The position numbers and the translations under genes are program-made. A DNA stretch of 64,000 nt from Octopus sinensis (taxonomy: Eukaryota). The stretch spans positions 124,558,001-124,622,000 of the forward strand of contig NC_043001.1 of the NCBI RefSeq assembly GCF_006345805.1, written 5' to 3'. The notes under the pieces are model-generated. The model was not told where the DNA came from and ran no database searches. It saw nothing but the letters and a program-made list of their open reading frames with translations. Shown piece after piece: positions 1 through 64,000 of this stretch. The first letter of the stretch is position 1. Every line of letters starts with the position of its first letter.

Positions 1-373
1 TTTATCTTTTACTTAATTCAGTCATTAAACTCTGCGACAATGCTGGGGTTACCACCTTAAAGAAGTTTTAGTCGAACGAATCAACCCCAGTACTTTATTT
101 TTTGGTATTTGTTCTTATCGGTGTTTTATGTTCTACCACTCGATGTAAGCGAATCCACACCGGTCACCAAGAAGCGGTGGGGGACAAACACTGACACAAA
201 GACATAAATACATTGATAATTATATGGGTAGATATAAACGACGGTCTCCTTTCAGTTTCCGTCTGCCAAATCCACTCACCAGGTTTAGGTCAGCCCGAGG
301 TTACAGTACGAACTGGACCCAGAATCATGTGGTTGGGAAGCAAGCTTCCTGATACACAGTCAAGCCTGCACCT
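1..373 (-). mobile_element. tRNA-derived SINE (OK-like octopod family), degenerate
   Basis: Reverse complement of the copy at 5804-6225: 'tttcagtttccgtctgccaaatccactcac...gaatcatgtggttgggaagcaagcttcc' plus the tail 'cagtcatt...tgctgggg'. Confidence 0.8.
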
Positions 374-539
374 ACATATTTAAAAACAGTTGGTATACTT
401 ACTTTATATGTGAAAGCCCCAAAGGAAATTCACTAGTTCTGAATACATGAAATAAATAAGCGAGAAGCATCAATTGGGGAGAATGTATGTCAATGCGCCA
501 GTTATTGCTTTAGTTTTTTTTTTTTGGGGGGGGGGCTCC

Positions 540-2165
540 TGAAGTGAATGTAGGGTTACCACCTTTTATTTTCTGTGTCTTTTCAACACACTACCTGCGT
601 GAGCAGGGTTGTGCTTTTCTGAATTCCCCCACTTTAGGGGCGAATTATTTTATCCTTTCTCTTTTTGTGTAAAATTCTTACACATGGATACCGAACCGGA
701 AAACAAGATGCAGGCAATCCTTTTAGACGAACTCTATCAGGTAATGTTCCCGTCCCTCTCAAGTCGCGAAACAGGGGAAAAGAAGGATTACCCGAACAAG
801 AAATACCAAAAGAAACAAAAAAGTAATCACAAAGTTAACTTTGCGTCTGTAGCCGGTATCACGAGCGAAATAGTGCAGGTCGGTCCAGACGAACTGGAGA
901 AATACAAGTGTTTAATACAAAAGGAGGGAACCAATGTAAGACTGACTCCACCTCCGAAGTGATACACATCAAAAAGAGGCAAAACTTTGTCGCTAAAAAC
1001 GAAAAATTTGAAATGACTACTAAAGAAGCAATCGAAAAATGCTTACAGCCGATAGCAAAATATAACATACATAGCCAGCGGAAAGCGCTTCAGAACTGTC
1101 GAAACGAGGTTCGCTTCCAAAGAAGAAACCAAGAAGCATTTGACAACTTCCCTTAAGTCAACAGAACTAGTGCTGCTGCCAACATATTTAGGCAAGTGGA
1201 CATCAAAAATCAAAACAGGGGAGATCCCACCGGAGATCGACGTGGTGTGGCTGATGGCAGCTCTACAGTTAAACTTGGAGGATAAAATCAATATCCTTCA
1301 AGTCACCAAGCTGTACCAGCAGAACTGGTGGGGGCCAAGGTCTGGAACTGGTCATCCAGGCCATCCAGCGCAATCTGGAAGAATTGCCAGATCAAATTTT
1401 ACTGCCGGACGAAACTACATTAAGAGTATTAGTGGAGGGGCGAAAGCCAAGTTGCTACAAGTGCGGCATGAAAGGGCATATTAAAACCGCATGCCCACAA
1501 GACCAAGCGCCAATAGCACCCCCTATAGCAAGTAAACCTCCGCAAACCCGACAAAGCTACAAGAACCCAATAAGAGATGACTAATGCCACGACAAAACAA
1601 CACACATCAGTAATAGCGCGAGAAGAGACAAAGCAACAAAAGAGAAATGCCCCAGAAAAAAAAGTTCTCACCGCATCTGAAGAAGTGGAGAGCGACTGGA
1701 AGGAGGTCAAAAAAAGATGCAAGAGGATGAATATCTCCCACACACCTATACACATGCATGCACCCCCTCCCCACACAGACACGAAAAACTTAAAAACCCG
1801 ACCCATTTCACCCAGATACAGTAATAAACGTAATCGCATTCAACACGAACAACAGCAACTTAGTATAACTGATGAATAAAAATGAATATATCACCCCTTA
1901 TGCAGCCCCAACACACTCAAACATACCGGAATATATAAAATTTATATACATAGACAATATCTCATACACAAACTTAAAAGAAAAATGCTCAAATGACATC
2001 GGACCATTATAGAGAACTTTTACAAAACATCTTTACACATATTTCAAAAGAAATACACCACAATCCACATATAATCCATTCACACAAGACATATCACCGC
2101 CAAGAACACCCAGAAAAAAACTACCCAAGCTAAACATACGACATTGACGTACACCTCCTTCGGAA
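540..2165 (+). mobile_element. L1/Tx1-type non-LTR retrotransposon 5' part: frameshifted ORF1 (gag-like, CCHC knuckle) and first codons of an ORF2
   Basis: Overlapping ORF pieces 609-1879; zinc knuckle CYKCGMKGHIKTAC (CX2CX4HX4C) at 1453-1494; A/C-rich strand; degenerate KLNI-TL-NV..LR endonuclease-like start at 2127-2165. Confidence 0.65.
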
Positions 2166-2460
2166 AGAGAGCTTTGAGCTCGGGAATTGTCATTTTCTAT
2201 AGTTTTCTTCTCTCATAAATAAGGTCAAATTTTCATTTTCATTTGTTGAGTATGACTGTGATATGATTCAATGGTATCTAAACCAAGATATTATGTCTCA
2301 TGGAGGAAGGAAAGCTCTGGGTAATATGTTTCCTGAGAGGGAGGTATGAAGGGAAGGTTTGAATGTCAGATATTGAGTGTTTTTAAACGTGTGTCTTGTA
2401 CTAGAAGGTTTGAAGGTTTATACCAATAGCTTTTTTCATCATTTGCTATATATATGCTAA

Positions 2461-5400
2461 ATGGATGACCTAATTATACCCATTATGTTCAATCAACTGT
2501 ATGATCATTCCAAAAGATAGGATGTTTTGCATTTTGTGAAAGCCCAAAAATATAAAAACTACTTCTTGCATGATACCCACTTTTTGAAAGAAAAATAACC
2601 TCTTATTAGAAGTGAATGGGGGCACTATATAATAGTCATAATGGACACTCAACTGGAGTTACCATCTTGTGTTTTAGTAATATTGACTATAAGGTACATG
2701 ACAATTTCAGGGATGGTAAAGGCAATCTCCTGATGTTAAGTTTTACTATTTGTGAGAGAAGGATAACTTTAGTTAACTTATATGGTCCCAATGCAGATGA
2801 ATCGCAGGTTTATGCTGTGGTGATGGATAAAGTGAAAACCTTTGGAAAATCCCATTGTATTATAGCTGGGTATTTTAATCTTTGTCTGCAGCAGTGTTTA
2901 GACACTTCCAACTATCAACATATAAATAATCCTAACGCCAGAAAGGAAGTGATCGATATGATAGGGGTCCTCGATCTTGTAGATGTTTGGGGAGAACATA
3001 ACCCAGAAACACAAGGCTATACATGGAAACGTTCAGAGCCCATTAGACAAGCAAGCCTAGATTTCTTTCTGGTGTCACTGAATTTCTATTCATTTATTTG
3101 CAGTATTCTATAAAGGTTGGGTACAGATCAGAACATTCTCTTGTAGACATTAAAATAAAATTTCCCGAGAAAGACGGCCGTAATGAACATATTGGAAATT
3201 TAATAACTTCCTCTTAAGAGATCCAAAATACATCTCATTGGTGAAGGGAACTATTAATAGTGTTGTCAAGCAATATGCCCCCTCCTTAGAACCTAATAGA
3301 AATATTACTACAGTTAATATGCTTGCGATTGAATTTATTGAAAGTAATCAGTTGTTTTGGTGGAACTCTGTTAATGGAAATTAGAGGAAAATCTATTTCA
3401 AACTCTTCATTAATAAGAACAGTCTAGAGTGAAAAAAATAACAAGATCTACTAGATTATATTAAGTAAATTGAAACCAATTTTGTAGAAATTAAGAAACT
3501 GGAGAAACAAAGAATAGAATTAGAAGAGATTCGTAATACAAAAATGGGGAGCATTATAATTTCTCACGGGCTAAGTGGATAGATCAAGTGGAGAGATTAG
3601 TCATTATTTTTTGCAAATTAGAAAATATGAATTTTTTAAGCAAAGGCATGACCCAGTTAGAGCTAGACAATGGATCTACTGTAGAAAATACAAAGGATTT
3701 TGTTCTTGAAGCAACATCATTTTACACATGCTCCTTGGAGTATGTGTTGAAAGAGTATGACCTTGATGAACTTTTTTTCTGAAGGGGACTTGTATAGGCT
3801 TAGTAAGGGAGATTCTGACTCATTGGAAGGCCCAATAACTCATGAAGAACTTTTAGAATGTTTGAAAAGGCAAAGAATAATATAAGTCCAGGTTTGGATG
3901 GGTTCAAATATGATCTTTATAAATTCTTTTGGAAAGATTCATCTGTTTTTGTTGAGGTCATTCAATTATAGCTTTGCTAAGGGTTTTATGCCAGTGACAC
4001 AGAGGCAAGGTATTATTATTTGTATTCGAAAAGGAGATAAGCCCAAGCTTTTCTTGAAGACCTGGAAACCTATTTCACTTCTTACTACTGCCTACAAACA
4101 TCTCTCATATGTTATTGCTGAGCGGTTCAAAAGTATCCTTACAAAGTTGGTTAGTATTAATCAAACAGGATTAATATCTAACAGATACATTGGCGATAAC
4201 ATAAGACTGATATACGATTTGATGAACCACACAGAATCAAATGATATACTTGGAATGTGGTTTTTAATAGATTTTGAGATGACATTTGATTCTGTCATAT
4301 GGTCATTTATAAACAAGACATTAGCTTTTTTGGTTCTGGTGATGACATCTGTAAGTGGTTTAATATTCTGTACAATAGTGCTAGATCTTGTCTCACTATT
4401 AATAGTACATTGTCTCCTTGGTTTCCTGTTGAGCGGGGCTGTAGGCAGGGTGATCCTTTCTCTCTATATACTTTCATCCTCTGTGTCGTGGTCCTGGGAG
4501 GTCTTATACGAAAGAACAGAGATATTAAAGGAATTACTGTTGATAATGGGGAGTATCTGTTGACGCACTATGCAGACGATACAGAGTTCCTTTTAGATGG
4601 TTCACAAGAGTCTTCTGAAACTGCAGTTGACACTTTGAACTTTTACGCTGATATATCCGGACTTGAAATTAATTATGATAAGTCTCAATTGATATGGATA
4701 CGTGCAAGAAGGAGCAGCTCAGTCAGACACTTACCTAATTTAAATAAACAATGGAACCTAGATCACTTCAAGCTTCTGGGTGTAATATTTTCAATAGAGT
4801 TAATGGTTGTGGCTAAAAAGGATTTTGAAAATAAATTATTTGAGATTCAAAGTAAAAATCAACAGATGGATGAAAAGATTAATTACACAGACTGGTAGAA
4901 TTGTTGTTATAAAGTCACTGCTCATTTCGAAATTGAACTATCTCTTCCTCACTCTCCCAAATCCACCGGGTAAATTTCTCCAGGAATTAAACAAAGTATT
5001 ATTTAAATTTCTCAACAGTGGAAAACCTGATAATTTTAAGAGAGTTGTTGCTTGTAAGCCTGTCAAAGAATGTGGGCTTGGTATGGTGGAAGCTTCTGCT
5101 TAAGTCAGCTCTTCAAGGCTATTCTGGATGAGAAAGTTGTTAGATATTAATTATGAATTGAAATGGAAACATTTGTGCTTTGCCTATTCCCCAAAACTAA
5201 AAATTTTAGCTGTATTTGGTAACGTTTTTCCGGGTAAACTGGCCAAGGATATCAAGAGTGATTTTTGGCATGATAGTATTTCTGCTTTTGATAAGTATAC
5301 AAATAAGACAGAACCTAATTCATTTGATGAATTCATAACAGAACGAATTTACTATAATAAACACTTAAAAGTTGGTAAAGAGGTAATCTTTTTTTTCGCG

Positions 5401-6979
5401 TGGTTTGAGAGAAGTGTTAGATAGATTCGTGGTTTTTTGTCAACTTATGGATCATATTGCACCCCTGAATTCCAGAAATCTTTCGAATTAGGTACACATT
5501 TTCTTCCGTATAGTTGTCTTATCAGGGCAATTTAAGGCTACCAAGGAAGGCTAAAGATAAACAAACCTACATCATTTCAGCAATTACATGATAATAAAGC
5601 TTTCCGAAGGCTCATGTCTGTTAAGAAAGGAGCCAAACGGTATTACTATGTCTTAAGCACAGTTAATGTTTGCTTGAAATTCAAACATAAACGGGAAGAG
5701 TTTATGCTTGCTGAACTGAAATAGGAAAATGTATTTGTACTACATGTAAAGACGTCAACAGATACTAAATTGGAATGGTTCCAATGCAGAATTATACATA
5801 GTCGCAGGAGTGGCTGTGTGGTAAGTAGCTTGCTAACCAACCACATGGTTCCGGGTTCAGTCCCACTGCGTGGCATCTTGGGCAAGTGTCTTCTGCTATA
5901 GCCTCGGGCTGACCAAAGCCTTGTGAGTGGATTTGGTAGACGGAAACTGAAAGAAGCCCGTCGTATATGTATCTATATATCTATATGTATGTATGTGTGT
6001 GTGTTTATGTGTCTGTGTTTGTCCCCCTAGCATTGCTTGACAACCGATGCTGGTGTATTTACGTCCCCGTCACTTAGCGGTTCGGCAAAAGAGACCGATA
6101 GAATAAGTACTGGGCTTACAAAAAATAAGTCCCGGGGTCGATTTGCTCGACTAAACGCGGTGCTCCAGCATGGCCGCAGTCAAATGACTGAAACAAGTAA
6201 AAGAATAAAAGAAAAGAATAAAAGAATGATATTTTAACAACTAATTCTCTCCTATTTAAGATCAAATTAGCTGAAAGCAACCTGTGCACCCTTTGTCAAC
6301 GTGAAGTAGAGACAATAAAAGCAACCTGTGCATCTTTTATCAAAGTGAAGTAGAGATAATATCACACCTGTTTTGGTATTGCGAACACGTACAAGCCTTT
6401 TGGCAATTCTTCCTACATCTGCTACATGAAAAATACCTGCAAGTTCGCAACATAAACTTTGATCCACAGCTTATTGTATTCGGGTTAATAAAGGATGCAT
6501 ATACTGATGGCATCCTTGACCTGCTAATATTACTAGGAATTTTTTTTATATATATATAAAAGCAAAGTATCAAAAACCACTCTTAGCCTCAAACATTTTA
6601 GATACTTTGTTCAGGACAGGTATCTTATTTAAAAAAAAAAACATATCTTACAATAAAAGTAAGCAAGATGAGTTTTACAAAATAAGTGGATGCTCTTCCA
6701 TGAGTTTGCAAACATGAAGTGGTCCTCTATTGTTACTTCTTGCAGAACCACAAGAGCATACTGTAACTATAAAAATTTTATGAGTGGTTGGCGAATGAAT
6801 GTGTAGTAGTGTCTAGTCTTTTTAATTCTCTTTTTCTTCTTTTTCTCGCTTCTCTTCTTTAAGAGAGAGAAAACTCATGTTCCCCATTTATTTTTATACA
6901 AGACTTCACATTCCCTTAACTGTGCTGTCTTCAATTATAACAGAGAAAACAGGAAATAAAAAATGTTGATTGAAAAAAA
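2461..6979 (+). pseudogene. L1/Tx1-clade LINE ORF2 (APE endonuclease, reverse transcriptase, C-terminal zinc finger) plus 3'UTR, inactivated
   Basis: MDDL..KR*DVLHF..HDTHF..IRSEWG at 2461; NLYGPN, AGYFN, LDFFLVS (APE); SPGLDG, WKPISLL, RGCRQGDP, YADD (RT); CTLCQREVETI..HLFWYC after the SINE insertion; AATAAA and A-run at ~6955-6979. Many stops and frameshifts. Confidence 0.9.
5804..6225 (+). mobile_element. tRNA-derived SINE (OK-like), full length, inserted in the LINE ORF2
   Basis: Head with A/B-box-like 'gtggctgtgtggtaag...ggttccgggttcagtccc', internal (TA/TG)n, tail 'gcggtgctccagcatggccgcagtcaaatgactgaaac' + (AAGAATAA)n. The LINE frame QCRIIH / ILTTNSLL resumes on both sides. Confidence 0.9.
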
Positions 6980-7004
6980 TTCATAGTTCTTTCAGAAATA
7001 TTCA

Positions 7005-7176
7005 CACACATGCGCACATGCACGCTCATACACACACATATGCACAAATTCACGAAACACACACACACACACACAAACACAAACATACATATATACATAC
7101 TTACCTATACGTACCTATGTATATATAAATATATATCAATACACACACAAACACACGCACGCACACACACACACAC

Positions 7177-7210
<34 letters not shown>
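7005..7210. repeat. compound (CA)n/(TA)n microsatellite
   Basis: Directly visible. Confidence 0.95.
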
Positions 7211-7455
7211 TAAGGTATGTAGAAAAATACAACATGGACAAGAACGTATAACTCATAGAAGACGATACAATAAACATGGACAGGACATTCGAACCCCTCA
7301 GTCTTCAGTCAAGAACCGGATCATCGTAGTAATTTCGGCTGATTAATATATTATATTATATATATATATATTATATTATAGATATATATATATATATGTA
7401 TGTAATTACAACTAACGTAGGATAAATTTTTCTCGAAAAAAAATTTTATCAATGG

Positions 7456-7496
<41 letters not shown>

Positions 7497-8179
7497 AAAT
7501 GAGACAATTAAGAATGTTCAAGTTTCTATAAGTTTCTACTTATGTGTTTACTCTACTGCCTAATGTGATAGTGTGGGTAGAGAAATCAGAGAGAAAGAAA
7601 GGAATTTACATCGATATACGCACGCACACATGTACATATATGTGTGTGTATGCATTATTAAATAGGCCTGCGTGCTTGTGTATTTAAACCTGTAGGCATG
7701 TATGCATATATATACCCATACACACATACATATACATGTATATACATATACACACATATGTATGCCTGCATACACATGCATATACAAACATACGTATACA
7801 CACAAAGCCATTCGGAAACACACAAAGACTCTTAACTTTATATAAACATTTATTGTTTTGTAATATTGTGCCAACATTCTTGTTGCTCAAAATTGTGACC
7901 TAGTCACAGGCAAAATTCGTGCTGCAGTGATCAGGTCTCGGTTTCGAACGGCAAAAATTTCGACATATTACAAACGATAAATGTTTCAGTAAAGATAATG
8001 GTCTTTGAGTGCCTCTACTTCCACAATGCAGTCGTTTTAGTTTCAGGACATGACCTGAGATCAAAGCATTTACCATGCAAATATATCCCTGATTAGAATA
8101 TGGAACGATAGATAATCAAAGTTACTCTGTGTTAATGTGTTTTTTTTGCATAAACGACAGATCTAAAATTTTGGTGGAA

Positions 8180-8300
8180 ATGTATTAGTCGATACCATCA
8201 ACTTAACTGCTTCTTTATTTTTTCGATTCAAAATGATGAAAAGCAAAGTTCACCTCTGCAGATTTGGAATCCTGAAGGTATAATATCGGGTAAAATACCT
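8180..8300 (-). mobile_element. degenerate SINE of the Nin/Deu-domain-like family
   Basis: 'tttttcgattcaaaatgatgaaaagcaaagttcacctctgcagatttggaatcc' is a decayed reverse complement of the 54545 copy. Confidence 0.5.
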
Positions 8301-9559
8301 CTAGGTGTTTAGTATGACATCCCCTAACTTCTCTGTCGATCAATCACTTATAAACGACATTATGCATTGATAAACACGAAGTAATACAATGATTAATTTC
8401 TGTTATCAATATAAAATATATTTACTAGTGGAACTTTATGTGCGCTAAGGAGTAACTCGAAACGGATGATTCACTCGGAGAGGCAATATTCATATAAAAA
8501 AAATATTAACTCTACATTATAATGCATATTGAGTATTTTATTGAACAGTGGTCTTCGTAGTAATACAACTAAGCACTTCATATGTGTGTGTGTCTGTATG
8601 TGTGTGTGTGTGAGAATTTCTTTATGATAGGTTGTGTATATTTATGTACCTGAATGCCATAATATAAGCTAAAACATAAGCAACATTATTATCTACTTAG
8701 CTTACATTGAGTTGCTTCCTGTGTATTTTATTGTTTTTCCACTTTCTTCCAATATCAGATAAGTGTCTATTCTGTTCACAGAAACCTCTTAACAATCATC
8801 GCAATTCTAAATTTTTTCTTACTAATTCGTGTCTTATCTTTTCCTCTTTTTTTTTAATGTTTGATGAATCAATGCATCTTTCTTTTTTCTTTTTTTTTTA
8901 TCTTATTCTTTATAAACTGCATGCTGTCGTTTTTTTTTTTTTGTTTTTTTTTTGAAGTTGTTGCTAATGTTACTGCTACTGTGTATTATGATGTTATTGT
9001 TTTAAGCAGTTGTATGGAATTAAGATACATGGAATGGCAAGGCATGACAGCTCTGAGATGCTGTGGGGCTTTCGTTGTTTCATTTTTTTGCTTTTTTTAT
9101 TTTTTTAATTTTTTTTTGTGAAATGGTTGTGGATAACTTTTGCACGTGAAGCCATGTGTATAGCAAAGAGAAGCGTGCGTGCGTGCGTGCGTGCGTGTGT
9201 GTGTGGGGGGGTGATAGGCGTCTGTGTGTCGTGTGGTTTAGTAGAAAGATGTGTTGAATTGTAAAGTAGAATCTAACGCACCATAAAATTAATTATTGCT
9301 GTTAACGAGGATTGCATATTTGCATTAACATCTAGTTAAGGTGTCAGCAGTTCAGTGCTATTGTGTATTGTTATGATTGGAAGAAAAATTACGTCGCCCC
9401 GTTTAACGCTACCACTGGCACTTTGCTGCTTTTACGGAATACGCTTTCTTGGAAGCGCTTGATTTAGCTCCCCGGCATGAGGATAACTTCCTCCTTTGCC
9501 TGGCGAAAAAAAGACATATTTATTAGAGAGTAGGATAAAATATTCTTGTGTTGTACGTT

Positions 9560-9740
9560 TTTGTTGTCTGCTCTCGGAGTTCAAATCGCGAGGTAAAGTT
9601 TGCTCTTCATCCTTTCAGAGTCAATAAGATGAAGCAGCGGTCTAGGATAGTGGAGTGGCTGAATTATGGGAGAATTAGGAAAACATTGGATGAGCTGCTC
9701 TGCGGGATTTGTTCTAGCTTTTGGCGCTCTGATTTCTTGT
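9560..9740 (+). mobile_element. degenerate SINE fragments (Nin/Deu-domain-like family)
   Basis: 'ggagttcaaatcgcgaggtaaagtttgctcttcatcctttcagagtcaataa' matches the core of the 54545 copy. Confidence 0.45.
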
Positions 9741-9973
9741 TTACTAGGATTAAATAAGCCACCCGATTTAAGATCACCATCCGGTTTAAGAACAACACCA
9801 TCATCTATCTCCCCACTCTCTCTGCCTCCTTTCTCTGTCTCTCCGTCTTTCTCTCACTCCTCTTTCTCTCTCTCACTCTCTCTCTCTCCCTTCTCTCTCA
9901 GCCATTCTTTAACCTGAACATCAGAACATCACTCCGCTAAATTTATTGTTTCCTCTACCTCACGTCATGGATG

Positions 9974-10024
<51 letters not shown>

Positions 10025-10136
10025 TTCTCTCTTTTCCTTTCTCCCTCTCTCAGTCTCATTCTTCGCCTTATCCTCTTTTACTCTCTCATTTTTCTTTCTC
10101 TTCTCTTACCTTTCAACTAAGCACGTGAAAGCGTTA

Positions 10137-10500
10137 CCGACGGGCTAAGTCACGCAACGTCAAGCAGAATAAATTTACCAGTTTCCAACAGATGTCAGCA
10201 GAAGTGTCCTCACTTTTCTCTGATTCACCTGGTATTGATTTCTTCATTTGCTGGCTCCAGAAATCAGGGAAATACTCATGGATTTTCCAGACCAATGTGA
10301 TTGACGCCATGAAAATTCCTCTTGAAACATCGTAAGTCAACACCTCTGGAAAATGTATGAGGAAGGAGAAAATTCCAATGGTCGGACGATCAGGAAAGAA
10401 ATGTCTAAATACTATTACTAGTGCTAGGCCTGGCTAGATACAAAAATGCTGATCAAAGGCGGAGAGACGTATTGGACGGGAATGCCTGAGAGGAGGTGGC
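10137..10500 (+). mobile_element. Tc1-like transposase relic (N-terminal/HTH region)
   Basis: Plus-strand reading RRAKSRNVKQNKFTSFQQMSAEV, then FQWSD and RRIGRECL..RGGG-like pieces reminiscent of Tc1 motifs; heavily decayed. Confidence 0.35.
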
Positions 10501-11994
10501 ATGCACCCAGGCAATTCTAAAGAATTTGAGTTGCCGTGTGGTAGGGCTGAATGTAATTTCGAAATAACTCTAAACGCCAGCTGCAATTTAGAGATCATTT
10601 GTCATCCATTCGATACCGGAAGGAAGCCAAACGAACAGAGAAGCATTTACGAAATCGCTCAACCTGCTAGAAATAACAAACGAATCTTCTTCAAATTTCA
10701 ATGCAGTTTTCCATTTTATTTTGCATTTAGTGATAAAATCAATTTCACATCTTTTCTAAATTCGATTTCTTTTAATACATCAAAGAAGACAATAAATAAT
10801 AAGTAGATATGTGTTAGATAGGAGGTATCATGGAAATAACGATTTAAATCAAGAGAAAAGGAATATCACTCATAAAATCACGAACAATAAATGTAAGGAC
10901 ATATAAAACACGTTAGCATTAAAAATATTTCGAAGTTCAATATCAGGCGTAAAGATGTTACGGCCGAGAACTTACTACAGAGGTTCAATGCACAAAGGAT
11001 GATCTTCCTCAAAACACGTATAAATACAGCAAATGTTTGAAATCTTGTAAAGCAGTCATGGATATTAAGCAGTAGCAGATGAATTAGATGACACCAGTCA
11101 GAAAGCAACACAGCATATACGAGTTCGTATTCTTGAGAGATACGTTGAGAACACCGTGAATCTCTTCGCTGTCAAGGAAATATGTTTAGAAAGTTTCAGA
11201 GGAACTAATTTTGCTCTCTTTGCAATCCTTTCAACAATCCGGGACCCCGTTTCCCTCAATGTAAAACACAACGCTTACATAACCTGGATGTGAATGGAAT
11301 TATAATGGAAGACAAAGAAACTAGCCAACTGGAAAGACTTTGGTCGGTAGCAAAAACCAACTGCTAGACTCTGCAAATATTGAGAAAAGAGCATTTATTT
11401 AGAAAAATAATAAATCTTTAATTTGACATATTCGCATTAAATTTTTGTTTCAGTATGAAAGCATAACCGATGCTTTTGCGCTCACTTTTAGGAACAATTT
11501 GAAATATTCATAATCTGTCCAGTTCTATGGTGATGAAAATAGAATTATATGAATAAAAATTCTATTTTACTTCATCATAATTGCCATGATTTAAAACATT
11601 AAATTCCTTTGAAAATCCTTTTACAGAGACCTAGCTACTATTTCAGACATGCTAGTTCAATACACAGCTCTGCATGCGGAACTAAGCAGTCGAAATTAAA
11701 GACAACCGGAATATTGGTACAGAGGTAAGGTGTATATCTCGAAAGCCAGGAGGGACAGAGCTAAGATCTTAAACGTTGAAGTTTTGGGGAAAATTACTCA
11801 GGATTGTATTCTCCGTATTTTCCTCACAGAATTCCCAACAAATTTTCATTAAAAAATGGAAAACCCCAAAATTGTGGTGAAGAGGATAATATTTGAAATT
11901 TTGAAAGTTGTTTGGAACGAAATATTTATAACTAAAAGGAAACAATAAATATGGTCACTATAACGCTTAGCAGTATAGCTATGATATACACTCC

Positions 11995-12026
<32 letters not shown>

Positions 12027-12333
12027 CAAATACTCCTGTCACAACCTGGGGCCTTGAAGACTACTATAACGCATGAAAGTATACTAGTTCCTTAATATTT
12101 TATATTCAACGTTTCATCTATTCAATAAGACAATCAATACTTCATTTCATTTTACTATATATATATTATTTATAGTATATATTCTATATTCTACATTAAT
12201 ATTTTAAAGAATATAAATAAAACATAAAAACAGAGTTGGAATTTCTTTGAATAATATATATCCCTCTATACACAATCATACAAACCCCTTTTTATTTATA
12301 TATATCTATATATAGATAGATAGAGAGATAGAC

Positions 12334-12383
<50 letters not shown>

Positions 12384-12729
12384 GGTTGTATGTGTATGTA
12401 TATGCACATGTGTATGTGAACGTGTATGTGTTTTTGTGTTTATAAAACAAGTGTGGAGACAAATTTTCACGCTCATTCAATGGATTCTGGATTTTTCTCC
12501 ATATTTGTAGTGTGTGCTCAAAGTATTGATATGTAAATAACAGCAAGAAATATAGATTACTAATTTATTTGCTTATCACACGTGGATGCTTTGAATAATC
12601 ATCGAGCACTCGATGTTTCAGACATTAGTCATAAGCCGGGATCAATAAACTACATTGCACAAAACACAAACACGTGAAAACATACACACACACACACACG
12701 GACACACACTCACACACGCACACATATAC

Positions 12730-12765
<36 letters not shown>

Positions 12766-13012
12766 GCGTATTTGCGTTCTAAAATTTGCATACGAAATCT
12801 ATATCTTATTCAAACATAATAAGCTAATAAAGAAACTTGTCAGGCATTTGCAAAAGTTTTACAGTTATGCGATAAAAATTTATTGTTTTCAATATATATA
12901 TAGATATAGATATATATATATATATAGATATAGATATAGGTATAGATATATACATACATATATATATATAATATATATATATATATAATATATATATATA
13001 TATATAGATATA

Positions 13013-13045
<33 letters not shown>

Positions 13046-15689
13046 AGGAGAAAACATCGTAATTACACTATAAATTTACCAATGCATCCATTGAATGGTA
13101 CTAACTGGTGAAAACCTAGCAAGCACATTTGATCGAAAATTGCATTATTCAGCATTAATATATAGTGTGGCTTGCCTTCATTCATTCTGAGTTTCATTGG
13201 AATGCTGTCATCTCAAGTGACTACAAGTATAATGGAGCAAATCTCGGAAATCAATGGAGTTTTCTCATAATGAAGCCACGTCGTTGGAATATATGTATCT
13301 TTCTCACAACGGTTTCAAGTACATGGAGCTGAAATACAGTTTAATACTTTCGTGGCATGAAACATTATAATTGAGCTTTCATTATCGTTGTGGATGTAAT
13401 TGTTAATAATTTTCATAATTTGTCATATTTAAAAAAATATATATATTTTATTCTGTTATTTATTTTCTGTTGTTATAACATTATTTCTGTAAAGTGTATA
13501 TTATTGCTAGTCCAGTGTCTGGTTAAAATCTCTGTTGGTGTCTTTGTTGCTGTTGTTGTTTTTTGCTGCTGCTTTTGTTGTTGTTATTGCTGTTGTTGTG
13601 GTGGTCGTTGTTGTTGCCACACTGGCTGAAATATTGAATGGTCCTCATACAAATCAACATAGATTTTTATTGAATACGAGCTCACACAAACTAAGTTAAG
13701 TATACAGCAATTAAATGAAGACATCTTATTAATAAAAATCAGTGAATTGAAAACATTTACTTTATAAATTTCAGTGACTGTCTGATCATTACCGTCGCTT
13801 GTTATATTTTGTTTTCGTTTTCCGTTTATTGAGATGGTATTTAATATATGTTTATAGAAATAGTGGCAAGATGGCGTTTGAGTTTTTCATTATATATCGT
13901 GAGTTCAACTCTGTCACAGGCGCATAGTTTCGTTTTTGAACATGATATTGTTATTTATCACTACTTTGCTTCACATTAGTGATGTGATTAGGTATCACGT
14001 GTTAACTGAGAATTTACCTTCCATGTGTGCATGTGTGTAAACGCGCTGTGTATTTAAATGTATACATATATGCGTGTGTTTTGTATCTAGGTGAATTTAT
14101 ATCTAGTTTTCTACATTCCATAAAACCGGACCAGAATGCCACCTGTCCAACGATATTTAGAAGTTTCAATTGTAGCGATTTCATGCAGATGGTATTTGGT
14201 TTTGTTGTTGTTACTTATGTTATTTTCACAAATCAAATATGTTATCTCATTTATTGGTAGTTTCCTGATAATTTTTGTCTAGTTCAACCGAAACTCTTTC
14301 AGTTCAACAGAAACTCTTTAGTGAGTCAGATATGATAAGTTTTAACCAATCATTAACAAGTTGTATGTGCTGCAGATGAAAATTTGTTGTCACACTGGCT
14401 TCCAGAGTATTCAACCGATACCAAACAAACATGTCTCACTTTCTCATTTCCGATTTTTATTTCGGCAATAACCATGCTTAAATCATTATTTACCTACCTC
14501 GTTACATTTGCTCTCAACTAGCTGGACTTCGTATTTTGTTTTGACTCGATAGATTACTTTGAACCAATTTAAATACACTTATGTCTAATTCAGTTTCTTT
14601 TAACTGACAGCCTTGTATATGCTTGTAAACAAATAATTTCATTCACACACAGAAACACACATATCTGCACGCGCATGTGTGTGTATATAGAGACATATAT
14701 AAATGTAATTGTTGATCTCTGTTTTGAAACAATGTCAAACGTAACGGCATTTATTTCATATATAGTTAGAAATATGTACTTATAAGGGTAGCGAAAAGAA
14801 CGACGGAATGAAAGAAAAGTGAACTATAACTGTGAGATAAATGAAATGCCACATAATAGTTTAGAGATACGAAAATGTAAGGAATTGTAACTGTTGATCC
14901 ATTATAGCCAAACCTTTCGAAATTGAATGATTAAATTTAAGTATATTTAGGAATGCGTGTTCAGTCTATCATGTAGAAAGCAGGAATGAAATAAGATTTA
15001 TAGATGACAGGATAAAATAAAATTGCTATAGATAGGCTGGAGGTAATGTTTTAAAATATAACTAATCAACATAAATATTAGTCTTTAGTTAGTTTACCTA
15101 CTGGTTTGTCAGATACATTCTTTGGTTTCCCTACACTCAGCATTTATTTTAATCAATTCCAAAGTTATATGAATTAGCCCCAAATATATTTTGATTATAG
15201 GGGGTTATGGTGTCTTTTGTAGCGCTATTCGTCCTCTACAAATTCTATTTACAATTTTTGAAATTTGAATAGATATTACCTCTTTTCGGACATATGATGA
15301 TGGAGAAACCAATCGAAAAATAAGAACGAATTCATCTGACAATCCAAAGAAATATTTGGAAATATACCACAGTTTGCATTTTAGGTAAATGTATAGGAGT
15401 ATTCAAATGCTAACTATTTCTAAAAACAAGGATCTGCAGATTAATTACAAAGTATATATTTTAGAAAATTCCACACGGTTTTAGTTAGGAACAAGTATTT
15501 ATTGCATATTAAAAACGAATTTTTGCTTCTGCTGTCATTTAAGTTGTCAAAATTGCAATTCTTTTCACTAAATATTTTGAAGTGAAAATTTTAAAACATT
15601 TTAATATTTTCTCTTTCAGTAGCAGCTAAAATATGCAAATCTTTAATGCGCCCGACTGTAAACAGACAGACATACTGAAAACTTCATGC

Positions 15690-16060
<371 letters not shown>

Positions 16061-16540
16061 GATAGGCATAAAGAAAGAATTTTTGATTGACGGATTGACA
16101 GGTTGATTAACATAGATTAGTAAAGATAAACAGAGTATTATAGATATGAAGTAAATAATAAAACCCTGAAACGCAATACTGTTCTAACAACAAATAATAG
16201 GCAAAAACATAAAGACAGAATAATAAATAGTAATACGTATTTGCGCTTGTGTGCATGTGATGTATTACTAAAAAAAAAAATAAAAGAAGAACAAATAGAA
16301 CCTCCTTATTATATATACATACACCAACACATACATTCAACCAATGTGTTAAGTAGTCAAAACGAAAAAAGGAACGGCAACCGTCAATCAAAATATGATT
16401 CTTTTTTTGTTGTTTTGCTTTGTTTTTGCTTTATCTTTTTGGCAAAACTAGCAATATCGAAGGAGATATACTTTAATCTACTTCACCTTCTCTCTCTCTT
16501 TCTCTTTCTCTGTATATATATACATACATACATACATACA

Positions 16541-16572
<32 letters not shown>

Positions 16573-16613
16573 CACACACACATACATATATATATATATA
16601 TTATATATATATA

Positions 16614-16645
<32 letters not shown>

Positions 16646-16745
16646 TAGTGTCCATCAGTTTGTTTATCTGTCTGAATTTATGTGCGTATGCATGTATGTA
16701 TATACGTACGTACATATGTATGTATGTAGTTATGCACGTGTGTAT

Positions 16746-16858
16746 GTCATTATTTAGTTTATTTTAAGATCTCTTGCCAATAGAGAAAGAACCGGTTTCT
16801 AATCTAGATCCAAGGCTCCTTCACTGGAAATCCAATATCAACAGTAGGGTATTTTTGT
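16746..16858 (-). mobile_element. 3'UTR-only fragment of the R4/Dong-like element, embedded in (CATA)n
   Basis: Reverse complement 'ctgttgatattggatttccagtgaaggagccttggatctagattagaaaccggttctttctctattggcaag' matches 52822-52897. Confidence 0.75.
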
Positions 16859-18174
16859 ATGTATGTATGTATGTATGTATGTATGTATGTATGTATGTAT
16901 GTATGTATGTATGTATGTATGTATGCACGTTTGTACCTACGTATGTATAGTGATAGAGTGGTGCTATCCAAAAAGAACTTATCAACCGATGTACACGTTA
17001 TCGAATGTTAAAACAGCAGGAAATTTCAATAAGATTACCGGCACTATACAGCTCACGGTTTAGAAACAAAAAAAAACTGTTGATTATGCGAAGAAGAGAG
17101 TAAGAAATAGAAAAGGTAATTCAAGCCTAAATATGTTTTGAATCTAACATAATCATGTTTCATATAAGGCATTACAAATACGAATACTATTTAGCTTTTC
17201 CACAGGTCTAATAACAAGCAGATATTTTGTTTACGTCATCGTAAGGTGGAGAGAGTGAGTCACCAATTTAGTTACAATAGAATTGTTAGTACAATTAGCC
17301 AAATCAAATGACGAATGTTATTAATTTTTAGCAGACTACGTACGTGTGTGTGTGTGTGTCTATGAGTGTGTCTGAGTTTGTGTGCATATAAACATGCGTG
17401 GATATGTACGTATTCCTGTAAAGTGACAGACATACCATGCACAATCACTCTAACGCGCACATATATACATATATACATTTACATAATTACGTGCATACAC
17501 ACATTCACAGACATTATATACACGCATACACAAATACAGCCATCCATCCATCCATCCATACATGCATACATACATCCATACATACATCCATCCATCCATC
17601 CATACATACATACATACATACATCATACATACATACTACATACATACATACATACATACATACATACATGGATAGATAGATAGGCATAAAGAAAGAATTT
17701 TTGATTGACGGATTGACAGGTTGATTAACATAGATTAGTAAGATAAACAGAGTATTATAGATATGAAGTAAATAATAAAACCCTGAAACGGAATACTGTT
17801 CTAACAACAAATAATAGGCAAAAACATAAAGACAGAATAATAAATAGTAATACGTATTTGCGCTTGTGTGCATGAGATGTATTACTAAAAAACAAAAATA
17901 AAAAAAAAAACAAATAGAACCTCCTTATTATATATACATACACCACCACATACATTCAACCAATGTGTTAAGTAGTCAAAACGAAAAAAGGAACGGCAAC
18001 CGTCAATCAAAATATGATTCTTTTTTTGTTGTTTTGCTTTGTTTTTGCTTTATCTTTTTGGCAAAACTAGCAATATCGAAGGAGATATACTTTAATCTAC
18101 TTCACCTTCTCTCTCTCTTTCTCTTTCTCTGTATATATATACATACATACATACATACATACATAAATACATAC

Positions 18175-18243
<69 letters not shown>

Positions 18244-18343
18244 TGTCCATCAGTTTGTTTATCTGTCTGAATTTATGTGCGTATGCATGTATGTATATAC
18301 GTACGTACGTATGTATGTATGTATGTATTATGCACGTGTGTAT

Positions 18344-18455
18344 GTCATTATTTAGTTTATTTTAAGATCTCTTGCCAATAGAGAAAGAACCGGTTTCTAA
18401 TCTAGATCCAAGGCTCCTTCACTGGAAATTCAATATCAACAATAGGGTATTTTTG
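18344..18455 (-). mobile_element. duplicate of the R4/Dong-like 3'UTR fragment (second unit of the tandem duplication)
   Basis: Near-identical to 16746-16858. Confidence 0.75.
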
Positions 18456-18467
18456 TATGTATGTATG

Positions 18468-18501
<34 letters not shown>

Positions 18502-20088
18502 TGTATATGTATGTATGTATGTACCTACGTATGTATAGTGATAGAGTGGTGCTATCCAAAAAGAACTTATCAACCGATGTACACGTTATCGAATGTTAAA
18601 ACAGCAGGAAATTTCAATAAGATTACCGGCACTATACAGCTCACGGTTTAGAAACAAAAAAAAACTGTTGATTATGCGAAGAAGAGAGTAAGAAATAGAA
18701 AAGGTAATTCAAGCCTAAATATGTTTTGAATCTAACATAATCATGTTTCATATAAGGCATTACAAATACGAATACTATTAGCTTTTCCACAGGTCTAATA
18801 ACAAGCAGATATTTTGTTTATGTCATCGTAAGGTGGAGAGAGTGAGTGAGTCACCAATTTAGTTACCATAGAATTGTGAGTACAATTAGCCAAATCAAAT
18901 GACCAATGATATTAATTTTTAGCAGACTACGTACGTGTGTGTGTGTGTGTGTGTGTGTCTATGAGTGTGTCTGAGTTTGTGTGCATATAAACATGCGTGG
19001 ATATGTACGTATTCCTGTAAAGTGACAGACATACCGTGCACAATCACTCTAACGCGCACATAAAGACATATATACATTTACATAATTACGTGCATACACA
19101 CATTCACACACATTATGTACACGCATACACAAATACAGCCATCCATCCATCCATCCATACATGCATACATACATCCATACATACATCCATCCATCCATCC
19201 ATACATACATACATACATACATACATACATCCATCCATCCATCCATACATACATACATACATCCATACATACATACATACATACATACATCCATCCATCC
19301 ATCCATACATACATCCATACATACATCCATCCATCCATCCATCCATACATACATACATACATACATACATACATGCATACACTTAGTGAAGAATGAACTC
19401 ATGTTCCACTAAAACCAATTCCTGAAGTGCTGCCGAATCTCCGTCGCCACAGTATAGAAAAGTGGCAACCATTATACTAAGCCACCAGTGTGAAATTTTA
19501 AAATTACGTACATTCATTTTCACAGGCCTATATATTCTACAATACCCTCTAAGAGATCCATATTCTGATTACCAATGGAATAGCTTAGTTTTGGCAGTAT
19601 TAGTTGAGTCGCTCAGAAGCTGAATGATCCTCAGACTTTACGTTGGAAATTCCTACTCCTAGACACATGTGATAAGAGCATCACTCCAGGGTGATCTTGT
19701 GCCGTGCTTGTTCACAATAAGGATTATTCGTATGTCCCTGCGCAAATGCTAGTTAGTCGTTGATCTGATCTTGAGTTAATATCTTATCTTGGCAGCTATA
19801 GATTGTTGTCCTATGTTTTTGGCAACACACCTGAAGGATACCATTTAGCGGAAGAGCTGGTTTAGTCGACAACGATCCGGCCACGCTAAGTTTCACTCGA
19901 TTATATGTTACAAGTAGGACTCACGAGTGATTTGACACACACCCATACACACGCACGTGCACACACACACACACGCACACGCACACACACACACATACAC
20001 ACACTCGCACACACACACATACAGACACGCCTGCACTCACACACACACATACATATGTGTGTAAACGAATACATGCATTTATGTATAA

Positions 20089-20485
20089 CTAGCAGTATCG
20101 CCCGGCGTTGCTCGGGTTTGTAAGAGAAATAACTAAATAAGCATTTTTAGAGAGTTATAGCCAAAAGATAGCAAAAAAATGCTTTAAAAATGGGAAAAAA
20201 ATTATGGTAATTTTTTTTTTAAATCGTTGACTTATCGTAGACATTTTTAGAGACTTACTTCCCTTATATAATAGCGAAAAAATGCATTAAAATGGAAAAA
20301 AATGATGGTAATTTTTTTTTAAATCGTAGACTCTTCGTAGACGCGCGCTAATGCCCAGAAGGGCTCGATATGAATCACGACTATAAGATTCCCGGTTTTG
20401 GTTAAACTGCACCGCAAAATGTGGGAGTAGTTAGGAATCTAAATCGTAGGAGACAGACACACAACTTGATTTTTATATATAAAGA
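20089..20485 (-). mobile_element. non-autonomous Helitron (~400 bp)
   Basis: On the minus strand: A|TC 5' end (20485), subterminal hairpin cccgagcaacgccggg (20101-20116), CTAG|T 3' end (20089), no TSD. These are canonical Helitron termini. Confidence 0.8.
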
Positions 20486-20903
20486 TTTGTTGTATGTGTC
20501 CCCTTCTATTTGCTTGTGTGTGTGTATGTGTGTATGTGTGTGTGAATGTGTGGGCATGTATATGTTTGTTTGCAGAGTACATATATTTATGAATATATTT
20601 TGTGTGTGATTTCTTCCAGTTTTTTTTTTTTTGCAGGTTTGTGTTTGCTGTGTTACTCATCAATAGATGTCGCTTTGTTGAGTTTGAATAATCTCTTACG
20701 CTATCGTTGTTGCTTACCTTCAACTCTGCACTGGTAGATGAAGCTTATTCCCAAAGGTGTTCCAGTAACGAGTATCCCATTTTATGTTCTGCCACATTGC
20801 ATCTAGAACTATATTATCTAATCAGCCTCAGTTTTTATGAAACAAGAAGACATTTGATGTTGATTAAGCAGAGTATTTATAGCAGAGAGGGTGAAGTCAT
20901 AGA

Positions 20904-21545
20904 GGCTTGCTTGTTTGATTGCTTGCTTCATGGTCTTGATTGATGGGGTTGGGATCATTACAGGTTAGTGATCCCAAAGGCGTCATGATGCATAGAACCA
21001 ACAAGATTCACCTATGCTCTTCATCGCTGACGGTTCGTGCCATTCTTTGTGCATCTTCCAAAGTCAGGTTGAGGCTCAGGAGGTCTTCCCTAATCATGTC
21101 TAGCCATCTGGTGCGGGGGTCTGCCTCGAGACATCATCCAGCCCGCAGCTGTTGCGTCGGACGACAGTAAAGCCCTGGTAAGATGATCTGGCAGGAGACG
21201 GAGGACATGTCTGTACCAGCGCATGTGACGGACAGTTACGAAGTGGAAGGTTGTGGGTTCATGCATGCGCGCACGTAGTTCCTCGTTAGATGTTCTAAGG
21301 GCTGTGGTATCGAAGCCATCGATCCTTTTTGCCAGGGTCTTCGAGAGAGGACACGTTTCTCCACCACAGAGGAGAAAGGAGAGGACCAAAGTCTTGCAGA
21401 TGCGGAGCTTCGTCTTTCGGAGGATGGAGCAGTGGCGCCAAAGGGGCATATATAGGGCGTACGGTTGATCTCCGGGGGGCAGGTTTCCATTGTTGGTGAC
21501 TGTGAAGCCGAGATAGATAAAGGAGCAATCATAGAGGCTCTTACA
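20904..21545 (-). mobile_element. RTE-clade LINE, 5'-truncated 3' end
   Basis: RKTKLRICKTLVLSFLL.GGETCPL..LAKRIDGFDT..SNEELRAR..RWYRHVLRL..RGRP pattern of RTE ORF C-terminus; (CAAG/CAAT)n tail at 20904-20945. Confidence 0.85.
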
Positions 21546-21554
21546 TGAAATATT

Positions 21555-21894
21555 GTTGTTGTTGCTACTGCTGCTGTTATTGCTGCTGCTGTTGTTGTTG
21601 TTGTTGTTGCTGCTGCTGTTGTTGTTGTTAAGGTTGGTAAAGGTGATTCCACTGCGTCCGTTCTGTTGGTTGGGAGACGTCTGGCAGGTCGGGAGCGGAA
21701 GTCCACTTTTCCCCAGATGCGAAGGACAAGGAGAGGGTCACCGGCCAGAGTGTCTGGTGGGGGGAGGGTGTTGGCATTTGCAGCCGGCGATGGATCCGTG
21801 GACAGTCGTAGATGACATGCTCTGCCGTCTCCTCTCCCACTCTGCACCTTCTGCAGGTTCTGTCTATGGCTCGGTCGATCTTGTAGAGCCAGTA
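21555..21894 (-). mobile_element. non-LTR retrotransposon 3' end (I/Jockey-like CCHC finger) with (AAC/AGC)n tail
   Basis: CRRCRVGEETAEHVIYDC (C-X2-C-X8-H-X4-C) followed by a trinucleotide tail at 21555-21630. Confidence 0.65.
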
Positions 21895-22150
21895 CTCTAC
21901 AAGATCGACCAAGCTATAGACAAATTATCCGATGATTTTGTTTCTTCACAAAAACAGTAATGATTTTGTCTGCAATTTGTGGGCAGCTATACAAAACCTC
22001 CTTCTCACATTTGCCTCAATAAAGGCTTGTACGCGGGGACCGAATATAAGTGGGAGTGATATATGGTAGCAGATTTGCTGAGAGGGGAATATATATAGCT
22101 GACGGTAAGCACAGGAGTTAGAATTTCTTTTATCAGTAACACTGGTAATA

Positions 22151-22415
22151 GAGTGGTTGTCTACTGTCAGCTTAACGTGACAGTCTTGTAAGGGAATTGG
22201 ACCACCGCTGTTTAGCCCTAGGAAGCATCGACGCCTCTTGTCGGCCTTGACACATTTCCTGTGTCCTTATATATTTACGAAGGGGAGACAAATATATAAG
22301 GACAGAGGAAATGTGTCAAGGCCGACAGGAAGCGTCGATGATTCCTAGGGCTAAACAACGGTGGTGCAATTCCCTTACAGGACTGTCACGTTAAGTTGAC
22401 AGTAGACAACCACTC
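22151..22415. mobile_element. palindromic MITE/foldback element, 126-bp arms with 13-bp spacer
   Basis: 22151-22276 is the near-perfect reverse complement of 22290-22415 ('gagtggttgtctactgtc...gacagtagacaaccactc'). Confidence 0.85.
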
Positions 22416-22814
22416 ATTCGCTCCACCACCGGACATATCTCTATGAGATATTTAGAAATTTAACATTTCTGATACTGGTAATAGAGCCATCCAGTATGAA
22501 AGCTGGATGATAGGAAGAAACTGCAATGTATAAATAAATTAAATAGTAAGGTCAATGGCACAAAGTTTATATTGTCAGATATTTCTTAAAAATGATATAA
22601 AGATGCACGAGAAAAAGGAATTATGAGTTTCCTCAGCCGCATGAAGTAATGATGGAAAGCAGTTTGAGTAGCACTATAAATGACATAAAACATACTATCA
22701 GCAATAATTTCGCAAAAATATAGCATAAACAACATGAAACGTATTACAAAGTTACTCTAGCAGATTGAGAGATGTAAAAACACACTGAGAAAGAGATATC
22801 TAGCTATCCAGACA

Positions 22815-22826
22815 GGTAGGTAGATG

Positions 22827-22916
<90 letters not shown>

Positions 22917-22922
22917 TAGATG

Positions 22923-22976
<54 letters not shown>

Positions 22977-23090
22977 GAGTTAGAGAGATAGAGAGATAGA
23001 GAGATAGAGAGATAGACACATAAGTAGAGAAAAAAGTAGACAGACAGACAGATAGGTTGATAGATGGATAGATAGATAGATAAATACACA
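22815..23090. repeat. (GATA)n/(GACA)n/(GA)n microsatellite
   Basis: Directly visible. Confidence 0.95.
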
Positions 23091-24239
23091 GATAGAGAGA
23101 GATAGACTTAAAGAGGAAGAGGTAAAATAATGCATAATCATATATACGTACGCGTTTGTGTGTGTGTGTGTGTGTGTGTGCGTGTAAGTACGTTTATGCG
23201 AGTGTGTAAGGGTAGCTCATTGGATAGATACATGGACACGGACACACAAAAAGATGCCTAGCTAAAAGAGAGCCAAAAAAAAATGGAGGACGAAGATAGA
23301 GAATTAGAGAAAAAAGACATATATGTATAGCTAGGTTGGTAGTTTATGTAGATAGACAAACAAGTAGAAGATATTACTGTTTTGTTGATGTTTTCAATGA
23401 CATCAATATCTTTCCTGGAGTATTTTTGTAACATTTTTGTTACTTTAGTGCTTGCATTATCCACTCAGCATTTAATGGCCTCATTTTATATTTTTATACA
23501 TGCAAAGTATGTAAACACCATTATGTATATATAACTAAATATACATACATATAATATATATCTATCCTATATATGTACATATATATCATAATATATATAT
23601 ATATATGTACATGTACATACATACATATATGTATTATACATATATATATATATATATGGATATATATATTATATTTATACATACATATATATCCATATAT
23701 ATATACATAAACGCACATAGGGATATTTGTCTATGTATGTGGTTATATATATATATATATTATATGTAGATATTTATATATATGTATATATATATCTATG
23801 TATATCTATTTATCTATCTATCTATCTATCTATATATATATATATATGTATATGTATATGTATATATATATGTGTTGTCTGTATGTGTATGTATGTAGGT
23901 ACGTATGTATGTATATATAGATATGTGTGTGTGTAAATAGCTAAACGATCAGATACACATGCACGCATACACATAAACACATTCATTCTCTCTTTCCCTC
24001 TCCCCCCCCTCTCTCTAACTCACACACATAAACAGACGCTTTCGAGTGAGAAAACAAAGAAAGAGGGAGAGAGAAAACCGAAGTAATATGAAGGATACAG
24101 AAATTTATATATATACACATACATACATATATGCATGTATGCATGTATGTATGTATATATGCATGCCTGTATGTATGTATTTGTCTATGTATGTATATAT
24201 GTGTGTGTGTTTGTGTGTATGTATTTCACATACACGAGA

Positions 24240-25200
24240 ATGAATAGAAATACAAGAACTTAGGCACAAGAGCATCACAAAATATTTCAAACAGACCAAC
24301 AATAACGTATATAACGATTGCTGCACAAAAGCATAGCCCATAGCGATAGACAAAGAAAAAACAAAAAAAGAAAGTTTTAAAAAATGTCTTAGAAAATAAA
24401 AATACTTTTCTCACATTCAAAAGCTATAAATGCAACTTTGGAAATTCACCGCCATATAGACTAATAATTCAAGCAAAAGATGATCGTAGAATAATTAGCA
24501 AAGGAGATCTAGACTGAAATATCGATATAGTCAAATAAACTACAGCCTTAAACTTAATGAATAACACAAAGACACTTTAAGCTGTTTAACGATGGAAAAA
24601 ATTAAAAAGAAAAAATATCACTAATTCACACGATTGGACATTTTTGACTATTGCTCATCGACTGTCTTCGATTTTGTTTTGAACTGACCGCTTTGGAAGA
24701 GGATGCACAGATTGCCACACAAAAGAACTTCTGATCATAATGCACGCTAAACTGTCACTTCTCATCATTGATGTTACTTGTTCGATTAAATAGGGTGAAA
24801 ACAGTCGCAATTTTACCATATTAATCATGAAGATGTGGATGTCTCTGAGCTGGTTTGTCTTGTTTCTATTTCATAACGATAGGGTTCTCTTTTAATCCCG
24901 CCAACGTTGGGTTTATACAAGGATGTTGGTCTCAGGATCACTAGAAGTGGACATGCGATTGAATCATTCAGAAAGCGAATCATGTCAATTCTCAACGCAT
25001 TCAGTTTGAAGCTAAAAATCGAAGCAGACCAGACAAAAACAGTCACACAAAGCTTAATTGTAGATCATCTGAGCCATTCAAAACCCAAACAGAACGCCAT
25101 TACATGTTGTGCTAAGTCAAACAACCCACATAATTCCAATAGACCAATACTCACCATTATCGCCAAGAGGATATAGTGTTTAACTTCAAGTGAAATAAAT
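24240..25200 (+). pseudogene. Penelope-like element reverse transcriptase, decayed
   Basis: Readings SITKYFK, F(L)TFKSYKCNFGNSPPYRLI..AK..ISK, DVSELV, GLYKDVGL (PLE YRDDGL motif), KIEA, AKSNNP..IAKRI*CLTSSE follow the Penelope RT order. Confidence 0.75.
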
Positions 25201-26731
25201 TGAAAGATCACTGGGCTACGCAGCTATTATATATAATATCTAATATGTATATATAAGGCAAAATGCATGTATATGTAAAACTAAGAAATGTTACTAGGCG
25301 CAGTATCACTTTACAATAATGAAATTCATATTTCGTTTCCGGGATGTGATATTTTGGCAAGCATCCTTTTCTTTCTAAACGGAAGCCCGTGGGATGGATT
25401 GTACATGTAATGCTAAGATGGATCTAATTTTGTCATAGTGTCACACGCTGAGTCCGCTTGAGAGTTATATGAAGAGTGTATGTATGTGTGGAAAAAACCC
25501 ACTAATTTATACGCTAATTAAATGAGTTTGGTATTTTCCTTGATTGCGTGACTTAATCGGAAAGGTGAAACTTTGTTGACATGCTCTCTCTTACTTTCTC
25601 TCTCTCTCCCTCTTTCTCTCTCTCCCTCCCTTTCTCTTTCTTTCTTTCTCTCTCTCTGTCTATTTCTTTCCTCTTCCTCCTAAAGCTCTGCCTTCAAGCT
25701 GTAACACGTTAAAATATACACTTCCCGATATAAATAGGACGGTTCCTTGCTCCAAACTAGAAAGCTGTATGAGCGTAACACATGCTGGCAGTTCGCTCTC
25801 GACAAAATCAGTTACAGAAGTACAACTGCCGTGCACATAAACGTCATTTCACGGGAGTCACAAAAGTCATTAAATTGATTTGATCTTTCAAAGAATACTC
25901 AACATTGAATACGCCATAAAATTCAAACTTGAAACCATTATCAAGTTTTTCCTTCATCTGTTCTTCTAGAGAGCAATAACGAGCTAAAACATACTAAATG
26001 TAAGCATACGTGGTGCATGGATGTGTGCAATTGTGTAATACTTACTATGCATAAATATATATATGTGAAAGTATGGCCTAGTTTAAGGTTTTGATCCCAT
26101 GATCATGAAGTCGTGGTTTCAATTCTTGGGTCTGTTATTGTGTCATGTCCTTCAACGAGACAGATAATTTCCTGTTTCTTGAGTGTATTTGACTGTGATG
26201 GCAGAGTGTTTTTATGTGTACGTCTGAGTGCGCATGCCTATGCGTGTGTGTCGGGCGTCGAACTACTTTTGTTCCCTCACCTGTCTCTGTCTTTTGTTTT
26301 CTGTGCATTTGAACCATAAGAGTTTTGTGTACACGCGCATGTGTGTGCGTGTGTGTTTGTGTACGTGTGTGTGGAATCAAATCTCTCTCTATATATATGT
26401 GTAAATACGTTTACCTACATGCGTATATATATATATATATATGTGTGTGAGTGTGTTTGTGTATGTGTATTGTGTGTGTGTGTTTGTGTATGTGTGTGTA
26501 TGTGTGACCACGTGTGTATCGTTGGCGATTTTCTTTCTCCGTCTTCCCTTCTTTAGACTTTTTCTATATTTCTGACGAAGAGCTCCGCTCGAACCATGAA
26601 ATCTTTCTTTTCTTTCATTTTCTTTTATACCACGTGCTCGCGTTGTTTTTCTTGCTTGTTCATGTTTGGATTAACTATATATATATATACTAAAGGGTAA
26701 AATTATAATTATGAGTATAATTATAATTAGG

Positions 26732-26872
26732 GTTCAGCAAAATAATTTGCTACACCACATACCGAAATTTATATGTTATTTGGGAGATTTTCTTATGGTA
26801 AAGAAAAAGCATTTTTTTTTTGCTACTATTTCTAAATTTCGCTATGTGGTGAAGCAAATTTTTTTGCTGAAC
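26732..26872. mobile_element. small MITE with ~40-bp terminal inverted repeats
   Basis: 'gttcagcaaaataatttgctacaccacataccgaaattta' (26732-26771) vs 'taaatttcgctatgtggtgaagcaaatttttttgctgaac' (26833-26872). Confidence 0.6.
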
Positions 26873-27639
26873 TTATAATTATATAAATTATCATATATAT
26901 ATATATATATATAATGTGTGTGTGTGTGTGGTGTGCATGTGTGTGTGTGTGGGGGGTACTTTATTAAATACTATATCTCCGGTATTCGAGTGCTATTTTT
27001 TCCACCTTGTTTCACATATATACGCTTACTCTGGTATGTGTGTGTGTGTGTGGTGTATGTGTGTGTGTTTGTGTGATGCGTGCGTGTGTGTATGTACGTG
27101 TGTGTTAGTGTGACCCTCCTTGGGTTTTGCTTCTATAACTGAACGATGCAGTCATTGACAGTTCGTATTTTGTCTAGTTGAATTCCTATGTCAAAAACGT
27201 CCCTCCAGTGATAGACCAGTACACTCTTATATACTGTTTAGTATTCATTGTCAGAATGTTTATACACTGATTCTTGCTACAGATACGAACACAACGCTGA
27301 AATCATTCAACATTTTCCCCTTTTGCACCGCGAAAGTTAGGTTGTAACTCTTCTTGAGATAATCGTAAACGTCAGTTTGAATTTAGCAGAAGCGGAAATG
27401 ATAAAACTATATTTTATGTCCCGGTCGAGAAAGCAAATATTGATGATTACGTCCTTCTGCTTCGAATATATTTTGCAGATGAGGATTAATTTGGCAATCT
27501 GCAGCTGTAACACAAGTCATTTTTATTCATAATAACTGCTTAAAGGCAGATATCAAATTTATTTTACAAACGTCCATTGGGATGTGTATGTGATGTTATA
27601 TGCGTATGCGCGTTTAAGTGTGCATTGTATGTTTGTGCA

Positions 27640-27765
27640 TAATATATATATATATACATATATATATTATATATATATGTATAATATATATATATATGCA
27701 TATATATATACATATACATATATATATATATATACCATATATATATATACATATATATATATACA

Positions 27766-27830
<65 letters not shown>
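27640..27830. repeat. (TA)n microsatellite
   Basis: Directly visible; a similar tract lies at 28165-28345. Confidence 0.95.
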
Positions 27831-27832
<2 letters not shown>

Positions 27833-28220
27833 CCGTTACATAGAATATTAAAGAATTATGTGCGTGTATGTATGTATTGTGTGTATTTGTATGAATGTAT
27901 AAGTAATTGTTCATTGTTCATACTCATAAAAACGAAGGCAGCGCCAATTTGTGAATCAAAAGCGAAGCTTTTTGAATCGAAACTTAGACAATATTATCTA
28001 GATGGTATGTCATGTTTTTCCCCTGTCAGCATATGAGTATACATTTGCAGAATGAATATTTTACTCCTATTTCTAGCAATGTAGGTAGTTCGGCACCCTT
28101 AGTCGCATTTAGTGGTGATTGAATTCTTCTATTACGGTACTATATTGGGCCTAGCTGTTTATAATAATTATAATATATATATATATATATAATATATATA
28201 TAATATATATATATACATAC

Positions 28221-28267
<47 letters not shown>

Positions 28268-28278
28268 ATACATATATA

Positions 28279-28317
<39 letters not shown>

Positions 28318-28879
28318 ACATATATATATACATATATATATATATAAAGACAAAATAGAGTGAAAAACTACAGAATACTTGTGTTTTATGGTTAAAGAGT
28401 ATATTTAAACATCGCTATGTTAGGAAAATGTTATAAAATCTTGTGTAAAGTAACATTGTTTTTGCAGAAATAACCAGTTTCGTATTTTCTTTTCAAATTT
28501 CTCAAATTTATTTACCGTTATTGTGTCATCTCTTTGCTATGAAGTGAAGTATGAGAGTTCCAGACAGGGGGAAGGTAATCAGGGATTTTTTAGTGTAAGG
28601 GAGATAATCAAAAATGTTAGGAACGACTAGGTTTCATTAATTTAAAATGATTTGACTTAGAAAGAACAGAATGCTAGAAGTTGTTAAGTTTTGCTTTATA
28701 TTTTTCCCAGTGAGGTAAGTGTCCTTATTCAAATTTGCTAGAAATGGTTAAGCTTGTGCTTATATTTTTTATGAAGTAAGTTCCCATATTTAATCTAACT
28801 TGTGTTGGCACATTAATAAAATGGAAAGATTACAAATTGTGGTAGTAGTTGCTTTGCGCATTTCTCAATGTGTTCATTA

Positions 28880-29560
28880 AAGGGTATCATTCTGTGTTCT
28901 GGAAATGCAATCTGCTGTCGGTGCACGCGTCTGATCAATAATCCCGTGGACCCTATGTAGTTTCTGTGGCAGTTCGAGCATGTTATAACATAAAACAGGT
29001 TTTCTGAGTCACAAGTAAAATCAGATTTGATTGTGATTTTTTCTCCCTCTTTGAAAAGGAATTGTCATCCGTCTAGAAGATTTGGGCATGCTGCGCAATT
29101 TGGTCGACCACATTTCTTCCCTTTCGCGTCCGTTATTTTAGAAAATAATTTTCCCTTTGTGAGGATAAGATACTCTGCCTTCCATCCAGCATGATCCCGT
29201 ACCCAGCGCGGACGTTTTCTCTTCATAACAGCAATCAATAAAAGTATACGTTCCAGTTTTCTGGCAGGTCTGCCAGGTTCAAGAAGCCTTCGTCGGACAG
29301 TTAAAGATGAAGCATCTACGCCAGCAGAATCCAAGGTCTCTGAAGGTATTTCCTGGTTTTCCTTGGATCCTTCACGCTGTTTCGTAAGGTTTCGTGTTGC
29401 GTCGTCTTCCACATCTTCTTCTTGTACGCCAGTGTCTTCAACTCCCTTCACAATCTCACTAACAGTTGATTTTGCCACATTCATTTCGTTAGCAGTCTGT
29501 CTGATACTAAAACTAACATTTTTTTTCTTAGAGCTACAATACTTGCACGCTTGCTGGGTG
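28880..29560 (-). mobile_element. Tc1-family transposase relic, internally deleted
   Basis: NVAKSTVSEIVK...SSLTVRRRLLEPGRPARK...MKRKRPRWVRDHAGW (Tc1 bipartite HTH); IF*TDDNS resembles the second catalytic D motif. A possible TIR 'acaccgtcgtgtgcaaatcc' (minus) lies at ~30190-30210. Confidence 0.75.
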
Positions 29561-29689
29561 TGATATCAATCATGAATTTAAAGGATAATAATGAACGCAC
29601 GCACGAACAACATAGAACGAGCTCTGGTGTAGCACTAAAGGAAATGCTGGAGCGAAGCCACAACTGATTAGATGCAGGATGTCGCCACT

Positions 29690-30118
29690 TGGTCTCAAGC
29701 ATTTGTCTTACGAAGAAAGGCTGAAGACGCTCGAACTTTATTCTCTAGAAAAACCACGACGCCGTGGTGATCTCATTCTTGCTCACAACATCATAAGCGG
29801 AAAGTGTAACCTCTTAAAAGGGCTGTTCTTCACTCCTGCTCCAGAGCGTCGGCTGCGGGGTCACTCCGAAAAGATCTATCTGCGACGATTTCACCTCAAT
29901 CGAAGGAGAGGGGCTTTCTCCGTCCGGGTTGCGAATCCGTGGAATAAGCTGCCGGACGAGATAGTGAAGATGCCGACGACCGCTCGGTTCAAAGTCTCTC
30001 TTGACCAGAAATGGCCTGAACTCTTTGTATGGACACCCTCCCTGTACATAACTCCATGTCCCCCTACATGGCCTTGCTTTTTGCTTTTTGAGCCAAAAAA
30101 TTAACTTAACTTAACTGA
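29690..30118 (+). mobile_element. CR1-clade LINE 3' end with (TTAAC)n tail
   Basis: LSYEERLKTLELYSLE..RRRGDLI..RGHSEK..AFSVRVANPWNKLP..FKVSLD is the canonical CR1 ORF2 C-terminus; 'ttaacttaacttaac' tail. Confidence 0.9.
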
Positions 30119-30948
30119 ATGAAAAACAGCAAAAACTTCATTAGCTTACTCACAGATTACGACATATGAAAAAGTCACGAAATTTGATCCTCTCCGGATT
30201 TGCACACGACGGTGTCTTACTGTCACATTGAAGCCTTCAGAAAACATAGGCATACATGACCTTCTACTGATAACGCATACAAATTTTTCATTTCATGATC
30301 CGCTGTGATAGTCTTGTTTAGGTGTACATCAGAATAGAACATATCGATAATTCTTTGCATTTTTATTTCCGTTTTCTGGCTCAATGTATCTGTTGGGCAT
30401 TCATATTACGTTCTATAATGATCCCTATAGTTCAATATAAACAACAGAGGCAATTGTTGACCTTGTGTAATAAATAAAATATTAAGTCCAATATGCTCAC
30501 AAATCTTTGCTGATTCTAGGCTTTTCGTTACACCATCAGGAGAATTAGTATCATTATTCCAGAGTCAGAAAGTGTTATCAAAACGAAGCAATGTTTGCCA
30601 TGCACACAAAATGTTTTAATATCACAATCTCATATAGAAAATATAATTCTCATCGCAAACAAATGATTCTGATGTAAACATTTTAGCTATCGAGGGATAA
30701 CGGTCAATGATATCCAAACATTTATATAGATACTTATTAATAAAACAAAGGAACAAATTAATAACCGAAATACTGTTATTATATCATGAGAATTGGATGT
30801 TTGCTTATTTTAAAACTTATAGAATTTAAAATACTTCTACTCATTATATCGAACTTGCTACATTATACAGAGCTGTTTTCTTTTCTTCTCAAGGTTGTTT
30901 ACAATATTCTTTTTCTCTCTCTCCCTCTTCCTCATCCACTCTCTTTCT

Positions 30949-30986
<38 letters not shown>

Positions 30987-31005
30987 TACACACACGCATA
31001 CACGC

Positions 31006-31053
<48 letters not shown>

Positions 31054-31069
31054 GAGAGAGAGAGAGAGG

Positions 31070-31129
<60 letters not shown>

Positions 31130-31296
31130 TATAGATAGACACATACATATAGGTATATATCTACTGATATATCTTTATATACACATAGGTACACACATAT
31201 ACACATACACACACACACATACATACATACATATATATATATATAATATAATATAGTATAATATAATATAATATATAATATATATACATATGAAGA

Positions 31297-31330
<34 letters not shown>

Positions 31331-32099
31331 GCAGAAGAGGAATACAAAGACAGAGTTTTATGCAATTAACAAGACACTAGTAATCGCACGTTCTATATGC
31401 CGAAATCTGTAATAAAAAAATAAATAACAACTAAAAAAATAAATAACACAGACAAAAAAAATTTTGGCACCCGTCACTGAAATGTGTAACTGGATACACG
31501 TGAGAAATGTAAACAAATTTGTTTTCACGTCTCCTAGAAGAGAACAGAAATAGGACACGTGTGATTGGTTTCGATCGACTGTTGTATAATCTATGTTCTT
31601 TCAGTGGTGGAGATTGCAGGGCTGCTTGCTAACTAATGAAGGCTGAATCGAAACTGCTCATACCAATTTCTCTGTTCTGCTCACAGAATGACCAGAACGA
31701 TATCAGTTTACATTGGCCCACGTGTATGTCCATTTAGATCAAAGTGATGTGTAAAATTTGTATTCTTTATCATTAGTTGTATCCTATGTTGCTTATTACA
31801 GAGATGAGGCATACATTTGTGTATCTGCTAACATATATTCATATTTCTATATTCATTATTAATTTCGCTCTCTCTATATACACACACGCTCATACATATA
31901 TATATGCATGTGTACGTATATGTGTACGTATATACATATATATATATATATATAATATATAATATATATATATATATATGTATATACACAAAGAGAAAGG
32001 GTGTGTAATTGTAAGAAACGAAAATAGCTTAATGGGAAGACAGGCAATATAATATTCAAACACCTTTTTATTGATCATTTTTTGTTCGCAGGGTCCCTA

Positions 32100-32520
<421 letters not shown>

Positions 32521-33339
32521 AATAGTAATCGATAAATTGATTGGTTCAAATTACGTACATTAAATATCGAAGCAAACGTTTACAAGCGCAAGACATCATT
32601 ATCCATCAAATGTGTGTAATTTCACAGATACTTTCACACAAACTAGAATATTATTTTATTATTATTGTAGCAATTATTGTTGTTGTTGTTGTTGTTCTTG
32701 TTGTTGCCATTGCTGCCGTTGTTGTTCTTCTGGCTGTTTGTGTTACTGTGCTTATTGTTGGAATTGTTGCCGCAGTTGTTTATCCGTAAGTCAGTTTTTT
32801 TATTGGGCAGATATAATGATCAATCTGGTTTTTTTTCGTTTACTTTCGTTTCGTTTTGTCCTGTGTTACTTTTAAAGGATTGATTTCGGGGATATTTGTT
32901 TATGTGACTCATATCTCTAGCAGCTGGAGCGACAACATAGACGCTCTTCTTTTGATTGGTTGCTTTGTTATTGTTACTGTTTTCATTGAGGAGTTGTTGT
33001 TGTTGTTGTGCCTGCTGCTGCTGCTGTTGCTGTGAATGATATTAGTTTAGTGTATACCGTTTTTGTTAGGACGGTAAGTTGGAAGAAATATCTAGGCCTT
33101 CCATCCTCCAACACCAATCTCATCAATTTTTTCTTCCGCTTATTTTATTTTATTTTATTGTGGTCGTATCCGAGAAGTCCCTATTTTCTTCTGATGTCAT
33201 TTATAATACTGAGATCATCCTGGACCAATCCTTATATTTCTATATACTGACGTCGGATTACTCGCTCAGCTAGTTATTTGACAAGACGGTACTGAAAGAA
33301 ATTTAGTATCTATATCTTCTGATAATGATGCACAACTTA

Positions 33340-33560
33340 TTTTATCGACCCCGCAAGGATGAAAGTCAAAGTCTACCTCGGCAGAATTTGAACACAGAAC
33401 ATAAGGCTAGACGGAATAACGCTAAGCACTTTGGTCAGCATGCTAACGATTCTGCCAGCTCGCCGTCTTAAAGCAAAGCCAACCAAGGCAGAATTTGACG
33501 GAGGAAATGCCGTTGAGCACTTCGCCCGGCGGGTTAACGATTCTGCCTGCTCCCCACCTT
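33340..33560 (-). mobile_element. two stacked SINE 5' halves (Nin/Deu-domain-like family)
   Basis: 'tttatcgaccccgcaaggatgaaagtcaaagtctacctcggcagaatttgaac...ctaacgattctgccagctcgcc', then a second head ending 'ttaacgattctgcctgctcccc'. Confidence 0.7.
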
Positions 33561-33579
33561 GTATATCGCCTGAGTTATC

Positions 33580-33830
33580 TAAACACACCAACACTCGTTG
33601 TCAAAAAGTGGTGGGGGACAATCACAGGAGAAAGGCGCACAACACGCGCATATCTATATTTATACACATGACCGACTTCTTTCAGTTTCCATCGACCAAA
33701 TCCACTCACTAAGCTTTGGTCGGCCCGTGGCATATATTAGAAGACACTTTCCCAAGGTGGCATGCACTGGGACTGAATATGGAAGCGCGTGGCTGAAAAA
33801 CTAAGTTGTTACCACACAGCCACACTCTGA
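33580..33830 (-). mobile_element. OK-like SINE, 5' two-thirds
   Basis: 'cttctttcagtttccatcgaccaaatccactcac...gactgaa...ttaccacacagccac' is the reverse complement of the 5804 head. Confidence 0.75.
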
Positions 33831-35007
33831 GATTAAAAGAAAAAATATAAACCTAATGGTTTAAAAGTTTTCCTGGGTTTTCTGCCTTTGCAACGGACAA
33901 GAATACCAATCAGCCATCCTTATAAGAAGCAGTAGAACTGCCTTTTGTTTTAAAAAAAATGAAAAGAAAAAAACCTGTCTTTAGAAGTGTGCCAAATCAT
34001 GCAGAATTTTAACTTGTTTTGTTCCAATAAGCTGTAGTTCCCCAAAAACCTGCTCTTCGCATAAAATGGGAGCATACTATAAATGTATCCATAAGTAGGA
34101 ATTGGTAAATTCGATTCATATAAATTGAATTCATAGTTGCTTTTGTAGTGCATAGAAATGCAACAGTACATAACAGATTGCCTGAAAGATTAAGATCGCA
34201 AATATCGGAAGACGGATTGTTAAAGACAGGCAATCGCATTTAGGTTAAGCTTTTCAAAATCTACTTTGTAAGGAAGACCAACATTCGTTTCACATAAATC
34301 AAAAGACTGATTTAAAAGTAAAGAAACAACAATTTGTTATATTTTTTTATTATTTATTTTCATCTATGATAATCCTCATAATGTGATGCGTTTTGTTGTT
34401 GTTGTTGTTGTTGTTGTTGTGGCTGCTGTTAAGCAGTTTAAACTGTTGAACATTTATTCGCTTACTTGTTTCGCTCACTGGATTGCGTCCAAGCTGGAGC
34501 AACACGTTGAGGAGTTAATCGATCAAAGGAAACCACAATACTTCTAGGCTTGGTATTTTATAGTGTCTTTAATCCGGACGACTATGTTACGGGAACTTAC
34601 ACAAACCGAGCTGGTTGTCAAAGAGGAAGAAACAAACCAACATACTAAGGTTTACACGCATACACGTATATACTAGCACACACACACACATACACATACA
34701 CACACGCACGCACGCACGCACATTAACGCACAAATAGTTATAGGTATATAGGAGTATAGATTAGTAAAAATTAAGAATTTTACATTTTTATTTAAATTTT
34801 CGAAAATTTTAATGAAAGATATATAATTTTCCATTCTTTAATCTATCTTTCTAATATACGCTGAAATTTTACGAGATCCTTCAAAGGATTAACTAATCGA
34901 AAAGAGTACAACTACAATTCACACGATTCCACATCTTTCTTAATACTTGATATGGCTAGCTACGTCTGGATTTAAAATCCCTACTCCTTTCCATATATAT
35001 ATTATGT

Positions 35008-35328
35008 GAGGGCGCGTGGCTTACTGGTTAGGGCATTCGGCTCACGAGCGTAAGGCCGTGAGTTCAATTCCTGCTGACGCGTTGTGTGCTTGAGTAAGAC
35101 ACTTTATTTCACGTTGCTCCAGTCCACTAGGCTGGTAAAAATGAGTAGTACTTGTATATAAAAGGGCTAGCCTTCTCATACTCTGTGTCACACTGAATAT
35201 CCCTGAGAACTACATTAAGAGTACAAGCGTCTGGGGAGTGCTCAGCCACTTGCACGTTAATTTCTCGAGCAAGCTATTCCGTTGATCGTATCAGCTGGGC
35301 CCCTCGTGATCGTGACCAGTGGGGTGCT
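35008..35328 (+). mobile_element. tRNA-derived SINE sharing its 3' half with the 48621/60472 family
   Basis: A/B-box-like head 'gcgtggcttactggttaggg...gtgagttcaattcc'; 3' part 'ctctgtgtcacactgaatatccctgagaactac...ttaatttctcgagcaag'. Confidence 0.8.
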
Positions 35329-35439
35329 GTCAAGCAAACAAGCTTTGGTCGGCTTGAGGCTATAGCAATGGAAATGAACCCGGACTCAAGCAGTTAAGAA
35401 GCAAACTTCTAACCATATAACCACGTCTGTGCCAATACA

Positions 35440-35770
35440 TTCATACATACGCACACATAATACATACACACATATACACACATACATACATACATGCATG
35501 CATACATACATACATACACACACATAATACATACACACATACATACAAACATACATACATACATACATACATACATACATACATACACATAATACATACA
35601 TACATACATACAAACATACATACATACATACATACATACACATAATACATACACACATACATACATACATACATACATACATACATACATACACACATAC
35701 ATACATACATACATACATACATACACATACATACATACATACATACATACATACATACATACATACATAC
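35440..35770. repeat. (CATA)n array with an interspersed 'cataata' variant
   Basis: Directly visible. Confidence 0.95.
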
Positions 35771-37840
35771 ATGCAAATGGATCATGTGAAGTTAATTACT
35801 GGAATATAAATTGGCTTATATGCAGCCGCTATAACTCTTAAAGAACGCCTAAGAGAAATCTACAGTAAACAAAGTAATGAAATTACTAAACGGAAACAGC
35901 GACTCTATCCCTCATTCATTGCTGTTGAAGTGCCTGCACCTGGCAAAAGTACCCACCACCCTAATTGCTGCTATAAAGAGACTCACAAAGACGTGGACAA
36001 CAGTTCCCACTCTTCCAACTGAGAACAGAATAGTTCAGATAGTGTAAGAGAACAGAATAGTGTCAGATAGTGTAAGCATCTCAAAGGGAATATTCTAGAG
36101 AGATAGCCTTTCTGTACTTCTTTTCATTTTATCACTGAATCTATTATCGTTCCTACAGCAGAAAACAAATGGTTACTTGCTAGGATCTTCAACTGCTAAA
36201 AATATCAATGTATCTCGTCAGTTCTTTGTAGACGACCTGAAGATTTATGCTAAAAGTGTAAACAATGCTGAAAAAACAACTGGAATTCATCATATTTTCA
36301 GCTGATATAGGTATGGAAATTGGCCAAAAGAAATGTTCAAATTTGGTTATAGAACGAAGTAAGTTCGTACCCCAAACTTAAAACCTGTGCATCAACGGTC
36401 TCTTTATCTCCTCCATTCCACACAAAGAATGTTACGAGTATCTAGGCATAGATGAAAATGTAACCATTGATGGAAATGTGAACAAAGATAAAGTGACCCG
36501 AGAATATTACACCAAACTTTGGAAAATATAGCAATCGGAAATCTCCTCTTGCAACAAAATAATATCCCACAATGCATTTGCAGTACCAGTCTGATCCCAA
36601 CATTTGTGATATTTGATTGGTCTGTAGAGGAAACCCTCTCCGTAGATATCAAAACCCGCAAAATCGCGACAACAACTGGGAACAGTCACAGAAATAATGA
36701 AGAAATGAAGAAGGTAGAGTCCTGAGATCAGTGCAAACAGCCTTCGAACGCCGTATGGCATCACTCAAGCAACACTTGCTTAACAACAGCAGCAATAATA
36801 AATATATAAATACAGTGCTGAAAAGTGAAGTGAGCAACATTGTACGAATTAGCAGCGATCTTCTCAAGAAGCACTCACTCCCTGATGAAACAGCTGGGCT
36901 CTCTTACGTCAGAGAAGACCTGGATGGAAAGCACTCAGCATAGAAACAAAAGACTATGCAAGGCTATGTTGCCCGGAAGCTTGAAGAAGCCAGTAGAATT
37001 GATGCGAAACGCAGCCTCTCTTGAATACAACGCCACTACATCACATCACACTTTGAGGGCTATGCGTTTGCAATCCAGGAACAGGAGATTGTCACAAAGT
37101 ACCTGGTGAGCAAGAGAGACAGTGACGCTCTTGTAATCCCAAGGTGCAACCGCATGTGTAGGCTATGTCATGTTTCTGTGGAAGACATCACGCATGTGAT
37201 TAGCAGCTGTCCTAAAATATCGTCACAATACTTCCTCCCTATGCAACTCGATGTCGTCACTAAAACAATTTATAATGCCATCCGCAACAAAGACAGTCCC
37301 GAAATACACCTAGAAAATCCCTCTGTTATAGAATGCATTCATAAACATCAACTCAAGGAATACTGGTGGAATATTCCCATCAAAACGTATGTCGCATGCA
37401 AACATAACAGGCTGGATATTGTCGTTTGGGACAAAGGGGCAAAGGTGTGTACCGTCATAGAGATCAGCTGCCCTGCAGATATATATATATATCTCTTTGA
37501 AAATAAAAGTAAAAGAGGATATCTATGGACAACTGCTTCCAAATCTCCAGCTTCTATATCCAGACTATGAATAATTGGAAAACTAGGTTTTGTTAAAAAT
37601 GCTAAAAGGAGAATCTGCATAAACTGGTATTTGCAGAAAGAGAAATTGATCGGCTGATTCGTACATTAAAGGTGCAATCTGTGAGTGGAAGAGTAAAAAT
37701 ATGCAAGACTTTTCTCAAGTTCCAAATGTGAATTTGTCTATATTAACTACATCCCAACGACGGAGCCTTGCCACTTTCTGGGAAACCGGCTCCCTACTCA
37801 GTGGAAGATTTATAATAATTAAAAATGAGAAGAGACATAC
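35771..37840 (+). mobile_element. R4/Dong-like (RLE-type) non-LTR retrotransposon, 5'-truncated, decayed
   Basis: DSIPHSLLLKCL, GIF*RDSLS, FFVDDLKIY, YLGIDE (RT); CRLCHVSVEDITHVISSC (CCHC); HNRLDIVVWD..VIEISCP (restriction-like endonuclease); 3'UTR ending in CATACATA. Confidence 0.85.
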
Positions 37841-38400
37841 ATATACACAAATATTATATGTATATACATGCGTGTATAAGTGTGTTTGAGTGAGTGTGTA
37901 TGTGCATATCTGTGCGCGTGTGCATTTGAATACAATGTGCGATATGTTATTTTCTTTTGAGAGTATATTATGCAATTTGAATGGGACTTGACTGCAGTTT
38001 TTAGCATGTCAGTGTATAGTATGAAGACTTTCCGATTGATTGACTTATGTGTGTGTATATGCGCATGCGTGTGTATGTGCGTGTGCGTGTGTCTCTGTGT
38101 GCTGTGCGAGTGTGCGTGTGTTGTGTTAATGCGTGCGTGCATGTACGTGTGAATGATTGTATGTGGATGTGTTTTCTGGTTTCGGAGAAGCTAAATGCGA
38201 AACAACAAATATTCTTCCATTGTAATGCTGAAATGTGAGTATAAATGAACATACATGCTTGCGTACATCTTCATACATACATGTACAGTCATGCACATAA
38301 GCACACACACATATGCACACATTATATATATACATACTAGTAACTTCTAAGTTTGGTGTATATTGATGTATACATATATATTTTACTATATTGTACATGC

Positions 38401-38483
<83 letters not shown>

Positions 38484-38496
38484 AAAATAAACACAT

Positions 38497-38662
38497 GTAG
38501 GCGCAGGGGTGGCTGTGCGGTGAGTAGTTTGCTTACCAACCTCATGGTTCCAGGTTCAGTCCCACTGTGTGGCATCTTGGGCAAGTGTCTTCTACTATAG
38601 CTTCGGGCCGACCAAAGCCTTGTGAGTGGATCTGGTAGACGGAAACTGAAAGAAGCCCGTGG

Positions 38663-38715
<53 letters not shown>

Positions 38716-38977
38716 ATACATATACATATACATATACATATATATACATATATATATATGGTGGTGTGTCTGTGTTTGTCCCTACAACATCGCTTGACAA
38801 CCGATGTTGGTGTCTTTATGTCCCCATAACTTAGCGGATCGGAAAAAGAGACCGATAGAATAAGTACTACGCTTACAAAGAATAATTCTTGAGGTCGATT
38901 TTCTCGACTAAAGGTGATGCTCCAGCATGGCCGCAGTGAAATGCCTTAAACAAATAAGAGAATAAAAGAAAAAGAAT
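38497..38977 (+). mobile_element. OK-like SINE, full length
   Basis: Colinear with 5804-6225, with an expanded internal (TA)n. Confidence 0.9.
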
Positions 38978-39045
38978 GTAACTAAACACACACAAATATA
39001 CACACACACGCAGACACACATACACACACACACACGCATGTATGT

Positions 39046-39093
<48 letters not shown>

Positions 39094-39899
39094 TTACATT
39101 GATGTGCGTAATGGATATATCATTTTTGTATGAGGTAGGTATGTAGCTTGTTAGATAGGTATATAGGTATACCTTATTTGAAGTCAATTAGTCCGACCAT
39201 ATTGCTATCTATGAAGCTTAATTGGATATTGAAAAAACGGCCAGCATTTAAGACTTCATGATATAATCATGTCTATTGCCCTTGGTTTCGTTCAGTATTC
39301 ATTTACCTTTCTCACTCTTTTGTTCTTTTCGACACTATTTATAACTTTTCTGTCCAATTTCACTCGAACGGAAGTGAGCAATATTACAAAAACATGGCGC
39401 TGTGCTCCACCGTTCGCCACCACTACCACTATCAGCATCAGCATCATCGTCAGGATAACCGCCGAGTTAAATGAAGGCTTTTGACGTCATTTCCATAGAA
39501 GCAGTCATCTATTATTGATGAAGGAATAAAAGTTCTGCCTAAGGTGACTTAAAGTAAAATGGATAACGTTCTAAAATGGTTCTAATTTTTACTTGAACAT
39601 TCCACACCTGCTGGTATAGAGACTAATATTTCTATCAAACCTGCTTCTGGTCATCATCCTAATTCGGTTATTATTATTGCTGTTGTTGTTGTTGTTGTTG
39701 TTGTTGTTATCCGTGCCGTCGTCGTCTTCGTTAATAATTCTGTTGTTATTGTTGTCGCTTATTGTTATTATTGTTGCTATTGTTTTTTTTTTTTGATTTT
39801 TTCGTGATATATTTAAAATGTCGTGTATGGCAGAACCGGAAGAAGATGGACACAATGTTTTGCTGGGTTTTTTTTTTTGCTTTATTATTTTTTTTTATT

Positions 39900-40200
39900 A
39901 TGATTTGATTTTGATTGATTTTGATTTTTCCAGTTTCAGCTAATGAGCTGTGGCCATGCTGGGGCACCGCCATTTGGTTTGCTACACGGTTTTACCTCAC
40001 GGATGCTTTTTAGCAAACGCCATCTGATGCATGAGAGAGTTCGATGCAGCTGCCCTCATCTGCACCTCCTGCCGTGAAGTTGGTTCATCCGGGACACCTG
40101 ACAGGAAGAGATCCAGTCCTACTTTAAAGACATCCGCATCTACACCATGCAGGTCCCTCAGGTTCTTCGGGAGGATATTATGTTTATATAAATTCATTTT
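39900..40200 (-). mobile_element. CR1/L2-group LINE 3' end with (AAATC)n tail
   Basis: NILPKNLRDLHGVDADVFKVGLDLFLSGVPDEP..RAAASNSL (N.LP...FK..LD pattern), short 3'UTR, pentamer tail. Confidence 0.75.
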
Positions 40201-40344
40201 CGGCAGACATTAACTTTGTCTTTCATTTTTCCGAAGTCAATAATATTATTTGGTATCGAATTTATCAACTGCACCCTTTCCCCGCCCAAAAATAGGGTGT
40301 TATACCATTGTTACGAATTATCATTTTTATGTTGTACATCAAAG

Positions 40345-40480
40345 TGTCAGGCTGACAGAATCATTAGCACATCAGATAAAATGCTTAGCGGCATTTCTTC
40401 CTGCTCTTTAGGAACTGAGCTTAAATCCTGCCGAGGTCAGCTTTGCTTTTCATCTATCCATGGTCAGCAATATAAAGAGC
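40345..40480 (+). mobile_element. Nin/Deu-domain-like SINE 5' half
   Basis: 'ctgacagaatcattagcac...aaatgcttagcggcatttc...gccgaggtcagctttgcttttcatc'. Confidence 0.65.
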
Positions 40481-41111
40481 CCGCCTAGTGCTGTGGTACA
40501 GGTAATCAGCTGACCTCCACAAGCGTTCTATCAAACACTGAAACCATGATGATGCTTCACATTATTACTTGATCGTGAAATATATCAAGAGTTATCTTTC
40601 CTAAATCTTGGGAATGGAGTAGAAATTATTTAAGATTTACAATTGATACCTTTGAATATTCTGATGTGATTTACAGATCCATAATGACTATTCTTTGAAA
40701 TGTAGCTATGTTTAAAATCACGATGCACCAATTAAAATGAAATGGTAGAAATATTTCGGCAGGATTCTGCTTTATGCACCCCCATATAACCCCGCCCCCC
40801 ATAACTTTTTTATTATGGGAAATTTTCAGACAATTTTTGCGAATTTGTAATCTACACATGGGAATTCTTAGGATTATGCAAAAACCAAAATGAAAAATAA
40901 ATTTGCTGTGTGACTTAAGGGTTATTTGACTGTTACTTTTAGCAATTCTCATGACCATCTCATACCTCATCGTTTGTTTGTCAGTCTGGCCTATTGATGT
41001 TTTTCAATATCTTTCTCCCCATAAATACATCTAATGGTCTCTTACTGAGATTTAAGCCCAAAAATTGGGCAGCATCTAGTTTAAATTGTGATTAAAAAAA
41101 AAGAAAAATTC

Positions 41112-41276
41112 GCATGTGTGACTGTGTAGTAAGAAGCTAGCTTCCTAACCATATGGTTTGGGTTTAGTCCCACTGCGTGTAACGTTGGGCAAGTGTCTTC
41201 TACTACGGCGTCGGGCTGACCACAGACTTGTGAGTTGATTACGCTGACGGAAACTGAAAGAATCCCATGATATATA

Positions 41277-41309
<33 letters not shown>

Positions 41310-41498
41310 AACACACATATAAACACACCGATGTTGGTGTGTTTATGTTGCCGTAACCTAGCGTTTCGGCAATAGAAACCAATAGAATAAGTACTAAGCT
41401 TACAAAGAATAAGCCCTGCGATTGAGTTTTTTCGACTACAACCCATTAAGACGGTGCTCTGCCATAGCAGCAGTCAAATGACTGAAACAAGTAAAAGA
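41112..41498 (+). mobile_element. OK-like SINE, full length, older copy
   Basis: Head, internal (TA)n and 'gcagtcaaatgactgaaacaagtaaaag' tail. Confidence 0.85.
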
Positions 41499-42241
41499 GG
41501 AAAATTTGATTTATTTTCTTTTTGGAAATTTCGAAAGATTAAAATTTTGATTATATTTAGTCTCGTGAATTCCCGTGTGTAGAACGCAAATTCACAGAAG
41601 TTTTCTGAAAATTACAAAACTTACAAAAAAATACGAGGGGCTATATGCCGTCTGTAAAGCAGAATTCCAATTGCTATGCCTTGGCTCTCCATTCATATCG
41701 GAGTTGTTGGAACATACGACATGTCTTGAGTATTTTTTTTTTGAACTGGCGGAACTTCCTTCTCCAAAGTGACCACAACCAATTTCTTCCAGAATAAGGA
41801 CAAGCAGGTAAACAGATAGAGAGAGAGTGGGAATGTGCGTGTGCGTGTGCATGAGAGAGGGGGGAATGTGTGTGCGTGAGAAAGAGTGAGAGGGGGAACG
41901 TATGTGTCTGTGAGAGACAGAGACAGAGACAGAACTATCAATTAAAGTACTGTACTGGTAAATTACATTTCGATCTCGTAAATATGAAAAGCAAAATTTA
42001 CTTCTGCGCCATTTGGATTCAGCTCGCATAGATCCAGAACGATTGGCGCTGATGAATGGGCAAAACACCCCGAAATATGGCATATACGGCCATTACCTGT
42101 TTTCCATAGTCTGTTTACACCTGACGTCTCGTATACGTCATAGCAAAACTCAGTGCTGGTTATAATTACTTGAGAATACCTATTGAGATAACCTTAAAAA
42201 GTAATGTGATGTTCAGGAATGAAACTCGAGTTCGAAACATT

Positions 42242-44055
42242 TGTAGCATACCCATCGTGCCTGCTTCGATTATCTCAGGGCTAAACATAAAAGGCAGGGA
42301 ATGGACGAGGCGGGCACCCACGATGCATGCACAAAACACAACAGCCCTCAATGGAAGTCATGAGAGGCATATAAGGAGTCCGACCGACAGAACACTTCCT
42401 CTTCTCCCTTTTTGGCAGTCAGCTCGCCAACTGCCCATAGATAGGACTGCCAGCTCTCTTTCTTCTCTTCAGCGCCCTACACGTGGTGTCGAGATGCCTC
42501 TCTCACGGTAGGTACTTCTCGATGATATATTCACTCGCTGTTTTTGTTTAAACGGTATATGCCAGAATGCCATAGAGTTTGCAACGCATCTCCTACCAAA
42601 ATAAAAAAATTGTTAGCTATATTCATTGAGTGTTCATTCTTTATTAACATGCAGCCCACAGTTAATCAGCTCATTGTCAACCTAACAATGAAAACACTCA
42701 TATTGCCACGAAAGTGGGAACCCGACGTTGGAGAAAAGCAAGACATTTTTCACGTGGTAGTACAGAGCATCATAACGACATTGCTTTCACCAGTCTCACA
42801 CACTCGGCAAGTAGCAATTGCTTCACCTTCCATAGCTGCTGTTTCTTATCCACCTGTGTCTATTTTCACAGGAGAGAATTCTGTTTGGTTTGTCCAAATG
42901 AATCCTACTTTGCAGGAAACCTCGTGTCTTCCGAAACCCAGCGTTTTTTGCCACCAGTCAGCCCGGTTTTCTTTGTCACCGCTGCTTCCAATAAATACCA
43001 CACATTGTGCAGTCGTTCCCGGAGTTAACGAAACCTATGTCCTATAGGAAGGATAATTCACAGTCTGTAGAATACCATATTTCGACTACGGGCACTCCCG
43101 TCTTTTCTCGCCCGAGACGTTTGTCAGCAGAGAAACTTAAGACCGAGAAAGCAGAATTCGAGCACAGCTAGGAATTGTACTCCCTTCTTCCAGTAACTGG
43201 ACTGCTCCATTACTCATGGTTCCCAATAAATCATCCGTCGATTGGAGACCTTGCAGAGACTACATACAACTTAATGCCATCACAGTAACAGACCGCTATC
43301 CCATTACAACCTCGCAGGATTTCACTGCTTCGCTACACAGCAGTACCATTTTACGAAGCTAGATCTTGTCCGTGCATATCTCCAAATACCCATCCACCCT
43401 ACAGACATTCCAAAAAATTGCTGTGACCGCTCCCTTTGGAGCTTTCGAAAATTTAACAATGCCATTCAGATTACGTATCACTGCGTGCTCTTCCCAACAC
43501 TTTATAGACGAAGTCATCCGTGATCTCCATTTTGTGTATGCCTATGTTTTGCACTGTGTAGATACATATTCTTTCGTCTCTCGGTAGTGGCATCATAACT
43601 TCATGTATATCAAAGGAGTCTGTAACGTACCCGTCGTGCCTGCTTCGATTATGTCAGGGTTAAACATAAAAGGCCCGGAAGGGACGAAACGGGCAGCCAC
43701 GACGCATGCGCAAAACACAACTGCTTTTAACGGAAGTCGTGAAAGGCATATAAAGAGCCCCACTGACAAGACTCTTCCTCTTTTCCCTATTTGGCAGTCT
43801 GCTCGCCAACTGCCCAGAGCTAGAAATGCTAGCTATAGTTGGTGTCGAGATGTTTCTCTCACAGTAGGTACTTCCTGACGATAAATTCGCTCGCTCTGTT
43901 TTAGTTTAAACGGTACATGCCAGAATGCCATTACGTCCTGCAACACAAAAAACAAAACTTTAAATTGTTACAGTTATATTTAGTGAGTGTTTACGCTTCA
44001 TTTACATGCAGCCCGCACATAATCAGCATATTATCAACCTAATATACTCACTAAA
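42242..44055 (+). mobile_element. Ty3/Gypsy LTR retrotransposon, internally deleted (LTR-PBS-gag fragment-RT fragment-LTR)
   Basis: LTRs ~42242-42708 and 43621-44055 starting TGTA; CATT TSD at 42238-42241 and 44056-44059; PBS-like tgggaacccgacgt at ~42714; gag-like IAAVS..PP..F.GE..WFVQ; HISTTGTPVFSRPRRLSAEKL..DRYP..LDLVRAY..PF..FIDEVIRDLHFVYAY RT motifs, cut just before the catalytic DD. Confidence 0.85.
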
Positions 44056-44470
44056 CATTCTCAAAAATAAACCATATGAATGTATTGTGTATTCTCCTCA
44101 TTCTTCCGGCATAATCCAATGTTTGATGCGCATATTCTTGTATATAAACATATATGAAAGCAATTTCGATGAGATAAACATAGCAATCTTCAATGTTAAT
44201 AATAAAATATAGTATATGTAATCCATGGATTCCTTACAACATGCAGCGTGACTGCAACATTTGAATTCACGTTTCTTCTACGGTGGAACATGAATAAAGT
44301 CTTTCTTACGTTACGCGCGCACACAACCACACGCGCACACTGACACAGACATACATTAATATACACTATAATGGAATTGCAAATATGTAACAATGGCTTA
44401 TATTTACATACAAGCACACACAAACATAATTTATAACATATATATATATATATATAATATATATATATAT

Positions 44471-44572
<102 letters not shown>

Positions 44573-44686
44573 CAGATAGACAGATAGGTATATAATATAT
44601 ATATATATATATATCTAGATATGTGAACAATATATATATATAGCTATATGTACAATATATATATATATATATATATAATTATCAAT

Positions 44687-45262
44687 ATAGGGGGGCAAAA
44701 AAAAATTTGTAGAATTTTTTTGCCACCAGCGGGCTAGTGGGAAAAAATTAAATAGTCATAGACCATTTTTAAGTTCAACATCAACAATCAAGGAACGGCA
44801 TAATAGGCCATTCACCCACTAGAAAACAGCCAAGCTTCAAAACCGCAATAAAAGTCATTCCGTAAACAGGAGAAAATTTAAAACATTTACCCTGTAATTC
44901 TTATACGATGCACCGTTTCATCTGCTGTTTAATGGTAAAAGTAACCTGATTAAATAAATCAAGCCAATCTCCATAGGCCCTCAGATTCTTCAGTAAGAAA
45001 TAGCCACAAGTCGGAACAGATATTTCACGAGGCATTTCCGACCCTGCCAAGGTAATATCTGACCTAAAATTTTCAAATCATCGCAAATTTAATCAGGTTA
45101 GTTTACCATTAAACAGCAGATAAACGGTGCATCGTATAAGAAATTACAGGGTAATGTTTTTTAAATTTTCTCCTGTTTACGGATTGACTTTTATTTGCGT
45201 TGAAGCTTGCTGCTATTTCTAGTGGGTGAATGGCCTATTATGGCCGTTCCTTGATTGTTGAT
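44687..45262. mobile_element. foldback/MITE-like element, copy 1 (176-bp inverted arms, ~130-bp spacer, extra terminal hairpin)
   Basis: 44780-44955 is the reverse complement of 45087-45262; flanked by (TA)n. Confidence 0.8.
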
Positions 45263-45289
45263 ATATATATATATATATATGTCTATATA

Positions 45290-45379
<90 letters not shown>

Positions 45380-45384
45380 TAGAT

Positions 45385-45437
<53 letters not shown>

Positions 45438-45460
45438 GATAGACAGATAGATAGACAGAT

Positions 45461-45493
<33 letters not shown>

Positions 45494-45562
45494 TATGTGA
45501 ACAATATATATATATATAGATATATGTACAATATATATATATATATTATATAATTAATCAAT

Positions 45563-46148
45563 ATAGGGTGGCAAAAAAAAATTTTGTAGAATTTTTTTGC
45601 CACCAGCGGCCTAGTGGGAAAAAATTAAATAGTCATAGACCATTTTTAAGTTCAACATCAACAATCAAGGAACGGCCATAATAGGCCATTCACCCACTAG
45701 AAATAACAGCCAAAGCTTCAACCGCAAATAAAAGTCAATTCCGTAAACAGGAGAAAATTTAAAAAAAATTTACCCTGTAATTTCTTATACGATGCACCGT
45801 TTCATCTGCTGTTTAATGGTAAAGTACCTGATTAAATTAAATCAAGCAATCTTCCATAGGCCCTCAGATTCTCAGTAAGAAATAGCCACAAGTCGGAACA
45901 GATATTTTCACGAGGCATTTCCGACCCTGCCAAGGTAATATCTACCTAAAATTTTCAAATCATCGCAAATTTAATCAGGTTAGTTTACCATAAACAGCAG
46001 ATGAAACGGTGCATCGTATAAGAAATTACAGGGTAAATGTTTTTTAAATTTTCTCTGTTTACGGAATTGACTTTTATTTGCGGTTGAAGCTTTGGCTGCT
46101 ATTTCTAGTGGGTGAATGGCCTATTATGGCCGTTCCTTGATTGTTGAT
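45563..46148. mobile_element. foldback/MITE-like element, copy 2 (tandem duplicate)
   Basis: Arms 45657-45838 and 45968-46148; hairpin ggtggcaaaaa...tttttgccacc at 45567-45604; ~880-bp period with copy 1, including the flanking microsatellites. Confidence 0.8.
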
Positions 46149-46282
46149 ATATATATATATATATATGTACTATATATATATATATATATATCATACATAA
46201 TATATATATATATTATATATTATATATATATATATATATATTATATTATATATTATATAATATATATTATATATATATATGT

Positions 46283-46329
<47 letters not shown>

Positions 46330-46873
46330 ATGCCATCCTATTAGTTTTCAATTGTTTTTATTCCTCTGCTTCATTAACGCAATAATAATATTTTATCTAA
46401 TTACAAGACAAAATACCAACATTCAATTAAAATTCCATATTTTATTAAATTAAAACAAATCACAGCTAGTTTTGCCGACTCTTTCATTAATAATTCAATA
46501 TTTCGCATACTACAACCACCACCACCACCACCACCCTACTACTACTAGTACTTTTGCCGTCACCCCACCCCACCCCCCATCTTGGCGACGGCGGTGGCAG
46601 TAGCTGAGAAGAATCCGAATATCGAATGCGCATCACATTCTAATGTCATTCAATGAACGAAATGGCTATTCGTAAGTACTTCGAAAAGTGCTGTAGGGTA
46701 TTCAATCTTGTCAATCTACCCAGATGTGTTTCTAAGCTTTGTATGTATGTGTGCATGTGTGAGGGTACATATGTGTCGGTATCTTGTGTTTCTTTCCTGT
46801 TTTTTTTTTTTGTATGTGTGCGCTCTTTCTTATCCGCTGAAAGCCTCCCGTATAAGCTATGTGTGAATGTATG

Positions 46874-46905
<32 letters not shown>

Positions 46906-48620
46906 ACGGGAAGGTTTAGGAAAATAAACAAAAGACGAAGGCAGGTGGAGTACAAACAAACAATTGTATTAGTATGGCGCTCAGGAATAGAAATAGAACA
47001 AGTCTTTATATATATATATATATATATATATACATACATACATATATATACATTATGTATAATACACATTGTGTATATATATAATTGTATATATGTACAC
47101 ACACATATATATACATACACATAAACACATACGCACTCAAACACACACATATGCAGGTGTGTAGTATAAGTATATGGAGGTGAATGCACGTTTTGTTAGT
47201 GTGTCCATATGATTGTGTTCATCTATTTTCACGTGTATGCGTATTGTCAACAACCACAATAATTACACTAATAACACATCTACTGTTGCTGTAGTTATTT
47301 ATAATTCCTCCTTATTGTTATTAAATCATGCTTTTATTGATATTATTTTAATTATGGCAACTGCAAGTACATGCATAATAAATTAAATTATCTGTTAACT
47401 AGAAATTTTCCAGCTCGAACACTACTACTACCAATAGCATCGAAAACACGTCTCTGGTTCTGGGACAACTGGTTGCTTTCCTCCTAGTAGTCACAAAGCC
47501 TTGAAAAAAAAATCTATGACCATCCTCTCCTCTTGGGCGTACGTAAATCTACAATTCAAACGCCCCCTTCTCATGATTTGAAAAAAAAATCATTTGAATC
47601 AAACTGGCGCAAAGTTTGCTGCCCACCACACCGGCAAATATTTGCGTAGATCAGTGCCCCCAAACTGTTAATTTTTTTTATGAAAATTACTAAAAAATTG
47701 TTGACATTTATAATGAAATTAAATGAACTTTGGTGCAACATCATTCATGTTCTGCTCATTGATAATTACGATTTCCTCTTTATATTTCAAACCCGACAAA
47801 GGCGTTTTTGAAAATGTCATTAAAATAAAATGTTGTACCTGATTTAAATATTTTATTTCTATGAAAAATCAAGACCCTCCTCAATATACAGCGTCCCATT
47901 CCATAGTATTGTCTTATAAGCCACTGATAAAATGTTATGTCTTTATTTAAATGCGTAGATTATTACTTGAGGAATATTTAATCGATATTTCTGTAGGCCG
48001 AGCAACTACAAAGTTCTCAACAGTGGTAGTGATGCCGGCATTCTTGTCGGTGATGATGGAGAGGTAGTGATGTGCTGCGGTGTGCGTGCTGTTGTTGATG
48101 TTGATGTTGTTGCTGAAGGGCCCTGATTGATAGTGGTGGTCATATTATTAGTGGAGATAGTGATGATGAGGGGCTTTCACCTATAGGATATTTATTAGCT
48201 GTGCACCAACGAATTCAACGTGAAGATCAACAACTACAGACCCAACTTCATCATACACAAAACAATAACATATTTATAACAATCTCTCTTTGATATCATC
48301 TTTATATACCAATCCAGCTCACCAACATCTAAAATATTACATCTGGCATAAATAACATTATTAGAAACAAATAAAGCTACTCGTTCAAAGTAGCTTCTCT
48401 GTGGTTAGTCACCCTGCTAATAATAGCAGCCAAATCTCTCTGAAAATCATACCCTACGGTTTCAGTTCAGGAAAGGATACAGTAGATAATATAGACATGA
48501 AACTAATGGATATTCTTGTACCCGTGACTGAACGTCGGATCTCAAGGTTCTTTTCGACATAAATAGGTTCGCTAGAAATTAATATCTTTCAACCCAATTT
48601 ACTGCTACATTCGCATATTA

Positions 48621-49002
48621 GGAGGCTCAATGGCCCAGTGGTTAGGGCAGCGGACTCGCAGCCGTAGGATCGCGGTTTCGATTCCCAGACCGGGCGTTGT
48701 GAGTGTTTATTGAGCAAAAACACCTAAAGCTCCACGAGGCTCCGGCAGGGATGGTGGTGATCCCTGCTGTACTCTTTCACCACAACTTTCTCTCACTCTT
48801 TCTTCCTGTTTCTGTTGTACCTGTATTTCAAAGGGCCGGCCTTGTCACTCTCTGTGTCACGCTGAATATCCCCGAGAACTGCGTTAAGGGTACACGTGTC
48901 TGTGGAGTGCTCAGCCACTTACACGTTAATTTCACGAGCAGGCTGTTCCGTTGATCGTATCAACCGGAACCCTCGTCGTCGTAACCGACGGAGTGCTTCC
49001 AC
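48621..49002 (+). mobile_element. tRNA-derived SINE (young family), full length with TSD
   Basis: Head 'ggaggctcaatggcccagtggttaggg...ggtttcgattccc'; internal hairpin gcaggga/tccctgc; flanking direct repeat attaggaggc (48617-48626, 49003-49012). Confidence 0.9.
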
Positions 49003-49148
49003 ATTAGGAGGCAGACACAAGCAACGTATATTTATGACTGAGGTTGTCTATATCCTAGTTTGGCTTCCTTTCCATAGCTATCTAACCCAGACCAGTCATA
49101 ACGCCGTTGTATCTATAGATGCAGTATTACCTTCTGATACGAACTAGC

Positions 49149-49393
49149 TTAACACTTTATCATGTAAACTGCCTATATCAGGCACAAATATTCTGCCTGT
49201 TTTATATTCAAATTGCTCAAACTGACCAAATTGTACTCCTCACACCTACTCTGCTACAATGTCATGCTAAAAATAAACAAGCACGTCATTAAAATCTCGA
49301 AGCTACCAGATAATGCATGATTAATTCAAAACAATATGAATCAATAACCATTATATTTGACAGAGTAATCTGAATGTTAATGCTAAAAGATAA
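49149..49393. mobile_element. possible degenerate TTAA-type (piggyBac-like) MITE
   Basis: Imperfect ends 'ttaacactttatcat' / 'atgctaaaagataa'; resembles a common octopod repeat from memory only. Confidence 0.3.
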
Positions 49394-50259
49394 CCAACTC
49401 TCATTGATTTTATATCACAGCATCCACTAATCTGTGATTCTTAAGTCATCGCACCAGTCCTGCCTGCGTCCAAAAAAGATGAAGTGATCACAGCTGGAAT
49501 GGTCATTTTTATGGTTTAGTCTATGTAGAAAAAGCAGTTCCTCTGAGTTCTTATCACAGTTTTCAGAGATTGTTGGCAAGAAAACTTTAAATGACTCGAT
49601 TGCTGTTTGAGAGTTTGTAGAGATAAACATCACCAATATCAGTGTAAGAGGTGAATTGTACTAAAATTAGGACCACCATTAATTTAAGGTTCTCCATCAT
49701 TATTGCACCAGTTAGAAATAGTAGTGAAACATACTTCACCATACACTTTATATTCGTAAAAAAAAATCTACATTAAATAGTTGCGCTTTCAAAATTACTC
49801 AAGACCAAAGAAAAATGGGGAGAGTCTCACAATGGAATATATTTGATGACAGATCCGTTCGCTGAGGACCAACTTGGAATTAAACGATAAGAATAATATA
49901 ATATCAATGCCCTCGCTCATAACAAATAGGAGACAGCTATCAACAAAACGAAAACAACAAATACCATCGCGACAATTGTTATTTCTTATATAATGATTAA
50001 ACCATCACTTACCCAATTTATTCATTGTTATAGTGATATAATCTTGCCGTACAAACAAATTGAAAGATATTTCAATATTATTCTTCACGTGAATGATTCT
50101 AATAATCATAATATTTTTTTTCATTTCCTACAATTGTCCTCTAGATTTCTTTTTATCATTGTAAGGAAATTCTATCACACACACATACACACACACACAC
50201 GCATACATTCATATACACAAATATATACAAACATATACACGCACAGAAATATGTGTAAA

Positions 50260-50264
50260 TGTGT

Positions 50265-50296
<32 letters not shown>

Positions 50297-50640
50297 TATA
50301 TATGTAGGAAGGAAGGAAGGAAGGAAAGAAGGAAGGAAGGAAGGAAGAAAGGAAGGTAGGTAGGTAGGTAGGTAGGTAGGTAGTAGGTAGGTAGGTAGGT
50401 AGGTAGGTAGGTTGGTAGGTAGGTAGGTAGGTAGGTTGATAGGTAGGAAGGAAGTTACGTACGTACGTATGTACACACGTACGCAACCAGATAGACAAAT
50501 AAGAGGGGCAAAGTAGCTAGAAAGGTATCTAAGTAAGTATACATGACTGTATGTATGTATGTATGTATGTATGTATGTATGTATGTATGTATGAATATAT
50601 GCATGCATGTATTCATCTATGTGTGTATGTACTCATGTAT
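50260..50640. repeat. compound (TA)n-(GGAA)n-(GGTA)n-(CGTA)n-(TATG)n microsatellite
   Basis: Directly visible. Confidence 0.95.
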
Positions 50641-50886
50641 GTATATTCTGAAAATTTTAAGTTTCTTAAATATTTATAGTCAACGATTGAAAACAAGAAA
50701 CAGCTTAGCGAGCCACAAAAGATATCTCTCTTACAAACCAAGCCTTGCTACCTCATTCATGTTAAGGTATAAGAACTGAGAAACAGTAGAAGTGTGTATG
50801 TTTGTGAATGTGTGAGTGAGCATGTGTATGTGAGTGTGTGTTTGTGTGCATACGAATGAGAGTGTCTGTGAGTGTGTGTGTTTGTG

Positions 50887-50926
<40 letters not shown>

Positions 50927-51170
50927 TCCGTGTGTGTGTGTGTGTGTATCAGACCTAACAATTCGGAAATTTCTCTGCAATCTTTGGACACTGTCAACAA
51001 TATGTACAGACAGGCATAACTAGATAGAGGGAGAGAGGTGCATACATAAATACTTATATATACTTATATACAATACTTATAAATGCATACATAAATACAT
51101 ACACATATATTATAAAAACACACACACACAAACAGGCGCACATACATACATACATACATACATACATACA

Positions 51171-51200
<30 letters not shown>

Positions 51201-51202
<2 letters not shown>

Positions 51203-52932
51203 CGCATGAGATGAAAAAGAGCCTTGCCCTAGTTACACCATTTTCAAAGGATATAGGGTTGGAGTTTGGTTAGGATAAATGCTGTTATATGGTTGTGAAA
51301 AGGGGGAAAAGTATAAACTAATCTACTTGCATCCCCGTCAATGATTTAACTGTTTCCCCTGTATATGCCGACGAATGTTACAGGTATCTAGGGGTGGATA
51401 AAAATATATCTTACAGTGGCACCTGTAACAAAACACGTGTCACTAAAGAATATTACAGCCGAATAAAGAAACTTTGGACCGCAGAACTCCCTGCATTCAA
51501 TAAAACAGTGGCTCACAATGTGTTTGAAGTGCCAGTACTCATACCAACATTTGGGCTGCTTGATTGAATGCTTCATGAGATCCGAGACATTGATGTGAAA
51601 ACCCGAAAAATACTAACAAGCACACATAATTTCCACATAAACAGTGAGGTAGATCACCTCTACCTAAAACGTAAACGATGCGGCAGAAGCTTAAAATCTA
51701 TCCCAAATGCCTTTGAATATTGTATCATATCCCTTCGCCAACATCTTTTAACCACCAAGCGGCGAAGTGCATCCCTTGATCAAGTTTGCATACATGAAGC
51801 TGATAACATTATAAGAATTGGAAGGCAGCTCCTTGAGCAACACTTTCTCTAATAACCTTATAATAGATGCCCAAAGAAGTCACACGACTCTACCAGAACA
51901 TATCATCGGATGAAAGGATAGCCTATATGAGCAGAAGAACATGCATAAATATGTTAGTAGAAAGCTCCGTGATGATAGTAACATCGATCATCAAAGCAGT
52001 TTATCATGGACGAACAGCCGGATTACTACCTTCCACTTTGAAAGGTATATAAGTTTGCAATCCAGGAACAGGAAATATCAACCAAGTACCTGATGCACAA
52101 AAGGGATAGAGATGCGGGAAAAGCCGTAAAATGTGACAACCGATGTAAGCTTTATGGAGTTCACACTGAAAATATCACCCACATCATAAGCACTTGTCCG
52201 AAAATGTCATCACGATATAATCTGCCGATGAGACATGACGTTGTAGCTAGGACACTCTATAATGAAATCCGTCGGAAGGATAATCCTGAGGACAAAGAAA
52301 TAAAAACACAATACGGTAGAAGCCATAGCCACTCATAATGAAATGAAATACTGGTGGAATGTCAATGGAGAACTAGATAAAATGTAAGCACAACAGACCT
52401 GATATAATGATTTGGGTTACAGAAGAGAAATTGTGCCCCGTTGTGGAAATTAGCTGCCCAGGGGATAACATTAAGCTGGAGATCAGTGGAAAAGAGAACA
52501 CCTATGCTAAACTATTGAGAAATCTACAGTTACTCTATCCAGATTACAAGTTCAGGTTTATATTGAACCCCTGGAGTATGTAACACACTACCTAAATATC
52601 AGTCTTGAGAAATTAGGCTTCTCAAAAACCAGAAAGGAGAAAGCTAATTCCAGTACTGGAACTTTAAACATCTGTAAAACTTTCGAGAAGTTTATCATTT
52701 AAATATATATGACCATGTCTAGATATGTAACTATATGCATGAGAATACATACATAAAACATGCAAATCTGCACATACATACATACATACATACATACATA
52801 CATACAAACAAACAAAAATAACCTGTTGTTGATGTTGAAACTCCAATGAAGGAACCTTTAATCTAGGTTAGAAACCGGTTCTTTCTCTATTGGCAAGTAA
52901 TCTTGAAATAAACTGGATAATGACATACATAC
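51201..52932 (+). mobile_element. R4/Dong-like RLE retrotransposon, 5'-truncated
   Basis: FSKDIGLEFG..YRYLGVD..VLIPTFG..DIDVKTRK (RT thumb); ITHIISTCPKMS..RHDVVA; HNRPDIMIW..VEISCPG (RLE); starts directly after (CATA)n and ends 'taatgacatacatac'. Confidence 0.88.
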
Positions 52933-53180
52933 CAATTTTGAGAAAGTAGGTTCCCCAAAACCAGAAACGAGAAAGCTGATTCGGCGGATACAGATCGAAG
53001 GCACCACTGGCACTATAAAAATCTGTAAAGCTTTCCAGGAGTTCATTTAAGTATATATCTAGACATGCAACTATTTCATGAGAATATATATATAAAACAA
53101 AATATACAAATCTGCACATGTGCATATATACATACACTCACACATACATACATACATACATACATACATACATACATACA

Positions 53181-53214
<34 letters not shown>

Positions 53215-53328
53215 CATACTTACCCTGTTGATGTTGAAATTGCAATGAAAGAGCTTTGGCCTTACGTTATAAAGCGGATCTATCTCTACTGGCATGAAAT
53301 CTTGACATATAACTAAATAACAACATAC
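52933..53328 (+). mobile_element. second, diverged R4/Dong-like 3' end stacked on the first
   Basis: EKVG..RKLIRRIQIEGTTGTIKICKAFQEFI* is paralogous to the ORF end at ~52600-52700; same UTR layout; ends in (CATA)n 53325-53417. Confidence 0.8.
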
Positions 53329-53419
53329 ATACATAATACATACATACATACATACATACATACATACATACATACATACATACATACATACATACATACA
53401 TACATACATACATACATAG

Positions 53420-53615
53420 AGTCGCCGTGATAGATCTGTAACCACTGCACAGATTTTTTTTCTCTCCTTGTTTTTTTCTGTGTCCATTTCTGTAGAAGAG
53501 CGTAGGCTCGAAACGTAAAATACCTTTTCTATTCCTGAGCGTTATACTAATATATCTGTTTGTTTTGTTCACTACCTGTCTTCGTGTTTTGTTTTTTTTT
53601 CGCGAACTCTCTACA
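53420..53615 (+). mobile_element. Penelope pseudo-LTR-like fragment with hammerhead-like motif
   Basis: 'ctgtagaagagcgtaggctcgaaacgt' at 53490-53516 within a T-rich terminal repeat-like segment. Confidence 0.45.
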
Positions 53616-54544
53616 TATATACATACATATATGCATACAGCTTTTAACATTTTAACCAATTTGAGGATGCTAGAAGCCCTTCTTCTTGCGAACGTTTCAT
53701 AGTGCAGAATCAAAGCTATAGTTGACCTGACTTCATTCTGAAGTTATACATAAGAAGCGATTGCATTATAACTGATAAAATACAGAATAGCAGAGATACG
53801 TTCCAAAAGAAAACGTTTCCGTAATACTGTTCAAAATATACCCAAACACATTCTAGAGATCTACCTATACATCCATGCATTTCTAAGAGTAAATGTAAAG
53901 TTGTGTTACATATGTATATTTTTTGTATCTATGGAGAGAAATTTCTGTTTCCATAAAACCAATATATATCTTCTAGATGTTTCTGTGTATATATTTTCTC
54001 TTTGTTCTGCTTGCTACAGTTTAGCAAATGCAATCACTAATGTATAAATCATTATATCATAATGTATTTATTACTTTAATTCCGCTGCTTTCGCCTTAAA
54101 ATTAAGATTTTCAAAGACTTTTCATTTATTCAAAGATTTCTGATATTCACCTGCAATGAAAATTGCAGAGTTTGCAATCAACAATGAATTCTAATGCAGA
54201 GAGTTAACTGAAAATCTGGATATCCTGCGTGATGTGAAACTATAGATGAATCTTGCAGCTAACAATTTTAAAATCAACAATTTGAAACACATCAAATAGA
54301 TTTATCAGTTCTTTCAAAATGTTAAAATCGATTAACGAAAAGATGCAGACCCCATAATAACAAAAATAAAAGCTATTCAAATATCGATTATATAATAGAG
54401 CTGAATAAATTTTGCACTGTACTGAGATTCATCTAAAATAAAGCATATTATATTTTTACTATCTTTAGTAGTATGTGGACCATACCAGACATGTAAAACA
54501 CAATCCATGAGCGCAAATCGTGATATTTTCGCCACTATATGACT

Positions 54545-54771
54545 GCTATCTGGCAGAAACGTTAGCACGCCGGGCGAAATGCGTAGCCGTATTTCGTCTG
54601 CCGTCACGCTGTGAGTTCAAATTCCGTCGAGGTCGACTTTGCCTTTCATTCCTTCGGGGTCGATAAATAAAGTACCAGTTACGCACTGGGGTCGATGTAA
54701 TCGACTTAATCCGTTTGTCTGTCCTTGTTTGTCCCCTCTATGTTTAGCCCCTTGTGGGCAATAAAGAAATA
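54545..54771 (+). mobile_element. tRNA-derived SINE with Nin/Deu-like central domain, best-preserved copy
   Basis: 'tggcagaaacgttagcacgccgggcg...gagttcaaattcc...gaggtcgactttgcctttcattccttcggggtcgataaataaagtaccag...aataaagaaata'. Confidence 0.85.
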
Positions 54772-55176
54772 TATATCACTGCTACATGGTCTGTGTCCAG
54801 TAAACCAAGATGCCATGTAAAGTTTCACATAGTGTTAAATCCAACTATCTGAATTTCTTTGCAATCTAAGTATATCACGGTCAAGGAATTATTACACAAT
54901 GGAAGTTTCGGAAGTCGTTAAAACAGCTAGAATTATCGATCTAAAATTTATAAATTCACTTTTTAAAGCACTGACGATTAAAATTTTTCCGGGAGCACAA
55001 TTGTCTGCAGGGCAATAACAAATAACTCACATAATTCATAGTAGTTTGGAACCTCACTGAAAATGTTGCTTCCATAGAAATACACATAAGTGATACATTA
55101 GTACATCAGAGACTTATTGTATTTGATGTCGCGTCCCATCATCGATCATTATTCAGTACAGTAAGTTAATAAAATA

Positions 55177-56096
55177 CGACGTAGTATCAAAAAGTTACCA
55201 GTCTAGTCATGTTTAATAAAATATAACTTACTCACTTAAGTTTTAACATCATTTCCTTTGAAATAGTCACCTTGCACAGCAATGCAGCGGTCCCAGCATT
55301 CCTGCAACTTTTGAAATCCGGCCTGGAATTCGTTTTCGGTAAGCATGTCGACAACCTTCTGCGATTCGCTCTGGATTTCGAAAAGTCTGTTAAAACGGCG
55401 ACCTTTGAACATCATTTTCATTTTGGAGAACAGATGGAAGTCTGCAGGTGCTAAATCCGGGGAATAGGACGGGTATAGAAGCGATACCGTGTTGTTTTTG
55501 TCGAGAAATTTACGAGTGGGAAAAGCTCTGTGACAGGACGCATTGTCGTCGTGAAGAATCCAATTCTTTCTGCTTCACGGATCCAGTCACTTTCGCCGAA
55601 TATCCTCCCTCAAACGCTTCAAAATGTCATAGTAGAACTCTCGATTGATGGTCCGACTCTGGGGAACGAATTCTCGATGCACAATACTACATATCTGGGG
55701 GTGACGTTCGTGGCAGGTCTTCCAGATCGCTCATCATCTTCCAAGGACATTCTTCCTCTTTTGAAGCACCCTTGCCACTCGAAACATTCCGTACGTCTCA
55801 TTCCCTCGTCGCCATAATTTTGCCAGAGCATGCTCAATGTCTCTGTAGCAGATTTCCTAAGCTGAATGCAAAAGTTCACGTTGGCTCTTTGTTTATGTCA
55901 TGATGAAATCGCAGACTACAGCATGCACATGATCACAATATCACAAATTTCACAACTTTATGAAGTAAAAACAGCAATGTCCATCGACACACAGCCTCGT
56001 GAAGGTCACTGCTGGCCCTCACTGTGTGCACAATCGTGTGCCACCATCTGCTGGCGCGCTGCAGCAGTAGTTCCGGAACTGCTTGATACCACATCG
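55177..56096 (-). mobile_element. mariner transposon, internally deleted, TIRs and TA TSD retained
   Basis: TIRs cgacgtagtatcaaaaagttaccagtcta / tagttccggaactgcttgataccacatcg; TA at 55175-76 and 56097-98; KSATETL..EDDERSGRP and YSPDLAPADF..KGRRF motifs. Confidence 0.92.
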
Positions 56097-56508
56097 TATT
56101 TCTTATGAAGTGCATCATCTATTAGAATGACGTGAAGAACTTTTTCATGACGTCAACACTCTTTAACGTAGTACACGTTTTCATTGACTGAACATAGATA
56201 AAGTTGAACGGCGATCGTATGGAATTAGAACAACATTCTGGCTAATCTAGTCGACTTTCACATCTCTGGTATTATTGACACCATACTGCCGAACATCAGA
56301 TATAGATCCTATTGCATTCTACTTTTAATTAATTTTATTTTAATTCCTGATATCTCAGCTATTTTTTCTTTCTTTACTACAAGAATATTATAATAATTAT
56401 TATAATTAATCTCACCGATGCTACGGTTATAATACGGTTATAACCTGACAACAGTTCAAACATTTGGAGTTTATTCATAGATGAACTTTGATGTATGTGT
56501 GTATGTAT

Positions 56509-57743
56509 GTATGAAATTTGTAGAATAGAAAAAAGTTTGCTAATGTTTTATAAATACAAAGAATAGTTTTATTCATCGAAGTATGCACCCAAATTGTTAA
56601 TACACTTTTGCCATTTCAGCGGCAGCTTGTCCAGCCTGGAACTGTAAAAGCCTGGCAATCTAGAGTCAATACAGCATCGTCATCAAAAAGTCATCCAAAT
56701 TCTGGAAGAAGTTGTAGTCAGTGGGGGCATTAGCAGGTGAGTATGGTGGATAATGGAGAACTTCCAACTCCAACTCTTGTCGTTTCGCCAACGTCATTTT
56801 TGCAATGTGTAGTCTAGCGTTGTCTTGAAATAAAAATAGGAGTGGATCTGTTGACTAACCTAGGCTGTTTTCTTTTGCAAGTTTCTGTATCACTTGGTCC
56901 AGTTGGGTGCAGTATACTTCGGCCGTGATTGATGAGACAGATTTAATGATATCATAATGGATCACATCTGCGCCAGACCACTAAACACACACCATCAGCT
57001 TCTTTTGATGAATTTTGCTTTTTGGAATCTGTTTTGGTGGCTCGTCTTTGTCTAGCCATTGTGCTGAATGTTTACAGTTGTATTGAATCCATTTCTCATC
57101 ACATGTTACAATTTGATTAAAAATTATTCATTTTTGTGACGAGAAAGTAGCATAATGAAGGCTTTCCAAACGTTGCTGTTTCTGATTTTCATGGAGTTCA
57201 TGGGGAACCCACTTATCCAAATTTTTCACTCTATCGATTTGAACTAGGTGTGTCAATATTGTTTGCTTGCTAACACTAAACAACAACGATAATTCACAGG
57301 CACTTTGGGATGGATCTGAGACGACTGTGACTTTCCGTTCGTTATTATCGACCTTTGTTTTCTGGTCCACCGCGTTACTCATCTGTGAGGCCAAAGTTCC
57401 CAGAACGAAATTCTGCAAACTAATTTGATACTGTCTGCTGTGTAATAAAATTACAGAATGAAATACTCCATTAATATTCCGATCTGTCTGTAATGCTGTA
57501 TTTCCCAGAAAGAACTCATACTTCAAAACTGTACGAATTTCCGACTTATTCATCTCTAAACAATAACAGCAAATATCGATTTATAAATACTTTATAAAGT
57601 GCAAAATGAGTTAGAATAAAGAAATAGATGTGTCAGCTTTCTAACAAAAAATAAAGATTGTCAAAATATAATAATGGCACAAAATGAGCAGCTGTCAAAT
57701 TTTACCATATATCTTACAACAAATTTCATACTTGTCGACTTAA
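56509..57743 (-). mobile_element. Hsmar1/cecropia-like mariner, near full length, inactive
   Basis: MNKSEIR..KYEF..RNIN..LDKWVPHEL..; TCDEKWI; QDNARLH; YPPYSP; TIR core gtatgaaatttg (56509) / caaatttcatac (57720). Confidence 0.92.
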
Positions 57744-59456
57744 TAATAAGAGAATACAGAAGATTTCATACTTTACAGTGAGGAGATTATTTCAGATTTT
57801 TTAATTTTAAATATTGTTTTTCAGATAAATTCATAAGTTTTTTTCTCTCTTACTATTCGTTTTAATCCTGTTCAATGTTATGTGAATTAATAGGATAAAT
57901 ATCTTTATCGTAGTGTTTCGCGACTTTTCATACCTCTATTCTTTCTCCACCATTTTAGTGTGTCGTTTTTGAAATTTGAATAAATTTTATCTATTTTCAG
58001 GCATATGATGACAGAGTATCAAGTAGAAAACAACGAAACAGATTTATCTGACAAACCGATAGTGAAAAAAAAATAGCAAAAAATAGTAAAAAGTTGAAAC
58101 AAAAAGCGTAATAATACGAAAACACTAATTAAATGTTATTCAGAAATACTAGAACATTTGAAATTGCAAAAGTAAAAATATGAAAAATCTTAAAATACGT
58201 ACACTTAGTTAAAATAAAATTCTATAATATTTCAGATAGTCTATCAAATACATCAATTTGGAATCACCGTGGGAATATCAAGTAGTCTCTCACTCTGTTG
58301 ATAATACTGTTCATATCTCCCACAAGTATTTCACTTTCATATGAAGGGTAGTGGACATTAAATAATGTAGTCCTAGATATACTGTACCTCGAAAACATGA
58401 AGAAAATATATATATGTATATAACTTTGTGTCTTGTTCTCTCTCTCTCTCTCTCTCTCTCTCGCTCAATTTTTGCATGCATATACATATACACACGCAGG
58501 TGTGTGTGTATGTGTACATGTGTCGCTGTATTTGTATGTGCATATATATGTATGTGTGTGTGTTTGTGTACGCATGTATGTTTTATGTATGTATGAATAT
58601 ATGAACATCTGTGCGTGTGAGTGTGTGGTGTGTGTGTGTGTGTGTGTATTCTAAAACAGCTCGAATATATAGATATATATACATACATGTTATTACCATC
58701 GGCATGCGAAACGGGTTCCGGCGACCATGTCCAGCATGTAAACGTAATGAACCGCATCAGCAATATTAAATATACTAGTGGCAGATATTCAACTCAACTA
58801 CATATTGTTGTGGTTAACACACCACATTGCAACAAAAGCACTATGAGAACAATATTAAATGTTCTAAATCTAGATATTCGTCAAAATAAATTAAGGAAAT
58901 TTATTCTCAAGCAAATAACAACGGAACTGCTCCATTAAACTTATAGATATGCATGCGTGGATGTGAGACAGAGAAAGAAGAGGAAAGATCTTAGTAGCTG
59001 AGCTGGCCAAAACAGAGTTCGAACTACAAGCATGGAAATATACATAAACAAGCACTGGGATATGAATTTTATTTCTGAGATCAAGCTCACTCTGTAAACA
59101 ATGTTACTACCTGTTACAAAGTTACCTGATTCAGCATTTATTTTCTTACTGTATTTTGATTAAGAACTGTGTTTACTTCTCCACATATTGCTTTTACGGT
59201 AATCGTTGCTTCACTCTGTTGCCTAAACTATCTCTGAATATGGGTGAATTGAATATCTAAGTTTAAATAAATTTAAGCATGTCATGACTAAAGTGTCTCT
59301 TAGTATATATTTAATATGGATAAATTCAAGTCTCGTTATTGCGTTCCGGTTGATGAAGCAACCGGATGGATACTTTACAAGGCCAGCTTGTTCGTAGAAA
59401 ATCGCTTCGTGTTATATTTATTTGGACACGCACACTCATTCAGTCACACACACACA

Positions 59457-59491
<35 letters not shown>

Positions 59492-60471
59492 ACACACAAA
59501 TATGTGTGTATTTGTATTTGAGTATGTTCGTTTGTTTGCGCACGCACTTCGAATGGTTTTGGGCCAATTAACACATCCAAAGCGTCATACATACATGCAT
59601 GCATACATATATACATACATACGTACATACATACATACATACATACATACAAACGTACACACAGCCATACACATGTAGTTTTATACACACTTACACACAT
59701 CCAACAGGTTTCCGCTTAATTTCCGTACGACAAATTCAATTCGCATGCTATTTGTGAATCGCAAACTATGGTAAAAAAAATAGTCGCTTAAGGTGCCAGT
59801 CTACAGGATTGAACTTGAAACTACGTGTTTGCAAAGCGAACAATTTACTCACACAGCTTTGTTATTCTGAGGAAGCTGCAACCATATTAACTCTACAGCG
59901 AAAAAGAAGATCAACGACAGCTTTAACTTACGTAGCCCTATTGAAACAGCGGTCGTTCGAACCGTTCGAAATGACAGCTATATTTTCACCAAATTAAGGA
60001 TTATTGTCACAAATAAGGATTACATTGATAACGTAGTCTTAGGTTATCCTGACCTCACGGAATGGTTTTGGTGGTAAGGCTTATGTTCTCACAGAGACTC
60101 GGTCAAATTTGATTTGGCAACACAGACATAATATTTCAGCGCTTATGGTTTTTGCTTGATTTTGGGTCATCCTTGACGGAGTAGATTTATCATTGAAGGT
60201 TTTCTAGTCATGACTATCCCGTATTTTCTTTCAGACGTAAATATCTGAGACTACATAAGTCAATGCGTCCATTTTTTCGGGTGTGGTGTAAGGGCAATGT
60301 GGCTACTATTTCTACCTGGTCTATCTCATCGAATTGTGGTTTCGGAGATATCAAATGTCAAAAGTTTTTGAGTTTACTTCTTGCTGCTTGTGTTGTAGTT
60401 ATCATTACTGCTGTTGTTATTGTTTAGCTCATAGGTAGCTGTGATCGAACGGATCTATAATAAAAAAAAAG

Positions 60472-60856
60472 TGGAGGCGCAATGGCCCAATGGTTAGGGC
60501 AGCGGACTTGCGGTCATAGGATCGCGATTTCGATTCCCAGACCGGGCGTTGTGAGTGTTTATTGAGCGAAAACACCTAAAGCTCCACGAGCCTCCGGCAG
60601 GAGATGGTGGTGATCCCTGCTGTACTCTTTCACCACAACTTTCTCTCACTCTTACTTCCTGTTTCTGTTGTACCTGTATTTCAAAGGGCCGGCCTTGTCA
60701 CTCTCTGTGTCACGCTGAATAACCCCGAGAACTACGTTAAGGGTACACGTCTGTGGAGTGCTCAGCCACTTACACGTTAATTTCACGAGCAGGCTGTTCC
60801 GTTGATTCGGATCAACCGGAACCCTCGTCGTCGTAACCGACGGAGTGCTTCCATCC
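60472..60856 (+). mobile_element. tRNA-derived SINE (same family as 48621), full length with TSD
   Basis: High identity to 48621-49002; flanking direct repeat ctataataaaaa(a)g at 60455 and 60857. Confidence 0.9.
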
Positions 60857-61552
60857 CTATAATAAAAAGCATTTTTATGCCAGACATTTCTTAATTTATT
60901 TTCCCCTCCTTTATGTAACGACAAGATGTTATTTGATGATTTGAAGGAAATTTAGCAAATCAAACAGTCATCCCTGAGGCCTTATGAATCTTGTGAAAAA
61001 AGTAGTAACGTTCCCAACGTTTGCATTTAAATACGAAATGTAGATTAAATATATTTTGGCTGCATGATTACCAAATTTTCATTTATTCTATTTAGATCAC
61101 GCGCTCAGCAAGTTTTAATGACATCAGAAGACATCAGGTTTTATGACGTCAACACTCTACGACCGTGAATGGGAACAGCATATATTTCGATGTCTCTAAA
61201 TATAAATATGCCATAGAAACGTCAAAATGTGAGAAGGTAATAAGTTATTCATTTGTATTTCCCCTATCCGTTCAGAATGTTAATTCGTGCGGAATTTTCT
61301 GTTTCGTATATCCAATAAAACTCGTTCCAGTCGAAGCTGGAATGAAATTTACGTTACTTTTGTTATTTATCTTAAATTTTTCTCGTGGGTCTGATGTTAT
61401 TGCACTGCATCTGTCATTCCTGTTGCATCTCAACGGATGGGTCAATCTCGGAGGGTCTGCAAAGACACTGACCCTTTCTTTTGCCCCCAAAGAATTCTTT
61501 CAGATTTTGTTTCTAAATTTTTTACAAGGCCATCAGTATTTGAGGAAGATCA

Positions 61553-61760
61553 AGCGGCAAGCTGGCCGAATCGTTAGCACGCTGGGCAAAATCCTTAGCG
61601 GCATTTCATGTTCTGAGCTCAAATTCTGCCGAGGCCGACTTTACATTTCATTCATTTGGGACCGACAAAATAAGTACCAGTTGAGCAATGGGGTCTATGT
61701 TATTGACTTACACGCCTCCTCTGAAATTGTTGGCCTTGTACCAAAATTTGAAACTAATAT
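61553..61760 (+). mobile_element. Nin/Deu-domain-like SINE
   Basis: 'gcggcaagctggccgaatcgttagcacgctgggc...gccgaggccgactttacatttcattc...aataagtaccagttgagcaatggggtc'; an oppositely oriented decayed copy follows at ~61775-61915. Confidence 0.75.
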
Positions 61761-62212
61761 CTGAAGGAAAATATTCGTCGGTCATATCGACCCCGGTACT
61801 TGATTCGTACCTCCTATTATCAGTATCTGAGAGACGAAAGAGGCAAAATTTCCTTCAGCAGAATTACAGCTCCATACATATAAAGCCGGAACACATAACG
61901 CAAGGCACTTTTTAAGGACTCATATTATGAACTATTTCTGGTAATTTATCCCACAGAACACTACCCAGCTAAAACACTGTTTTTACTTTATCTATAAACT
62001 CTATCTTTTACTCTATCTATATATGTGTGTGAGTGTGTGTGTGTGCATGTGTATATATATATTTCTCCTCAATTTATATTATTTAAAAAATAAGCCGGTA
62101 AAAAATTCATTATTTGTAATCTCTCCTGGGACTCTTTAACGTGACGGTTCACTGTATCATCACGACCTACACGCCAAAGATTGCAGGCCTTCTTTTTTAT
62201 GTCTTTTGTTCT

Positions 62213-63691
62213 TTATTTTTTACTTATGCTTGATTTATCAGAATCGTTAGAACATCAGGTATTCGGAATTCATATCCTTCCCGTTTTAACTCTTCTTTTC
62301 ATCATTCTGAAGTCGATGAGAAGAAGTACCCATCAGACATCAGGATCAATTCGATATACCAAACAATTTCCCTAAAATTTTTGACCTTTAACCTCGGTAC
62401 GAAATTTAAAAAGGCTGTTGTTTAGAAGAATCATTAAAACGTCAAATAAAATATCTTGATGTATTTTTTTCGACGGTTTGTGTTCTGAGTTCGGATCCCA
62501 CCGACATCAAATCTGGCCTTCATTCCCCAAGAATTATAAAAATAAAGTACCAGGCAAGACCTGCAGTCACTGTAATCGATTAATCCTATCCTGCATTTTT
62601 CAGACAGCAATAAAGTGCGTTACACTGGCGAAATCGGTAGAGTGCCGAAATTGATGCACTGTGATATTGCTTCTGGTTCTTCATATTTTGAATTTAGGTT
62701 ACTTCCTCCCCACGTGATCAACTTTGTCTTTCATCTTTCTGTGGATGATAAAATAAAAGTACCAGTGAAAAACTGGTATGGTGGTGGAGGTATATAATCG
62801 ACTAGTCCTCTCGACCCAAAGGTTTGGTTTTATGCCCAATTTAAAAGCAAAAGTAGTTGATTGATAGAATTTTACCTTGCTGTATGTGTTCCACTCTTTG
62901 TGCTCTGATGTTAAATCTCACCGAGGCCAACTCTAATTTTCATTTCACCAAAATCAATAAACCAGTCATGTACTGTCTTCCATGGTATGGAACACCTTTC
63001 TCATTCAAATAATTGGCCTTGCATCTGAATCAGAATCAGTTATTTTTGTAACGAAAGCAGTGGAGTATTGGAAAAATACGTTGCAGTTATGTGTTGTCTC
63101 CCTTTACCGTTGAAATCCTGCTCGAGTCAATGTAATCGAGGACACCCACTTGCCCAAACGCGTAGGAGCTTTGTTGAAATTTAAGCTAAAAGCACCTAAC
63201 TAGCAGCACATGTCGGTGAAAGAATCGAAAGAGAGTGCCGAAAACTTTTTATGAGATGGTACAATATCTCGACGATTTGAATTTAAAACCTGCCAGAGTA
63301 ACCTGGGCTCCTGAATCGATTAAATAAGAATCTATTCACATACACTAAGTTGATTCAATTTGTTATATGTGTTTATGAAAATGTGTGACATTGTTCCAAT
63401 ATTAGAAATGCGTATTTCCAATATTGGAAATGCTACTACTACCGCTGCTATTGGTGCTGCTGCTATTGGTGCTATTGGTGCTGCTGCTGCTGCTGCTGTT
63501 GCTTCTGCTACTGCCATGTGCATCATCAGTAATGCCACCTTACCAAAGACGCGGTCTAATAAAGTCGCTCTTTCCACATTCATATTGTCGACTTCAGAAT
63601 GATGAAAAGAAGAGTTAAAACGGGAAGGATATGAATTCCGAATACCTGATGTTCTAACGATTCTGATAAATCAAGCATAAGTAAAAAATAA
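62213..63691. repeat. perfect 104-bp inverted repeat (62213-62316 / 63588-63691)
   Basis: Base-by-base reverse-complement identity over 104 nt; spacer 1271 bp. Confidence 0.95.
62470..63330 (+). mobile_element. cluster of old, co-oriented Nin/Deu-like SINE relics
   Basis: Repeated decayed cores 'ttctgagttc...ttcat...ataaa..gtaccag...taatcga' at ~62480, 62690, 62900, 63100 and 63280. Confidence 0.55.
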
Positions 63692-64000
63692 CATTCACCA
63701 GTTAAATATATATCAGCAATGTGAACCAGGGTTGTTCGTTAGAGTAATATAACCACAAATATCCACATAACCAACGTTTACTCCAAGGTTCTGTTGCGCT
63801 GAATGAGCAAAAGAGAAATGCTCACGACAACCTTCCTGTGATCGTCCAACCGACTAGATAGCTGCCAAATTTCCTTTATATCATATCTTTCTGTCTTAAA
63901 GAAGAAACGGTACATTGGTTGAAATAAAGATAGGAATTTCATTGGAATGCGTTTAATTGTAGATTTGCTCAGTCAAGACTGACCTGGCATTGAGTCCATA

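What the first reader, a model, noticed from the sequence alone, without database searches (positions are those of the whole stretch)
62213..63691. Perfect 104-bp inverted duplication of a piece of an old SINE, 1271 bp apart
The arms are 100% identical although the sequence is a heavily decayed SINE relic, so this is a very recent copy of this locus, not two independent insertions. The left arm continues naturally into SINE sequence at 62317; the right arm is cut there. No TSD is seen, which argues against TIRs. This fits a ~1.4-kb inversion made by a staggered break (known to leave inverted duplications) or a templated inverted insertion. If transcribed, it creates a new perfect 104-bp duplex, showing how an ADAR substrate could be born in one step.
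Basis: partly seen in the sequence, partly recalled or inferred. Interest (0 to 1): 0.7.

Follow-up and report, generated by a model that had tools for sequence, protein, structure and literature searches.

The report
Young local inverted copy of SINE relic
A 104-base piece of an old, decayed SINE was very recently copied backwards and inserted 1.3 kb downstream in a repeat-rich animal genome; this is a neat but ordinary example of a known kind of replication or repair error, and nothing suggests a function.

Summary
Positions 62213-62316 and 63588-63691 are perfect reverse complements (104 nt, 1271-bp spacer). This is the longest exact inverted match in the window by a factor of two, and the sequence occurs nowhere else in the 64 kb.

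The arms consist of 13 nt of T-rich flank plus the 5' part of a SINE relic. The relic is about 73% identical to the window's SINE consensus, and both arms carry the same 32-nt deletion.

New evidence: the left arm sits in native context on both sides.
- Inside, the SINE continues (0 of 1000 random continuations score as well).
- Outside, a 38-nt T-rich tract runs across the boundary (frequency 0.26%).

The right arm is foreign on both sides. Together with 5 extra bases (TATTG), it is bracketed by a 6-bp direct repeat, CATTCA.

This favours a one-step templated inverted insertion (a long-range template switch) over a staggered-break inversion, transposon TIRs or independent SINE insertions.

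Three things could not be tested here: read support, genome-wide copy number and transcription or editing. No sequence from this organism is in the searchable collections.

The event is of a known kind and of low to moderate interest.

The parts
62213..62316 (+). Left arm, the parental copy. It consists of 13 nt of T-rich flank (62213-62225) plus the 5' part of an old SINE relic.
   Evidence: Exactly identical to the reverse complement of 63588-63691. SINE HMM hit at 62239-62337. The SINE 5' end lies at about 62226, judged by comparison with the heads of the other copies.
63588..63691 (-). Right arm, the derived inverted copy. The SINE is cut after ...GTCGA.
   Evidence: SINE HMM hit at 63665-63579 on the minus strand, with the same 32-nt deletion as the left arm. 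Its inner continuation adds only a weak score, p about 0.017. Its outer flank is not T-rich.
62317..63587 (.). The 1271-bp spacer. It is ordinary repeat-rich DNA: the rest of the parental SINE relic, three further old SINE relics on the + strand (62423-62582, 62625-62803, 62873-62991) and a (GCT)n-like microsatellite (63431-63514).
   Evidence: nhmmer hits, Tandem Repeats Finder. There are no Pfam-bearing ORFs, only short ORFs.
62226..62400 (+). The old SINE relic that carries the left arm and continues past its inner edge.
   Evidence: The HMM alignment runs through 62316|62317 to model position 137. The score of 51.5 bits exceeds all 1000 random continuations. Identity to the window consensus is 73%. 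The 3' limit of about 62400 was judged by eye.
62188..62225 (+). T-rich tract (27 T in 38 nt) that straddles the outer edge of the left arm at 62212|62213.
   Evidence: The 23 nt left of the arm hold 17 T. Only 0.26% of 23-mers in the window are that T-rich. The corresponding flank of the right arm has 9 T in 23 nt.
63577..63582 (+). CATTCA, left copy of the 6-bp direct repeat that brackets the inserted copy.
   Evidence: The chance frequency of such a flanking repeat is 1.4% (offset up to 5 nt on one side) to 4.8% (offset up to 8 nt on both sides).
63583..63587 (+). TATTG, five bases between the left CATTCA and the right arm. They are not explained by the template and are treated as filler.
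63692..63697 (+). CATTCA, right copy of the direct repeat. It starts at the first base after the right arm.

Best explanation
This is a real and evolutionarily very young local inverted duplication, made in one step at the DNA level.

The 104-nt stretch 62213-62316 consists of 13 nt of a T-rich tract plus the first part of an old SINE relic. It was used as a template, and its reverse complement was inserted 1271 bp downstream, between 63582/63587 and 63692. The insertion came with 5 unexplained bases (TATTG) and a 6-bp duplication of the target (CATTCA).

The most likely process is a template switch during replication or break repair. A 3' end leaves its template near 63587. It copies the other strand, or its own upstream product, from 62316 back to 62213. 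It then returns or is end-joined. This is a long-range version of the '3-2-1-4' template-switch event, or equivalently a templated insertion at a staggered break.

The element has no function of its own. Its consequences would be:
- a potential perfect 104-bp RNA duplex if both arms are co-transcribed, which could be a substrate for ADAR or RNAi;
- a cruciform-prone site;
- a substrate for recombination that could flip the spacer.

Shown: the exact repeat, its uniqueness in the window, its SINE origin, the native context of the left arm and the direct repeat around the right arm.

Inferred: the direction of copying, the mechanism and the youth of the event.

Not tested: read support, genome-wide copy number and transcription.
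For: - The repeat is an exact 104-nt inverted repeat with sharp edges and the longest exact inverted match in the window.
- Both arms share a 32-nt deletion relative to the SINE model and 13 nt of non-SINE flank.
- The left arm is native inside: the SINE continues, and 0 of 1000 random continuations reach its score.
- The left arm is native outside: a T-rich tract crosses the boundary, frequency 0.26%.
- The right arm's inner neighbour is at most faintly SINE-like, and its outer neighbour is ordinary sequence.
- A CATTCA direct repeat brackets TATTG plus the right arm, p about 0.014-0.05.
- The arms differ at 0 of 104 positions, while the relic is 27% diverged from the consensus and other local duplications in the window are about 5% diverged.
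- There are no Ns in the window, so no scaffold gap lies near the locus.
- Template switching is documented to create perfect inverted repeats in one event (PMC5453318, PMC10710096).
Against: - No reads, other individuals or other species could be examined, and no DNA of this organism is in the searchable collections.
- Documented template-switch mutations copy tens of bases over tens of bases; the cases read here were 28-83 nt. This event copies 104 nt from 1.27 kb away.
- In the human-chimp survey, events whose return point precedes the leaving point were not observed. Such events would duplicate target bases, so the CATTCA repeat fits a staggered break better than a pure switch-and-return.
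- There is no microhomology at either junction of the right arm (read directly from the sequence).
- The direct repeat and the T-tract arguments were found post hoc.
Confidence: 0.55

Rival explanations
1. A micro-inversion of about 1.4 kb made by a staggered break (Ranz model). A 104-nt overhang is filled in on both ends, the segment is re-joined inverted, and the overhang sequence ends up duplicated in inverted orientation at both ends.
For: The overall geometry fits: an inverted repeat of formerly unique sequence flanks a segment. Reported duplications range from 46 bp to 1.9 kb, and 12 of 18 are one-sided (PMC1885836). A later recombination between the arms could flip the spacer back and give exactly the observed arrangement.
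Against: The model predicts that each arm keeps native context on one side only. Here the left arm is native on both sides and the right arm on neither. Rescuing the model needs a second event, a recombination flip. There is no second inverted duplication at the other breakpoint (read directly from the sequence). The CATTCA direct repeat has no role in this model.
Confidence: 0.1
2. An assembly or polishing artefact. Either the right arm is not in the real genome (a chimeric read or a mis-joined piece), or two diverged arms were homogenised by polishing.
For: A perfect repeat in old, decayed sequence is what an artefact can look like, and nothing here tests read support. A small contig placed in the wrong orientation with an unmerged end overlap would mimic the pattern.
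Against: There are no Ns in the 64-kb window. There is no matching second overlap at the other end of the segment (read directly from the sequence). The left arm is native on both sides, which a flipped contig would not give. The structure of 5-nt filler plus 6-bp direct repeat looks like a repair junction rather than an assembler join.
Confidence: 0.12
3. The arms are terminal inverted repeats of a non-autonomous DNA transposon (Tc1/mariner-like), with a TA target duplication hidden in the palindromic outer ends.
For: The arrangement t-TA-tttttt...aaaaaa-TA-a is compatible with a TA duplication. Tc3-like and Mos1-like transposase relics and foldback or MITE-like elements occur in the window.
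Against: - There is no other copy in the 64 kb.
- An old SINE relic runs across the inner edge of the left 'TIR', and a T-rich tract runs across its outer edge, so the unit is ordinary host DNA in its native context.
- The termini (TTTTTTACTT) do not resemble the usual Tc1/mariner ends. This is from my own knowledge and was not tested.
- The interior consists only of SINE relics and a microsatellite.
Confidence: 0.06
4. An RNA-mediated insertion. A LINE reverse transcriptase copied a local antisense transcript, priming in its A-rich stretch. This gave a 5'-truncated copy with extra 5' bases and a target-site duplication.
For: The 6-bp direct repeat, the A-rich 3' end of the insert (GTAAAAAATAA) next to the downstream repeat, the 5' truncation and the 5 extra bases are the classic marks of target-primed reverse transcription. 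LINE reverse-transcriptase genes are present in this genome.
Against: The source lies only 1.27 kb away, which is natural for DNA template switching but an unlikely coincidence for retroposition. The A-rich end is template-encoded and only 9 nt long, with no added poly(A). The target CCA|CATTCA is not an L1-type TT|AAAA site, and the primer end would not pair with the RNA (read directly from the sequence).
Confidence: 0.06
5. Two independent insertions of the same SINE in opposite orientation, possibly homogenised by gene conversion.
For: SINE relics are very dense here: at least 7 lie within 61.5-63.7 kb, on both strands.
Against: The right arm holds only the SINE 5' part, whereas retroposed copies always keep the 3' end. 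Both arms share 13 nt of non-SINE upstream flank and the same 32-nt deletion. Identity drops from 100% to random at both edges.
Confidence: 0.01

Closest known systems
Template-switch mutations (Ripley quasi-palindrome model; four-point model of Loytynoja & Goldman 2017, type '3-2-1-4'; Monttinen et al. 2023)
   Same: A reverse-complement copy of nearby sequence is written into the nascent strand in one event. This creates a perfect inverted repeat or hairpin from sequence that had none, and the source stays in place.
   Different: The scale differs: 104 nt copied from 1271 bp away, against tens of nt over tens of nt. The 6-bp target duplication implies a return upstream of the leaving point, a class not observed in the human-chimp survey. 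Five unexplained filler bases are also present.
Inverted duplications at inversion breakpoints from staggered breaks (Ranz et al. 2007, Drosophila)
   Same: An inverted duplication of formerly unique, non-repetitive-family sequence flanks a segment. The size lies within the reported range of 46 bp to 1.9 kb, and one-sided duplications are common.
   Different: Those inversions are chromosomal in scale. Each copy keeps native context on one side only, whereas here the left copy is native on both sides.
Templated and foldback insertions at double-strand breaks (e.g. yeast, PMC11724301; polymerase-theta-type templated insertions)
   Same: An insertion at a break copied from nearby sequence, often inverted, with small filler and junction irregularities (abstract listed).
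   Different: The reported inverted insertions are mostly about 5-34 bp and are copied from right next to the break. Here the copy is 104 nt and comes from 1.27 kb away.
Pairs of oppositely oriented SINEs (such as Alu pairs) and palindromic repeats as ADAR hyper-editing substrates (Porath et al. 2017)
   Same: Two inverted copies of SINE-derived sequence lie within about 1-2 kb and could pair in one pre-mRNA. Most hyper-editing maps to such structures, and octopus shows a very strong hyper-editing signal.
   Different: Those duplexes arise from independent insertions of a repeat family and are imperfect. This one is a perfect duplex born from a single local copy. Whether it is transcribed or edited is unknown.
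MITE or foldback elements (examples in this window at 22151-22415 and 44.7-46.2 kb)
   Same: Long inverted arms of more than 100 nt.
   Different: Those have short loops and arms 93-94% identical, and one of them is seen in two tandem copies. The present repeat has a 1.27-kb spacer of host SINE relics, has perfect arms, and its left arm is continuous with host sequence on both sides.

Membership tests
Template-switch mutation (four-point model, type 3-2-1-4) | A new reverse-complement copy of nearby sequence | tested here: met
   104-nt exact inverted copy 1271 bp from its source.
Template-switch mutation (four-point model, type 3-2-1-4) | The source copy is left intact in its native context | tested here: met
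   The SINE continues across the inner edge (0 of 1000 random continuations match). A T-rich tract crosses the outer edge (frequency 0.26%).
Template-switch mutation (four-point model, type 3-2-1-4) | Short range (tens of bases) and a return point not upstream of the leaving point | tested here: not met
   The distance is 1271 bp and the copy is 104 nt. The CATTCA duplication implies re-copying of 6 nt. The event therefore works like a template-switch mutation but lies outside the surveyed class.
Template-switch mutation (four-point model, type 3-2-1-4) | The ancestral or outgroup sequence lacks the copy | not testable with these tools
   No DNA of this organism or its relatives is in the searchable collections.
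Staggered-break inversion with breakpoint duplication | An inverted duplication of unique sequence at the two ends of a segment | tested here: met
Staggered-break inversion with breakpoint duplication | Each copy has one native and one novel junction (a-b ... c'-b') | tested here: not met
   The left arm is native on both sides and the right arm on neither.
Staggered-break inversion with breakpoint duplication | The segment is inverted relative to the ancestor | not testable with these tools
   No outgroup is available. No feature is restored at either reconstructed ancestral junction.
DNA transposon or MITE with terminal inverted repeats | Terminal inverted repeats | tested here: met
   Formally met: 104-nt perfect arms.
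DNA transposon or MITE with terminal inverted repeats | A target-site duplication flanking the whole unit | tested here: inconclusive
   The flanks (…gttct / cattc…) show no direct repeat. Only a palindromic TA hidden inside the arm ends remains possible.
DNA transposon or MITE with terminal inverted repeats | Multiple copies in the genome | not testable with these tools
   There is no second copy in the 64-kb window, and the rest of the genome is not available.
DNA transposon or MITE with terminal inverted repeats | The element ends are discontinuous with the host sequence | tested here: not met
   A host T-rich tract and a host SINE relic run across the two edges of the left arm.
LINE-mediated retro-insertion (target-primed reverse transcription) | A target-site duplication around the insert | tested here: met
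   CATTCA at 63577-63582 and 63692-63697, chance 1.4-4.8%.
LINE-mediated retro-insertion (target-primed reverse transcription) | A 3' poly(A) or A-rich tail added at the downstream junction | tested here: inconclusive
   The insert ends in GTAAAAAATAA, but this is encoded in the template (the complement of the T-rich tract). No added tail is present.
LINE-mediated retro-insertion (target-primed reverse transcription) | The source is an expressed RNA | not testable with these tools
   No RNA data are available.
Independent SINE insertion | The copy keeps the SINE 3' end and has its own flanks | tested here: not met
   The right arm has only the 5' part of the SINE (HMM alignment positions 8-125; the arm itself ends at about position 117). 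It shares 13 nt of upstream flank with the left arm.

The most novel reading that the evidence does not exclude
The right arm is a cis retro-copy. A LINE reverse transcriptase acted at a nick 1.3 kb away and copied a local antisense transcript from its internal A-rich stretch. This left a 6-bp target duplication, an A-rich 3' end and 5 extra 5' bases. If so, retrotransposon machinery could create perfect dsRNA-forming inverted repeats next to their source in one step.
Probability: 0.06. Interest if true: 0.5.

Novelty: new member of a known kind. Interest (0 to 1): 0.25.

Why it matters
If the locus is real, it is a clean natural snapshot of how a perfect long hairpin-forming repeat appears in a single mutation from ordinary junk DNA. 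The scale, 104 nt copied from 1.3 kb away, is larger than the template-switch events catalogued so far.

In animals with very active ADAR editing, such events could seed new editing, RNAi or innate-immune substrates. They could also create small invertible segments.

As a single unverified locus with no sign of function, it mainly serves as a well-defined test case. The predicted empty site and junctions are given below for population or long-read checks.

Tried and rejected
- Looked for other copies of the arms in the window with a 40-mer probe allowing up to 3 mismatches and with sensitive blastn. None were found.
- Looked for the locus in other assemblies.
  - A protein-word search with the 64-aa ORF across the left arm found nothing.
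  - Exact-product look-ups of two nearby ORFs found nothing on record. The first ORF has a GTG start, so an M/V mismatch could also explain that miss.
  - A metagenome scan for an arm 27-mer gave 0 hits. A control scan for the conserved SINE core also gave 0, so the negatives say nothing about copy number.
- Compared the sequences just inside and just outside the two arms. There is no similarity beyond chance.
- Looked for a second small inverted duplication at the other breakpoint, which two staggered breaks would leave. None is present (read directly from the sequence).
- Rebuilt the two alternative ancestral junctions (insertion model and inversion model) and searched for a repeat or SINE spanning either. 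Nothing informative was found.
- Tandem Repeats Finder, Rfam and tRNA scans of the locus gave nothing relevant. The only Rfam match is a spurious mir-297 hit on a TG repeat.
- Checked for microhomology at the right-arm junctions. There is none. An 8-mer, ATTCATAT, is shared between 63578-63585 and the arm interior (62268-62275). I judged this compatible with chance.
- Rejected the gene-conversion and independent-SINE readings because of the shared flank and the missing SINE 3' part.

Full report
**1. Observation**

- Positions 62213-62316 and the reverse complement of 63588-63691 are identical over 104 nt. They are separated by 1271 bp.
- The bases just outside (T/G) and just inside (T/C) do not pair, so both edges are sharp. 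The repeat finder's '113 nt, 96%' figure is only an ungapped over-extension.
- A 40-mer from the arm, allowing up to 3 mismatches, occurs only at the two arms, with 0 expected by chance.
- Sensitive blastn of 62000-64000 against the whole window finds no further relative of the arms.
- Among all exact inverted matches in the window, this 104-mer is the longest by a factor of two. The next longest, at 49 nt, belong to a foldback element near 45 kb.

**2. Genomic setting**

The window is AT-rich (28-44% GC), has no Ns and is full of microsatellites. It carries several transposon relics:
- LINE reverse-transcriptase fragments at 3898-4898;
- a weak, sub-threshold match to a Tc3-type transposase HTH domain at 29068-29484(-);
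- a weak, sub-threshold match to the Mos1 transposase HTH domain at 57131-57553(-).

It also holds a SINE that I could model from the window's own copies. This is an animal genome. The SINE motifs remind me of octopus SINEs, but that is memory, not a test.

The SINE HMM was seeded on 54535-54775 and iterated. Around the locus it finds relics at:
- 61560-61709(+)
- 61913-61775(-)
- 62239-62337(+)
- 62423-62582(+)
- 62625-62803(+)
- 62873-62991(+)
- 63665-63579(-)

The hits at 62239 and 63665 are the two arms.

**3. What the arms are made of**

Both arms align to the SINE model from position 8 onward and show the same 32-nt internal deletion. Comparison with the heads of the other copies puts the SINE 5' end at about 62226. 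The outer 13 nt of each arm (TTATTTTTTACTT) therefore lie outside the SINE.

The relic is 73% identical to the window consensus. The arms differ at 0 of 104 positions, which gives a 95% upper bound of 2.9% divergence. Other local duplications in the window are about 5% diverged.

The arms are therefore copies of one another. The copy was made long after the SINE inserted, and it is the youngest duplication visible in the window.

Independent SINE insertions are excluded for two reasons. The right arm has only the 5' part of the SINE, whereas retroposed copies keep the 3' end. The arms also share non-SINE flank.

**4. Which arm is the parent**

I scored the SINE model on the arm with different continuations.

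| Sequence scored | Bits | Comparison with 1000 random continuations from the window |
|---|---|---|
| Arm alone | 37 | not applicable |
| Left arm + next 80 nt | 51.5 | above all 1000 (maximum 50.1) |
| Right arm + next 80 nt | 45.9 | 98.3rd percentile |

The left arm runs on into the SINE (...GTCGATGAGAAGAAGTACCCATCAG..., where the consensus has ...GTCGATAAATAAAGTACCAGTCAAG...).

**5. New observation 1: the left arm is also native on its outer side**

A T-rich tract at 62188-62225 (27 T in 38 nt) runs straight across the outer edge at 62212|62213. The 23 nt left of the arm contain 17 T, and only 0.26% of 23-mers in the window are that T-rich. The equivalent flank of the right arm has 9 T in 23 nt.

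The left arm is therefore in native context on both sides, and the right arm on neither.

**6. New observation 2: a direct repeat around the right arm**

The right arm is bracketed by a direct repeat:

CATTCA (63577-63582) - TATTG (63583-63587) - arm (63588-63691) - CATTCA (63692-63697).

In this window, a direct repeat of at least 6 nt placed like this around a random 104-nt segment occurs at 1.4% of positions when the left copy may end up to 5 nt before the segment and the right copy must start directly after it. The figure is 4.8% when an offset of up to 8 nt is allowed on each side. Both figures are inflated by microsatellites. The pattern looks like a 109-nt insertion (5 nt of filler plus 104 templated nt) with a 6-bp target duplication. 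I found it post hoc, so I treat it as supportive rather than decisive.

**7. Choosing between mechanisms**

*Staggered-break inversion.* This model (PMC1885836) gives a-b-c'-b'-e, in which each copy has one native and one novel junction. That does not fit either mirror image of the locus, because the left arm is native on both sides. It could be rescued only by a second event, a recombination between the arms that flips the spacer back. The result would then be indistinguishable from an insertion, and the direct repeat would remain unexplained.

Even so, host features cross both edges of the left arm, the interior is only SINE relics and a microsatellite, and no other copy is in the window.

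*RNA-mediated copy by LINE machinery.* This would explain the target duplication, the A-rich 3' end (GTAAAAAATAA) and the extra 5' bases. Against it, the A-rich end is template-encoded, the target is not L1-like, and a source only 1.27 kb away is what DNA template switching predicts, not retroposition.

*Assembly artefact.* This cannot be excluded without reads. The window is gapless, however, and the junction structure looks biological.

*My choice.* I favour a single DNA-level templated inverted insertion. In the four-point template-switch scheme this is the '3-2-1-4' type, which creates an inverted repeat. The event is much longer-range than those catalogued. Its 6-bp target duplication belongs to a class (return point upstream of leaving point) that was not seen in that survey. 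A staggered break repaired with a templated insertion is therefore an equally good description.

**8. Consequences**

Folded as one RNA, the 1479-nt unit forms the expected uninterrupted stem of about 104 bp. The duplex energy of the arms alone is -175 kcal/mol, and they are 32% GC.

Most ADAR hyper-editing in animals maps to long, near-perfect duplexes formed by neighbouring inverted repeats, and octopus has an exceptionally strong hyper-editing signal (PMC5625713). That template switching can create perfect hairpins in one step is already established (PMC10710096).

Whether this locus is transcribed at all is unknown. The window also holds other long hairpin-forming elements (22151-22415 and 44.7-46.2 kb), so potential dsRNA is not rare here.

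**9. What could not be done**

None of the searchable collections contains this organism. The ORF-based searches and look-ups found nothing. Neither the arm nor the highly repeated SINE core occurs in the metagenome collection. Read support, genome-wide copy number, polymorphism and editing all remain open. The exact sequences that would decide them are listed under the next steps.

**10. Verdict**

This is a new instance of a known kind of mutation, with no evidence of function, and of low to moderate interest.

Noticed in passing
window 15982-17682 and 17602-19283: A tandem segmental duplication of about 1.7 kb at 94.8% identity. It includes microsatellite blocks and has exact stretches of up to 102 nt.
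   Followed up: partly
window 44600-45354 and 45474-46241: Two tandem copies (94.6% identical) of a unit of about 0.77 kb. Each contains a long foldback element with arms of roughly 110-200 nt at about 93% identity, for example 45657-45770 / 46035-46148. It looks like a MITE or foldback-type repeat duplicated in place.
   Followed up: partly
window 22151-22415: An almost complete palindrome: 126-nt arms, 94% complementary, with a 13-nt loop. It looks like a MITE or hairpin element and could form a long RNA or DNA hairpin.
   Followed up: no
window 48621-49001 and 60473-60853: A dispersed direct repeat of 383 bp at 95.6% identity, 11.8 kb apart. It is probably a young interspersed repeat family, distinct from the SINE.
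   Followed up: no
window 61555-63665: An unusually dense cluster of at least 7 old SINE relics within 2.1 kb. Four in a row lie on the + strand at 62239, 62423, 62625 and 62873. There may be a fifth, deletion-ridden relic near 63100-63150, seen only by eye. Tandem Repeats Finder does not call it a tandem array.
   Followed up: partly
window 2616-4898; 21090-21449(-); 29679-30104; 37106-37570; 29068-29484(-); 57131-57553(-): Transposon protein relics. RVT_1 reverse-transcriptase fragments lie at 3898-4898. The ORFs at 21090, 29679 and 37106 look like LINE C-terminal regions by eye but have no Pfam hit. There are weak, sub-threshold matches to a Tc3-type transposase HTH domain at 29068-29484(-) and to the Mos1 transposase HTH domain at 57131-57553(-).
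   Followed up: partly
window 63393-63435: A small tandem duplication of about 21 nt (TTCCAATATTAGAAATGCGTA / TTTCCAATATTGGAAATGCTA). It also forms a local hairpin (CCAATATT...AATATTGG) just upstream of the (GCT)n-like microsatellite at 63431-63514.
   Followed up: no
window 63578-63585 and 62268-62275: The 8-mer ATTCATAT lies next to the inner junction of the right arm and also occurs inside the left arm (as ATATGAAT in the right arm). This could be a trace of a second, short template switch, or it could be chance.
   Followed up: no
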